This document shows, piece by piece, positions 1 through 54,762 of a stretch of 54,762 bases of DNA. How positions within the stretch are numbered: position 1 is the stretch's first letter; the number at the start of each line of letters is the position of its first letter. The stretch spans positions 1 to 54,762 of the forward strand of contig CAZNJA010000001.1 of NCBI GenBank assembly GCA_964573245.1, given 5' to 3'. The notes under the pieces are model-generated. The model searched no databases, had not been told where the DNA came from, and worked only from the letters and a program-made list of their open reading frames with translations. The position numbers and the translations under genes are program-made. This DNA is from an uncultured bacterium (GTDB lineage Bacteria > CAIJMQ01).

Positions 1-87
1 AAGGAAAAGAGAAACATCTTTTTATTGAGGGGTTAACAGATGTTGGGAAAGAAGTAGAAAAACAACCTAAAACGGAGGGTATAAGGG

Positions 88-1497
88 ATGAGAAAGATAT
101 CCCTGTTCTTACTTATTAGTATTGCGTTGATTTTGTCTGGTCAAATTTTTGCGCAAGAACAGATAAATGGTGAGGTTGAAACATCTTCCGAAAGCATGCT
201 TACTTTAGATTTGAAAAACGTAAAATTGGAAGATGCATTAAGATTGATAACCCAGAAAACTGGGATGAAGTTTGTTATAAATTCAGATTTGTCTGATAAA
301 TTGGTTTCCATATATTTACCCGATGTTGGGGGCAAAGATGCTCTCGATGCTATCTTAAGTATGCATGGTTTGGATTATACTCGTAGAAAAGATACGGATA
401 TATATATTATAGAAGAGATGCCTGAGACTTTACCTTTGGAAATAGACGTAGCTACACTGAAGTATGCAAAAGCGGAAGATATTGGCGAGATTGTAAAAAA
501 TACTCTTTCTCCTCATGGGAAAGTAAGTATAGACACAAGAACCAACACCGTGATCATTAAAGATTTGCCAAGAAATGTATCAGAAGTAAGAGAATTGATA
601 ACTAAATTAGACCGTTCTTTGCCTCAGGTTCTAATTCGGGCAGATATAGTGGAGTTATCTACGCAGGCTAGTAAAGAATTAGGTGTTGAGTGGGGTGTTG
701 GCATTACTGCTTCAGGAGCAGTTCAGCAAACTGCTTTTCCTTTTTATACGGATAGACCAACAACATATCGAAAGTTGGAACAAATTTATAATGAAACCGG
801 CGGTTGGGCTGGAGGGACTGGGCAGTCTCCAACTTTTAATTTCGGGCAAATATCGTTCGCAGAATTAAGCGCTTCCATAAAAGCACTTGAGACAAAAGGA
901 TTGGCAAAAGTTTTGGCTCAACCAAGAATTGCCGTCCAGAATGACCATTCTGCCAGTATTAATATCATTAATAATATAGCGATAGCTATGAAAACTGTTT
1001 ATAACGATTCTGGCTATGTGGTAAGTAGAGAACCGATATATGCTGATATCGGAGTGGAGTTAGTTGCTACTCCGCATATTACAGATGATGGAGATGTTAT
1101 ATTGGAGGTGGAGCCTTCCGTAACTTCTGCAAACGCTTCGCCCTATTTTGAGGATGAGGCTGTGGACAGGACAAGACGTTCCGCCAAAACAATAATAACT
1201 GTTAAAGATGAAGGAACTATTGTCATCGGAGGATTGCTGCGCAGTGAAACCACAACAACAGTTACGAAAGTGCCTTTTTTGGGTGATATACCTTTACTTG
1301 GACTTTTGTTCAGGTCAACTGACGAGGCAGAGACAAGGACTGATTTGGTGGTATTTATATCACCCATAATACTTACGGAAGAAAAGGCGCAAAGAGTTTT
1401 GCAGGAAGACAGAGCGACAATGAAAGATGCAGAAGAAATAATGTCATTGCCTACATCCGAAAGAGAAGACAATAGAGGATATCTAAAGTATAAGTAA
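88..1497 (+). CDS. Secretin (PilQ/GspD-family outer-membrane channel)
   Basis: 469-aa ORF with a signal peptide (MRKISLFLLISIALILSGQIFA), secretin N-domain-like repeats and the C-terminal secretin signature VPFLGDIPLLGLLFRS. GGAGGG lies upstream of the ATG. Confidence 0.8.
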   Translation: MRKISLFLLISIALILSGQIFAQEQINGEVETSSESMLTLDLKNVKLEDALRLITQKTGMKFVINSDLSDKLVSIYLPDVGGKDALDAILSMHGLDYTRRKDTDIYIIEEMPETLPLEIDVATLKYAKAEDIGEIVKNTLSPHGKVSIDTRTNTVIIKDLPRNVSEVRELITKLDRSLPQVLIRADIVELSTQASKELGVEWGVGITASGAVQQTAFPFYTDRPTTYRKLEQIYNETGGWAGGTGQSPTFNFGQISFAELSASIKALETKGLAKVLAQPRIAVQNDHSASINIINNIAIAMKTVYNDSGYVVSREPIYADIGVELVATPHITDDGDVILEVEPSVTSANASPYFEDEAVDRTRRSAKTIITVKDEGTIVIGGLLRSETTTTVTKVPFLGDIPLLGLLFRSTDEAETRTDLVVFISPIILTEEKAQRVLQEDRATMKDAEEIMSLPTSEREDNRGYLKYK

Positions 1498-1596
1498 ATA
1501 GTCTTCTCAAGAAGTAACGGAACAATGTTGCTCAAATACCTAATTAGGTAAGGAACTAAAATAAAATTTTATATTCATACTATTCTTAGTTAGACT

Positions 1597-1637
1597 GAAA
1601 ACTCTATTCCCTATTTTTACAAGGGAATAGAGTTTTC
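1597..1637. terminator. Bidirectional hairpin between convergent genes
   Basis: Perfect 16-bp stem GAAAACTCTATTCCCT / AGGGAATAGAGTTTTC with a 9-nt loop. It lies between the secretin stop (1497) and the stop of the minus-strand gene (1667), with a T-run on one side. Confidence 0.6.
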
Positions 1638-1666
1638 GTGATATAACAATTCTTCAATGGCATTGA

Positions 1667-2140
1667 TTACCATCCGAGACGTTTTTCTTCTCCCAGAAGT
1701 TTCTTGAGACGGTTTTCTATAATTTCATCTTTGTAAGATTTCCGTTTCTGAAGCGATTCTTCAAGTTCGGCAACTTTATCTTTAAGCTTTTCGACAGCTT
1801 TTTCCCCTGTTTCCAGTTTTAAATCGAATGCTTTGTCAAGGATACCCTCCATTTTACTCTTTATTTTTTCTTTGTTTCTTTGGGAAGTTTCCTCCTTATA
1901 CTCTTTGGCTAATTCCATGGCTTCTTGATTCAGCTCTTGCATCTGTTTCATCATTTTCTGCATTTCGGGGTCCATGTCTTTTTTTGGGGACATTCCTTTA
2001 TGCTGTCCTCCCCCCAAATATTCTCCGCCCAGCATTCCTTTAGACCCTGCTTCTGCAAAGCGTCTTTCCATCGGCTGTGCATACAGTGTAAAGCTTAATG
2101 CCAAAAGAAGAACCAGTGTGGTAACTATTAACTTTCTCAT
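1667..2140 (-). CDS. Secreted helical, charged periplasmic protein (Spy/CpxP-like stress protein candidate)
   Basis: 157-aa ORF with a signal peptide (MRKLIVTTLVLLLALSFTLYA) and a K/E/M-rich helical body. It is the last gene of an ECF sigma/anti-sigma operon. The function is inferred from context only. Confidence 0.4.
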   Translation of the reverse strand: MRKLIVTTLVLLLALSFTLYAQPMERRFAEAGSKGMLGGEYLGGGQHKGMSPKKDMDPEMQKMMKQMQELNQEAMELAKEYKEETSQRNKEKIKSKMEGILDKAFDLKLETGEKAVEKLKDKVAELEESLQKRKSYKDEIIENRLKKLLGEEKRLGW

Positions 2141-2156
2141 TTTTCTTCACCTCCTC

Positions 2157-2681
2157 TCATATTGATAAAAAAGCTGTTATTTCTTCTATATCTTCGTATA
2201 TACTGTTAATTTCTACATCTATACTATACCCTTCTGCTGATTGAATTGTTTCTCCTGCAATAATTTTATGTATATCTGCTATTGATTCCTCTAACTGTTC
2301 TGTTTTATATGTAAAATAATTATTTTGCCAATTTAGCTTCATATCCGAAGTTTTAATGTTCAGTAATAAAAAGAAAAGCAAAAGTGCTGTTGCGGCAAAA
2401 CTTGAGCCGAACGCGAATGCGCGTTTTCTCTGGAGAAATATTCTTTCTTTTTGAAGTCCGGCGGATTTGAGTATTCTATTAAGTAAAATACGTTTTTGTA
2501 TAAAGTTTAATCCGATTTTTTCTTCCTTTTCGACTAATTTGAGCGTCTTTTTCAGACAATTGAATTCTCTCTTGCAGTTTGTACAGTTTTTTATGTGTGT
2601 TTTTATCTCGGACATTTTTGTTTTGTCCAAATCATTGTGATAATAAAAAGGGAGATATTCTTTAACCGTTTCGCATTTCAT
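2157..2681 (-). CDS. Zinc-finger (ZAS-type) anti-sigma factor, membrane anchored
   Basis: N-terminal HxxxCxxC motif (THIKNCTNCKREF) and one TM segment (FAFGSSFAATALLLFFLLL). Its start overlaps the stop of the upstream ECF sigma gene by 4 nt. Confidence 0.6.
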   Translation of the reverse strand: MKCETVKEYLPFYYHNDLDKTKMSEIKTHIKNCTNCKREFNCLKKTLKLVEKEEKIGLNFIQKRILLNRILKSAGLQKERIFLQRKRAFAFGSSFAATALLLFFLLLNIKTSDMKLNWQNNYFTYKTEQLEESIADIHKIIAGETIQSAEGYSIDVEINSIYEDIEEITAFLSI

Positions 2682-3235
2682 GTTTGCTGCTCCTTTACGT
2701 ATTCGCGAAGGGATTCTCTTAAACCCCCTATCGCTCTGTAAAAATGAGTTTTTGCGGTGCTAGGTGAAATTCCCATAATTTGCGATATCTCTTCAAACTT
2801 AAGACCGTTGAAATGTTTAAGAGTAAAAACTGCTCGTTGTTGCGCGCCCAGTTTTTCGATAGCGTCATGAACTTTTAGGGACAATTCCTTATTTTCGATA
2901 GTTTTTGAAGGTTCGTCTTTCCCATTTATAAAATCTTCGTTCAATTCTGTTATTTTTGTCTTGCGCGCTCTTAAAATGTCTATTGCGCAATTTACCGTAA
3001 TCCTATACAACCATGTTTGCAAAGAGGATTTCCCCTCGAATTTAGGTAGAGAGCTGAAAAAATGCAAGAAAGATTCCTGACATATATCTTCCGCGTCATG
3101 AACATTGCGGATTATGCTAAACGCTGTCTGAAACATGTTGGGATATGTAATCTCTACAAATCTTACCATCGCTTTTTTATCTCCCTGTATGATTTTTTCT
3201 TGTAGTCTTTTGAAAGTGTCCAATTTAGTTTTCAT
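2678..3235 (-). CDS. ECF-family RNA polymerase sigma factor (sigma-70 regions 2 and 4)
   Basis: 185-aa ORF with region-2-like DAEDICQESFLHFF..WLYRITVNCAIDILR and a region-4 HTH (FEEISQIMGISPSTAKTHFYRA). Confidence 0.85.
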   Translation of the reverse strand: MKTKLDTFKRLQEKIIQGDKKAMVRFVEITYPNMFQTAFSIIRNVHDAEDICQESFLHFFSSLPKFEGKSSLQTWLYRITVNCAIDILRARKTKITELNEDFINGKDEPSKTIENKELSLKVHDAIEKLGAQQRAVFTLKHFNGLKFEEISQIMGISPSTAKTHFYRAIGGLRESLREYVKEQQT

Positions 3236-3240
3236 TCTTT

Positions 3241-3267
3241 AGACGTGAATGGTGGTAAAAAGTTGAC
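3241..3267 (-). promoter_or_regulatory. Putative ECF-type promoter (GTCAAC-N16-CGTCT) of the sigma operon
   Basis: The minus-sense sequence reads tGTCAACtttttaccaccattcaCGTCTAAAGA-ATG. An AAC/CGT pair with a 16-nt spacer is typical of many ECF promoters. The -35 overlaps the plus-strand TTGACA (3263-3268) upstream of rpsT. Confidence 0.3.
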
Positions 3268-3323
3268 ACAAGAGTGCTAGTATAGTAACATACCGTCCTA
3301 AATATTAGGACAAATATAACAAA

Positions 3324-3593
3324 ATGGCTACTAAATCTTCTTTAAAAAGAGCAAGACAAGCAAAAGAAAGAAATCTTAGGAACAGGAGAGTCAGGAAATC
3401 CTTTAAAACGGCGATCAAAAAACTTGAAATTGCGATTGAGGAAGAGAAGGATAAGCAAGAGTTAATCTCTCTTTTTAATAAGGCTGTCTCTCTGATAGAC
3501 AAAGCTGTTACAAAAGGAGTTCTTCACAAAAATACTGCTGGAAGGAAAAAATCCCTAATCAGCAAAAAGCTCAAAAATCCTGTATCTAAATAG
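3324..3593 (+). CDS. rpsT: 30S ribosomal protein S20
   Basis: 89-aa basic ORF starting MATKSSLKRARQAKERNLRNRRVRKSFKTAIKK, a typical S20 N-terminus. Confidence 0.9.
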   Translation: MATKSSLKRARQAKERNLRNRRVRKSFKTAIKKLEIAIEEEKDKQELISLFNKAVSLIDKAVTKGVLHKNTAGRKKSLISKKLKNPVSK

Positions 3594-3612
3594 GTTCCCT
3601 GAGGTCAAGGGC

Positions 3613-4584
3613 TTATTTTATAATTTTAAGTAGCAGTAACTCCATAGTTAAGCTTGGCTCTGCCCCCCTTTTTATTTGCGTATCCGCATCAAGCAAGAGA
3701 TTGAAGTCCGCTTGTAAATCTTTCCAACTAAAGGTTTTTGTATGCTTTAGGAATTCGTTTCTTTTGAAATACGGGATTTTTGCTTGTTCTAATGCCTTAT
3801 AATTATTGCTCCCCTTTGAAATCATAGATTTTACTTCCCATAGTTTTGTAAATTGCCACCTCAACATTCCGATAATTTGCTGCGCGGATGTTCCGGCGAA
3901 TAATAGTTCTCGGAAAATGCCTAGACTGCAGCGCGCATTTTTTTTGCTTATATTATCTATTAATTCAAAGATGTCATGTGTTTTAACGTTAGTGCCTACT
4001 TTTTTAATATCTTCAATCTCTATGGTTTTCTTGTTGTTTAGGTAGACGATTAATTTGTCTAATTCTCTTGCAAAAAGCGAAAAGTTTGCTCCGGAGTTTT
4101 CTAAAAGCAATGAGAATGCGTCCGCATCTATGAATTTGCCCTCTTCCTTTAATTTTTTTAAAGCCCATGCTTTGATTTGTAGCCGGGTTGGTTTTGAAAA
4201 AGAGATTGTCTTTGCACTCTTTGATATGAGCTGTCTTAACGATGCAGAGATTTTTGAGTCAGATAGAATCAAACAGTTGGTTGACGGGATTTTGTCTGTA
4301 TTCTTACTTAAATGTGTTATGATTTCCAAAGGTAAATCCGAAGCATTTCTTATCGCTATTATTTTTAACTGCGATAAGAAAGGAAGAGAAAAAATAGAAG
4401 AAAATAATTCTTTAGATTCTATTTCTTCGCCGTAGCGAACGCTCCAGTTAAAATCCGGATAAGTTATTTTTTTCTTTAAACTTTGTAAAACTTCGTTTTT
4501 AAAAGCTTCCTCTTCCCCTTCCCAAAAATATATTTTAGAGAAGTTTTTATTTTCAAATTCCTTTAAAATGTTGTCTGTTTTCAT
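3613..4584 (-). CDS. holA: DNA polymerase III delta subunit
   Basis: 323-aa ORF with typical size and N-terminal pattern (IYFWEGEEEAF...LPFLSQLKIIAIRNA). It lies directly downstream of an LptE-like lipoprotein gene, the canonical lptE-holA order. Confidence 0.65.
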   Translation of the reverse strand: MKTDNILKEFENKNFSKIYFWEGEEEAFKNEVLQSLKKKITYPDFNWSVRYGEEIESKELFSSIFSLPFLSQLKIIAIRNASDLPLEIITHLSKNTDKIPSTNCLILSDSKISASLRQLISKSAKTISFSKPTRLQIKAWALKKLKEEGKFIDADAFSLLLENSGANFSLFARELDKLIVYLNNKKTIEIEDIKKVGTNVKTHDIFELIDNISKKNARCSLGIFRELLFAGTSAQQIIGMLRWQFTKLWEVKSMISKGSNNYKALEQAKIPYFKRNEFLKHTKTFSWKDLQADFNLLLDADTQIKRGAEPSLTMELLLLKIIK

Positions 4585-4601
4585 CCTTTAGCAAGCTTGC
4601 G

Positions 4602-4625
4602 CCGTTGGAGAGTTTTCTCTAACGG
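4602..4625 (-). repeat. CCGTTAGAG-type hairpin in the lptE-holA intercistronic gap
   Basis: The plus strand reads CCGTTGGAGAG-tttt-CTCTAACGG. The minus sense is followed by CGCAAGCTTGCTAAAGG-ATG (holA). It is related to the element at 9735-9856. Confidence 0.6.
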
Positions 4626-4629
4626 AGGT

Positions 4630-5151
4630 TTACCACGGCTCTGTAATTTGTTCTATTACACTTCGTGCTATTTTTTCCGCTACCCACTGAGTTATTTCGT
4701 TTTCTGTTTTTGCCAGACTGCCGGCGAGAAAATAGTTGACCGATTCGCTTTCCTCGAAAGTTCCTTCCCAAAGGATTTCTTTTTTTGGAGCGGATAAAAA
4801 TTTTATATTGACTTCTATAGTTAAACTTCCGCCGATGATATTGTCTTCTTCGTCGTAAATCGTCGCGGTCCTTTTAAAATCTTTTACTTCGCCAGTTATA
4901 ACGGCTTGAGCATTTTCTTCACCAGCAAGTTTAAAAGTGCCGTCAAGGATAATTTCTCTTATCAAGGCATCAGTTACAGTAGATGAAACGTTGGGATAAT
5001 ATGTAGAGTTTTTGAATGTTGGGACATAAACGGTTTTTATGTGTTCTCTTGTCGGGATAAAAGGCTTATATCCGCATCCTATCGAAAATAATAAGAAGAT
5101 GGCAAAAAAAATGGGAAGGATGCGGCGAACTGTTATGGTTTTAACTTTCAT
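4630..5151 (-). CDS. LptE-like outer-membrane lipoprotein
   Basis: The start is moved to MKVKTITV (ATG at 5151), adjacent to the upstream stop at 5154. Lipobox LFSIGC-GYKP. Position upstream of holA supports the call. Confidence 0.5.
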   Translation of the reverse strand: MKVKTITVRRILPIFFAIFLLFSIGCGYKPFIPTREHIKTVYVPTFKNSTYYPNVSSTVTDALIREIILDGTFKLAGEENAQAVITGEVKDFKRTATIYDEEDNIIGGSLTIEVNIKFLSAPKKEILWEGTFEESESVNYFLAGSLAKTENEITQWVAEKIARSVIEQITEPW

Positions 5152-5153
5152 TG

Positions 5154-6134
5154 TTACTCCAGGTTCTTCAAGTGGGATTTGGCCTGTTCTGCCCATATCG
5201 AATCGGGGAAGTTTTCTATGATTTGCAGGTAATAGATTTTTGCCGAGTTGGGTTCCTTGTTTTTTTCGTAGAATCTTGCAATCTCATAGATTCTTTCGCT
5301 TTTGCGGTCATTTAGTTTTTTTAACTGTTTCTTCGCGTCTTCGGAAAATTCGCTTTGAGGATATTTATTTATGAATTCTTCGAAATTTTTTATTGCATTC
5401 TCAAAAAATTGTTCGCTGTTCGGAAATTTCATGGATTCGTTTAGCCAACACATGGATTTTAAATATTCGCTCTCTTCAATCAATGCGGAATTAGAATATT
5501 GAGAAGAAAATTTCTCGAATTCAATGCGGGCTATTTCGTATTTCTCAAGCCTCATATAACAATTCGCTATTCTAAATTGCATTTGGTCGGCTTTTTCGTA
5601 GTAAGGATAATTTTTAATCGCCATTTGGTAAATATTGGCGGCTTTTTCCCAGTTGCTAATCGTAAAAAGTCCCTTGGCTTTTTCTTTTATGGATATATCT
5701 CCGGACTGCTTGTCATAAAAGTAATCAGCTATTTTTTTCTGCCTTTCAACGATTTCTTTTAATCTATTTGTGGAAGGGAACTTGTCTATCGTCTGTTGGT
5801 AACTTTGACAAGCTTCATACGGAAGCCCTAGCTTTTCTTGACAATCTCCCAGCATGAATTGCGCTTCGGGAGCTTCTTCGCTTGTAGGAAAGTATTCCAA
5901 CAATTTTTGGAATTCTCTTAAAGCGCTTTCATAATCTCCCGCATTATAAGTATTTGTTGCTATCGTCCATTGTTCCGAAGAAGTTTCTCCCACATAATAT
6001 TTGGGGTTTATCCATTTATCGGTTTCGGGTGTCCACTCCCAATAGGCGGAAATTTTGCTGACCAACAACAGATAATAAACAGCAAGTAATGACGTTATAA
6101 TAATTATTTTTTTTATATTTTTGCTTTTTTTCAT
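5154..6134 (-). CDS. TPR protein, BamD/YbgF-like envelope assembly factor
   Basis: 326-aa ORF with an N-terminal hydrophobic anchor and repeated xF..l...YP.S..a..A motifs (EYFPTSEEAPEAQF, KYPQSEFSEDAKK, NFPDSIWAEQAK), as in BamD. Confidence 0.5.
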   Translation of the reverse strand: MKKSKNIKKIIIITSLLAVYYLLLVSKISAYWEWTPETDKWINPKYYVGETSSEQWTIATNTYNAGDYESALREFQKLLEYFPTSEEAPEAQFMLGDCQEKLGLPYEACQSYQQTIDKFPSTNRLKEIVERQKKIADYFYDKQSGDISIKEKAKGLFTISNWEKAANIYQMAIKNYPYYEKADQMQFRIANCYMRLEKYEIARIEFEKFSSQYSNSALIEESEYLKSMCWLNESMKFPNSEQFFENAIKNFEEFINKYPQSEFSEDAKKQLKKLNDRKSERIYEIARFYEKNKEPNSAKIYYLQIIENFPDSIWAEQAKSHLKNLE

Positions 6135-6769
6135 GGAAGATAATTCCGCGGGTTTTGCGGAACATTCTCCTTTCTTATCTCAAAATGCAATGATGGGTTT
6201 TTGCAATACCCTGAACTGCCGGAAAAGGCTATCAATTCACCCTTTTTTACAGTGCTGTTTTCCTTAACCAATAGTTGGGAATTGTGCGCATAAACGGTAA
6301 AGAATCCATCTTGGTGGTCTATAATTATAACTTTCCCATAACCTCTCAAAACATCGGCATAAGTAACTGTGCCTTCTCTGGATGCCCTTATTTGACTGCC
6401 TATTGGCAGAGAAATGCCTATCCCTTTTGAAATGCCTCCGCTTTCGAAGTCAAAATCCGACACTATTCTACCATTAGCAGGCCATATAAACCCTTCTTTA
6501 CCTATTTCAGCATGAAAATATTTATTTGTAGCTTCAGGGATAAAAATTATGCTTCCCGTTTTTAGGCTTTCCACGTTTTTAATATTGTTGTATGATTTTA
6601 TCTGTTCCATGTCTGCATAGTAGTTTCTGGCAATTTGCCATAAAGTTTCTCCCCGCTTTACTCTATGATAAACTCCATTTGGGTATAACGATGTTTTGTC
6701 TGCTTTATAGGCGGTTCTTGCGCAACCGGCAAGAAATATAACAAATAAAACGCACAACGTTTTTTTCAT
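6131..6769 (-). CDS. LysM + M23 peptidase lipoprotein (NlpD-like)
   Basis: The start is moved to MKKTLCVLFVIFLAGC (lipobox), because the longer ORF runs into a tRNA. LysM segment (YHRVKRGETLWQIARNYY) and M23 C-terminus (GELIAFSGSSGYCKNPSLHFEIR). Confidence 0.85.
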   Translation of the reverse strand: MKKTLCVLFVIFLAGCARTAYKADKTSLYPNGVYHRVKRGETLWQIARNYYADMEQIKSYNNIKNVESLKTGSIIFIPEATNKYFHAEIGKEGFIWPANGRIVSDFDFESGGISKGIGISLPIGSQIRASREGTVTYADVLRGYGKVIIIDHQDGFFTVYAHNSQLLVKENSTVKKGELIAFSGSSGYCKNPSLHFEIRKENVPQNPRNYLP

Positions 6770-6772
6770 CTT

Positions 6773-6847
6773 TGGAGCGGGCGAGGGGATTCGAACCCCC
6801 AACATCAAGCTTGGGAAGCTTGCGCTCTACCATTGAACTACACCCGC
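6773..6847 (-). tRNA. tRNA-Gly (anticodon CCC), CCA encoded
   Basis: The reverse complement GCGGGTGTAGTTCAATGGTAGAGCGCAAGCTTCCCAAGCTTGATGTTGGGGGTTCGAATCCCCTCGCCCGCTCCA folds as a cloverleaf with a 7-bp acceptor stem, anticodon loop TTCCCAA and T-loop GGTTCGAATCC. Confidence 0.9.
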
Positions 6848-6916
6848 GCTAATTTTATATTTTTTTGGGGAGAGCACATTAATTTGTTTTGCAGGCAAGA
6901 AATTTTAAACTTTTTC

Positions 6917-7825
6917 TTAAAATTTAATTAATTTTTTAAGTTCGCGCAGTCTTTTGTATATATCCTTTTTTTTCAGTTTTTTGAACCTGTCTGCACCGAA
7001 TTCTTCGACAGTCAAAGACGCCATAATTGTACCATAGGCCATAGCCTTCTTCAAACTATTGTCGTCTACCTTGCCTGTTTTGGCCAGAAACCCAATAAGC
7101 CCCCCCGCAAAACTATCTCCTGCTCCTGTGGGGTCTTTCACCTCTTCCAATGGATAGGCGGGCAGATGCAGTGTAAAGGAATGTGTAAACAAAAAAGAAC
7201 CATGTTCGCCTTTCTTGATTACTACTCCTTTTTTGACCCCTTTTGACAGAATTTTTTTGCCTGCTTTTATGAGATTGGTTTCTTTTGAAAAATGCATTGC
7301 TTCGAAATCGTTAAAGAGAGCGATATCTACTCTTGGAAGAATTTTCAATATCTGGTCAGTGTACTTATCTATCCAAAACGTCATTGTGTCCCATATAACG
7401 AATTCGGCGGATTCGAGTTGGTCCAGAAGCATTATTTGCGAGGCGGGAGAATTATTTGCAAGAAACACATATTTGGTTTTTTTATGTTCGGGCAAAAGTG
7501 AAGGTGAGTAGTCTTTAAGCACATTCTCGTATGTTGCTAAAACTTCTCTTTCGTTAGGGTTGTTGCCGTATCTTGCTTCCCATGCAAAGGTTTTTCCCTT
7601 TTTGCGTTCTAAGTTTTTTATATTTATTTTGTTTTTCTTTAACAGTTGCATATGTTCATCAAGAAAGTCTTCTCCCACTGCAGAAACTATTATAGGAGTC
7701 GTGAAATAACTCGCGGATATAGCGGCATGCGTTGCCGAACCACCGAGGATATTTTTTCTTTTGCCGAAAGGCGTTTGGACGCTGTCAAATGCCAGAGAGC
7801 CGAAAATTAATATCTCGTTATTCAT
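6917..7825 (-). CDS. PfkB-family sugar/nucleoside kinase
   Basis: 302-aa ORF with the pfkB signature DPTGAGDSFAGG near the C-terminus and an N-terminal GGSATHAA motif. Confidence 0.75.
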   Translation of the reverse strand: MNNEILIFGSLAFDSVQTPFGKRKNILGGSATHAAISASYFTTPIIVSAVGEDFLDEHMQLLKKNKINIKNLERKKGKTFAWEARYGNNPNEREVLATYENVLKDYSPSLLPEHKKTKYVFLANNSPASQIMLLDQLESAEFVIWDTMTFWIDKYTDQILKILPRVDIALFNDFEAMHFSKETNLIKAGKKILSKGVKKGVVIKKGEHGSFLFTHSFTLHLPAYPLEEVKDPTGAGDSFAGGLIGFLAKTGKVDDNSLKKAMAYGTIMASLTVEEFGADRFKKLKKKDIYKRLRELKKLIKF

Positions 7826-8517
7826 TAGTTTGTATCAAAGTTTATAATAATTGATCCCTTGGATTCTTCGTTTTTGTCGGATGGCACGAATTTCCACCTT
7901 CTTAAATAGTTTGTTGCCAAAATGTCCAATCTCGTTTCTCCTGAAGATTTTTCTACTTGTGCCTCTTTTACTTCGCCGTTTGCCGAAACAGTGAACTGAA
8001 TTGTTACCTTTGAAATTATTTTTGCTTCTTTAGCCCATTCGGGTAGCGGCGGATAATAACTTTGCACAACTTCTCTTTTCCCCGTTTCCCAGTTAATAAT
8101 TTCTTCTTTCTGTTTTATGGATTCTTCGGGAAGAACCCAATCAGGCAAAGGCTTTCTGTATATCGTCGGTTCAAGATCTTCCTTAAAAACAATTTCCATT
8201 TTATATTCGTTTAATTCTTTTGTTCTTTGAGATAATATTTCATCTTCGGTTTGCGGCAGGTTTTTGGAAGGCAAAGGCGGGCGAAGAATATCTGTTTTGG
8301 GTAAACTCGGAGGCGGCAGAACGGAACTTGTAATGCCAACTTCGTGCATCGCTGTGTATTTTGCTATGGGGCTTTTGCCTGCATAATATACCGAGACACT
8401 CTGTTTGTCGGAGCATACTTGCTTCTCCTCTAATGATAAATCAAAAAACAACCCCCAAAAAAGATGCCAACCGACAGAAAGAATTAAAGCCAATCCAAAT
8501 GGTTTGTTTAAACTCAT
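7825..8517 (-). CDS. TonB-like energy-transducer protein
   Basis: The start is moved to MSLNKPF, because the longer ORF overlaps tRNA-Glu. It has a TM anchor, a Pro-rich linker (LPPPSLPKTDILRPPLPSKNLPQ) and a TonB C-terminal-like domain (VTIQFTVSANGEVKEAQVEKSSGETRLD). Confidence 0.65.
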   Translation of the reverse strand: MSLNKPFGLALILSVGWHLFWGLFFDLSLEEKQVCSDKQSVSVYYAGKSPIAKYTAMHEVGITSSVLPPPSLPKTDILRPPLPSKNLPQTEDEILSQRTKELNEYKMEIVFKEDLEPTIYRKPLPDWVLPEESIKQKEEIINWETGKREVVQSYYPPLPEWAKEAKIISKVTIQFTVSANGEVKEAQVEKSSGETRLDILATNYLRRWKFVPSDKNEESKGSIIINFDTN

Positions 8518-8526
8518 GCTTTTTAG

Positions 8527-8599
8527 TGGCGCTACGGGGAGTCGAACCCCGGTCTGATGGCTGAGAACCATCTGTCCTAGGCCGCTAGACGATAGCGCC
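8527..8599 (-). tRNA. tRNA-Glu (anticodon CTC), no encoded CCA
   Basis: The reverse complement GGCGCTATCGTCTAGCGGCCTAGGACAGATGGTTCTCAGCCATCAGACCGGGGTTCGACTCCCCGTAGCGCCA has a Glu-type D-arm (GTCTAGCGGCCTAGGAC) and anticodon loop TTCTCAG. Confidence 0.9.
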
Positions 8600-8684
8600 A
8601 ATTAATTAAACGCATTTACGACGGACGACACCGTCCCGACATAAAGTCAGAACTGAGACGAGGGACATTTTTATTTATCGTCCT

Positions 8685-9728
8685 TCATCCTGCATCCTTC
8701 GTAATTAAAAGCTCTGCTATTTGGACAGCATTCAAAGCTGCACCTTTGCGCAGATTATCCGAGACAATCCACAAATTCAGCCCGTTTTCGATAGATTCGT
8801 CTTCTCTTATTCTACCTACAAAGACCTCGTCTTTGCCATCGCAGTCAAGTGCTAAAGGGTAAACAGAAGACGCAGGATTATCAATCACTTTTACCCCAAG
8901 AGCACCGCTTAGAATATTTTTTGCTTCTTGAGCCGAGAGCTTCTTTTCGGTTTGTATGTTTACTGCTTCGGAATGACTTCTAAATACGGGAACTCTCACA
9001 CAAGTTGCGGTAACGGCAAGTTCTGGCTCTTTCATGATTTTTCTGGTCTCGTTAACACATTTCATCTCTTCTTTTGTGTAATCGTTCTTTTCAAATACAT
9101 CTATATGAGGAATAACGTTAAACGCTATTTGAGCAGGCAAAACTTTTTCTATATTTTGGGTGTTTTTATAGTTAAAATTTTCTCTTGAGGCAATTGATTT
9201 TATTTCCTCTATCAATTGCTCGACTGCTTCTTTTCCCCATCCTGAAACGGATTGGTAAGTGCTAACTACAACTCTTTTTATTTTAGCTGCATCGTGGATA
9301 GGTTTCAAAACGACAACGAGCTGAATGGTTGAACAGTTAGGATTAGCTATTATCCCTTTATGCTTTAATGCTTCTTCGGGATTTACCTCCGGAACTACCA
9401 AAGGAATTTCAGTATCCATTCTCCATGCGCTTGAATTGTCTATTACAACCGCACCGTCTTTAGCGGCTATCGGCGCGAATTTTTTGCTTATAGTCGCGCC
9501 TGCGGAAAAAAGAGCGATATCTATGCCTTTAAAAGAGTTCTCATCAAGAACAATTACATCTATTTGTTTCCCCTTAAAAGATACTTGTCTGCCTGAAGAC
9601 CGCTCGGAAGCAAGAGGCAAAAATCTATCGACAGGGAAATTCCTCTCTTCAAGCACTTTTGCCATTTCGATGCCAACCACACCGGTGGCACCTACAACAG
9701 CTATATTGTATTTGTTTTTTCTAATCAT
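8685..9728 (-). CDS. asd: Aspartate-semialdehyde dehydrogenase
   Basis: 347-aa ORF with N-terminal VVGATGVVG (NAD(P) binding) and the active-site motif IIANPNCSTI. Confidence 0.95.
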   Translation of the reverse strand: MIRKNKYNIAVVGATGVVGIEMAKVLEERNFPVDRFLPLASERSSGRQVSFKGKQIDVIVLDENSFKGIDIALFSAGATISKKFAPIAAKDGAVVIDNSSAWRMDTEIPLVVPEVNPEEALKHKGIIANPNCSTIQLVVVLKPIHDAAKIKRVVVSTYQSVSGWGKEAVEQLIEEIKSIASRENFNYKNTQNIEKVLPAQIAFNVIPHIDVFEKNDYTKEEMKCVNETRKIMKEPELAVTATCVRVPVFRSHSEAVNIQTEKKLSAQEAKNILSGALGVKVIDNPASSVYPLALDCDGKDEVFVGRIREDESIENGLNLWIVSDNLRKGAALNAVQIAELLITKDAG

Positions 9729-9734
9729 AGCTTG

Positions 9735-9856
9735 CCCCGTTAGAGATTAACTTTAAAATTGTTTATATACAATTAACCCATATTAAAAACAATAAGATTG
9801 TATTTCAAGCTCCCCATAAGAAACAGTCGTCTAATGACGACTTATCTCTAACGGGG
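9735..9856 (-). repeat. 122-nt multi-hairpin element closed by a 13-bp stem, directly upstream of asd
   Basis: CCCCGTTAGAGAT (9735-9747) pairs perfectly with ATCTCTAACGGGG (9844-9856). Inside are three small hairpins (AATTGT/ACAATT, ACAAT/ATTGT, GTCGTC/GACGAC). The 3' arm in asd sense ends 7 nt before the asd ATG. Confidence 0.6.
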
Positions 9857-9894
9857 TGGACGAATTTTATCAAAACTTCCGAATAATTACAAAA

Positions 9895-9923
9895 TTGATT
9901 ACTAAAGATGACGTTGCTATAAT
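9895..9923 (+). promoter_or_regulatory. Near-consensus sigma-70 promoter with extended -10
   Basis: TTGATT (9895-9900), a 17-nt spacer, then TGcTATAAT (9915-9923). It lies 19 nt upstream of the truncated tRNA-Gln copy. Confidence 0.6.
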
Positions 9924-9942
9924 CTTGGTTCAAAAGACAAAT

Positions 9943-9978
9943 TGCCCGGTGGTGTAATCGGTAACACGCAAGATTCTG
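9943..9978 (+). pseudogene. Truncated tRNA-Gln copy (positions 1-36, through anticodon CTG)
   Basis: Coordinates 9939-9978 are identical to 10313-10352, the 5' flank plus 5' half of the intact tRNA-Gln. After a 64-nt insert, the sequence CTGGATCT (10043-10050) matches tRNA positions 34-41, then similarity ends. Confidence 0.8.
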
Positions 9979-10042
9979 CCATGAACCACATCGAAGATGG
10001 ATTCATGGCAGCCCTGAACTGAACTTTGTTCTAGTTCACGGG
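9979..10042 (+). repeat. CCATGAACC-type two-hairpin element inside the truncated tRNA anticodon
   Basis: Hairpin 1 is (CTG)CCATGAA..TTCATGG(CAG). Hairpin 2 is CCCTGAACTGAAC..GTTCTAGTTCACGGG. It has the same design and ends as the element at 10389-10445, and CTG lies on both sides. Confidence 0.55.
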
Positions 10043-10058
10043 CTGGATCTCTTAAATA

Positions 10059-10331
10059 TTGGCTAAAATGTATTATGTTTATATTCTTTGGAGTAAAATA
10101 GATCAAAAGTTTTATATTGGATATACAGCTAATTTAGAAAGAAGATTGCAAGAGCACAAAAATAAGAAAGCATATTCTACGTCACGATTTCATCAGCCTG
10201 AGCTTGTATTTTTTGAGGCTTTTGCTTCAGATAAAGATGCAAGAAGACGAGAAAAGTATTTTAAGACTACTAAAGGTAAAAAAGCTTTAAAGTTGATGTT
10301 AAGAGAAACTATAAATTGCCCGGTGGTGTAA
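10059..10331 (+). CDS. Small GIY-YIG nuclease-domain protein (UPF0213/COG2827-like)
   Basis: 90-aa ORF with YYVYILWS..KFYIGYTANLERRLQEH (GIY...YIG block) and R/E-rich downstream motifs. It starts at TTG 10059 or ATG 10068. The last 5 codons and the TAA stop lie inside tRNA-Gln. Confidence 0.75.
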   Translation: MAKMYYVYILWSKIDQKFYIGYTANLERRLQEHKNKKAYSTSRFHQPELVFFEAFASDKDARRREKYFKTTKGKKALKLMLRETINCPVV

Positions 10332-10391
10332 TCGGTAACACGCAAGATTCTGGATCTTGTTTTCCTGGTTCGAGTCCAGGCTGGGCAGCCA
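10317..10391 (+). tRNA. tRNA-Gln (anticodon CTG), CCA encoded
   Basis: TGCCCGGTGGTGTAATCGGTAACACGCAAGATTCTGGATCTTGTTTTCCTGGTTCGAGTCCAGGCTGGGCAGCCA has a U1-A72 acceptor as in E. coli tRNA-Gln, anticodon loop TTCTGGA and T-arm CCTGGTTCGAGTCCAGG. Confidence 0.9.
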
Positions 10392-10445
10392 TGAACCAGA
10401 ACAAAGTTCGGTTCATGGCCCTAAACCTTACGTGGTTTTAGGGCT
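10389..10445 (+). repeat. CCATGAACC-type two-hairpin element abutting the tRNA-Gln 3' end
   Basis: CCATGAACCAGAAC-aaa-GTTCGGTTCATGG followed by CCCTAAACC-ttacgt-GGTTTTAGGG-CT. Its first three bases are the CCA end of the tRNA. Confidence 0.55.
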
Positions 10446-10600
10446 AATTCTAAAACTAAGAGTAAAAAATTTATCCCGAAGCGTGCGAAGTAAATTATGG
10501 AGTGAAACGACAGAATTTACGAGCGTTTACGCAAGGGACATTATGCTAAGTTATTTGCATTGCTTCTAAAGAAGGATTTTGTTAGTATGATGTCACTTAT

Positions 10601-11110
10601 ATGGATAAGAAGAATGTTCCTCTTATAGTTGGGATAGCTATTCCCATCTTAATGATTCTTTTTGTTGCAGCCAGTATCTACCTGCCAGGATTATTTGCTC
10701 CATCCCCTAAGTATAACTTTTTATATATCACAGGTGGAGATTACCGAAATAGAGACATTTATTCGGTTAACAACAGTAGATTGGTAAGGAATGACATTAA
10801 GTATCCTGAAAATAATTCCCCACGTAGTAACCCAAAACTTTTTTTACATGATACTGTAAAAAATGACAGTAGAGAAATATCTTTTGAAGATGCTCAGAAA
10901 CTTGCTGTAAATTCAAATCGTATCTCTCCCGATGGCTTTGAAGTTATTCGAGGGGATTATTATTATGACTTTACCTCACTTTTTTTTGGAGGAGGGAGAA
11001 ATTATCGAACATGGTATATCAAAGGTCATAATACATCCAAAAAATTAAACCTTCAAACAGATAGTTATTCCTACTACCATACTTATTTTATTGCGTGGAT
11101 AATGGATTGA
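10601..11110 (+). CDS. Hypothetical membrane-anchored protein
   Basis: 169-aa ORF with one N-terminal TM (VPLIVGIAIPILMILFVAASIYL) and a Y/N/R-rich extracytoplasmic part. I recognise no motif. Confidence 0.5.
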   Translation: MDKKNVPLIVGIAIPILMILFVAASIYLPGLFAPSPKYNFLYITGGDYRNRDIYSVNNSRLVRNDIKYPENNSPRSNPKLFLHDTVKNDSREISFEDAQKLAVNSNRISPDGFEVIRGDYYYDFTSLFFGGGRNYRTWYIKGHNTSKKLNLQTDSYSYYHTYFIAWIMD

Positions 11111-11115
11111 AATTT

Positions 11116-12090
11116 ATGGAAAAAGAAGAATTATTGCAACAGATAAAGAATTCCGCTGAAAAAGGTCTTATAACTAAAGGTGAATTGATTGATGCTTATA
11201 ATACGGGGGCTAAAGTCAAAAAGGATATTTTGTCTGTTCATCATTTAGGTGTTTCAGAAATACTATATTTTATCGGCGGAGCAATTGTTTCCATCGGCAT
11301 TTCTATGTTGATTTGGCAAAATTGGGAGCAATTGAATATCTTCACGAAGATAATTGCTACACTTGGAGCTGGGATAGCTTCTTACTTTGTCGGTGTTTTG
11401 TTTAGTCGTTATGAAAAACTTGATATGGTAGGACAGGCATTTTATTTTATTTCTGCACTAGTTATGCCACTTGGTCTATATGTAGTTTTTGATAACGCCG
11501 GATTAGATTGGGGAAGTTATGCTCAAACTTTAGTTTCAGGAATACTTTTCGCTACTTATCTGTTATCTTATTTTGTTTTTAGAAGAGATATTTTCATCTT
11601 TTTTAATATTATATTCGGAACATGGTTATTTTTTAGTTTTACGAATTTACTTTTAGGAAATAATCCAATTGGCCGCGATTTTAAACTTTATGAATATCGA
11701 GTTTTATTTGTTGGATTGTCGTATATGTTATTGGGATATTACTTTTCGCAAGGCGAAAAAAAGACCCTTAGTGGGATTCTATATGGATTTGGAGTGTTTG
11801 GATTTCTTGCGGCAGCGCTTGCGCTTGGCGGTTGGTCTCCTCAACAAAACGTTTTCTGGGAGATAGCTTTTCCGGGGATTGTTTTTGTGGTTATGTTTTT
11901 AAGCGTTTACCTTAAAAATAGGTCTTTTTTGACCTTTGGTGCATTATATCTAATGGGTTATATTTTGAAGATTACCGGAGAATATTTTACTAAGGGGTTA
12001 GGTTGGCCTCTTTCACTTGTTGTAGTGGGTCTTTCGTTGATTCTTGTGGGATATTTCTCTTTTTCTTTAAACAAAAAATATATGGTCTAA
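11116..12090 (+). CDS. Polytopic integral membrane protein (about 9 TM), unknown function
   Basis: The start is set at MEKEELLQQ (ATG 11116), just after the upstream stop. A short soluble N-terminus is followed by many hydrophobic segments. Its stop overlaps the convergent miaB stop (CTAA). Confidence 0.6.
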   Translation: MEKEELLQQIKNSAEKGLITKGELIDAYNTGAKVKKDILSVHHLGVSEILYFIGGAIVSIGISMLIWQNWEQLNIFTKIIATLGAGIASYFVGVLFSRYEKLDMVGQAFYFISALVMPLGLYVVFDNAGLDWGSYAQTLVSGILFATYLLSYFVFRRDIFIFFNIIFGTWLFFSFTNLLLGNNPIGRDFKLYEYRVLFVGLSYMLLGYYFSQGEKKTLSGILYGFGVFGFLAAALALGGWSPQQNVFWEIAFPGIVFVVMFLSVYLKNRSFLTFGALYLMGYILKITGEYFTKGLGWPLSLVVVGLSLILVGYFSFSLNKKYMV

Positions 12091-13514
12091 TCTATTTCCC
12101 CCTCCAACAGCCCACCCCTTACCTCTATAATCTTCACCTTTACAAGTTTACCGATTAAGTCTTTATCGCTTTTAAAAGAGACGGATTTAAAATTTCGTGT
12201 TTTGCCCACGCACCAGTCCCGACTTACGTCGGGACGATGCGGGGTTTCACCGAATGATTTACTTTTATTCTTTGTGTTATATCCTTCAACAAGAATCTCA
12301 ACTTCTTTGCCGATTAACTTTTCGTTTCTCTTCTGCACTATTTTTTTCTGCAGGGACAAGAGATTATTTAGCCGTTCTTTTTTTATCCCTTCAGGAACAT
12401 TGTCTTCCATTTCGGCGGCTTTTGTTCCCGGTCTTGTTGAATACTTAAATATATAAGACGCATCAAATTCTATTTCTTTGACAAGATTATAAGTATCCAT
12501 AAAGTTTTCTTCGGTTTCGGTAGGGAAACCGACCATTATATCGGTGGTAATACTCACATCTGGAATAGTTTTCCTTATTCTATCAACAAGCCCTTTGTAC
12601 TGTTTCTGTGTGTATCTTCTATTCATCAATTTCAAAATCTTATCGGAACCGGATTGCAGAGCCAGATGTAAATGTTCACATACTTTAGGTAGATCTCTCA
12701 CAGCTTCAATAGTAGCCATAGACATATCCTTTGGGTGAGAAGTGGTAAATCTAATACGCTCTATACCGTCTATCGCATTTATTGTCTTTAGAAGTTCAGC
12801 AAAACTCCTTTGGTTTTCGGTTTTCGGTTTTCCCCCGAGAAATCTGAAAGATTTCCGGGACTTTGGTCCTTGAAATTCCATAGAATTTCTAAGGGGGGTT
12901 TCGTAAGAATTGACATTTTGACCGAGAAGTGTTACTTCCTTTGTGCCTTTACGTGCTAATTCTTTAACTTCATCTTCTATTTCTTCTATAGGGCGACTTG
13001 TTTCTCTACCCCTAACATAAGGCACAATACAATAAGTGCAGTAGTTATTGCACCCACGTATAATAGCCACCCACGCGGATATTTTGTTCTCTCTTGTTTC
13101 ATAAACGGGCGGAGAGAAATCCGCATAATCTTCGGAGGTTTCAATACGCTTCCCATTGGTTTTTAATAAATCTTTTACAAATTCATTGATTTTGGGAATA
13201 CTGTAAGTCCCGCATACAAGATTTAAGCGAGGTATTTTTGTCAACAGGTTGATCCCCTCTTTTTGCGCCATGCATCCGCATATGCCGATTATCAGTTCGG
13301 GTTTTCTATCTTGCTTATACTTGCTCCATTTCCATAAATACGAATATACTCTTTCCTCCGCATGCTGTCTCACGCTGCACGTATTAACAAGTATTACATC
13401 CGCTTCCTGCCAGGCGCCGGTAAATTCATACCCTTCTTTCAACAAAAGCGATTTTATGATTTCGGAGTCGTATTTGTTCATCTGACAGCCGAAAGTCTGA
13501 ATAAATACTTTCAT
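12087..13514 (-). CDS. miaB: tRNA-i6A37 methylthiotransferase MiaB (radical SAM), with two in-frame palindromic insertions
   Basis: The start is set at MKVFIQTFGCQMNKYDSE. It has the radical-SAM CxxxCxxC motif (CNNYCTYCIVPY) and a TRAM-like C-terminus. Extra segments lie at NVNSY-[33 aa]-FAELL and in the TRAM region. Confidence 0.85.
   Translation of the reverse strand: MKVFIQTFGCQMNKYDSEIIKSLLLKEGYEFTGAWQEADVILVNTCSVRQHAEERVYSYLWKWSKYKQDRKPELIIGICGCMAQKEGINLLTKIPRLNLVCGTYSIPKINEFVKDLLKTNGKRIETSEDYADFSPPVYETRENKISAWVAIIRGCNNYCTYCIVPYVRGRETSRPIEEIEDEVKELARKGTKEVTLLGQNVNSYETPLRNSMEFQGPKSRKSFRFLGGKPKTENQRSFAELLKTINAIDGIERIRFTTSHPKDMSMATIEAVRDLPKVCEHLHLALQSGSDKILKLMNRRYTQKQYKGLVDRIRKTIPDVSITTDIMVGFPTETEENFMDTYNLVKEIEFDASYIFKYSTRPGTKAAEMEDNVPEGIKKERLNNLLSLQKKIVQKRNEKLIGKEVEILVEGYNTKNKSKSFGETPHRPDVSRDWCVGKTRNFKSVSFKSDKDLIGKLVKVKIIEVRGGLLEGEID
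12205..12244 (-). repeat. Nested hairpin element inside the miaB coding sequence
   Basis: The coding sense reads CCCCGCA-tc-GTCCCGAC-gtaa-GTCGGGAC-tgg-TGCGTGGG, translated as ETPHRPDVSRDWCVG. The inner palindrome CCCGACGTAAGTCGGG closely resembles those at 28841-28857 and 43012-43030. Confidence 0.6.
12812..12832. repeat. Heptamer tandem GGTTTTC x3 (within miaB)
   Basis: GGTTTTCGGTTTTCGGTTTTC lies directly 5' (plus strand) of the palindromic element at 12832-12898 and is translated as part of KPKTENQ. Confidence 0.7.
12832..12898 (+). repeat. Two-hairpin palindromic element (C-run / hairpin / GGGACTTTGGTC / hairpin / G-run) inside miaB
   Basis: CCCCCGAGAAATCtgaaaGATTTCCGGGACTTTGGTCCTTGAAATTCcataGAATTTCTAAGGGGGG. 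By my hand alignment about 75 percent of columns match the intergenic element at 37607-37677, including an identical 12-mer. Confidence 0.7.
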
Positions 13515-13614
13515 AGTGGGGTTTATTATATAGGCTCTTCGACAGCGGGACAAGTTATTAAGAGGTCGTTTAGGATAGGGTAATTACTACTTTCTGTGCA
13601 GTGAGAAAACTGGC

Positions 13615-16570
13615 TTAGGGATATTCATTAAACTCCGCCCCCGAACTGATGTAAATAGTAGAGTAAGTTATTCCGTAGGCATTGACATCCTGGGTATTTC
13701 CGTATAAGTAGATGTCTCTAACTGAATTACTATAGTATTGGTCGTCTTCTAAGTGGGTATGGTCAGCTTCGTAGAGGACAATCCCGTATCTATTGCCGTG
13801 GATCTCGTTATTGATAAACTGGTTATATTTTCCTCTCCAGACTCCCATTCCCCAACCCTGGTATCTGTTGTTGTATCTTGCGAGGTTATCTCTAACCAGG
13901 TGATTGTTGCCTCCTAAATGAATTCCTTTGGCATTTCTTTCTAAAAGATTATTCCGGATTACCGTGCCTTCTCCGATTACATGAATCCCCCAGAAAGTAT
14001 CGCTTACGGTGTTGCCTTCTATCAAGCAGTTATTTCCGGTGCTGTAGATTCCCTGCCCCCTGCCGTTATTACTGGAGGATAGTGCCGAAGAAGCAGTCAG
14101 GTTACAGTTTCTTATGACGATGTTATCTGCTTCGCAGAAGACTATTATGTCTTCCAGGTACGGATTGATGATAGAGTAGCCCTGGCCGTCAAAGACAATG
14201 CCTTCTGCCTGAATCCAGATACATTTAGGAATTACTTCTTCTCCCAGTAGGTCCCGGGTGAGATAGTAGTTAGTGTAGGGCTGGTCAAGGATCTGGGGGG
14301 AAGAGATAAAAATAGGTGCTCTTGCTTCATAAGCGCCCATATCGGCTAAGGCAAAACCAGTATCAGGGATATCCATCCGCTCCTGGCCTAAGATATCGGT
14401 AGAAGGAGCAATAATATCATCAGCCACATCAAGACAGGGACTATTTTCACTCAATTGTAAACCGTCATCTAAGGTGCAGAATAGACCATCATTGCCGGCT
14501 GGACTACTTACATTTACAAACAAGGGGTCACTGTCAATGTTGTAATCTCCGGGGTAACCCCCTTCTACATTAGAGTAACTGACAACAGTATTTGAAGGTA
14601 GGTACGGGTCTTCATATATTTCATCTCCACTGTTATTCCAAAGAACACAGTTGGTAATTGTTGCATTATTGCTGACTACACCATATCCAATATTTCCGTA
14701 AAAAGTGCAGTTAGTTATTTTCCCATCACCATAAATTGCAACGTCAGTGTTATGGGTAAATACACTGTTTATAACCTCTAAAGAACCTCCATGTATTGCG
14801 CCCCCAACATTGTGGTCGAAAATACAGTTTTTAAGAGTTGCTTCGCCGTATATCCCTCCACCGTAATCAGCTCGGTTGTAACTAAATACACAATTAGTAA
14901 TTGTGGGGTTACCTGTTCCACCATAAGCATTGCATAATCCACCTCCGAAGGAAGCATCATATCCACCGGTAGCATTTCCTCCTGTAATTATTACCCCATC
15001 AAGGATGGCGGTAGGGTTGGCACCAATACCTCTTACAACGTGGGTACTATTATCGGTATAGTTGGAAAAATCAGGAGGATTTCCGTCATTACCGTCCGTG
15101 TCGCCGCTTAGTATAGTTTGATAATTTGCTATATCACGATCATCTTCATTTGCACCGGGTGGTGTGTCATAGTATCCAGCATAACCGCCTTTAACAGTTA
15201 AACGGCTTCTTAACTGAAATGTTGGGCCTCTATAAATGCCGGGTGGAGACGGGTCAAAAAAGTCTGCCTCATGAGGTTTATGTGTTCCGTGTGCTACCCA
15301 AATCTCGTCATAAGGTTGGATTTCAGAATGGTTGAGTGCGTCCTGCAGATATTTAAAGGCGGAGTACCATGATGTACCGTCTCGGTCCGGGTTTGTTTGG
15401 GCAGCATCAACATACCATACATTAGGTTCTACATACTCATATGCTCCCATATCGGCACCTATTCCTCCGTCGTTTCCTACCCCGGGAATGTCAACACGTC
15501 CTTTGCCTAATTTATCAGTAGAAGGTGCTATGGTATCGTTTGCAGCATCAATACACGGGCTGCCTTCCGCTAAGCGCAAGCCATCCTGTAATGGGTTGTC
15601 TGGATCCACAAATAACGGATTACTGTTTATATTACCTTCACCAGGGTATCCATTGGGGTTGGAGCCCGCTATATTAGAATAGGTGACAACCGGATTTGAT
15701 GTCCCCGAATTAAATATTTCGTTTATTCCTCCATTCCGCAAAATACTGTTTGTTATTACAGGGTTACTGTTAGAGTTATAGATAATACCGGCGTAAAATT
15801 CGCTCTTATTTTCAGTAAATGTGCAGTTTGTGATTTCTGGGGAGGAAGAGTTGCGGTTATATATAGCGCCACCCTCAGCTTTACTCCAATTATCATTAAA
15901 GATACAGCTTGTAAATTTTGGTGAAGAAGTGTGGTTATATATTGCACCTCCGCTTCCTAAGTAAATAGCCTCATTTCCGATGAATATACAGTTTGTAAAC
16001 TCTGGAGACGATTCGAAATTGTATACACCCCCACCCTTAGAAAATGCATCATTATTTTTGAATATACAGTTTTTGACTGTAGGGTTGCCATTGTTATTAA
16101 ACATCCCGGCACCTCTTACTTCGTCATCAGTTGGACTTGCTCCCACATAGAAGGCCTTCCCTTCTGTAATAGTGAAGCCATCGAGTATTGCAGTGGGGTT
16201 GGTATTGCTCCCGGTTATAACATGATAGCTATTATCATCATCGTAAATGGGTTCTCTTATGTTACCGCTTAGTATAGTTTCATAAAATACTATATCGCGT
16301 TCATCATGATCCCCTGTATCAATGCCACCATAACCACCTTTAATGGTCACGCTGTCTATAAGTTGGAATGTGGCTGTCCTATCGCCAGTTCCACTCTGAT
16401 TCGCTGTATCACGGTCGGGTTTGTAAGTCCCTTGTGCAACTCTGATTTCATGGCCAGGTTCAAGGTAAGGATTATTGAGAGCGTCCTGTAAATAGTGAAA
16501 TGCATCTGCCCATGATGTGCCATCCTGAAAATAACCGGCACTATCGTCGACATACCAGATATTAGTAATA
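13615..16570 (-). other. Three right-handed parallel beta-helix modules of the giant ORF
   Basis: Two modules of about 375 aa (about 15440-16570 and 14320-15440) each start N[IV]WYVD...DGTSW..AF.YLQDAL and end ADMGAYE, with many N/G-rich about-23-aa rungs. The terminal NosD/PbH1-like module (13615-14320) has GNTVSD..GIHV..GTVIRNN rungs. Confidence 0.6.
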
Positions 16571-19500
16571 GTGGTGGCATTTGCTTCATTAGAATATCCG
16601 GAATTATCAAAATTACCAAAGGCATACATTTGGTAATAGTACATCTGTCCTGCTTCTAACCCGGTATCAGAATAGGTAACCTCATCCGGCCCGATACTGG
16701 CTATCTGTTCGTACGTTCCTCCGGCACCCGTCTTTCTTTCTATCTTGAAACCATCCTCTCCGTCACTGTTATCCTGCCATGTAAGGTCTATCTGGGAAGA
16801 GGAAACGGCCTGGGCAGATAATGGCTCCGGTGGGTGTGGGTTCCATTCATTGGCAAAGACAGCGTAATCCAGGAAATTCACAATGCCGTCACCATTGAAG
16901 TCGCAACGCGCGTCCCAATGCGGGTCACCCGGCTGTGATAACCATGCGGCAATAAATACTTCAAAGTCTGCAAAGTCTACATCTCCATCCTGGTCAAAGT
17001 CGGCGGGAGAGACTGCAACAGCGCTTGCTTCATTGGAATATCCGGAACTGCCGAAGTCACCATAGGCATATACTCGATAATAATAGGTCTGTCCGGTTTC
17101 TAACCCGGTATCAGAATAGGTAACCACATTCTCGCCAACGCTGGCTATCTGTTCGTATGTTCCTTCCGCACCTGTTTTTCTTTCTATCTTAAAGCCGTCT
17201 TCTCCGTCACTGTTATCCTGCCATGTAAGGTCTATCTGGGTGGCGGAAACTGCCTGAGCAGTTAATCCGCTCGGCGAGAGTGGACCCCATTCATTAGCAA
17301 AGACAGCGTAATCCATGAAATTCACAATGCCGTCACCATTGAAGTCGCAGCGCGCGTCCCAATTCGGGTCACCCGGCTGTGACAGCCAAGCTGCAATAAA
17401 TACTGCAAAGTCTGCAAAGTCCACGTCGCCGTCCTGGTCAAAGTCAGCAGGCGAGGCTGCAACAGCGCTTGCTTCGTTGGAGTATCCTGAATTACCGAAG
17501 CCGCCAAATGCATAGACCCGATAATAATAAATCTGTCCTGGAGTTAAACCGGTATCCGAATAGGTAGTCACATTTGGCCCGACATCGGCTATCTGTTCAT
17601 ATGTGCCTTCCGCACCTGTTTTTCTTTCTATCTTAAAGCCGTCTTCTCCGTCACTATTATCCTGCCATGTAAGGTCTATCTGGGTGGCGGAAACTGCCTG
17701 AGCAGTTAGTCCGCTTGGCGAGGATGGGTTCCATTCGTTGGCAAAGACAGCATAATCCAGGAAATTCACAATGCCGTCATCATTGAAGTCGCAGCGCGCG
17801 TCCCAATTCGGGTCACCCGGCTGTGATAGCCAGGCAGCTGTAAATGTTGCAAAGTCTGCAAAGTCCACATTGCCGTCCTGGTCAAAGTCAGCAGGAGAAA
17901 CCAAACCTGTAGAGATAGTAACGATATCTTCTTTTGAGACTCCGTAATTATAACCATCATAGGGGATGCAGACTATTCTAAACTCGTCATCTTCACCGAT
18001 GTTATAAGTAGTGCAACTTAAGGTGTTAGTAGTTGCTCCCGAGAGAAGAGCCCCATTTTTATACCACTGATACGCATAATCCGGAGAGTCCCCATCCGCA
18101 TCATACCAGCCTGAAGGAGTGGCTGTTAAATCATTATTGGGATAAGCCGGGTCGGGAGTGATTGTGACGCTTGTAATCAAAGGCGGCGTATTGGAAATAG
18201 TGACAGTATCTTCTTTTGCCTCCCCGGGATCTTTACCATCATGAGGGGTGCAAATTACTTTTATTTGGTCTCCTTTAACGAAATTAGAAGAAGCCAGGGT
18301 ATCGGTGGTGGCACCTGAAATAGGAGATCCGTTTTTATACCACTGGTAGAGATAGCCTTCCGGGTCTCCCTCTGCGTCATACCAGCCTGAAGGAGTGGCT
18401 GTTAAATTATTATTGGTATAAGCCGGGTCAGGGCTGATAGTAACGCTTGTAATTGAGGGCGGCGTATTAGAAGCACTAGAAATAGTGATAGTATCTTCCC
18501 TTGCCACCCCGGGGTCATAGCCATCATAAGGAGTACATATTATTTTTATTTGGTCTCCTTCAACAAAATTAGTAGAGGCCAGGGTATTGGTGGTAGCCCC
18601 TGAGATGGGAGATCCATTTTTCTGCCATTGGTACTGATAACCAGGAGAATCGCCGTCTATATCTGACCAGCCGGAAGGAGTGGCTGTTAAATCATTATTG
18701 GGATAAGCCGGGTCGGGAGTAATGGTAACACTGGTAATTGAAGGCGGCGTATTTGAAATAGTGATAGTGTCCTCTTTTGCCTCCCCGGGGTCATAGCCGT
18801 CATAAGGGATACATATTATTTTTATTTGGTCTCCTTTAACGAAATTAGAAGAAGCTAGGGTAGCGGTGGTAGCGCCGCTGATATCCTGCCAGGAGCCGAT
18901 AAACTTCTGCCACTGGTACTGATAGCCTTCTGCGTCCCCATCCGCGTCATCCCATCCTGAAGGAGTAGCAGTTAAATCATTATTGGTATAAGCCGGGTCG
19001 GGAGTGATTGTAACGCCGGTAATCGAAGGCGGTGTATTGGTGGTTGTTCCCGTGCCGGAAGAACCCAAACCTGTCTCGACAGCATCACCATTGCGAGCTT
19101 TTACCCGGAAAGAATAAAGAGTCCGTGCGGAAAGCCCGGTGGCGGTAACTACTCCCCATGTGCTTTCTGTTTGCCAGACCTCGGTTGAACCATTATCGCC
19201 GCCGGCAGCATCCAGGTAATAATCAAAGGTAACATTATGGATAGCATATTCGGTATTAGGTGGATTCAGTCCGGGAACAATGTCCACGTCCAAACTTGAA
19301 GGAGTCGGATTATCTACTATAGGACTTCCCGGCGTCTCCGCCACAGTATAGACCTCAATCATCCCTGAATATCCGGTCTCATTAGGAACAGAAGCACTGT
19401 CTCTTGCTTTAACCTTATAATCATAAAGAGTATTTGGATTCAGGCCTGAATCAGAGTAAGAACTACTGCTCTGCCAGGAGCTGCTGTTGCCACTGGTAGA

Positions 19501-22500
19501 TTCAAAATAATACGCTACGGGAGGACTGCCAATATCGACCGCTGTAGTGGCAGTCATCTCAATCGAAGAGGAAGTCAGGGCGGAGGGTTCGGTCTCCCAG
19601 GTCATCGGGTTCGGGATGGGAGGAGTAGTATCAGCTGTTCCTGCTACCGAAATAGATAAATTATAATAATTGGTAGCACCATTATATCCTCTGACCTCAA
19701 TAAAATAAAAACCCGAGATGGGAACACTGCTCACGCTTACCGTCTCACTATCATTGGTTGTCTCGGAAGAATCAATCTGAGTTTGTGAAGGGTCATAAAG
19801 ATAAAGGTCTAAGTCGCCATAGGCATTTGTAAAATTATTAATGGTAGCGGTAAGAGTGTCTCCCACATTTAAGTTAACTTTATACCAGTCACTATCGTAA
19901 CTCTTAAGGTTATTATAGCTTCCCGAGGAAAGTTCATGCGCGTCAGCTAAAGTATCGTTATCTTCATAGGAATCATCGTTATCATAGATTCCGTGTCGGG
20001 CAAAAGCAAGTATGATCTGGGTCTCATGCGGGGTGCCGTTGCCGACATTTCCATCGCCGCCGAATCCTAAGGCGGGGTTGTCATCAGTTTCAAGCATCTC
20101 ATAAAGACTTTCCAGGAAATTGAAAGGCTTGCCGTCATGAATGTGCCTGAATATTACCTTGTCCGCCACCGCTTTGCCCACTCCCGGCATTTGCCGGAAA
20201 TCCCAGAGGGCTCCGGAATAAACAACAGAATTATGATGAACCCAACCCAAATCATTATAATTAGGATCCCTGGAATTTCCATTCGGAACAACCCCTGGAC
20301 CAAGGATCCAGTAGTCATTAGGCGGTTCTGGGTCAGAGATTTTATTCCTTATCCCCTGGTCATCAAAGCGCATTTCATGGACATTCTGAGCAATGTCCCG
20401 CGCCCCGTAAGGAAGCACGTATTCGCCTATAATGGGGTCGCCGGTAACCGAACAGGCAAAGTAATCAGCCAATCCCTCGTCCATTGTTCCCGGTTGCAGC
20501 AGGTATGGTAAATCATAGATATGGTCATTTACCCCATGGGTATACTCGTGATAAATTACATCCGAGCCCCGGGCGGGTTTTATAACATTACCCTGAAGAT
20601 CGCCATCGCCGAAATGAATACTCTGGTCACTGGAATCATAATACGCATTACCAAAATTGGTTCCCACATGGACATTTGCCTGCATCTGATAGTCCATCCC
20701 GATGCCCCCGTAACGGTTCGGGCTATTATAACCCATGTCATTCTTAAAGAAATCATGGATAAAATTAACGTGATAAAAGACATTTACCTCATCTAAGTGA
20801 GTATCGACAAGTCCATAATTCCAGAGATGGTCTACCTGAGTAGCCATGGGATACTGGGCAATAGCCTCAGCAGTATCTTCATTTATTGCCCGGCAGTAGG
20901 GCCCTTTGAGCTCGAAGATTACATCGTTTCCGGAGTCACTAATAAGGTAATAACCGGAAATGTTTGTTTCGCCTTCAACAAATACTCCTCCACCTTTGTC
21001 CAGGGTTACGGTCTCGTGAGAAATGTCTCTCGCTGTGAGTGGGTCGTCTCCATTTTCAGGAAAGACCATTCCTGAGACATTTCCTTCTACATAATCATTA
21101 CCGTCGGTATTGAAAAAGTTAAAGGCAGAAGAGTAACCGCTCCAACCTGAGTCATTCCCAGCTTTCACATGCCACCAGTATTGAGTGCCGTCTTGAGGAA
21201 ATCCTACTACAAGTTTCCAATCCCAATTACCGGCTGAACCTTCATAAAAAATGCTGCTAAAGGCGGCATCTGAAGCAACCTGAAGATAATAGTCATCTGC
21301 TCCGGAAGAAAGTGTCCACCGGAAAAGAATAATCTCTCCGTCAACGTCACTACCATCAGATGGGGAAAGTAACGTCGGCGGGATAGGGACAGAGTCAGCA
21401 TTAATAAAACTTCGGACGCTCGACCAAGAGCTCCAGCCAAGCCAGTTGCCCGCCGACACCCGCCACCAATACTGCCTCCCGTCGTCACTAAAACCTCCCA
21501 GGGTTATCCCCGTAAAATCTCCTATTGCTTCGTCATAGACTACACTAGCAAATCCGCTATCAATGGAAATCTGAAGCCAATAATCATCCGCCCCGTCCGA
21601 TTGGAACCACCAGAAATCCACCGCTGTTCCTCCCACCGCGGCATTATTTTCCGGTAAATATAGCACCGGAGGGTCGGGAATAAGAGACTCGCCATTAACA
21701 AAAGTCCACACACTCGACCAATTACTCCAACCGATACTATTCCCCGCACTCACCCGCCACCAATAGGACTGGCCGTCATCTCCAAAATCATAAAGGTCCA
21801 CCCATAAATAGGGACCAATCGCATCATCAAAGACGACTTGGGTAAAGCCGCTATCCGTAGAGACCTGAATCCAATAATCATTCGCTCTATCAGCATGTTC
21901 CCAGTCGAAAGGAATCATGGTCCCGGGAACATTGACCCCGTTTGCCGGAGAGATCAATGCCGGAATATCAGGAATAGTGGTAGGTTCGGTCCAGGTAAAA
22001 CTCTCGGTGCGTTCATTGTTGGTTTCGTCAGATTCAGTTACTTCATTATAGGAATCAGCGATAAACTCAAAGCTATGCCCGCCGGGCGTGAAGCCCATGT
22101 CAAAGGGAGCGGTTAAGTTGATATAAGTCCGGGCCGGGAAAGCAGGTATTTCCCAATAATATATATTTACACCATCGACATATAAATCTACGTAAAAGGG
22201 AACACCGGTAGTATCGTAACCGATGTTGTTAAGCTGGAACCCAACAGTGCTCCCTTCATAAGCTACCAAAGAAGTGGGGTCAAAAATATCGGTTATTTCT
22301 AAATCAGGCGTGCCGGTCCAGGTCCAACTCTTGGTGCGTTCATTGTTGGTTTCGTCAGATTCAGCTATGTCATCATCGGAGTCAGCGACAAATCTAAAGC
22401 TATGCTCCCCGGCCACGAACCCCCCGGACGCGGTAGCATAAGGCTCGATATAAGTCCGTGCCGAGAGAGAAGGTATATTCCAATTAGTTACATTCACATC

Positions 22501-23367
22501 GTCAACATATAAAGCTAGGGTAAAGGGACCGACGGCATCAGCGTAACCAGCGTTGGCAAGTCGGGCCTTAATGATGCTCTCTTCGCCGCCTTCTAAAGAA
22601 GTGGGATCATAAATATGGGTTATTTCTAAATCCGGCGTGCCGGTCCAGGTCCAACTCTCGGTGCGTTCATTGTTGGTTTCGTCAGATTCATCTACATCAT
22701 CATAGTAGTCAGCGACAAATCTAAAGCTATGCTCCCCGGCTAAGAAGAACCCCGCGGGAAAGGGAATATAAGGCCGGATGTAAGTCCATGCATCCAGAGA
22801 AGGGATATTCCAACTAGCTACACTCGCATCGTCAACATATAAAATTAAGGTAGATGGGTCGGCGTTGCCAGTTCCAATATTGGTAAGTTCGGCCTCAATG
22901 ATGCTCTCTTCGCCGCCTTCTAAAGAAGTGGGATCATAAATATCAGTTAATTCTAAATCAGGCGTGCCGGTCCAGGTCCACCATTCGGTGCGGTCCCCAT
23001 CAGCCCAAACATAAATTTTATGTGTTCCTTCGTCCAAGTAGGATCCGGGGATAACATCATAATAATAAACGGTTTCCCCCGCATTTATATAACCATCCCA
23101 CCCAACTATCCAGTAATCATCAACATATATCTCATAAACATAGTCTCCACTATCTCCATAATTATGTAGCTGCGTACGTATTGTACAATCTTCCAGAGCT
23201 TCTAAAGGGGTAACAGGCCAAAAATCTATTACCTGAACATCGGTATAGGCCATAGCAGTTGAGACGGTTGTAAAAGTTATGGCTATCAGGAAAAGCAGGG
23301 TAAAAATAGATACACGTGAGGAGGTTTTTGGAACGAGAATACGAATAATATTAGCTAATAAATTCAT
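13615..23367 (-). CDS. Giant (3250 aa) secreted multidomain protein: CARDB-like repeats, beta-sandwich repeats, M36/M4-type zinc metalloprotease, PPC domain, FN3, dockerin-like modules and three parallel beta-helix modules
   Basis: A single uninterrupted ORF with an N-terminal signal/anchor (IFTLLFLIAITFTTVSTAMA). The catalytic core has VNVFYHVNFIHDFF, HEYTHG and MDEGLADYF, giving HExxH plus Glu at thermolysin-like spacing. Repeats are described in separate features. Confidence 0.85.
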   Translation of the reverse strand: MNLLANIIRILVPKTSSRVSIFTLLFLIAITFTTVSTAMAYTDVQVIDFWPVTPLEALEDCTIRTQLHNYGDSGDYVYEIYVDDYWIVGWDGYINAGETVYYYDVIPGSYLDEGTHKIYVWADGDRTEWWTWTGTPDLELTDIYDPTSLEGGEESIIEAELTNIGTGNADPSTLILYVDDASVASWNIPSLDAWTYIRPYIPFPAGFFLAGEHSFRFVADYYDDVDESDETNNERTESWTWTGTPDLEITHIYDPTSLEGGEESIIKARLANAGYADAVGPFTLALYVDDVNVTNWNIPSLSARTYIEPYATASGGFVAGEHSFRFVADSDDDIAESDETNNERTKSWTWTGTPDLEITDIFDPTSLVAYEGSTVGFQLNNIGYDTTGVPFYVDLYVDGVNIYYWEIPAFPARTYINLTAPFDMGFTPGGHSFEFIADSYNEVTESDETNNERTESFTWTEPTTIPDIPALISPANGVNVPGTMIPFDWEHADRANDYWIQVSTDSGFTQVVFDDAIGPYLWVDLYDFGDDGQSYWWRVSAGNSIGWSNWSSVWTFVNGESLIPDPPVLYLPENNAAVGGTAVDFWWFQSDGADDYWLQISIDSGFASVVYDEAIGDFTGITLGGFSDDGRQYWWRVSAGNWLGWSSWSSVRSFINADSVPIPPTLLSPSDGSDVDGEIILFRWTLSSGADDYYLQVASDAAFSSIFYEGSAGNWDWKLVVGFPQDGTQYWWHVKAGNDSGWSGYSSAFNFFNTDGNDYVEGNVSGMVFPENGDDPLTARDISHETVTLDKGGGVFVEGETNISGYYLISDSGNDVIFELKGPYCRAINEDTAEAIAQYPMATQVDHLWNYGLVDTHLDEVNVFYHVNFIHDFFKNDMGYNSPNRYGGIGMDYQMQANVHVGTNFGNAYYDSSDQSIHFGDGDLQGNVIKPARGSDVIYHEYTHGVNDHIYDLPYLLQPGTMDEGLADYFACSVTGDPIIGEYVLPYGARDIAQNVHEMRFDDQGIRNKISDPEPPNDYWILGPGVVPNGNSRDPNYNDLGWVHHNSVVYSGALWDFRQMPGVGKAVADKVIFRHIHDGKPFNFLESLYEMLETDDNPALGFGGDGNVGNGTPHETQIILAFARHGIYDNDDSYEDNDTLADAHELSSGSYNNLKSYDSDWYKVNLNVGDTLTATINNFTNAYGDLDLYLYDPSQTQIDSSETTNDSETVSVSSVPISGFYFIEVRGYNGATNYYNLSISVAGTADTTPPIPNPMTWETEPSALTSSSIEMTATTAVDIGSPPVAYYFESTSGNSSSWQSSSSYSDSGLNPNTLYDYKVKARDSASVPNETGYSGMIEVYTVAETPGSPIVDNPTPSSLDVDIVPGLNPPNTEYAIHNVTFDYYLDAAGGDNGSTEVWQTESTWGVVTATGLSARTLYSFRVKARNGDAVETGLGSSGTGTTTNTPPSITGVTITPDPAYTNNDLTATPSGWDDADGDAEGYQYQWQKFIGSWQDISGATTATLASSNFVKGDQIKIICIPYDGYDPGEAKEDTITISNTPPSITSVTITPDPAYPNNDLTATPSGWSDIDGDSPGYQYQWQKNGSPISGATTNTLASTNFVEGDQIKIICTPYDGYDPGVAREDTITISSASNTPPSITSVTISPDPAYTNNNLTATPSGWYDAEGDPEGYLYQWYKNGSPISGATTDTLASSNFVKGDQIKVICTPHDGKDPGEAKEDTVTISNTPPLITSVTITPDPAYPNNDLTATPSGWYDADGDSPDYAYQWYKNGALLSGATTNTLSCTTYNIGEDDEFRIVCIPYDGYNYGVSKEDIVTISTGLVSPADFDQDGNVDFADFATFTAAWLSQPGDPNWDARCDFNDDGIVNFLDYAVFANEWNPSSPSGLTAQAVSATQIDLTWQDNSDGEDGFKIERKTGAEGTYEQIADVGPNVTTYSDTGLTPGQIYYYRVYAFGGFGNSGYSNEASAVAASPADFDQDGDVDFADFAVFIAAWLSQPGDPNWDARCDFNGDGIVNFMDYAVFANEWGPLSPSGLTAQAVSATQIDLTWQDNSDGEDGFKIERKTGAEGTYEQIASVGENVVTYSDTGLETGQTYYYRVYAYGDFGSSGYSNEASAVAVSPADFDQDGDVDFADFEVFIAAWLSQPGDPHWDARCDFNGDGIVNFLDYAVFANEWNPHPPEPLSAQAVSSSQIDLTWQDNSDGEDGFKIERKTGAGGTYEQIASIGPDEVTYSDTGLEAGQMYYYQMYAFGNFDNSGYSNEANATTITNIWYVDDSAGYFQDGTSWADAFHYLQDALNNPYLEPGHEIRVAQGTYKPDRDTANQSGTGDRTATFQLIDSVTIKGGYGGIDTGDHDERDIVFYETILSGNIREPIYDDDNSYHVITGSNTNPTAILDGFTITEGKAFYVGASPTDDEVRGAGMFNNNGNPTVKNCIFKNNDAFSKGGGVYNFESSPEFTNCIFIGNEAIYLGSGGAIYNHTSSPKFTSCIFNDNWSKAEGGAIYNRNSSSPEITNCTFTENKSEFYAGIIYNSNSNPVITNSILRNGGINEIFNSGTSNPVVTYSNIAGSNPNGYPGEGNINSNPLFVDPDNPLQDGLRLAEGSPCIDAANDTIAPSTDKLGKGRVDIPGVGNDGGIGADMGAYEYVEPNVWYVDAAQTNPDRDGTSWYSAFKYLQDALNHSEIQPYDEIWVAHGTHKPHEADFFDPSPPGIYRGPTFQLRSRLTVKGGYAGYYDTPPGANEDDRDIANYQTILSGDTDGNDGNPPDFSNYTDNSTHVVRGIGANPTAILDGVIITGGNATGGYDASFGGGLCNAYGGTGNPTITNCVFSYNRADYGGGIYGEATLKNCIFDHNVGGAIHGGSLEVINSVFTHNTDVAIYGDGKITNCTFYGNIGYGVVSNNATITNCVLWNNSGDEIYEDPYLPSNTVVSYSNVEGGYPGDYNIDSDPLFVNVSSPAGNDGLFCTLDDGLQLSENSPCLDVADDIIAPSTDILGQERMDIPDTGFALADMGAYEARAPIFISSPQILDQPYTNYYLTRDLLGEEVIPKCIWIQAEGIVFDGQGYSIINPYLEDIIVFCEADNIVIRNCNLTASSALSSSNNGRGQGIYSTGNNCLIEGNTVSDTFWGIHVIGEGTVIRNNLLERNAKGIHLGGNNHLVRDNLARYNNRYQGWGMGVWRGKYNQFINNEIHGNRYGIVLYEADHTHLEDDQYYSNSVRDIYLYGNTQDVNAYGITYSTIYISSGAEFNEYP
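16573..17905 (-). repeat. 3 x 444-nt tandem coding repeat (dockerin-like double EF-hand segment + FN3)
   Basis: The anchor GAAATTCACAATGCCGTC recurs at 16873, 17317 and 17761, an exact 444-nt period. The units encode SPADFDQDG.VDFADF...CDFN.DGIVNF.DYAVFANEW plus FN3 (IDLTWQDNSDGEDGFKIERK...YYYRVYA) and are about 85-90 percent identical at protein level by eye. Confidence 0.85.
17905..19035 (-). repeat. 4 x 276-285-nt tandem coding repeat (about 93-aa beta-sandwich units)
   Basis: The anchor GGCGGCGTA/GGCGGTGTA occurs at 18182, 18458, 18743 and 19028. The units encode NTPPSIT.VTITPDPAY.NNDLTATPSGW.D.DGD..GY.YQW.KNG..ISGATT.TLAS.NFV.GDQIK.IC.P.DG.DPG. Confidence 0.8.
20536..20550 (-). other. 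HExxH zinc-binding motif (HEYTH) of the protease domain
   Basis: The reverse complement of atgggtatactcgtg is CAC GAG TAT ACC CAT. The third-ligand Glu candidate, in MDEGLADYF, lies 20 residues after the second His, as in thermolysin. Confidence 0.8.
21105..21975 (-). repeat. 3 x about-97-aa Trp-rich beta-sandwich repeats
   Basis: The units resemble ...F.W....ADDYWLQ[IV]S.DS.F..VV.D.......YWWRVSAGN..GWS.WSSV..F.N. Confidence 0.7.
21975..23250 (-). repeat. 4 x CARDB-like repeats (327-nt period in the last three)
   Basis: The anchor GTGCGTTCATTGTTGGTTTCGTC occurs at 22007, 22334 and 22661. The units end ...SDETNNERTESWTWTGTPDLE, a typical CARDB C-terminal D/E-x-NN motif. Confidence 0.75.
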
Positions 23368-23389
23368 GTTTTATATTTTAAAGATTAAA

Positions 23390-24121
23390 TTATTCTTCCT
23401 TTTTATCAGATTTTTCGAGCAGCCGGGCAGTTCTTTCCCTTGGGGTGGTTCTTTTTTCCCTTGGAGGAGCAATTATTTCCTCGGTTGCTTCTCCCGCGGC
23501 TCCGCCGGGGGTTATCAGTTTTACTTTCTTCACCTTAATCCCTGTGCGGAGATTTTTCTTTTTAACATCAACTGGAGCAAGCGGTTGGGCTTCACCTATT
23601 TCAGCTTTTATTTCCCAATTTTGAGAAGAAGGAGCTAGCGGTTGAGCTTCACCTATTTCAGCTTTTATTTCCGGTTTTTTGTCAGAAGGGGTTAGCGGAA
23701 AGGCTTCTTCCTGCTGAACGCCGAAATTAAATCTTTCGCCCTGCTCCAGTCGGTGTTCTCTTGTTTGTTTTTCTCCCTCAACTGCGACTCCGATTTGATA
23801 ACTAGAGGGTTTCGTAATTACCGTGCCCCCTTTTGTTTCTAACCCAATGGGTGCAGGTGGTGTAATTTCTTTAAATTCCACTCTTTCCAGAAGAGGTGCG
23901 GGTGCAGTTTCCTTTACTTTCAACTCTCTTTTGGGGGCGGGGTTTTTTTCTATAATAACAAAATGAGGCTCTTTTTTGGTTTTTAATTCTGTTTTTTTAG
24001 GAGAAATCTGGTCAGCCGAGGATGGACCTTCTTCCGCCTTAATTTCAGAAGTACAAACGACGGTCATTATTAGACAAATTCCTATCGCCAATAAAAATTT
24101 TCTCCGGATATCCTTCATCAA
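23390..24121 (-). CDS. Secreted low-complexity P/E/K-rich protein, unknown function
   Basis: 243-aa ORF with a signal peptide (FLLAIGICLIMTVVCTSEIKA) and an internal 19-aa tandem repeat (EIKAEIGEAQPLAP...). It sits in the same operon orientation between the propeptide-like gene and the giant ORF. Confidence 0.6.
   Translation of the reverse strand: MMKDIRRKFLLAIGICLIMTVVCTSEIKAEEGPSSADQISPKKTELKTKKEPHFVIIEKNPAPKRELKVKETAPAPLLERVEFKEITPPAPIGLETKGGTVITKPSSYQIGVAVEGEKQTREHRLEQGERFNFGVQQEEAFPLTPSDKKPEIKAEIGEAQPLAPSSQNWEIKAEIGEAQPLAPVDVKKKNLRTGIKVKKVKLITPGGAAGEATEEIIAPPREKRTTPRERTARLLEKSDKKEE
23574..23700 (-). repeat. 57-nt tandem coding repeat (about 2.3 units)
   Basis: GGAGC[A/T]AGCGGTTG[G/A]GCTTCACCTATTTCAGCTTTTATTTCC starts at 23574 and 23631, and a degenerate third unit follows. 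Confidence 0.8.
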
Positions 24122-24128
24122 ATATCTC

Positions 24129-24863
24129 CTAATATCTAATATTATTGTACTTATGGATTATCTCGCTTGTTTTGGCATCAACAAAATAGAACCAATCGCC
24201 AAGCGGGTCCCGGCAGGAAATTCTCACCTTCCAGGTAAGATAATAATCTCCGTCATAGTCGGGAAATATGACCAGTTCTACGGTTGGTTCCGAATCCGGG
24301 GATTCTTCCACGCCTAAATCTGCTTTTACCAATTCAAGCGCAGTTTCCTGAGTAATAGCGGGAACAGGATCAAGGGTGATGTTGGGGTAGTAATTTAAAA
24401 CGATCTCGGTAAGTTCTCCCTTGTCGGTAACGTCGCATTTAATTCTTCCCCAGTGCACCGGGATACCTTCGTAAACCTGCTGATATTCTACAAGTTTGAA
24501 TCCTTCTCGTTCGCTTATCGCGGGCTTACCCATCTCGGACACTTTAAGCGGCATAAGAGTTTGATTTTCTTCAATAAAAGTCTTGACTACTCTATCAGGA
24601 GAGCCGGAGATAGACAGGGTGCGGTGATAGTCAATTGAACTAAGGAGTCCGGTTTTGGGATTCCAGTTAATCTTCCATTTGTTATTATAGCGGGCATTGA
24701 ATTCTTTTGCCGCTTGAACTAACTCGGCTGAGGGTTCAACTTTCTTGAAGGAGAAGGATTTAGCAGGTAAAATAAGAAATAAACTTAGAATAATCAGGTG
24801 AGCAAATAAGTTTTTTGTCCCGAATTTTCTTTTTAAATTTAAAGATAGGGAGTCTTTATTCAT
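24129..24863 (-). CDS. Stand-alone FTP + PepSY propeptide-like protein (M4/M36 protease prodomain homolog)
   Basis: 244-aa ORF with a signal peptide. The FTP-like segment is GFKLVEYQQVYEGIPVHWGRIKCDVTDKGEL. The PepSY-like segment is ITQETALELVKADLG...YYLTWKVRISCRDPLGDWFYFVDAKTSEIIHKYN. Confidence 0.65.
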   Translation of the reverse strand: MNKDSLSLNLKRKFGTKNLFAHLIILSLFLILPAKSFSFKKVEPSAELVQAAKEFNARYNNKWKINWNPKTGLLSSIDYHRTLSISGSPDRVVKTFIEENQTLMPLKVSEMGKPAISEREGFKLVEYQQVYEGIPVHWGRIKCDVTDKGELTEIVLNYYPNITLDPVPAITQETALELVKADLGVEESPDSEPTVELVIFPDYDGDYYLTWKVRISCRDPLGDWFYFVDAKTSEIIHKYNNIRY

Positions 24864-25111
24864 TGCTAACCTCTAATAAAGTTAGTTCTCTTTTTTCTCT
24901 GGAACAAAACTCAAGACTATATTATATGTATAATAAGCAGGTAGTAAATATAACACATAAAAATATTTTGTCAAGTATTCTTTTATTAGCGTCAATCCTC
25001 CTTGAAGATACCCTCTCATTCCTTTCAAAAGGCGGTGTCTAAAACGCCGAAGGCGGCTGAAGTCCTCTTTTGTTTTTCCATGGTCAAATTATATACTATA
25101 TATGGAAGTTT

Positions 25112-25136
25112 GAACCTTTTTGTTTGTGTGTACGTC
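25112..25136 (+). promoter_or_regulatory. Putative ECF-type autoregulatory promoter (GAAC-N17-CGTC)
   Basis: tttGAACCtttttgtttgtgtgtaCGTCTTA lies 17 nt upstream of the ECF sigma ATG. It has the same CGTCT -10 element as the candidate at 3241-3267. Confidence 0.35.
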
Positions 25137-25153
25137 TTATTCATGAGAGAGAA

Positions 25154-25693
25154 ATGAATAACAGGTATGAAAATCTGCATGACGAAATTCTGGTGCTTCG
25201 CAGTCAGCAAAAACAAGTTGAGGCTTTTGAGGAACTTGTTAAACGTTGGCAAAAGCGTCTCTGGAGACATGCGTTTCAAATAACACGGGATGAAAATGCC
25301 TCGTGGGATATTGTCCAAAACACTTGGATGAGAGTTATTAAATCCCTTGCACGATTGGAAGACCCCGCGGCTTTTCCTGGATGGGTTCTTCGAATCGTAA
25401 ATAACTTAGCCATAGATTGGATTCGTAAAGAGATTAAAAGAAGGAAAACGCACGAACTATATGCGCAGTCAGTTCATGATAAAGATTTGCAGCATAATTC
25501 TACTTTCGATACCGTTCAGGAAGCTATGTGCAAACTACACCCAGCTGAACATACTATTCTTGGTTTCTTCTATATCGAGGGTTTTAATCTTGATGAAATT
25601 GCAACTGTTTTGTGTATACCTAAGGGAACAGCAAAGTCCAGACTTCATTATGCCAGAAAAAAATTAAAAAATTTATTGGAGGAAAAGTTATGA
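25154..25693 (+). CDS. ECF-family RNA polymerase sigma factor
   Basis: The start is set at MNNRYENLHDE (ATG 25154, preceded by GAGAGAG). Region 2 is DIVQNTWMRVIKS...WVLRIVNNLAIDWIRK and the region 4 HTH is LDEIATVLCIPKGTAKSRLHYARKKL. Confidence 0.85.
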   Translation: MNNRYENLHDEILVLRSQQKQVEAFEELVKRWQKRLWRHAFQITRDENASWDIVQNTWMRVIKSLARLEDPAAFPGWVLRIVNNLAIDWIRKEIKRRKTHELYAQSVHDKDLQHNSTFDTVQEAMCKLHPAEHTILGFFYIEGFNLDEIATVLCIPKGTAKSRLHYARKKLKNLLEEKL

Positions 25694-26079
25694 TGGAAAA
25701 ACTGGATAAACAAATCCGGACGGTTTTTGAACAAGATTTTAAATATGATGAAAACAGACACGCAACTTCAATTAAGGAGGTGGTAAAAATGTATAGAAAA
25801 AGAACCAAAATTGCAAAATATGTAACATGGGCTTATCTTTTTTTTGCGACGGGGCTTATCCTATTCTGTTTTTGGCAGTTCTTTAGAACAGACAACATGA
25901 AGACAATGATTCTTATGGCTATCGTCATTCTCATATTGCACGAAGTTACTATATTAATGAAACTATGGTGGTGGGTTTACAGCTCGAGAAATGCTACCTT
26001 GGAAAGTTTAAAAACAATCCAGTATCAACTTAATGAGATACAAGGAGCAAATACGAAGAAAACTGATCCGAATAATTAG
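25690..26079 (+). CDS. Small two-TM membrane protein, candidate cognate anti-sigma factor
   Basis: 129-aa ORF with an ATGA overlap with the sigma stop and two TM segments (YVTWAYLFFATGLILFCFWQFF and MILMAIVILILHEVTILMKLWWW). The function is inferred from position only. Confidence 0.45.
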   Translation: MMEKLDKQIRTVFEQDFKYDENRHATSIKEVVKMYRKRTKIAKYVTWAYLFFATGLILFCFWQFFRTDNMKTMILMAIVILILHEVTILMKLWWWVYSSRNATLESLKTIQYQLNEIQGANTKKTDPNN

Positions 26080-26101
26080 GATAATTCGGCCCTGCTTTTA
26101 C

Positions 26102-26356
26102 TTATTTAGCATTTTTAACTAATCTCTCTTTCTGCGCTCTTGTTAGTTTCTTTATTCTAATCTCTTCTAGAACAGCTTTCTTGGAATGTTTATATTCTTT
26201 ATACCATACCAATTTAACAGGTTTTCTACTTCTGGTGTATTTCGCGCCTTTTCCGTCATTATGCAGTTTAAGCCGTTTTTCCAAATCATTCGTGTAACCT
26301 GTGTAATAAGTGCCCTTACTACACTCAACGATGTACACATAGTACTTGTTTTTCAT
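26102..26356 (-). CDS. Small GIY-YIG nuclease-domain protein (second copy of the family)
   Basis: The start is set at MKNKYYVYIVECSKGTYYTGYTNDLEKRLKLHN (GIY-YIG block). A TAATG stop/start overlap links it to the upstream hydrolase gene. Confidence 0.75.
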   Translation of the reverse strand: MKNKYYVYIVECSKGTYYTGYTNDLEKRLKLHNDGKGAKYTRSRKPVKLVWYKEYKHSKKAVLEEIRIKKLTRAQKERLVKNAK

Positions 26357-27108
26357 TAGCTTGTTAAAGTAGATTCCGTCAGCCACGAATTACACAAAGA
26401 TACAAATTCTTTTGGGCTATTTATATACAAATCTTCCGCGTGCAAGCCGTTTTTTATCATTGCCAATTTCTTCGGGTCTTTGGCTTTTTTGTATAGTGCT
26501 TCCGCATGGTGCTTGAAAATAATCGGGTCTTTTTCTCCCTGAATCAACAAAAGCGGGATAGGGGAGATATTGTCAATAACATTGATGGGTTTTTCCTTTT
26601 TCGCAAACATATTCCCTAGTCGCATCTTAAAAGTATGTTTGCCCGACTTCTTGATTCCGGGGATAAGAGCGTCTTTATACAGGAATCTGTTTTCAATCTT
26701 CTCAAAACTAATCGGCGCGCTTATAGTGATTAAGCCGTTTACATTCTTATGTTTTGCCACTTCAATAATACAAGAAGCGGCTCCCAACGAAAATCCCATT
26801 AAATAAATGCAGGTATAATTCTTTTTAGCATATTCAACGACTGCTTTGATGTCTTCGTGCTCTATAGAGGAAAAACCAAATATGCCGCCGCTGTCTCCAT
26901 GCCCGCGTTGGTCCATTGCAATAATATCGTATAGTTCGAAAAGGTCGTTGGAAAGGTCTAAAAAAGGTTTTGAATCTTTGGACATTGCAAACCCGTGACA
27001 AATAATTAAGACAGCATCCCTGCCGTCTTTTTTAAAATGATTCAAAGCGATTTTCGTTTTATCAAATGATTCTACTGTTTTATTTTGCATTTTGTGATTA
27101 TAAATCAT
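26356..27108 (-). CDS. Alpha/beta-fold hydrolase
   Basis: 250-aa ORF with HGF (oxyanion region), the nucleophile elbow GFSLGA and a late LHAED His region. Confidence 0.75.
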   Translation of the reverse strand: MIYNHKMQNKTVESFDKTKIALNHFKKDGRDAVLIICHGFAMSKDSKPFLDLSNDLFELYDIIAMDQRGHGDSGGIFGFSSIEHEDIKAVVEYAKKNYTCIYLMGFSLGAASCIIEVAKHKNVNGLITISAPISFEKIENRFLYKDALIPGIKKSGKHTFKMRLGNMFAKKEKPINVIDNISPIPLLLIQGEKDPIIFKHHAEALYKKAKDPKKLAMIKNGLHAEDLYINSPKEFVSLCNSWLTESTLTS

Positions 27109-27126
27109 GGAAAAAACGATAGTCAG

Positions 27127-27315
27127 TTACCAGGATTTTTTCCCCACAAAGAACCCGATTATGAAACCAATAAGTATCATTAAAGGTAACAAAATAATGC
27201 GGGACATACTTATTTTCCAAAAGAACAGTCTTATGTCAACAACCTGAGTATTTTGAAGCAAAAGAATTAAGAATAAACCTGCCACAACAAGCGCGAAAAT
27301 AACTTTAGGCTTCAT
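27127..27315 (-). CDS. LapA-domain small inner-membrane protein
   Basis: The start is set at MKPKVIF, with GGGAGGA 6 nt upstream. It has two TM segments flanking QNTQVVDIRLFFWKISM, the LapA/DUF1049 pattern. Confidence 0.6.
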   Translation of the reverse strand: MKPKVIFALVVAGLFLILLLQNTQVVDIRLFFWKISMSRIILLPLMILIGFIIGFFVGKKSW

Positions 27316-27321
27316 AACAAA

Positions 27322-27400
27322 TCCTCCCGTAGTACTCCCGTAGGAGTACGGAGTCCCCCCTGTTAGTCTCGCCATTGTATCAGTGGCGGACTAGGGGGGA
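27322..27400 (-). repeat. Two-hairpin leader element L1 (C-run / hairpin / AACAGGGGGGACTCCG / hairpin / CGGGAGGA)
   Basis: The minus sense reads TCCCCCCTAGTCCGCCActgatacaaTGGCGAGACTAACAGGGGGGACTCCGTACTCCtacgGGAGTACTACGGGAGGA, followed by tttgttATG. It is a homolog of 28795-28865. Confidence 0.7.
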
Positions 27401-27469
27401 TTTATTCTCTTATAATTTTAAGTTATTATAACAGGATGTGGTGATTTTGTGGGGGGAAGATATATTATT

Positions 27470-27970
27470 CTATTTATTAAATTCTCTTTCTTTTGCTTGA
27501 AGTAGTTTATTACGTTCTTTTTTAAAATTTTCAATCGTGCTAATCCTACTTCCTTCAGTGCCTCTCATGCTAAATTGACCATTAATTTCTTCTAATAGAT
27601 GTTCGTATAGTAATCTTTCACTATCTTTCCATTCTTTAGGAGTAAAATAAACAGGTATTTTCTCAACTGTATTGTAATAAATAGTAATCCAGTCTTTGTC
27701 TGTTAATAATTTATCGCTCATTTTTTCTTTTATTTCGTCAAGATTTTTAGATATTCCTATTCCCATTTTTAGTATCTCTTTCTGGTATTGTTTATCTGAT
27801 TTTTTTTCATTCAAGCCATAATAAACTTGAAAAAGCAAACAAATAACCAGCAACAAAAGAATTTTTTTCTGCTTTTTCCATAATGCGATTGCTCCAATTA
27901 TTCCAATAATAATTAGAGATAATCCATATAATATTTCCATTAAATTCATGACAATTGTCTCCAAGAACAT
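27470..27970 (-). CDS. Hypothetical two-TM membrane protein with a charged cytoplasmic tail
   Basis: 166-aa ORF with TM segments near the N-terminus and a K/E-rich remainder. I recognise no motif, and the start is uncertain (alternative MNLMEIL). Confidence 0.5.
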   Translation of the reverse strand: MFLETIVMNLMEILYGLSLIIIGIIGAIALWKKQKKILLLLVICLLFQVYYGLNEKKSDKQYQKEILKMGIGISKNLDEIKEKMSDKLLTDKDWITIYYNTVEKIPVYFTPKEWKDSERLLYEHLLEEINGQFSMRGTEGSRISTIENFKKERNKLLQAKEREFNK

Positions 27971-28026
27971 TTATTTTTAGATTACCTTCTCTTATACAAC
28001 TCAATCAATTTCACTTTATTTAATTC

Positions 28027-28788
28027 TTAGAATGGCAAAATATCCTTCAATTTTTCCATTGTCTTTTCACCCTCTTCTTTTGCTTTATCAAGTGTGCCTT
28101 GAGCTGATTTGGTTGCGCCTTTTAAAAGGTCGCCTGCTTCTGTCTGCAGAGAACCCAAATCAAAATCGGCAAGTTTTGCGATTGCTGTATTTATCAGCGC
28201 TTTGGTTATGATCAAGCTGGCAAGTTTTTTAGGGTCTGTTATGTTTTCATATCTATCATCAATATTTAACTCAAATTCTGTTGTTTTGGGTTCTGAACCT
28301 TTAGAATAATCTTTGTAAACAACTTTACCTATTTTTAACTCAAGCACATCTATTTTAAACTCTGCTTTTTGTGTCTTCTCTTCTTGAGATGGGGTTCCCT
28401 TTTCTTTTGTATCCTTAACAACTTTTAGAGAATCAAGGTTAAGTTTACCTTTTTCGTTTTTCACTACAACAAATTCTTTTAGGTTAAGCCTCATTTCTTC
28501 AATGTGCACATTTTTCTTTAGGAATGCACCCAAATCATAATCAACATAGATTTCCGGCATGTCTATCATTAATTTGTCGCTGAACTGGGGCGGGTTGTAT
28601 AACTTCATTTCTTTTATGCTAACCATACTTTTTATTATTCCTACATTCATACTACCAATACTTAAATCCAATCCCGTCATCGTCTTAACACCGGCCGATA
28701 TAGCTTTTTTAGCTATTATGTTTTTAGCGGAGATTAGAGCAACAACTAAAACTACCAGTATTAAAACTACAATTCCCAGCTTTTTCAT
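28027..28788 (-). CDS. Membrane-anchored envelope protein (AsmA-like/DUF748-like, weak)
   Basis: 253-aa ORF with an N-terminal TM (LGIVVLILVVLVVALISA) and a beta-rich body with alternating patterns. GGGAGGAG lies 5 nt upstream of the ATG. Confidence 0.45.
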   Translation of the reverse strand: MKKLGIVVLILVVLVVALISAKNIIAKKAISAGVKTMTGLDLSIGSMNVGIIKSMVSIKEMKLYNPPQFSDKLMIDMPEIYVDYDLGAFLKKNVHIEEMRLNLKEFVVVKNEKGKLNLDSLKVVKDTKEKGTPSQEEKTQKAEFKIDVLELKIGKVVYKDYSKGSEPKTTEFELNIDDRYENITDPKKLASLIITKALINTAIAKLADFDLGSLQTEAGDLLKGATKSAQGTLDKAKEEGEKTMEKLKDILPF

Positions 28789-28794
28789 TTTTAC

Positions 28795-28865
28795 TCCTCC
28801 CGAAGCACTCCCTACGGGAGTGCGAAGTCCCCCTGTTATCCCGACGTTACGTCGGGGTAGGGGGA
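28795..28865 (-). repeat. Two-hairpin leader element L2
   Basis: The minus sense reads CTCCCCCTACCCCGACGtaaCGTCGGGATAACAGGGGGACTTCGCACTCCCgtaGGGAGTGCTTCGGGAGGAG, followed by taaaaATG. It contains the last codons and TAA stop of the upstream trmO-like gene. Confidence 0.7.
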
Positions 28866-29350
28866 GAGTTCCATTCCATTTTTATATCTATTACGGGACT
28901 ACCATCAATTGCGTCCAACCCTTCAACATATAGTTTAGTTCCTTCTACTTTAACTAATTTTACATCCTGAATAGCAATTTTAGATAGCCTGTGAGGTGTT
29001 CTTGAAGCAAAAACTCCTACCTTTTTACCGTCCAGACCCCTGCTAAAAACAGTTCTTACTTTATTGAATTTATGTAAGTAATATACCAAAGTTATATATT
29101 TTTCTTCCTCAAGTTTATATAAAAATGGCTTTTGGGAGGGTAATAATTCTATGCAGGATATACTTTCCTTACCTAAAGTTCCGAAGTCTGTCCCGTTAAG
29201 GTTTAGTTTGTTTTTTACTATGCCTATAGGATATATCTTAAAAGGTTTTGTTTTACCGTATATACAGTAAATGCATATGTTCTTATTATCAATGACAAAA
29301 ATCTCATCTTTTTTAAAACTTTTTTGGCATTTCTGGCAGGTATAATCCAT
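28847..29350 (-). CDS. trmO: TrmO/TsaA-family tRNA methyltransferase-like protein with an N-terminal Cys-rich segment
   Basis: 167-aa ORF. YPIGIVKNK...VGVFASRTPHRLSKIAIQDVKLVKVEG.KLYVEGLDAIDGSPVIDIK matches the UPF0066/TsaA pattern. The C-terminal NSPPTPT* is encoded by element L2. Confidence 0.65.
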   Translation of the reverse strand: MDYTCQKCQKSFKKDEIFVIDNKNICIYCIYGKTKPFKIYPIGIVKNKLNLNGTDFGTLGKESISCIELLPSQKPFLYKLEEEKYITLVYYLHKFNKVRTVFSRGLDGKKVGVFASRTPHRLSKIAIQDVKLVKVEGTKLYVEGLDAIDGSPVIDIKMEWNSPPTPT

Positions 29351-29352
29351 TT

Positions 29353-30903
29353 TTATCTTCTCTTATACAACCCGAACAATTCCGCTTGTTCTAATATATG
29401 TTCTTGCATAGCTTCTTCTAATTGGGCTTTGGTTGTTCCCTCATTTAAATTTAACATCGTATCAATCGCATATATTTTGAAAAAATAGCGGTGTGTTCCC
29501 GAAGGCGGGCAGGGGCCATGGTATTGTTTCCTGCCGGCAGTATTATTTCCCTGCTTGCCAGGGATGCTGTTTTCTTTAATTTCTGAAATTACAGGAATAT
29601 CAAAAACTACCCAATGCACCCAAGTGCCCATCGGCGCATCAGGGTCGTCAACTATCAATGCCAAACTTTTTGTTCCTTCTGGAGCACCTTCAATATTAAG
29701 AGCAGGATTGATATCTTCTCCGTCACATGTGAACTTGCCGGGCATAAGTTGATTATTCTGAAAATCCGGGCTTGTTATTTTCATATTCTTACCTCCTTTT
29801 ATTTGTGAAAAAATAGATAAGTATTCTCCGTAACCTTCTTTTGCTAAATCTTCTTTGGGAATGAAGCGCAATGCTGCAGAATTTATGCAATAGCGCAATC
29901 CTGTGGGTTGGGGACCGTCTTGGAACAAATGCCCCAAATGAGAATCTCCCTGTTTGCTTTTCACCTCGGTTCTTTTCATAAAGAGGGTTCGGTCTTCTTT
30001 TTCAACTATGTTTTCCTCTTCTAAGGGTTTTGTAAAACTTGGCCAGCCTGTTCCCGATTTGAATTTATCTTTCGAACTGAATAATGGTTCTCCTGTAACT
30101 ATATCTACATAGATTCCTTCTCTCTTGTTATTCCAGTATTCATTGTCAAAAGCATTTTCCGTTGCGCATTCCTGGGTAACTTTGTATTGCAGGGGTGTTA
30201 ACTTGGATTCTAATTCTTCGTCAGTTGGTTTCTGGTATTTTTTGTTTTCTTGAGTTTCTTTTTGTTTTTTGAATGTTTCCCATATTTGTTTTATTTTCTT
30301 CAGGAAAGATTCTCTTCCCGATGCTTTTTTATACCTGTCATATCTTTCAGGGTTTTTCTTATAGTAATCCTGATGGTATTCTTCTGCTTTATAGAATATG
30401 GATGCGGGAATTATCTCTGTAACTATTGGCTTTTTATGTATTCCGGATTTTTCCAGTTCTTCTTTTGATTTTTCTGCAAGTTTCTTTTGTTCTTCTGTAT
30501 GGTAAAAAATAGCTGTTTTATATTGACTTCCTTTATCGTTAAACTGTCCTTTGGGATCTGTGGGGTCTATTTGTAGCCAAAAAATATCCAGAAGCTGGGA
30601 ATATGAAATTTTTGAAGGGTCATATGTAATCTGCGCTACTTCCCTGTGCTCTGTTGTGCCCGAACTAACATCTTTATATGTAGGGTCTTTGGTAGCTCCT
30701 CCCATATATCCTGCTTGTACGTCAATGACTCCCGGCTGGAATTCAAATACGGGCTCCATACACCAAAAACAACCTCCTGCAAAAGTGGCTTTTTCCATTT
30801 TTGTTTCAGCGTTTGAATTTTGCGGCATCATATAGAGTAGAAATACTAATATAAAAATAGTAATACTTTTAACAAGAAATCTCAAATTACTTACTTTTAC
30901 CAT
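29353..30903 (-). CDS. msrAB: Secreted MsrA-MsrB-PEBP(YbhB-like) triple-domain protein
   Basis: 516-aa ORF with a signal peptide. MsrA motif: [11 protein letters not shown]. MsrB motifs: [30 protein letters not shown] motifs: [15 protein letters not shown] and [13 protein letters not shown]. Confidence 0.85.
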
Positions 30904-31124
30904 TTTTTTTATTTTGCTTGGATTTTATTTTACCTATTTTCTCCTGAAGTATCCCCATAGGGCATATAGTACGCCAAGCGCGGTGTTTCATTGTAGTTCC
31001 CAAAATAATTGATATGATATGTTATAAGGCACATACTTACAAAAACAGCTCCTATTGTGGTTAAGTTGCCACCGGTAGGAACTATTCTATATTATTTGCG
31101 ATTTTTTCATGTATTCACCTTTGA

Positions 31125-32831
31125 TTAACGTTTTATTATCCCAAGTGAATTTTCAAGGATATTCCAAATGTCTTGAATATCTTTTGCATTTATAAGTCCA
31201 TTCCTGACTTTTTTGTTACTTAGCGCTTTTGCAATCAACGCAAGTGTCTGGACCTGGACGTCGTTATCAGTTGGCGTTAATATTAAAAATATAAAATGAG
31301 TAAGTTCTCCATCAGGAGAATTCCAGTCTATTCCGGATATAGACCTGCCGAAAGCAATAATAGGTTTTTTTAGGAAAGAAAGGCGCGCATGCGGGACGGC
31401 GATTCCTTCTTCCATTGCCGTTCCCATGGAATTTTCCCGGTCTAATACTGCTTTGTAGATTTTTTCTACATTTGAAAATCCCTCCTGTTCGCAGATAATT
31501 TCGCAAAGGTTTTTTATGGATTTATCCCTGTTTTCCGTTGACAGTTCAAGGATAATAGCCCTTCGGGAGAAGAATTCCAAAACGCTTATTCTCTTGCGTT
31601 TCTTAATGGCATAATTTAACCATGGTCCCAGTATTACGGATGAAAATACCGCGCTGAAAACAATCGCCACAAAAACTCTTGCTGTAATAAGGTTATATTC
31701 CAGCGCCAGCACGCTTATCACTATTTCCATCACGCCTCCGGGTATATGTGCAATCGCGATCGGCAAACGGTTTGCTCTGTCAATTTTTGTTAAGTTGACG
31801 CCAAACCACGCCCCAAAAAATCTGCCTAAAATTCCGATAATGCTAAACAATAAAACAAGAAAAATATCAAAGTTCAACCAGAAATCAACTTTTAATCCTA
31901 TGTTTACGAAAAATAGCGGGACGAATAGAGCATAGACTATTTGAGAAATAATCTGGCGGGTTCTTTCTGAAAGCGCCGGCGAGCTTCCCGCCATTATGCC
32001 TGCCAAAAAGAAACCGAATAACGCGTGAATGCCGATTTTTTGGGTTATCGCGCCGCATAACGCGCCCAAAAGGCATATGAATGTAAGCGAAGTTGCCGGC
32101 TCGGGCAAGTTTTTGGAATGTATTTTAGAAATAAAACGGTCGGTGAATTTTCTGCCTATAGTAAGGCATAAAACGGCGAAGCCGATTGTTAGGGAAAATA
32201 TAAGGAAAGCGGAACCTATATTGAACTTGATTTGCGTGAAAATGCCCAAAACCATCGTAAATATCAGCCAGCCGATAATATCGTTGACCGAAAGCGCGGA
32301 CATTATCAAATATCCTAAATCTGTTTTGGATAATTTTAAGTCGTGCAGGGCTCTGGCTGTTATCGGCATGGCGCTTATTGTCATTACCGTAGCCATAAAA
32401 AAAGCGAAAATTATTCTTCTGCTTGGGTCCACCAAGTAATGATCAGGCAAGAATAAACAGGGAATAAAAGCGATTAGCATAGGAAAGACAATGTCCAACA
32501 GAGATATTTTTAACGCGTCTCCTCTTTGCCGCCAGGCGCTTGAGAAATCTATTTCAAGCCCTATTTCCAAAAGAAGGAATAAGACACCCAGCCATGCAAC
32601 GGTTTCAAACATGCTTTGCTGGACTATATCAGGCGGGAAAATATATTGATGTAATTGAGGGAAGAATCTGCCCAGAATAGTTTTTCCTAAAATAATGCCT
32701 ATCAGGATTTCCGCAGTTAAAGGTGGCTGTTTCCATTTATTGAAAATTTCGCCGAGGATTCGGGCTAATCCCAACAGTAAGAATACCTGAACAAGGAAGA
32801 TGAATATGTTTTGTTCGTTTAAGTAATGCAT
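31125..32831 (-). CDS. CPA2-type cation:proton antiporter fused to a C-terminal PTS EIIA(Ntr/Fru)-like domain
   Basis: 568-aa ORF with about 12 TM segments and Kef/NapA-like motifs. The C-terminal 150 aa carry GTAMEEGIAVPHARL, the EIIA type-2 His motif. Confidence 0.75.
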   Translation of the reverse strand: MHYLNEQNIFIFLVQVFLLLGLARILGEIFNKWKQPPLTAEILIGIILGKTILGRFFPQLHQYIFPPDIVQQSMFETVAWLGVLFLLLEIGLEIDFSSAWRQRGDALKISLLDIVFPMLIAFIPCLFLPDHYLVDPSRRIIFAFFMATVMTISAMPITARALHDLKLSKTDLGYLIMSALSVNDIIGWLIFTMVLGIFTQIKFNIGSAFLIFSLTIGFAVLCLTIGRKFTDRFISKIHSKNLPEPATSLTFICLLGALCGAITQKIGIHALFGFFLAGIMAGSSPALSERTRQIISQIVYALFVPLFFVNIGLKVDFWLNFDIFLVLLFSIIGILGRFFGAWFGVNLTKIDRANRLPIAIAHIPGGVMEIVISVLALEYNLITARVFVAIVFSAVFSSVILGPWLNYAIKKRKRISVLEFFSRRAIILELSTENRDKSIKNLCEIICEQEGFSNVEKIYKAVLDRENSMGTAMEEGIAVPHARLSFLKKPIIAFGRSISGIDWNSPDGELTHFIFLILTPTDNDVQVQTLALIAKALSNKKVRNGLINAKDIQDIWNILENSLGIIKR

Positions 32832-32913
32832 GATTACTTATTCCTAAGAAAAAGCATAAAGAGCCTCGTCTTGTAAGTGGATTGTTCTACCTACAAGGCA
32901 GTAAAAAATTTAA

Positions 32914-33348
32914 TTACTTGTTTAAGTAATTGGTTAATGCTAACGCAGTGCGTGTGCCGACGATTCCGTCTACTTTAAGCCCATGTGCTTTTTGAAATTG
33001 TTCTATTGCGGATTTTGTTTGCGTTCCCGATTTGCCGTCAATTACTCCTCTATAAAAGCCGGCGTTTTTTAATGCTATTTGTATTTGACGGATAGATAAG
33101 TTTATTATCGGTGCGGTTTCTTGTCTGGGATGATGTTCTATTATCCTTGTTCTTTCAAGTTCACTTTCCAATTCACTGATTTCTTTACTTTTTATTTGCA
33201 ATTCTTGTTCGAGAAAAGTTATCTTATCCTGTAATTCCTTTACTTGATTTTGAAGTTGTTGCGCTTGATTTTTGGGGGTTGGAGTTGTTGTGGCGCAACC
33301 AGCCAAAATTAAAGCAATAAACGCAGCGATTGTAATTCTCAAAAACAT
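32914..33348 (-). CDS. Lipoprotein with a coiled coil and a peptidoglycan-binding (PG_binding_1) domain
   Basis: Lipobox LILAGC-ATT, a Q/E-rich coiled coil, and C-terminal FQKAHGLKVDGIVGTRTALAL. Confidence 0.7.
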   Translation of the reverse strand: MFLRITIAAFIALILAGCATTTPTPKNQAQQLQNQVKELQDKITFLEQELQIKSKEISELESELERTRIIEHHPRQETAPIINLSIRQIQIALKNAGFYRGVIDGKSGTQTKSAIEQFQKAHGLKVDGIVGTRTALALTNYLNK

Positions 33349-33382
33349 ATTTTATTTCTCCGTTTTTATTCTGTGCCGTAAA

Positions 33383-34360
33383 TTATTCAATCGGTATAAT
33401 TATTTTTTGCCCTACTTTTAGTTTATTCGGGTCTTTTATTCGATCTTTATTAAGTTCATAAAGATATTTCCAACGGGATGCTCTCCCAAGTTGTTCCTGC
33501 GCAATTTTGGAAAGCGTATCATCTTTTTGGATTATATACTCTTTGGTGGAAACTTTTATTTCCGATTCTATGATTTCTTCTTTCTCTATCAAGAATGTCT
33601 CCTCTCCGATTTGTTCTGCCTGCATTTCTTTTGCTTTTCCCGGAGAAGGCAACATTATTTCTTGGACTTCGGCTATCATAAATTGAGCATTCCTGTCTTT
33701 TTGCATTCCGACTATATCTGTGACTGGGGCTACAGCGTCAAGTTTGCCCCGACTCACTATTTTAATGCGGTTTTCAGCAATACCGTTTTCGAGCATGAAT
33801 TTTTTTACCGACTCAGCGCGGTTTCTCCCTAATTTCTTGTTGTATGATTCTGGTCCGCGGATATCGCAGTTGCCGGTAATTAGAATGCTTGCTTCAAGAT
33901 TTCTATTTAATACCCTAATGGCATCATTCAGAATAACTTTAGCATCTTCGCGCAAGTTATATTTGTCAAAATCAAAGTAAATTTTTACATTCCTTATTAT
34001 TTTCTTTATAAGCAACGATGGTCTTAATTCTTTCGGCTCAGGCGGGGGCAGTTCGTCTTCTTGATAATCAAAAATCATCTTATATACGTAAACATAGCCG
34101 CGGTTCCCCCAGGGTTCTATCTTGCCCGGTTCTTCAGGCCACCACCAATAACCGCCGCGCTCGGGGTCTTGGACGGGACCGGGCATAGCGTCGGTTGGCC
34201 ACCACTGAAATTGTTCTTGAAGTTCTTCAAGTTTCTGTTTTTTTCTTTCCTCTCTATTCTCTCGTTTATCAAAAGCATGATTTGGGATAGTGAACAGCAG
34301 AATAAAAAAAGCAATTAATGGAAGCAAAACAAGGCTTTTCAATAAATCTTTTTTTAGCAT
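33383..34360 (-). CDS. OmpA-family peptidoglycan-associated protein with a C-terminal LysM domain
   Basis: OmpA_C-like motif ITGNCDIRGPESYNKKLGRNRAESVKKFM and LysM segment YIIQKDDTLSKIAQEQLG...VGQKIIIP. An N-terminal signal/anchor is present. Confidence 0.8.
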   Translation of the reverse strand: MLKKDLLKSLVLLPLIAFFILLFTIPNHAFDKRENREERKKQKLEELQEQFQWWPTDAMPGPVQDPERGGYWWWPEEPGKIEPWGNRGYVYVYKMIFDYQEDELPPPEPKELRPSLLIKKIIRNVKIYFDFDKYNLREDAKVILNDAIRVLNRNLEASILITGNCDIRGPESYNKKLGRNRAESVKKFMLENGIAENRIKIVSRGKLDAVAPVTDIVGMQKDRNAQFMIAEVQEIMLPSPGKAKEMQAEQIGEETFLIEKEEIIESEIKVSTKEYIIQKDDTLSKIAQEQLGRASRWKYLYELNKDRIKDPNKLKVGQKIIIPIE

Positions 34361-34522
34361 TCTGTTTTCCCTCCTAATTTATTTTCATTCTTGATATTGT
34401 GAAGCTCAAAATTATTCTATCATTTTTGCATTTAGAAAGGAACAATTGTTGTGGCAGAAGGTTTTCTTGCTCTAAGTAAAGTAAATTATATCTATTGGCG
34501 TCGGCGTAACTTATATGCGATT

Positions 34523-34551
34523 TTGACATAGGTATGCTCTGTTAGTATAAT
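34523..34551 (+). promoter_or_regulatory. Perfect-consensus sigma-70 promoter (TTGACA-17-TATAAT)
   Basis: TTGACA at 34523-34528, exactly 17 nt, then TATAAT at 34546-34551. It lies about 150 nt upstream of the eno start codon. Confidence 0.65.
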
Positions 34552-34685
34552 CTCAAGCCTCTTTAGACTCGTAAGACCGTTTTTTCTGTCCTGTCTAATG
34601 TGCACAGCAGACGGGAACCCAATAAAAGTCAAAGAGTTAATTTAAATATTAGGCGGTTGATTGGTAAAATAGATACACATTTTAA

Positions 34686-36262
<1,577 letters not shown>

Positions 36263-36285
36263 TAGAAAAGGCGGATAAAAAAGAT

Positions 36286-37614
36286 ATGTTTGCAAATCTA
36301 ACCGGCAAATTACAAGCGATTTTTAAAAATTTAAGAGGGCAGGGAGTAATCAGCGAAAGCAATATAAAGGAAATGTTACACGAGATTCAACTTGCTTTGC
36401 TTGAAGCGGATGTAAATTATAGAATAGTAAAAGAATTTGTTGAGGCCGTTGCGCAAGATGCTATCGGGCAAAAAATTATCACTAGTATTACTCCTTCCCA
36501 GAAATTGGTTCAAATAGTCCACGAAAAATTAATTGAATTACTCGGCAAAGACTCTTCGCCGCTAAAACACTCATCAAATCCACCTAACATTATTATGCTG
36601 GTTGGGCTGCAGGGAAGCGGTAAAACAACAACAAGCAGTAAATTGGCAAAGATTTTAACCAATAAAGGGAAGAACGTTTTACTTGCCGGGACAGACACAC
36701 AAAGGCCTGCGGCAAGAGAGCAGCTTCAATTTCTCGGGAAAAACTTGGGACTACCCGTGATTACGGATGGGAAAAATCCGATTGACATAGCTGTAAACGC
36801 GGTAAAGAAAGCGAATTCTATGGGCGCAGACGCTTTAATTATAGACACTCAGGGACGGCTTCATGTAAACAATGAACTGATGGAAGAACTTATCAGAATG
36901 AAAGAAGCGGTTTCTCCCTCCGAAATTCTACTCGTTGCAGATGCAATGACAGGACAGGATGCGGTAAATATCTCAAAAAGTTTTAATGAAAGATTAGGTA
37001 TAACAGGCGTAATCCTTACAAAGTTGGACACCGATACCCGCGGAGGAGCAGCAATATCAGTTAGGAAAGTTACAAATGTGCCGATTAAATTCATAGGCGT
37101 GGGTGAAAAAACAGAAGATTTGGAAATTTTTTATCCTGAGCGAATGGCTTCGCGCATATTAGGTATGGGAGATATCCTAACATTGGTTGAAAAGGCAGAG
37201 GTTGAAGTTGAAAAAGGCGATGCTCAAAGATTAGCAAAAAAACTTAAAGCGGAAAAACTCGACTTCGAAGATTTTCTTACTCAATTAAGACAGATGAAAA
37301 AAATCGGGCCTTTGTCCAAAATGCTAGACTATTTGCCAGTAGACCCTTCTTTAAAAAATTTTGATGTTTCCGAAGAAAGATATAAACATATAGAAGCTAT
37401 AATTTTATCAATGACTCTTGAAGAAAGGTGCAACCCACGTATAATAGACGGTCGCAGAAAAAAGAGAATTGCTGAAGGAAGCGGGACGAGTGTCCAGGAT
37501 ATAAATCAATTATTAAAGCAATTTTATTCCGTTCAAAAATTTGTAAAGGAAATGGCTGGCAAAGGAGCACAAATGAAAAGAAAGGGGTTTCTACCTAAGT
37601 TGATTTCCCCCTAG
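36286..37614 (+). CDS. ffh: Signal recognition particle protein Ffh
   Basis: 442-aa ORF with an NG domain (GLQGSGKTTT, DTQGR, TKLD) and a Met-rich M domain. The TAG stop lies inside the palindromic element at 37607-37677. Confidence 0.95.
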   Translation: MFANLTGKLQAIFKNLRGQGVISESNIKEMLHEIQLALLEADVNYRIVKEFVEAVAQDAIGQKIITSITPSQKLVQIVHEKLIELLGKDSSPLKHSSNPPNIIMLVGLQGSGKTTTSSKLAKILTNKGKNVLLAGTDTQRPAAREQLQFLGKNLGLPVITDGKNPIDIAVNAVKKANSMGADALIIDTQGRLHVNNELMEELIRMKEAVSPSEILLVADAMTGQDAVNISKSFNERLGITGVILTKLDTDTRGGAAISVRKVTNVPIKFIGVGEKTEDLEIFYPERMASRILGMGDILTLVEKAEVEVEKGDAQRLAKKLKAEKLDFEDFLTQLRQMKKIGPLSKMLDYLPVDPSLKNFDVSEERYKHIEAIILSMTLEERCNPRIIDGRRKKRIAEGSGTSVQDINQLLKQFYSVQKFVKEMAGKGAQMKRKGFLPKLISP

Positions 37615-37677
37615 AAATTGCAGAATGCAATTTCAGGGACTTTGGTCTCGGAAATTCTTCGAATTTCTCGAGGGGGG
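37607..37677 (+). repeat. Two-hairpin palindromic element (same family as 12832-12898)
   Basis: CCCCCTAGAAATTGCAgaaTGCAATTTCAGGGACTTTGGTCTCGGAAATTCttcGAATTTCTCGAGGGGGG. A further AGGGGGACT motif follows at 37690-37698. Confidence 0.7.
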
Positions 37678-37732
37678 AAATCAGGATAGGGGGACTATGC
37701 CTAAATTGTCTTAAACATTAAATGGAGGAATT

Positions 37733-37978
37733 ATGGCGATAAGAATCAGATTAAAAAGAATAGGCAAAAAGAAACAAAGTTATTACAGAATAGTGGTTGC
37801 AGATGTTTGTTTTCCCAGAGATGGCAGACTGATTGAAGAAATTGGGCTTTATGACCCGAATCAAAATCCAGCAAAAGTGGATATAAAAAAAGAACGTTTG
37901 GAATACTGGATGGCAAATGGAGCTACTGCCACGCCTACAGTAGAAAATATCCTCAAAAGCAGACCAAAAGCAAAATAA
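37733..37978 (+). CDS. rpsP: 30S ribosomal protein S16
   Basis: 81-aa ORF starting MAIRIRLKRIGKKKQSYYRIVVAD, with a GGAGG SD. Confidence 0.95.
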   Translation: MAIRIRLKRIGKKKQSYYRIVVADVCFPRDGRLIEEIGLYDPNQNPAKVDIKKERLEYWMANGATATPTVENILKSRPKAK

Positions 37979-38014
37979 AAATTGAGTACTTGATACTCGT
38001 AAAAACAAAAGATT

Positions 38015-38049
38015 AGAATTTGGTAGCGAGAATCTGGTATCGATAATCG
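38015..38049 (+). repeat. 14-nt tandem repeat (2.5 units) just upstream of trmD
   Basis: AGAATTTGGTAGCG / AGAATCTGGTATCG / ATAATCG, ending 11 nt before the trmD ATG. Confidence 0.6.
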
Positions 38050-38060
38050 TTTTTAATAAC

Positions 38061-38834
38061 ATGGATATCCATATATTGACTCTATTCCCGGGCATGTTTC
38101 GTGGAGTTCTAGAAGAAAGCATAATAAAAAGAGCGCAAGAAAAGGGGCTTGTTAAAATATTTTTGCATGATTTGAGAGAATTTGGTTTGGGTAAACGTAA
38201 AACTACAGACGACTATCCTTACGGCGGCGGCGCCGGAATGATTATGCGGATAGAGCCCGTGTATAACGCTATAAAAAAAATCAAGGCGAAAAATACCCGC
38301 CATTGCAGAACAGGCGGGCAGGAAAGAAAGAAAAATAAAATCAGGACTATTTTACTCACTCCGCAAGGAGAAATTTTAAACGAGGGAAAAAGCAAAAAAT
38401 TGGCAAAGGAATCATCGGTTATCCTTATATGCGGACATTATAAGGGATTGGACGAGAGAATACGTTTAAATCTTATTGACGAAGAAATATCCGTAGGCGA
38501 TTATGTTCTAAGCGGCGGAGAAATTGCCGCTATGGTTGTTGTGGATACGATAACAAGACTTATTCCTGGAGTTTTGGGGAACAAAGAATCCATGCGGTTG
38601 GATTCCTTTCATCAAAATATTTTGGAGGGGCCGTTATACACAAGACCCGTCGAATTCAAAGGAATGAAAGTTCCAGACTCTCTTTTATCGGGAAATCATG
38701 GGCAAATCTTCGATTGGAGAAGAAAAGAAGCGTTAAGGAGAACTTATTTAAAAAGACCCGAACTTTTTAATGTGATTAAGTTAAGCGAAAAAGACAAACA
38801 AATGTTAGAAGAAATAAAAAAAGAAAAACTGTAA
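38061..38834 (+). CDS. trmD: tRNA (guanine37-N1)-methyltransferase TrmD, with an in-frame hairpin insertion
   Basis: 257-aa ORF with MDIHILTLFPGMF, YPYGGGAGM, ICGHYKGLDERI, GDYVLSGGE and LLSGNH motifs. An extra NTRHCRTGGQER segment precedes the conserved LLTPQG. Confidence 0.93.
   Translation: MDIHILTLFPGMFRGVLEESIIKRAQEKGLVKIFLHDLREFGLGKRKTTDDYPYGGGAGMIMRIEPVYNAIKKIKAKNTRHCRTGGQERKKNKIRTILLTPQGEILNEGKSKKLAKESSVILICGHYKGLDERIRLNLIDEEISVGDYVLSGGEIAAMVVVDTITRLIPGVLGNKESMRLDSFHQNILEGPLYTRPVEFKGMKVPDSLLSGNHGQIFDWRRKEALRRTYLKRPELFNVIKLSEKDKQMLEEIKKEKL
38296..38322 (+). repeat. CCCGCC-N11-GGCGGGCAGG hairpin inside the trmD coding sequence
   Basis: aCCCGCCattgcagaacaGGCGGGCAGG has the same arms, loop length and 3' CAGG as the intergenic hairpin at 39252-39278. 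It is translated as TRHCRTGGQ. Confidence 0.6.
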
Positions 38835-38873
38835 TCATGTATAATTAGATTATTAAAAACAGGGGGACGTAAA

Positions 38874-39245
38874 ATGTTAGATGTAGGGCAAATAATAGAA
38901 AAACCTAGAATGAAGACAAAAATTTCTAATTTTCAAGTAGGGGACACAGTAAAAGTTTCTTTGAAAGTTAAGGAAATAATTAAGGAAGAGAGAGATAGAA
39001 AGAAAGGCAGTAAAGGAAAGGTTAGCCAAAGAGAAAAGATTTATCCGTTTCAGGGGATAGTGATAAAAAGAAAAGGCGGCGGCATAAGAGAAACTTTTAC
39101 CGTTAGAAAAGACAGTTACGGGATTGGCGTTGAAAGGATATTTCCGCTTCATTCACCGATAATTAGCGAAATACGGGTCTTGAAAAAAGGCAAGGTAAGA
39201 AGAGCAAAACTATATTATTTGAGGGATGGGAAGAAAAGAAAATAA
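38874..39245 (+). CDS. rplS: 50S ribosomal protein L19
   Basis: 123-aa ORF with [30 protein letters not shown] and [11 protein letters not shown] motifs. It carries a Lys/Glu-rich extra segment of about 15 aa relative to E. coli L19 (from memory). AACAGGGGGAC lies upstream of the ATG. Confidence 0.9.
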
Positions 39246-39251
39246 GTTCTA

Positions 39252-39278
39252 CCCGCCACTACTACAACGGCGGGCAGG
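39252..39278 (+). repeat. CCCGCC-N11-GGCGGGCAGG hairpin 7 nt after the rplS stop
   Basis: CCCGCCactactacaacGGCGGGCAGGG. The loop resembles the inner loop of L1 (ACTGATACAAT). There is no U-run, so it is not a classical intrinsic terminator. Confidence 0.6.
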
Positions 39279-39320
39279 GATGCTTGATGCTAGATTCTGG
39301 ATACTAGATACTAGATGCTC
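39279..39320 (+). repeat. Heptamer tandem array GATNCTN x6
   Basis: GATGCTT GATGCTA GATTCTG GATACTA GATACTA GATGCTC, in the convergent gap between rplS and the minus-strand gene ending at 39354. Confidence 0.75.
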
Positions 39321-39353
39321 GTAGAAGAAAATAAAGCATCATAATAACACGCG

Positions 39354-39863
39354 TTATTTACGAACTATCTGACATTGTACACCTCGCAAAACAGGACCCT
39401 CTACCGAACCACCAGAAACCAGAAGTCCAATATACTCGTTGATGGCGGTGATTTTAATCTCTGCATCAGCATATACAAAATTTTTCTCGTAATCTGGACG
39501 TCCTTTCAGTAGAAGTTTGTCAAACGCAATAGTATTACCACTAATTTCGTAAGGCTTGTCGGTAGTAAAAACCAACTGACCAAATTGGTATATTCCAAGA
39601 TAATCTATTGTTTTAGTTGTTGGCTTAGATTCTACTGTCGTAGGAGCAGCTTGTTCGAATACTATGAATTTTGGAATTAATTCAGCAAAAGTTTTTTCCA
39701 AATCTACACTATTCCCCTGATATTTAACCAACCATATCACCAGAATAATCAATACAATAAAGAACAATATTTTAAATAGACGTTCAAAGAAGTCATACCC
39801 GAAATTGAATTTCTCCATTCTCTCAACCCAGCGTTTCTTCTTCATGCTTTTTCGCATTTTCAT
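39354..39863 (-). CDS. Hypothetical membrane-anchored protein
   Basis: 169-aa ORF with a basic N-terminus, one TM (ILFFIVLIILVIWLV) and a beta-rich C-terminal part. I recognise no motif. Confidence 0.5.
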   Translation of the reverse strand: MKMRKSMKKKRWVERMEKFNFGYDFFERLFKILFFIVLIILVIWLVKYQGNSVDLEKTFAELIPKFIVFEQAAPTTVESKPTTKTIDYLGIYQFGQLVFTTDKPYEISGNTIAFDKLLLKGRPDYEKNFVYADAEIKITAINEYIGLLVSGGSVEGPVLRGVQCQIVRK

Positions 39864-39958
39864 AACCTAATCAGTTGTTTTAAACATTATCTTGCAAAAA
39901 AGGGTTATGTCTGATAACATTTTTTATCGCAACAGATAAGAGATAGCAAGGGAGTCTT

Positions 39959-40582
39959 ATGCCTGAAAATATCGACCTTACCGTTTATGAAAGAAATTTA
40001 TGGCAGAAAGGCATCAGAGTTGTCGCCGGCATAGACGAATCAGGTAGAGGTCCCTTGGCAGGTCCCGTGGTGGCGGCAGTAGCGATTTTCCCCCCATTCA
40101 AAAAAATAGACGGGATAAAAGACAGTAAACAATTGTCCTCTTCAAAAAGAGAAGAACTTTTTGAACTCATAAAAAAGGAAGCGCTGGCTTGGGGTATCGG
40201 CATAGTAAGCGAGAGGATAATAGAAGAAATAAATATTTTACAGGCAACACGTCTGGCAATGACAAAAGCCATACAAAATCTGGAAACTTCTCCGGAATTC
40301 CTTTTAATAGACGGTCCTATTTCTCTTGATGTAGAAATATCACAACAACCCATAATAAACGGTGACGCGAAATCTTTTTCTATCGGCGCAGCTTCAATAA
40401 TAGCCAAAGTTACAAGGGATGGCCTGATGCAAAAATATCATAAATTGTTTCCCGAATATGGCTTTGACAAGCACAAAGGATATGGCACCCCAGGACATCT
40501 TTATGCTTTGCAAGAGCATGGCCCTTGTCCAATTCACAGGAAAACCTATGAACCTGTTCAGAAACTTCTTTTCAAAGATTAG
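39959..40582 (+). CDS. rnhB: Ribonuclease HII
   Basis: 207-aa ORF with VAGIDESGRGPLAGPVVAAAV, DSKQLS and IAKVTRD motifs. Confidence 0.92.
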   Translation: MPENIDLTVYERNLWQKGIRVVAGIDESGRGPLAGPVVAAVAIFPPFKKIDGIKDSKQLSSSKREELFELIKKEALAWGIGIVSERIIEEINILQATRLAMTKAIQNLETSPEFLLIDGPISLDVEISQQPIINGDAKSFSIGAASIIAKVTRDGLMQKYHKLFPEYGFDKHKGYGTPGHLYALQEHGPCPIHRKTYEPVQKLLFKD

Positions 40583-40961
40583 TTCTCTTTTTTCAAAAAA
40601 GACAAAGAAAAAAACAACAGGCAAAATCGGCGAAGATATTGCGGCAAAATTTTTGACGCGTAAAGGCTACCGCATCTTGGAACGAAACTGGCGTATAAAA
40701 GGCGGAGAAATAGATATAGTTGCTGACGACCGAGGCACTATGGTTTTTGTTGAAGTAAAAGCCCGTTCGTCCACGGAATACGGAACAGGAGAGGAAGCAA
40801 TCACGCCGCACAAAAAAGGAAAAATAATAAATACCGCCAAAGCATATTTAAAATATAAAGGGGAAGACCGCCCCTGCCGTTTTGATGTAATTGCTATACT
40901 TTTCGACAAAAGAGGAAAAGCAAAAGAAATCAATCATATAGAAGATGCGTTTACTTTGTAA
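40548..40961 (+). CDS. yraN: YraN-family (UPF0102) endonuclease-like protein
   Basis: GEDIAAKFLTRKGYRILERNWRIKGGEIDIVA...VFVEVKAR...RFDVIA. The start is set at MNLFRNFF (ATG 40548) and overlaps the rnhB 3' end. The start is uncertain. Confidence 0.8.
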   Translation: MNLFRNFFSKISSLFSKKTKKKTTGKIGEDIAAKFLTRKGYRILERNWRIKGGEIDIVADDRGTMVFVEVKARSSTEYGTGEEAITPHKKGKIINTAKAYLKYKGEDRPCRFDVIAILFDKRGKAKEINHIEDAFTL

Positions 40962-40964
40962 ACA

Positions 40965-41927
40965 ATGGAAAAATATCCTGCCTATTTAGAATCATACAAT
41001 AACGGACATTTGCTAAAAGTAATTGATAAAACTTTTAAGTTGCTGGAAGCATGCACTATCTGTCCACGCAAGTGCAAAATAGACCGCATACAGGGCGAAA
41101 AAGGGTTTTGCAAGACTGCGCTTTTGCCGAAAGTCTTCAGTTACACGCAACATCGTGGCGAAGAACCGCCTGTTTCAGGGAAAAACGGTTCCGGCACAAT
41201 ATTCTTTTCAAACTGCAATATGCGCTGCATCTATTGCCAAAATTTCAAATTCAGCCAATCGGGATTGGGAAAAGAAATCCAGATAGAAGAATTGGCCGAT
41301 TACATGCTAAAACTTCAAGGAATGGAATGCCATAATATAAATTTCGTTACCCCAACACACATCATGCCGCAAATTTTAAAAGCGCTTTATATCGCGATTC
41401 CCAAAGGGCTTAAAACCCCGCTTTGTTATAACACGAGCGGTTATGAGCTCCCAGAGATGATTAAATTGTTAGACGGTATTATAGATATCTATCTTCCCGA
41501 CATGCGTTACAGCGATAATAAATCGGCAAAAAAATATTCTTCCGCGCCAAATTATCCTTTATATAATCAGCAGTCGATAAAAGAGATGCACAGGCAAGTC
41601 GGTATAGCCCAGATGGGCGAAAACGGAATAATAAAAAGAGGAATGATTATCAGGCATCTTGTGTTGCCAAACAAAATTTCCGGTACGGAAAAAATCATGA
41701 AATTCATTGCGGAAGAAATTTCCCAACAAACTTATATCAGTTTAATGAGCCAATATTTCCCTTGCTATAAAGTAAAAGAAACGGGTCCAATAGGAAGAAG
41801 AATCACTCTTGAAGAATACGAAGAAGCCCAAGACATGATGCATAAACACGGTTTGCATAACGGCTGGATTCAAAGCCCGGACGGACTGGAAAAATTCGCG
41901 GGAACGGATTTGAACCAAAATTTATGA
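40965..41927 (+). CDS. Radical SAM protein (PflX-like, pyruvate formate-lyase activase homolog)
   Basis: 320-aa ORF with CNMRCIYCQN (CxxxCxxC) and an N-terminal extra Cys cluster (CTICPRKC). Confidence 0.7.
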   Translation: MEKYPAYLESYNNGHLLKVIDKTFKLLEACTICPRKCKIDRIQGEKGFCKTALLPKVFSYTQHRGEEPPVSGKNGSGTIFFSNCNMRCIYCQNFKFSQSGLGKEIQIEELADYMLKLQGMECHNINFVTPTHIMPQILKALYIAIPKGLKTPLCYNTSGYELPEMIKLLDGIIDIYLPDMRYSDNKSAKKYSSAPNYPLYNQQSIKEMHRQVGIAQMGENGIIKRGMIIRHLVLPNKISGTEKIMKFIAEEISQQTYISLMSQYFPCYKVKETGPIGRRITLEEYEEAQDMMHKHGLHNGWIQSPDGLEKFAGTDLNQNL

Positions 41928-42704
41928 GCCGGTTAGATTGGCTATTTCTTTCTGAATAGTATTAGAAGAGATCTTATCTCCTGTTTTGTCATATGCCTCA
42001 GCCAGTGTTTTGAGAATATCAATTCCGTCATAAATTAAACCTAACTCTATTCTTTTTTTGTTTCTAATATTAACTTTCTTTTTTGCATCTCCAAGGTACT
42101 TGATCGCTTCCTTATATTTTCCCTGAAGAGCAGCAATTTTACCCAATGCATAACTAATAACAAATTCCTGTTTTGGGGCGAATTTATCAATGTTTTGACA
42201 GATAGCTTTTACCTTCTCTATTTCTTTATCCATTTCGGTTATAATGCCTTTCTGACGATATATCAGCACAAGCCAAAAATGGATAGATAGATCATCCTTA
42301 TTACCTTCTTCAGCTATCCTAAACCAACCAACTGCTTTGTCTGATTCGCCTTTTACAAAATAAACATAACCCATACCTTTACAAGCACGCCAATCATTAG
42401 AAGATAAAGAAAGTGCTTTTTCTAAATTTAAAAGAGCTTTGTCTGTTTCCCCTTTGATGATATTCACGTTTGCAAGTTCAATGTGTGCTTTTACAGAATC
42501 AGGGTTAATCCTGATTTCATCTGTATACATTTCTTCAGCCGCATCAAAGCGGCTCTGCTTTAAATAAATATCTCCAAGAGCCAGGTGCGCGCCTCTTATC
42601 TGAATATTTTGAACAATTGCCTCTTTTAGACAATCCTCTGCCTTTTCTAATTGACCCTTAAGCATGTGGGTCAAGCCAATATCTAATAGTTCTTCAGCGT
42701 TCAT
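41922..42704 (-). CDS. TPR repeat protein
   Basis: 260-aa ORF with repeated 34-aa A..Y..A...P motifs. It overlaps the convergent radical SAM gene by 6 nt. Confidence 0.7.
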   Translation of the reverse strand: MNAEELLDIGLTHMLKGQLEKAEDCLKEAIVQNIQIRGAHLALGDIYLKQSRFDAAEEMYTDEIRINPDSVKAHIELANVNIIKGETDKALLNLEKALSLSSNDWRACKGMGYVYFVKGESDKAVGWFRIAEEGNKDDLSIHFWLVLIYRQKGIITEMDKEIEKVKAICQNIDKFAPKQEFVISYALGKIAALQGKYKEAIKYLGDAKKKVNIRNKKRIELGLIYDGIDILKTLAEAYDKTGDKISSNTIQKEIANLTGS

Positions 42705-42833
42705 AAGAGTAATTTTACACTTTCTTGTTATATTTTTCTATTCATTGTAAGAATCTGTGACGCATTGGGAAAACCATACTTATTTTCCCAAAGGAGCAGA
42801 TATATTTTGTAATTGCGCAAAAAACATATTTGT

Positions 42834-42863
42834 TTGACAACTTAGACAACCTTATACTACAAT
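42834..42863 (+). promoter_or_regulatory. Sigma-70-type promoter for the tRNA pair (TTGACA-18-TACAAT)
   Basis: TTGACA at 42834-42839 and TACAAT at 42858-42863. The tRNA 5' end lies 13 nt downstream. Confidence 0.5.
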
Positions 42864-42875
42864 GCCCAATAAGAT

Positions 42876-42952
42876 CGCGGGGTGGAGCAGTCAGGTAGCT
42901 CGTAGGGCTCATAACCCTAAGGTCGGCGGTTCAAATCCGTCCCCCGCAACCA
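42876..42952 (+). tRNA. Initiator tRNA-fMet (CAT)
   Basis: CGCGGGGTGGAGCAGTCAGGTAGCTCGTAGGGCTCATAACCCTAAGGTCGGCGGTTCAAATCCGTCCCCCGCAACCA has the C1-A72 mismatch and the three G-C pairs in the anticodon stem (GGGCTCATAACCC). It is nearly identical to E. coli tRNA-fMet (from memory). Confidence 0.93.
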
Positions 42953-43060
42953 AAATACAGAACGAAGGACGAAAGACGAGGGACGAGAAAACGTCCTTCT
43001 TCCTAGCGGCTCCGACGTTACGTCGGAGGAGCGATCATCCTTCGTGTTTCGTTTTAAAAG
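42953..43060 (+). repeat. Structured inter-tRNA spacer: heptamers ACGARRG x4 plus nested hairpins
   Basis: ACGAAGG ACGAAAG ACGAGGG ACGAGAA (42962-42989). GGGACG/CGTCC(T) pair, the inner palindrome is CTCCGACGttaCGTCGGAG, and the outer pairing is ACGAAGGA/TCCTTCGT. Confidence 0.6.
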
Positions 43061-43137
43061 GGCGGTGTAGCTCAGTTGGTTAGAGCAGCGGAATCATAAT
43101 CCGCGTGTCCGGGGTTCGAATCCCTGCACCGCCACCA
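43061..43137 (+). tRNA. tRNA with anticodon CAT (elongator Met or lysidine-dependent Ile2, undecided)
   Basis: GGCGGTGTAGCTCAGTTGGTTAGAGCAGCGGAATCATAATCCGCGTGTCCGGGGTTCGAATCCCTGCACCGCCACCA has a 7-bp acceptor and anticodon loop AATCATAA-type with A32. tilS lies 95 nt downstream. Confidence 0.85.
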
Positions 43138-43232
43138 TATCGTTACCTATCTGTTTTCAGCGATATTAAATTCCCAATTCCCAATTCGACAAGAATTTGT
43201 CCAATAGTTGTTATTGGTGATATACTAAATTC

Positions 43233-44657
43233 ATGTTGTCAAACAAAAAACAACCACAAATAATAGTAAAAACTCGTAAAACAATCGACAAATTGAATCT
43301 GTTGAAGAGAGGCGACAACGTATTAGTCGCTTTTTCCGGAGGACCCGATTCCTGCGCTTTATTGTACCTTTTATTTGAATTAAAGAAAGAATACGGCATT
43401 TCTCTTTGCGCGGGACATATAAACCACATGTTAAGAGACAAAGAATCTTCCGAAGATGAAAAATGGGTAAAAAAAACGTGTAAAGATTTGAAAATCCCCT
43501 GCAAGACTAAAAAAAAAGATATAAAAAAATTGAAAAAGAAAGGCGAATCGTTGGAAGAAGCGGCAAGAAGAATTAGATATAAGGCATTGGAGGAAATCAC
43601 AAGAAAATTTGGCGCAAATAAAATTGCCTTCGGTCATAATAGAAACGACCAAGTAGAAACAGTCCTTTTTAGAATTATAAGAGGCACGGGAGAAGATGGT
43701 TTAGGCGGGATTCCGGCAGTGAGACAGCTAAATGCCGACATCAAGCTGATTCGCCCTTTGATTGATGTAGGCAGAAAAGAAATTGAGAGGTATCTTGAAT
43801 CCGAAAAGATAAATTATAGGATTGATTCGTCGAATTTAGATGTGAAATTTTTAAGAAACAAAATAAGGCATGAACTTATTCCTTATCTTGAAAAGTTCAA
43901 TCCCAAAATACAAGAAGGACTCGTTAAAGTTTCGCAAATTTCAAGAGAAAACAGCGAGTATATAAAACAGAATACTCAACAAATATTAGAACGGATATCT
44001 ACCCGCATGCCGGATGCCATAAAAATGGACATCAAGAAGTTGATGGCTTATCCCCATATTTTGCGCAACAACATATTAAGAGAGTTTGCCGGGAGATTTA
44101 AAGAGCTTAATTATGCAAACCTCAAAGAAATAGAAAAAATTATCAAGTCCAAAAAGGCAAATTTAAGTTTGTATCTCTCTCCCAAAGTAAAAGTAATAAA
44201 AGAATATGCAAACCTTATCATAAAAAAGGTCGAAAACCTTGAAAAGTCAACTAATGCAAGAGCTTTTTATTATATTTTCAAAGAAGATGGGAAATTTCAT
44301 ATCCCTGAAATAAAAAAGAACATCCACATTGATATAAGGCAAAAATCGAGCAGGACGCCCTTAAAATTTGAAGATGCCAGGCAGATATATCTTGATGCGG
44401 ATAAAGTAAAATTTCCCTTAATACTGAGGACAAGACAAAAAGGCGACCGTTTTTGTCCTTTTGGCATGAATAAGGAAAAGAAACTAAAGGACTTTTTTAT
44501 CGATGAGAAAATTCCCCTTGCCAAGCGGGATAAAATACCGATTTTGGTTTCCGGAGACAGTAGGATCCTTTGGATTGTGGGCTGTCGGAGGGGTAATCCG
44601 GGGAAAATAACCCCGAAAACACGCAAAATTATGAGCATAACGTTAAAAAAGGAATGA
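43233..44657 (+). CDS. tilS: tRNA(Ile)-lysidine synthase
   Basis: 474-aa ORF with the PP-loop VLVAFSGGPDSCAL, HINHMLR and a C-terminal TilS substrate-binding pattern (RTRQKGDRFCPFGM..KKLKDFFID.KIP). Confidence 0.9.
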   Translation: MLSNKKQPQIIVKTRKTIDKLNLLKRGDNVLVAFSGGPDSCALLYLLFELKKEYGISLCAGHINHMLRDKESSEDEKWVKKTCKDLKIPCKTKKKDIKKLKKKGESLEEAARRIRYKALEEITRKFGANKIAFGHNRNDQVETVLFRIIRGTGEDGLGGIPAVRQLNADIKLIRPLIDVGRKEIERYLESEKINYRIDSSNLDVKFLRNKIRHELIPYLEKFNPKIQEGLVKVSQISRENSEYIKQNTQQILERISTRMPDAIKMDIKKLMAYPHILRNNILREFAGRFKELNYANLKEIEKIIKSKKANLSLYLSPKVKVIKEYANLIIKKVENLEKSTNARAFYYIFKEDGKFHIPEIKKNIHIDIRQKSSRTPLKFEDARQIYLDADKVKFPLILRTRQKGDRFCPFGMNKEKKLKDFFIDEKIPLAKRDKIPILVSGDSRILWIVGCRRGNPGKITPKTRKIMSITLKKE

Positions 44658-45553
44658 ATAGCCGATATTTGAAAATTTGGTTATTTGTTTTTGTTGTATT
44701 TGCATTGGTATCTGCAGATATAAGGGGTTTTTCTTTTTTAGAGAAAGAACAAGTTGAGGCAAGGTCAATATCTTTTTTGGAAAAACTCATTTATGAAAAA
44801 GTAAACGAAGAGCGCCTCAAACATAGTCTCTTGGGGGTGCAGTGGGCTTCGGATGTAGCAGAGGTGGCGCGCAAGCATTCACAAGATATGGCTATTAAAG
44901 GATATTTTGCGCATGAGAATAAAGAAAAGGAAACAGTAAGCGAGCGTTTGACAAAAGCGGGAATTGCTTTTACCGTATCAGCCGAGAATTTGTTTAAGTG
45001 CGAAAATTATCCCGATATAGTGGAAGAATCGGTACAAGGTTGGATGCAAAGTTCGGGACACAGGGAAAATATCCTTAATGATAAGGTTGAAGAAACAGGA
45101 GTTGGAATTTATAAGGTTGATGGCAAAAATGAGTATTACGTTACTCAGAATTTTATCAAGAGAGCATTGAAATTCGTTCCTGCACCTTCAAAACTGTCCG
45201 ATGAAGAAATATCTGAAATATTTAATATTATAAAAGATGCTATAACAGGTCCTGATTATAGAAATGTTCCTTTAAAAGAAAGAATCGTAAAAAAACTTAT
45301 AAATTCCAATATTGCGGTTAAAAGGGGTGTGACTGTTGAAGGTTTTTTAAGAGGATATCCAGAAGTAAAAATGGCAGTTGATTTGGTAGCCTCTGATGGT
45401 TTTATCATTGATTTTACACGGAGGGCATTTGAAGACGAAAAAGAAACTTTTAGCCGACTTGTAACTTTGCATGGTTATTCAGCGGTAGTTTTGATACAGG
45501 TAACGAAGAAAAAAGTAGAATATGTTCTGATAAGAGCCGGACAGTCAGAATGA
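44654..45553 (+). CDS. Secreted CAP/SCP (YkwD-like) domain protein with a C-terminal extension
   Basis: Signal peptide, then ARKHSQDMAIKGYFAHEN...AENL...VQGWMQSSGHRENIL...GVG. Confidence 0.7.
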   Translation: MNSRYLKIWLFVFVVFALVSADIRGFSFLEKEQVEARSISFLEKLIYEKVNEERLKHSLLGVQWASDVAEVARKHSQDMAIKGYFAHENKEKETVSERLTKAGIAFTVSAENLFKCENYPDIVEESVQGWMQSSGHRENILNDKVEETGVGIYKVDGKNEYYVTQNFIKRALKFVPAPSKLSDEEISEIFNIIKDAITGPDYRNVPLKERIVKKLINSNIAVKRGVTVEGFLRGYPEVKMAVDLVASDGFIIDFTRRAFEDEKETFSRLVTLHGYSAVVLIQVTKKKVEYVLIRAGQSE

Positions 45554-45888
45554 CAAAAGATAAATTCCAAAAACTGGTAAAGGAATCTTTGGAAGAATTG
45601 CCTAAACAATTCAAAAATAAGCTGCAAAATGTCGATATAGTCGTAGAAGAGGACATGCCGACAAACTTTGTAAAACGCGGAATGGTTTTGTTGGGATTAT
45701 ATAGGGGAATACCGTTAAGAAAACGAAGTGTTTGGCATAGTTTTACTTTACCGGATAAAATAACGATATACAAGAATACTATAGAACAAATGTGCGGCAG
45801 TGATGTGGAGATAAAACGGAAAATTTCAGAAGTGCTTTATCATGAAATCGGGCATCATTTCGGTTTAAGCGAAGAAGAATTAAAATAA
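45550..45888 (+). CDS. Small zincin-like metallopeptidase-fold protein (DUF1025/Zincin_1-like)
   Basis: 112-aa ORF with C-terminal LYHEIGHHFGLSEEEL (HExxH). Confidence 0.6.
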   Translation: MTKDKFQKLVKESLEELPKQFKNKLQNVDIVVEEDMPTNFVKRGMVLLGLYRGIPLRKRSVWHSFTLPDKITIYKNTIEQMCGSDVEIKRKISEVLYHEIGHHFGLSEEELK

Positions 45889-45914
45889 GCACTTAAAACA
45901 TAAGACGATTTGAT

Positions 45915-46853
45915 ATGAAAATAATATTTTTTGGTTCGGATAATTTTGCTATTCCTTCGCTGAAATTGTTATCTGAAAAGAAAGAAGATATAAATATTCT
46001 AAGTATTATTACTAAACCGGACAGAAGAAAAGGCAGGGGATTGGAAATTATTCCTTTGGATATAAAGGATTTGGCGTTAAAACTTGGTTTAAATGTATAT
46101 CAACCCGAGAAGATTGATGATGAGACGGCGTCTTATATAATGTCTCTTGCGCCTGAATTAATAGTTGTTGTTGCTTATGGTAAAATTCTTCCGAAGAAAA
46201 TACTGGAAATTCCCCCAAAAGGATGTGTTAATCTGCATTCTTCTTTTCTTCCGGATTTAAGAGGAGCGGGTGCTATTCCTTTTAGTATTCTTCGCGGATA
46301 TAAACACACGGGTGTTACGACTATGTATATGAACGAAAAGGTAGATGCGGGAGATATTATCGACCAGGAAAAGATAGAAATTGACCGAGAAGATACATCC
46401 GCCACTTTATCCGAAAAGTTGGCTAGGGAAGGAGCTAACCTGTTATATCGCACTTTGGAAAGCATTGAAGAGGGCAAAGCAGCGGTTATTGCACAAGACG
46501 ATAATAAAGCAACTTATGCTCCGAGGCTAAAAAAAGAGGATGGCTTAATAGATTGGAATAAGAGCGCAGAGGAAATTTTTAATCTTGTGAGGGGACTGAA
46601 TCCCTGGCCGTCTGCTTACACATATTTAGAAGGTAAAATGTTGAAGATACATAAAGCGCAGACAATTCAATCTCTTGATTTAAAAGCGAACCCTGGTGAG
46701 ATAGCAGAAGTTGATAAAAATAATCTTATTGTTGCTACAGGTAATGGGAATTTAAGTATTTTGGAAGTGCAGATGGAAGGCAAGAGAAAAATGCGCGCGC
46801 ACGATTTTTTACAGGGGCATAAATTAAGAAAAGGAGCAAGGTTTTCAAAATGA
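45915..46853 (+). CDS. fmt: Methionyl-tRNA formyltransferase
   Basis: 312-aa ORF with MKIIFFGSDNFAIPSL, NLHSSFLPDLRGAGAI and a C-terminal OB-like domain. Confidence 0.92.
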   Translation: MKIIFFGSDNFAIPSLKLLSEKKEDINILSIITKPDRRKGRGLEIIPLDIKDLALKLGLNVYQPEKIDDETASYIMSLAPELIVVVAYGKILPKKILEIPPKGCVNLHSSFLPDLRGAGAIPFSILRGYKHTGVTTMYMNEKVDAGDIIDQEKIEIDREDTSATLSEKLAREGANLLYRTLESIEEGKAAVIAQDDNKATYAPRLKKEDGLIDWNKSAEEIFNLVRGLNPWPSAYTYLEGKMLKIHKAQTIQSLDLKANPGEIAEVDKNNLIVATGNGNLSILEVQMEGKRKMRAHDFLQGHKLRKGARFSK

Positions 46854-47872
46854 AAGCAGCAGTTCTTTACGGTCCAAGAGATATTAGATTGGAGGATGTT
46901 GAAAAACCCTCTATAAACGATAAGGAAGTTCTCGTAAAAATTAAAGTTGCGTTGACTTGCGGGACTGATGTTAAGGTTTATCGAGAAGGCGGACATCCAA
47001 AAATGATTTTTGTACCGTCCCTATTTGGACATGAATGGTCGGGAATCATTGAAAAAGCGGGCAAAAGCGTTGTCGGTTTTAAAAAAGGCGACAGAGTTGT
47101 TGCGGCAAATTCCGCTCCTTGTTTTAAATGTTATTACTGCAAGATGAATCAATTCTCCCTATGCGAAAATTTAATCTTTTTAAACGGAGCCTATGCTGAA
47201 TACATAAGAGTCCCTGAAGCGATTGTAAAAACGAATATGTTTCGCATACCTTCGAATATTACATATGAGGAAGCGGCGTTTTTGGAACCGCTTTCTTGCG
47301 TTCTTCATGGAATTGAAGACATCGGTTTTGAAAAGGACGAGAATGTGGTAATAATTGGAGCGGGCCCCGTCGGACTTGTTTTTCTTCTTGTTTTGAAAAA
47401 TATCGGGGCAAAGGTCGTTGTTGTGGAAAAGAACGAACAGAGATTGAAAATAGCGGAAAATTTAGGATGCGATAAGACTATTTTGACAAGAGAAAACGAT
47501 GATTTCATAACCGATATCAAGAAAATTTTTGGCAGAGGGGCAGATTTAGCAATAGAAGCCACAGGCAATCCGAAAGCTTGGGAAGATAGCGTTAAAATGG
47601 TAAGAGGAAGCGGGAGAGTTCTTTTCTTTGGGGGTTGCAAGCGAGGCGAGAAAATAAAATTGGATACCGAAATTCTTCATTATTCTCAAATTACGACAAA
47701 GGGTGTTTTCCATCATGCTCCTGTCCATGTAGAGGAAGCGCATGCTTTAATCGCAAAACAGGAATTGAATCTGTCGCGTCTGATTACAGATAAAATCCCA
47801 TTGAGGGACATTTTGGGAGCGTTTAAAAAAATAATAGCAGGCGAAGGAATAAAAATTGCGATTATCCCTTGA
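46850..47872 (+). CDS. Zinc-dependent medium-chain alcohol/polyol dehydrogenase
   Basis: 340-aa ORF with CGTDV, GHEWSGIIEKAG, a structural-Zn Cys cluster (CFKCYYCKMNQFSLC) and GAGPVGL (Rossmann). It has an ATGA overlap with fmt. Confidence 0.85.
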   Translation: MKAAVLYGPRDIRLEDVEKPSINDKEVLVKIKVALTCGTDVKVYREGGHPKMIFVPSLFGHEWSGIIEKAGKSVVGFKKGDRVVAANSAPCFKCYYCKMNQFSLCENLIFLNGAYAEYIRVPEAIVKTNMFRIPSNITYEEAAFLEPLSCVLHGIEDIGFEKDENVVIIGAGPVGLVFLLVLKNIGAKVVVVEKNEQRLKIAENLGCDKTILTRENDDFITDIKKIFGRGADLAIEATGNPKAWEDSVKMVRGSGRVLFFGGCKRGEKIKLDTEILHYSQITTKGVFHHAPVHVEEAHALIAKQELNLSRLITDKIPLRDILGAFKKIIAGEGIKIAIIP

Positions 47873-47921
47873 ATTTTAAAGTTGGTGGTTAACAATTTGG
47901 ACTTTGTGATAAAATAGCAAT

Positions 47922-48800
47922 ATGAAATTAAAACTTGGAATACCTAAAGGTAGTTTACAGGAATCAACCTTGAGGCTTTTTGCCAAAGCCGGTTTTAATA
48001 TGATAGTAGGCAAGCGTTCTTATTTCCCATCGATAGACGACGCGGAAATCGAGCCTATGCTTATAAGGGCGCAGGAAATACCCAAATATGTTGCAAGCGG
48101 TGTTATAGATGCCGGGCTTACGGGTATGGATTGGGTAAAAGAAAATAAAGCAAAAGTGACTGAAGTTTGTGAACTTATATATGCCAAAGAGGGAATGAAG
48201 CCCGTTAAGTGGGTGCTTGCTGTTCCCAATGATTCAAAAATAAATAGTGTTAAAGATTTGCAGGGTAAAAGAATAGCTACGGAGCTCGTAGAAGTTACGA
48301 AAGAATATCTCAAGAAGAACAAAGTGAATGCTATAGTTGAGTTTTCGTGGGGTGCTACCGAAGTCAAACCACCATATTTAGCTGATGCTATTGTAGAGCT
48401 TACCGAAACCGGAGCTTCTTTAAGAGCAAGTAATCTTAGAATCATTGATACTATTTTGGAATCTACTACCAGACTTATTGCAAATAACAAGTCTTATTCT
48501 GACAAATGGAAGAAGGCAAAAATAGATAATATTGCTCTGTTGTTAAAAGGGGCGTTAAATGCGGAAGGTAAAGTAGGATTGAAGATGAATGTTTTATATA
48601 AAAAGAAACAATGTTCGCAGGTAACCGATATTTTCGTCAATATGGGTATTAATCCCACCATTTCAAAACTTGCCGAAGGCAACGGTTATGCCGTTGAAGT
48701 AATAATAGAAGAAGAAAAAGTGAAAGATTTAATTCCTTTACTTAAAAAAGCAGGTGCCTCGGACATTATAGAATATCCTTTGAATAAGGTTGTGCCTTAG
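47922..48800 (+). CDS. hisG: ATP phosphoribosyltransferase (long form)
   Basis: 292-aa ORF with [23 protein letters not shown] and [12 protein letters not shown] motifs and a C-terminal regulatory domain. No other his genes are adjacent. Confidence 0.88.
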
Positions 48801-48879
48801 CCCCGTTAGAAACAGGTTCAGATTTTGGACGACCGTAAGTCTAATTTAATGTGAGATATCTTTATCCCCCAACTTTATT

Positions 48880-50589
48880 ATGAGCAAAATAATCCGGAAC
48901 TCTATTTTTTTGTTTGTTTTTCTTCTGAGTAATTTTATTCTCCTGCAGGATTTGTATCCTGCTTCAAAAGAGACTTATTGCGCTTATGCCCACTTCTTAA
49001 ACGGTCAGTTGTCAAAAATAGAGGGTAATGCTGAAAGAGTTGTTCAAGAATATGAGAAAGCGCTTGAATGCGATCCCTCCTCTTTTTATCTGCGTAAAGA
49101 ATTGATAACTTTATTCCTTACCCAAGGTAAGATGGGTTTGGCAAGAGACTTATTGGAAGATACGTTAAGACATTTTCCCGATGAGGAGAATTTGCGGTTG
49201 GTTCTGGCGCAGGTATATAAAAAAGAAGGGAAGAATAGAAACGCTTTTAGAATTGCGGACGGGATTTTAAAGAAAAATCCACAAAGTCAAAACGCAAATT
49301 ACTTGCTTTTTACGCTTTTTCTGGGCCGGGAGGAATGGGAAAAAGCCGAAAAGCATGCTCAAAGAGTAATAGAATTGCATGATAGCGAAAACGCAGAAGA
49401 ACTAAAAAACATTTATTTTATGCTCGCGATGGAATATGCGAGAGTCGAAAATTTTGAAAAAGGATTGAAGTATTTAAAACAGGCGCAAACTTTTTCTGCA
49501 AACGACGCAGAGTTATACGCAGCGCTGGGAACTTTTTACGAAGGCGACGGGAAACTCGAGGAAGCTTTAAGCGAATATAAAAAAGCGCTTGAGATTTCGC
49601 CTTTTTCCCTTGCGCTTTATTATAAAATAGGCGAAATATACAACCGTTTAGACAGAATAGATGAGGCTATTTCTGTATACGAGAAAGCCCTTCAGATAAA
49701 CAACAGTGACTATATAAGTTTAACAAACCTTGCGCAGCTTTATTATAGACAGGGAGAATACCAAAAAGGATTGAAGGTTTTACAGGATTGTCCGATTAAA
49801 GACGCTAATATTTATTATCTTTTGGGCACATTCTTCATTCAACTTGAAAAGATGAACGAAGCCGAAGAAAATCTAAAAAGGGCTGTTAATCTAACGCCGA
49901 ATTCTTATGCTCCTTATTTGCTCCTTATTCATATATACGGCATGCAGAATGAAAAAGACAAAGCATTGTCTTTACTGGACAATGCTTCGGAAAAATCTTT
50001 ACTCGCCGAAGATAGAATAAATCTTTTGTTTGGAATAGCGCATTTGCAATTCAAAAATTACGATGAGGCAATAAAATATCTAAGGAAAGCGCATCAATTA
50101 AATCCCGATGACGATTTTATAGCATTTCATCTGGCGTCTTCTTACGAGCAAAACGGTGACTCTTTTAGGGCGGTTTATTATTTGAAAAAGGCAATAAAAA
50201 TAAATCCCGAGAATGCGGAAGCGTTGAATTATTTGGGGTATATGTTTGCCGAAGAGGGAACAAACTTGAACGAAGCAATGTTCTTAATAGAAAAAGCATT
50301 ACAGATAGAACCTGACAACGGCTATTTCGTGGACTCGCTGGGATGGGTGTATTATCAGAAAGGGCTTTTGGACAAAGCACTTACGCAGCTTAATAGGGCA
50401 ATTGAACTTTTAAAAGCGGAAGGTGAGGACGATGCCATAATACGCGAACATTTAGGAGATGCGTATTATGAAAAGGGCGAGTTTTTGAAAGCAAAAGAAC
50501 AGTGGGGAATTTCCCTTTCCCTTGATTCTACGAGGGAAGAAGTAAAAAAGAAACTGGATAAAGCCGAAGATAGATTAGAGAAAAAGTAA
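48880..50589 (+). CDS. Large TPR repeat protein with an N-terminal signal/anchor
   Basis: 569-aa ORF with many 34-aa TPR units (e.g. AEALNYLGYMFAEEGTNLNEAMFLIEKALQIEPDN). Confidence 0.75.
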   Translation: MSKIIRNSIFLFVFLLSNFILLQDLYPASKETYCAYAHFLNGQLSKIEGNAERVVQEYEKALECDPSSFYLRKELITLFLTQGKMGLARDLLEDTLRHFPDEENLRLVLAQVYKKEGKNRNAFRIADGILKKNPQSQNANYLLFTLFLGREEWEKAEKHAQRVIELHDSENAEELKNIYFMLAMEYARVENFEKGLKYLKQAQTFSANDAELYAALGTFYEGDGKLEEALSEYKKALEISPFSLALYYKIGEIYNRLDRIDEAISVYEKALQINNSDYISLTNLAQLYYRQGEYQKGLKVLQDCPIKDANIYYLLGTFFIQLEKMNEAEENLKRAVNLTPNSYAPYLLLIHIYGMQNEKDKALSLLDNASEKSLLAEDRINLLFGIAHLQFKNYDEAIKYLRKAHQLNPDDDFIAFHLASSYEQNGDSFRAVYYLKKAIKINPENAEALNYLGYMFAEEGTNLNEAMFLIEKALQIEPDNGYFVDSLGWVYYQKGLLDKALTQLNRAIELLKAEGEDDAIIREHLGDAYYEKGEFLKAKEQWGISLSLDSTREEVKKKLDKAEDRLEKK

Positions 50590-50652
50590 AAGACCCGACA
50601 TCAATTCCATTTTAATTGATTGTCACCTAGATGGGCAAATTCGCCTTTAAAG

Positions 50653-52338
50653 TTATGTTGGTTTTAGAATAAAAATGAGTTGTAGTTGTGGCATAGCTGG
50701 GTACAGATCTGACGACCATATTCCTTCTACATAACAACATCCATCAAAAGGGTCACTACACGGTGGAGATGGTAGTGAAGGAATAGCTTCAGAAACTTGA
50801 TTGTTTGTTGTTAGACCTAAGTATGTATTACCAGAATAATTTATCATCTCTTGTGGGATTTCCCATTGAGTTCCTACCGAAAAATCACCTGTAATTATTT
50901 TTTCTGGGCATTGAGAGTAATTTGATGTTTTCCACTCATTTAATCCAACAACAGTTTTACCAGAAGCATTATAAACTCTGAAATATGTATCTCTAGCCAA
51001 ATTTACCGAAATCCAACCGCCAGATGCTCCCTTATTAATTTTAACATAGGTTTTTAAAACGTTTTCCTGGGGAATTATACTGGTATTAAGTTGCCAAACA
51101 GCATTCCTCATTTGAAAAATACAAAAGTCATAGTCAGGCTCAGGTGGGTAAAGGCCCATAGATGTAAACACGCCAGCGTAAAGCTCACCACCACTACAAG
51201 CTCCCATCCTCCCAAGGTCTAATTCTTCGAATTGACTACCCATCGTACAACTCCATGCTATTCCAAATAGGTTGAACGCACAGTAAACATCATATCGCAG
51301 ACCTGCTATGCAACCTCCCACTATTGTTTGTGTAACGGGTAACAAAATGCACACCCCTATACTAATATCCTCCCTATTCCCTGCCTGGTCGTAGGCTAAG
51401 ATGTGGAGGGTATATGCACCGGCAAAGGGACTGTCAGAGCCATCCTCTTCATCAATATTCCAATTTGCTTTATATATACCGCCGACTGTTTCCGGATGAG
51501 CATCTATTTCTATTCTTTTACCACTATTGTTTCCTTCAAATATATCCGGGGTATCATCAGGCGCACCAACCCAAAAATCAGTCATTCTAATTCCAGAGCC
51601 ATAATTACCATCACTTACATTTACTTCTATAGTTACTATGTCAGTAATTGGGCTATCGTAAACATAATATATACCGCCATCAGGTTCTATTAGTTCACCA
51701 TTTTGAAGGACTCTTTCTATTTCTACTGTTTCTACTTCTGCAGAAGTACGTTCTGAAAGAAGCGGAGAATTCATCTGATTTTTAGGAGTAATGAAATTTC
51801 TTCCCGGGAATGCGGCGATAGAAGGATTACAAGTATCGCCGGGGACTAAATCTACCCCTACCATTTCATAGCAATATTCAACTAAGCCATCACATCTAAA
51901 AGAGATGCCGGGTTTTTTATAACCCCACAAACTGTGGAATTTAATTCCTATTTGATTCTTAGCCGTTCCCGCTATTATTGCCCGTTGTAGACGAGTCAAA
52001 TTTGCGGTTCGGACTCCCCAAAAGGCTGCTCCGTCAGATAAAAATTTTGCTATGTTATTTTTGCTTACAGGCAATCCTATACCTAAAGCTTCTATAGTAG
52101 AATATTGAGAAGAATCGTGGGTGTCTGTTTCTGTTATAGGCCATTCATAAAAAATACCGGTATGCCCCTCCATATTAGTTGGGGGTGTTTTCCCCTTACG
52201 ATATATAGCGTCTCCTTTTTCAAAAACCACAGCATGCCCGTCAACCGAACCCAAGTCACCTGCATAAAGAGAGAAAGACAAAAGACAAAACATTGCCACA
52301 AAATAGAAGCTCTTTAGCTCAAATTTTATTTTCTTCAT
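50653..52338 (-). CDS. Secreted protein with an N-terminal permuted papain-fold (YiiX/C92-like NlpC/P60-superfamily) domain and a Cys-rich C-terminal region
   Basis: The start is set at MKKIKFELKSFYFVAMFCLLSFSLYA, with an ATGA overlap with the upstream stop. The His-before-Cys order (GHTGIFYEW ... SFRCDGLVEYCYEMVG) resembles permuted NlpC/P60 enzymes. The call is weak. Confidence 0.4.
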   Translation of the reverse strand: MKKIKFELKSFYFVAMFCLLSFSLYAGDLGSVDGHAVVFEKGDAIYRKGKTPPTNMEGHTGIFYEWPITETDTHDSSQYSTIEALGIGLPVSKNNIAKFLSDGAAFWGVRTANLTRLQRAIIAGTAKNQIGIKFHSLWGYKKPGISFRCDGLVEYCYEMVGVDLVPGDTCNPSIAAFPGRNFITPKNQMNSPLLSERTSAEVETVEIERVLQNGELIEPDGGIYYVYDSPITDIVTIEVNVSDGNYGSGIRMTDFWVGAPDDTPDIFEGNNSGKRIEIDAHPETVGGIYKANWNIDEEDGSDSPFAGAYTLHILAYDQAGNREDISIGVCILLPVTQTIVGGCIAGLRYDVYCAFNLFGIAWSCTMGSQFEELDLGRMGACSGGELYAGVFTSMGLYPPEPDYDFCIFQMRNAVWQLNTSIIPQENVLKTYVKINKGASGGWISVNLARDTYFRVYNASGKTVVGLNEWKTSNYSQCPEKIITGDFSVGTQWEIPQEMINYSGNTYLGLTTNNQVSEAIPSLPSPPCSDPFDGCCYVEGIWSSDLYPAMPQLQLIFILKPT

Positions 52339-54762
52339 GGCTGATATTCTTGTCCTGTTAATTGCTCGTAGGCTTCTATTAATTTTTGTTTTCCCCAAGT
52401 GTCTTGTTCATCTTCTATTGCGTTAGCTATCGGCTGAGCGGCGCTCAAATCACCTATCTGAACAAGTGCCTCTGCAGAATTTATTCTAAGGAGTCCTCCT
52501 CTATCTAAAGCACTTATCAGAGTATCTACTGCGGAGATGTCTTTTATCATTCCTAAAGCAATAGCGGCGTTATCGGCTACGTAAAGGCTAGTATCTTCGT
52601 TTACAGCATCTATTAAAGTAGGAACCGCATCCGTATGTTCAAGAAAACCGAGCCATAAAGCAGAGCGTCCTCGCATATTTTCACTTTCATCATTTTGAAG
52701 GATGTTTATAAATGTATCTAATGCCAATAAGGTTTCAAGGTTAGATAATGCTTCACCACAGCGGATACGAACTATCGCTTCTTCTTCCGTATTTTCTAAT
52801 AGGGTAATGAGAGGAGTGATTGCTTCTTCTTTTCCCAAAAGACCTAAACCTAAAGCGGCGGAAGATTTTATGTCTATATCGGGATTATTCAGAGCATTTA
52901 GCAAGGGAGCAAGGGCCGTATCGCTTCCTGTTGTTCCTAATACATATGCTGCCTCGGCTCGAATGTATGTATCCTGATTTACATCTTCCAAGATTGCAAT
53001 TAAAGGTTCTGCAGCATTTGGGTCTTCTATCTGTTCTATTATCTCTGCTATTATTCCTCGAAAATCAAGGTCCTTGTTTTCATCTTGAAATACTGCTGTT
53101 AACAGCGGAATAGCCGCTGAACCTTGTTTTGCTAATTTATCTGCATTTAAAGCTATTCCCTCCAAATCTCCCGCATAATAAGCTGTTTCCAATAGAGATA
53201 GGAGGTCTTCAGGTAAGGGCGGTTGGCCTTCATCTAAAGGGTCGGCGGGGTCGCTTCCCTGATTTACTTCATCGCCGTCACTTACACCATCACCGTCGGA
53301 ATCAGGATTGTTGGGGTCAGTGCCGTAGGCATATATTTCATATCCGTCATCCAATCCGTCGCCGTCTGTATCGGGGTTTGTCGGGTCGGTGTTATATATA
53401 TATTCCAATAAGTTGGTAACTTCGTCTTCGTCCGGGTCGTCATCTGCATCATCGGGATTGTATGGATTAAGTCCATATAAAATCTCCCACCAATCAGGCA
53501 TACCATCGTTATCACTATCAAGATTGGTATTATCCAAATTAACGGTTATTTCTTTTTTATAATATAGGTGAGATTTGCTGTGATAGCTCATAGCTTTTAT
53601 TGCATAGGGTCCATTCTCTAAATCTTGGGTATGCCAGGTGAATTGATAAGGGGGCCGTGAATCATATCCTATCCATCCGCCGTTAACATAGCAGATAACG
53701 GCTCTCATATTTGCAGGGTCGCTTACTGATGCCTGAATTGTAACCGTGCCGCTAACTTCCTGCCCATCAATTAAATTATCTATGTTTACTTCAGGGTTTT
53801 GCGTGGCACTATTATCTACGGTAACAGAAACCGAATCCTCGCACCTAATCTTGAATGTTAGACCCGAGTCGCAAAAGTGGGAAACAACTTTTACGGTATA
53901 TGTGCCATCCGGGAAGTATTCAGTTGCCCAAGTCCTGCCGGCCGGTGAACTGAAGCCGGGACCGAGATATTGGTTATTTACATAGAAATAAGTGGCTAAT
54001 CTTGTCATTTCACTCGGATGGCTGTGGGTTGCCTGGATACGGATAGAACCTGAAACAGTCTGAGCTTCTACAGGATTAGTTATTGTTACAGAGGGAACAT
54101 CAGGCGTTTCATTATATACTGTAACTTCAACAGGAGCGGATTCTATATATTCTTTAAGAACTTTGTGGTAAGCTTTTGCCTTCAGGGTGTGGGTGCCATT
54201 GGTGAAACGAATTGTGTTCCAGTTGTATTCCAATGGGTCTGTTATATCCACACCGAGTTGGCTACCGTCACAATATAGATATACCCAATAGAAATTTTCA
54301 AGGTCAATTGCGGTTACATTTACAGTTACTGTATCTTCAACCGGAGAAGAAGGAGGGATTATTTCCAGGGAAGGGGTGGTGTCTAATGTTACTGTTTCAG
54401 TCAACGGGATATCGGGTAAATCAGCGGAAGAAGGAGGAGTAACGGGAGTTTCATTTTTTGTATCTGTCGCATTCAAATTATCAGTTTTTACATTAGAATC
54501 GATAGGGGCTTCGGTTATGATTGGAGATTTAAGAATAACAGTTTCAATCTCCGTAAGAGCAACGGGATTATCCGGATTTGTAGAAGTTATAGTGAGTGAT
54601 TTTCCTTTATAGTTTATATTGCCCTGGTATTTACCCTCAGATACTAAAATAGTATCTCCGTTAATTGCCACGTCTATTGCTTCTTGGATTGTTTTGGCAT
54701 CTTTCGGGACATTGATTGTAATGTTTTCGTTAGGTATGCTTTCTTTATCCTGGGGGTCTGAT
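52335..54762 (-). CDS. Large secreted protein (5'-truncated by the window edge): beta-helix start, Ig-like repeats, thrombospondin-type-3-like acidic Ca-binding repeats and HEAT/PBS-lyase-like repeats
   Basis: The frame stays open upstream of the GTG at 54671 to the window end (..KTIQEAIDVAINGDTILVSEGKY). There are three Ig-like units of about 95 aa. The acidic repeats read DSDNDGMPDWWE..TDPTNPDTDGDGLDDGYE..DSDGDGVSDGDE. The C-terminal part has repeated ..R..AA.ALG.....A..PLI..L.. units. Confidence 0.7.
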   Translation of the reverse strand, partial: SDPQDKESIPNENITINVPKDAKTIQEAIDVAINGDTILVSEGKYQGNINYKGKSLTITSTNPDNPVALTEIETVILKSPIITEAPIDSNVKTDNLNATDTKNETPVTPPSSADLPDIPLTETVTLDTTPSLEIIPPSSPVEDTVTVNVTAIDLENFYWVYLYCDGSQLGVDITDPLEYNWNTIRFTNGTHTLKAKAYHKVLKEYIESAPVEVTVYNETPDVPSVTITNPVEAQTVSGSIRIQATHSHPSEMTRLATYFYVNNQYLGPGFSSPAGRTWATEYFPDGTYTVKVVSHFCDSGLTFKIRCEDSVSVTVDNSATQNPEVNIDNLIDGQEVSGTVTIQASVSDPANMRAVICYVNGGWIGYDSRPPYQFTWHTQDLENGPYAIKAMSYHSKSHLYYKKEITVNLDNTNLDSDNDGMPDWWEILYGLNPYNPDDADDDPDEDEVTNLLEYIYNTDPTNPDTDGDGLDDGYEIYAYGTDPNNPDSDGDGVSDGDEVNQGSDPADPLDEGQPPLPEDLLSLLETAYYAGDLEGIALNADKLAKQGSAAIPLLTAVFQDENKDLDFRGIIAEIIEQIEDPNAAEPLIAILEDVNQDTYIRAEAAYVLGTTGSDTALAPLLNALNNPDIDIKSSAALGLGLLGKEEAITPLITLLENTEEEAIVRIRCGEALSNLETLLALDTFINILQNDESENMRGRSALWLGFLEHTDAVPTLIDAVNEDTSLYVADNAAIALGMIKDISAVDTLISALDRGGLLRINSAEALVQIGDLSAAQPIANAIEDEQDTWGKQKLIEAYEQLTGQEYQP

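Follow-up and report, generated by a model that had tools for sequence, protein, structure and literature searches.

A 27-bp palindromic unit in frame within trmD, probably a copy of a dispersed REP/RPE-like repeat tolerated by its host enzyme

The trmD gene of an uncultured bacterium of the Omnitrophota/Ratteibacteria lineage contains a GC-rich hairpin that is translated in frame and that closely matches a hairpin after the neighboring rplS gene, which raises the question of whether this segment belongs to the enzyme, acts in the transcript, or is a piece of dispersed DNA that the protein tolerates. The gene lies in a 54,762-nucleotide stretch of DNA (hereafter, the window) from a metagenome-assembled genome of 1.46 Mb (38% G+C, 110 contigs, 93% complete). 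Located at 38061..38834 on the plus strand, trmD encodes a tRNA (guanine37-N1)-methyltransferase that is intact apart from the unit, which occupies positions 38296-38322 of the same strand, as the preliminary description had placed it from the sequence and its ORF. The full unit is CCCGCCATTGCAGAACAGGCGGGCAGG, composed of a CCCGCC arm, an 11-nt loop and GGCGGGCAGG (CCCGCC-ATTGCAGAACA-GGCGGG-CAGG), and it is read as TRHCRTGGQ. A second 27-bp unit, CCCGCCACTACTACAACGGCGGGCAGG (39252..39278, plus strand; CCCGCC-ACTACTACAAC-GGCGGG-CAGG), begins 6 nt past the stop codon of rplS (38874..39245, plus strand), between convergent genes, and the likeness between both hairpins pointed out earlier holds for the arms, the 11-nt loop length and the CAGG tail. 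Both units have 6-bp stems of about -7 kcal/mol as DNA (z about -2.3 to -3.2), and the pattern CCCGCC-N9-13-GGCGGG matches twice in the window versus 0 times in 100 window shuffles.

The first point to settle is how much of the protein is due to the unit. The TrmD protein matches the S. aureus enzyme (3ky7; E 7.5e-74) over its full length with a single 14-residue gap at the insert, and the E. coli enzyme (1p9p; E 3e-62) with 12 extra residues at the same place; PF01746 was recorded for all TrmD homologues. The approximately 12 extra residues initially attributed to the palindrome are therefore present relative to E. coli, but the element supplies only nine of them: DNA alignments show that exactly the 27 bases of the unit are missing in 4/4 relatives (G001-G003, same genus; G004, same family); the other three to five residues are a Lys-rich stretch common to close relatives. 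The rplS-3' unit is also missing from these four genomes, and no target-site duplication is visible at the trmD or rplS-3' junctions when filled and empty sites are compared across G001-G004.

An AlphaFold2 model built from 12 sequences, whose mean pLDDT of 70 limits its detail, shows the TrmD fold, and the top Foldseek matches are all TrmD structures. In this model the insert is located between helix 64-81 and strand 94-105, with residues 81-90 at pLDDT <50, and the strand ends in the conserved LLTPQG at the start of the knotted cofactor site, in agreement with the proposal that the extra residues sit in a loop before the strand leading to the trefoil knot. The insert is at the N-terminal end of the strand, which, according to the topology usual for such folds, would be away from the ligand side. 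Because the nine residues are predicted to be disordered, the enzyme carrying them most likely works normally.

The unit recurs throughout the genome. We identified 26 loci with the pattern CCCGCC-N9-13-GGCGGG, 14 of which have both an 11-nt loop and the CAGG tail, and a strict search with CCCGCC-N10-11-GGCGGGCA gave 22 genome-wide matches versus 0 for a control pattern that was reversed but not complemented. The CAGG end (CCTG on the other strand) is present in 18 of these 22 strict copies. A relaxed search, tolerating up to two arm mismatches and up to one tail mismatch, raised the count to 68 core copies, 45 of them with an 11-nt loop and nearly all of them singletons. A random-level motif count is thus not what the genome scan returned (22-68 copies versus about 0 expected). 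Strict copies vary among related genomes, with 22 in the present assembly (G000), 19 in G002, seven in G001, two in G003 and none in G004. Target-site duplication is absent at 57/68 copies, and the flank profiles of all 68 reveal no target motif. Location at the tip of outer palindromes was considered as a genome-wide rule and rejected (2/68 copies versus 1.1 under the null, not above chance); individual cases of nesting in an outer palindrome are present at folC, uvrC and L1.

Using ORF length and Pfam matches instead of a gene caller, and defining a long ORF as an open frame of at least 40 codons on each side, we found 30 of the 68 copies inside long ORFs (about 44%) and 38 outside. Among the ORF copies, 17/30 are in one phase, in which CCC-GCC encodes Pro-Ala and the unit ends in Ala-Gly. 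Genic and intergenic copies have 5.3 and 5.2 of six frames free of stops, respectively, versus 4.5-4.7 when loops are randomised, a depletion whose p-values are optimistic because the copies are related to one another. The encoded peptide varies with the frame, the orientation and the loop of each copy.

A total of 21 host genes were recognized, 20 verified by Pfam and trmD through its match to solved TrmD structures. The Pfam-verified hosts encode a FolC-like Mur ligase, RibF, PyrD, PyrK, a LarB-like protein, a PP-loop enzyme, Cmk, BamA, LeuS, LigA, CysS, a B12 radical-SAM enzyme, MnmG, UvrC, Der, RibD, ApbE, Mfd, Ogt and Thi4. In all, more than 20 unrelated genes carry units, in both orientations. 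The preliminary description had grouped trmD with miaB and seen in this pair a pattern of palindromes inserted into tRNA-modification genes. That pattern does not survive the wider survey: at least 21 hosts of all kinds are present, and a special targeting of tRNA-modification genes can be ruled out because the hosts are ordinary conserved genes spanning every functional class. In addition, the miaB element (12812-12898) belongs to another family, a C-run/G-run double hairpin, a further copy of which is found between ffh and rpsP. The inner hairpin of L1 (CTCGCCATTGTATCAGTGGCGGA; 27368..27390, minus strand) is related to the unit. This hairpin, which reads TCCGCCACTGATACAATGGCGAG on the minus strand and is nested in a CCCCCC...GGGGGG element, represents a sister subfamily with the loop ACTGATACAAT, not the same subfamily, and CCCGCCACTGATACAATGGCGGG of this L1 subfamily has four near-identical genomic copies, on contigs C3, C13, C21 and C39.

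Comparison of host genes with their counterparts in relatives points to insertion of whole units. When 12 host genes were searched with a chimeric query, most congeners proved to have a shorter stretch at the element; the usual difference is ~9 residues, with ~18 or 20-30 in some genes. At the nucleotide level, the mnmG, pyrD and pyrK junctions show an exact 27-bp gap in relatives, as do ligA versus G004 and cmk in G001 and G004; ribD differs by 27 bp from G002 and by 54 bp from the others, and cysS, with an ambiguous net difference of 15 nt, was excluded from the clean insertions. No target-site duplication was found at the filled-versus-empty junctions of cmk, mnmG, pyrD and ligA. The cmk insertion is common to G000 and G003, which differ at three loop positions and have one decayed arm (CCCTCC) in common, and it is old enough to have been inherited.

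Both the exact 27-bp gaps and the genome-wide copies support the earlier proposal of an in-frame palindrome insertion drawn from a repeat family. We therefore consider it highly probable that trmD harbors a copy of a dispersed palindromic repeat of 27 bp, selfish or at least non-adaptive and similar in kind to REPs and RPEs, which is tolerated in a disordered loop of TrmD. Such a unit would spread through the genome; its insertion is precise and produces no target-site duplication. Copies landing in surface loops could be translated through without harm, because the insertion adds nine codons, is nearly stop-free in all six frames and contributes, through its arms, residues that are small and flexible (Pro-Ala ... 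Ala-Gly or Thr-Arg ... Gly-Gly-Gln).

The distribution of the insert among close TrmD homologues (present in 3/22 and absent in 19/22) provides a further view of its history. In addition to the present genome (CCCGCC-ATTGCAGAACA-GGCGGGCAGG), a JGI contig (L153; 87% protein identity) carries CCCGCC-ATTACAAAACA-GGCGGGCAGG and an ENA contig (L154; 77% protein identity) carries a tandem pair, CCCGCCACTATGGCACAGGCGGGCAGG + CCCGCCACAAGGGCACAGGCGGGCAAG, both at the same nucleotide position in trmD. A fragmented metagenome-assembled genome of 110 contigs may invite the suspicion of an assembly or binning artefact, to which we give practically no credence, as the insert is at the same nucleotide in the independent JGI and ENA assemblies and the cmk insertion is common to two separate genomes. 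The arms at the trmD site are 16/16 identical, and the only exception in arm or tail is CAAG for CAGG in the second ENA unit; the loops in the two independent assemblies differ at 2/11 and 5/11 positions, and the loop-encoded TrmD residues differ among carriers (C/Y and R/K/G). Conservation at the trmD site is at the DNA level, with arms kept while loops drift. This is the reverse of a segment conserved as protein without hairpin potential in the DNA: the residues are absent in 19/22 homologues, the arms are fixed and the loops vary.

These observations also bear on the idea that the nine residues form an adaptive TrmD surface loop selected at the protein level. In its favor, the insert persisted through the divergence of two carrier lineages that are 82-86% identical in nucleotides, and a third lineage carries it twice at that position. 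Nevertheless, an adaptive loop is extremely unlikely, given that the loop residues vary while the DNA arms are invariant, that the segment is predicted to be disordered, that most relatives lack the insert, and that the same types of peptide occur in unrelated enzymes.

In a TrmD tree computed with the insert masked, the ENA lineage falls outside a 96/96 clade with many insert-free sequences. For groups chosen after the tree was seen, monophyly of the three carriers is rejected by the AU test (p 0.0005), and monophyly of G000 with the JGI lineage is not (p 0.098). Because a single carrier clade is rejected, at least two events took place at one nucleotide position of trmD. Similarly, one and the same position in ligA and in uvrC holds family variants that differ from congener to congener. 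Among close lineages, sites are gained, lost or re-used, and this re-use may reflect repeated insertion, precise excision or conversion.

The rplS-3' site has a different distribution from that of trmD. It is empty in the JGI contig and filled in the ENA contig by a unit that is 27/27 identical to that of the present genome; PF01245 is recorded on the rplS orthologues of both contigs. The genes around the site are only 73-80% identical to those of the ENA lineage, and this level of identity, which holds throughout the flanking genes, rules out a recombination tract as the source of the identical unit. The exact 27-mer of the rplS-3' unit has no match in other GTDB representative genomes. Random insertion followed by filtering fails to explain either this 27/27 identity or the re-use of the trmD, ligA and uvrC sites.

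The pair of units in the window could also reflect a local origin, that is, template switching or gene conversion from the rplS-3' hairpin, or from another copy, into trmD. The two units are 930 bp apart with identical arms and tail, and the site variants of ligA and uvrC in congeners could stem from conversion between copies. We regard such an origin as very unlikely, considering that the loops of the two window units differ at most positions (ATTGCAGAACA versus ACTACTACAAC), that the JGI lineage has the trmD unit with an empty rplS-3' site, and that homologous recombination would have very little to act on with arms of 6-10 bp.

A cis-acting function of the hairpins at this locus was also considered. 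The units could act as RNA that pauses or tunes translation of trmD, could stabilise or terminate the rpsP-trmD-rplS transcript, or could, as DNA or RNA, stop antisense transcripts. For REPs that follow genes, a role as RNA elements is assumed (PMC3733652), and the rplS unit has just such a location, 6 nt past the stop codon and between convergent genes. On the minus strand, both window units are terminator-like, with the hairpin followed by a T-run, and the arms are kept at the DNA level in three lineages. On the plus strand, however, no U-tract follows the hairpin, and the hairpin has no match in Rfam. Moreover, both units are absent in the four nearest genomes, the trmD insert is absent in 19/22 homologues, and the unit recurs, in either orientation, in over 20 unrelated genes, all of which makes a cis-acting role improbable as an explanation of the trmD hairpin, and a tolerated copy of the dispersed repeat is the reading that we retain.

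The family extends well beyond this lineage. For one variant, CCCGCCTGCCAANNNTTGGCGGGCAGG, we counted 94 occurrences, spread over 91 stretches of representative genomes, versus ~0.004 matches expected by chance according to our own estimate for 24 fixed bases. Its carriers belong to the Bacteroidota (Saprospiraceae/Lewinellaceae), Chloroflexota (Dehalococcoidia), Cloacimonadota, Omnitrophota, Elusimicrobiota, KSB1, WOR-3, CPR (Falkowbacteria) and Methylomirabilota (Methylomirabilis). All 27 bases of the variant take part in an 11-bp stem plus 3-nt loop (-9.5 kcal/mol). It lies in frame in Pfam-verified genes for Mfd, PheT, TilS (twice), Lnt, Psd, a SpoU methylase, an aldehyde dehydrogenase and a terminase-like protein, and another repeat, GATTGCYWCGCT[27]TCGCTCGCAATGAC, regularly encloses it in Dehalococcoidia. 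Matches were also observed in 115 viral contigs, nearly all of them single and therefore uninformative; one contig has two TGCC-variant copies.

A bolder reading is that the 27-mer is a nine-codon 'nano-element' that moves between phyla by means of a hairpin-recognising machinery, with precise insertion and removal and with re-use of sites, and that its sequence (27 nt, near stop-free) has been shaped for residence in essential genes. The 94 cross-phylum copies of CCCGCCTGCCAANNNTTGGCGGGCAGG, the in-frame hosts, the re-used sites and the 27/27 identity at rplS-3' would all fit this reading, which we put forward tentatively, as a possibility that is at present more doubtful than probable.

Regarding the mover, the only Y1_Tnp (PF01797) match in the assembly is weak and corresponds to a 427-amino acid ORF on contig C12, in which the HUH motif reads KVY versus HYH in an intact relative, while the catalytic-Tyr motif RYIH is kept. 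A PDB sequence search with this ORF gave no useful match. The ORF itself has a family-like hairpin in frame. No intact Y1/RAYT-type gene was found in the assembly, whose 93% completeness leaves the absence of such a gene from the genome unproven. Among related genomes, G002 encodes intact proteins that combine HUH and HTH, among them one of 313 amino acids (L118:1465-2406), and the repeats are present without a Y1 gene in G001 (seven copies), G043 and G047. Y1 genes are present in 8/10 other carrier genomes and in none of the remaining 2/10, an excess that is not telling because the control set is positive in 6/14 genomes. We examined 17 Y1 loci in carrier genomes and found the unit next to none of them. 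An association of the RAYT/REPtron type was accordingly rejected: the Y1-like ORF of the genome itself lacks the HUH motif, and intact Y1 loci in relatives lack flanking repeats. A transposase screen limited to Y1_Tnp found no parent insertion sequence with matching ends.

IS200/IS605-type elements insert without target-site duplication via hairpins in single-stranded DNA. Insertion without duplication, as seen for the 27-bp family, fits this single-strand HUH chemistry by analogy, and the family is probably mobilised in trans by an enzyme that recognises hairpins in single-stranded DNA, of the HUH/Y1 type or another.

How does this family compare with known repeats? Intragenic REPs of the GTAG- and CGTC-tagged superfamilies have been described as singles or dimers that add 20-30 residues, often to repair genes (PMC3733652), with examples that include the REPs of Opitutus terrae and RPE-4 and RPE-6 of R. 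conorii (Di Nocera, De Gregorio and Rocco, 2013; PMC3733652). The 27-bp family resembles REPs in being made of short dispersed palindromes (20-40 bp in REPs) with a conserved asymmetric end and a copy number that varies among strains, and also in that some REPs lie in frame in known genes (uvr, mfd), as single units or dimers. It resembles CGTC REPs in particular in that we found no dedicated transposase for it, as no transposase is known for the latter (PMC3733652). Most REPs are intergenic, often directly behind a gene; in this family, about 44% of the copies are in ORFs. The end tag differs from GTAG and CGTC, being CAGG/CCTG, the repeat flanks no RAYT gene, and the unit is exactly 27 bp long, with one variant conserved nearly base for base across several phyla.

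RPEs (RPE-1 to RPE-10) are the classic in-frame case (Ogata et al., 2000; reviewed in PMC10969869). As in this family, they are palindromes that have entered the reading frames of numerous unrelated housekeeping genes and are translated with them, at sites thought to be compatible with the fold. RPEs, however, are about 100-150 bp long, have a conserved peptide and are confined to Rickettsia, whereas the unit described here has 27 bp (nine residues), variable loop residues and a distribution in free-living uncultivated phyla. Like MITEs and the palindrome-associated elements of the IS200/IS605 type, the 27-bp units are small non-autonomous repeats with inverted ends; unlike DDE-derived MITEs they lack a target-site duplication, and they consist of a single hairpin instead of distinct left and right ends. 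The family thus works like REPs and RPEs but differs from them in the features that define each group, namely the end tag and RAYT link of REPs and the size and peptide of RPEs.

To our knowledge, translated palindromic repeats in essential genes are textbook matter only for Rickettsia, with a passing mention for some REPs. Our literature search for the sequence, or for palindromes of this type in Omnitrophota, found nothing relevant. The trmD insert is ordinary in kind; what stands out is the nine-codon unit, the high proportion of copies in genes, the fact that sites are used again and the conservation of the unit from phylum to phylum.

For TrmD itself, the insert is most likely a harmless decoration. 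For the organism and its relatives, the in-gene habit is frequent in a free-living uncultivated Omnitrophota/Ratteibacteria lineage, with about four in ten copies located in ORFs, and the units make marker proteins longer and variable in length, can mislead alignments and gene trees, and are signs of recent divergence between strains. If a single enzyme system or horizontal spread were to explain the presence of nearly the same 27-mer in distant phyla, these units would be among the smallest mobile DNAs known and would also offer a natural test of which loops in proteins accept insertions.

The genes on either side of trmD, which carries the 27-bp palindromic repeat in frame at 38296-38322, show further features. 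Upstream, rpsP is followed directly by trmD, without rimM in between (37979-38060), an order also found on the JGI and ENA contigs that share the trmD insert. The spacer between ffh and rpsP is occupied by a C-run/G-run double hairpin, CCCCCTAGAAATTGCAGAATGCAATTTCAGGGACTTTGGTCTCGGAAATTCTTCGAATTTCTCGAGGGGGG (37607-37677), which overlaps the ffh stop codon and forms one family with the in-frame element of miaB (12812-12898); this family is distinct from that of the trmD 27-mer. Downstream, the 27-mer located 3' of rplS is directly followed by a run of 7-nt repeats (39279-39320), reading in order GATGCTT, GATGCTA, GATTCTG, GATACTA, GATACTA, and GATGCTC. Heptamer runs are also present 3' of rplS in relatives, similar to that of the window yet different.

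Comparison of 27-mer sites of this genome (G000) with the corresponding loci in three same-genus genomes (G001-G003) and one same-family genome (G004) revealed insertions of other sizes at cmk (in G002) and at der, folC, and uvrC (in G001-G004). The cmk gene of G002 (contig C99, 2412-3038) contains approximately 96 nt of extra sequence that includes an in-frame stop codon, and der differs by +13 or -17 residues among congeners at its site. The sites in these four genes look like hot spots.

Two further ORFs of G000 harbor family-like sequence in frame. The first (contig C12, 23856-25169) encodes a 427 amino acid protein whose N-terminal domain resembles a Y1 transposase and precedes a membrane segment and, at the C-terminus, an unknown domain. 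The HUH motif of the Y1-like domain is lost, with KVY in place of HYH, and a family-like hairpin (C12:24732-24754) is read as PATVSMAGV. The second, spanning C8:26334, is a single uninterrupted frame of 2667 codons in which both RpoB-like and RpoC-like sequence was recognized by eye; rpoB and rpoC may therefore be fused in this genome. The RpoC-like part contains a family unit read as PARQDSAGG.

Regarding the near-identical cross-phylum 27-mer, a second repeat (GATTGCYWCGCT...TCGCTCGCAATGAC) regularly encloses it in Dehalococcoidia/Chloroflexi contigs (L292, L298, L304, L311, L322, L330-L334, and others), and this nested composite lies in frame within PheT, TilS, and Mfd, read as ...DLPAKAWQAG... 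One IMG/VR contig (L226) carries two 27-mer copies. In three Dehalococcoidia genomes (L353, L370, and L375), the same cross-phylum 27-mer occupies one orthologous ORF position. Since this host ORF weakly resembles the nuclease domain found in a phage terminase large subunit, the cross-phylum 27-mer may be present in prophage genes too.
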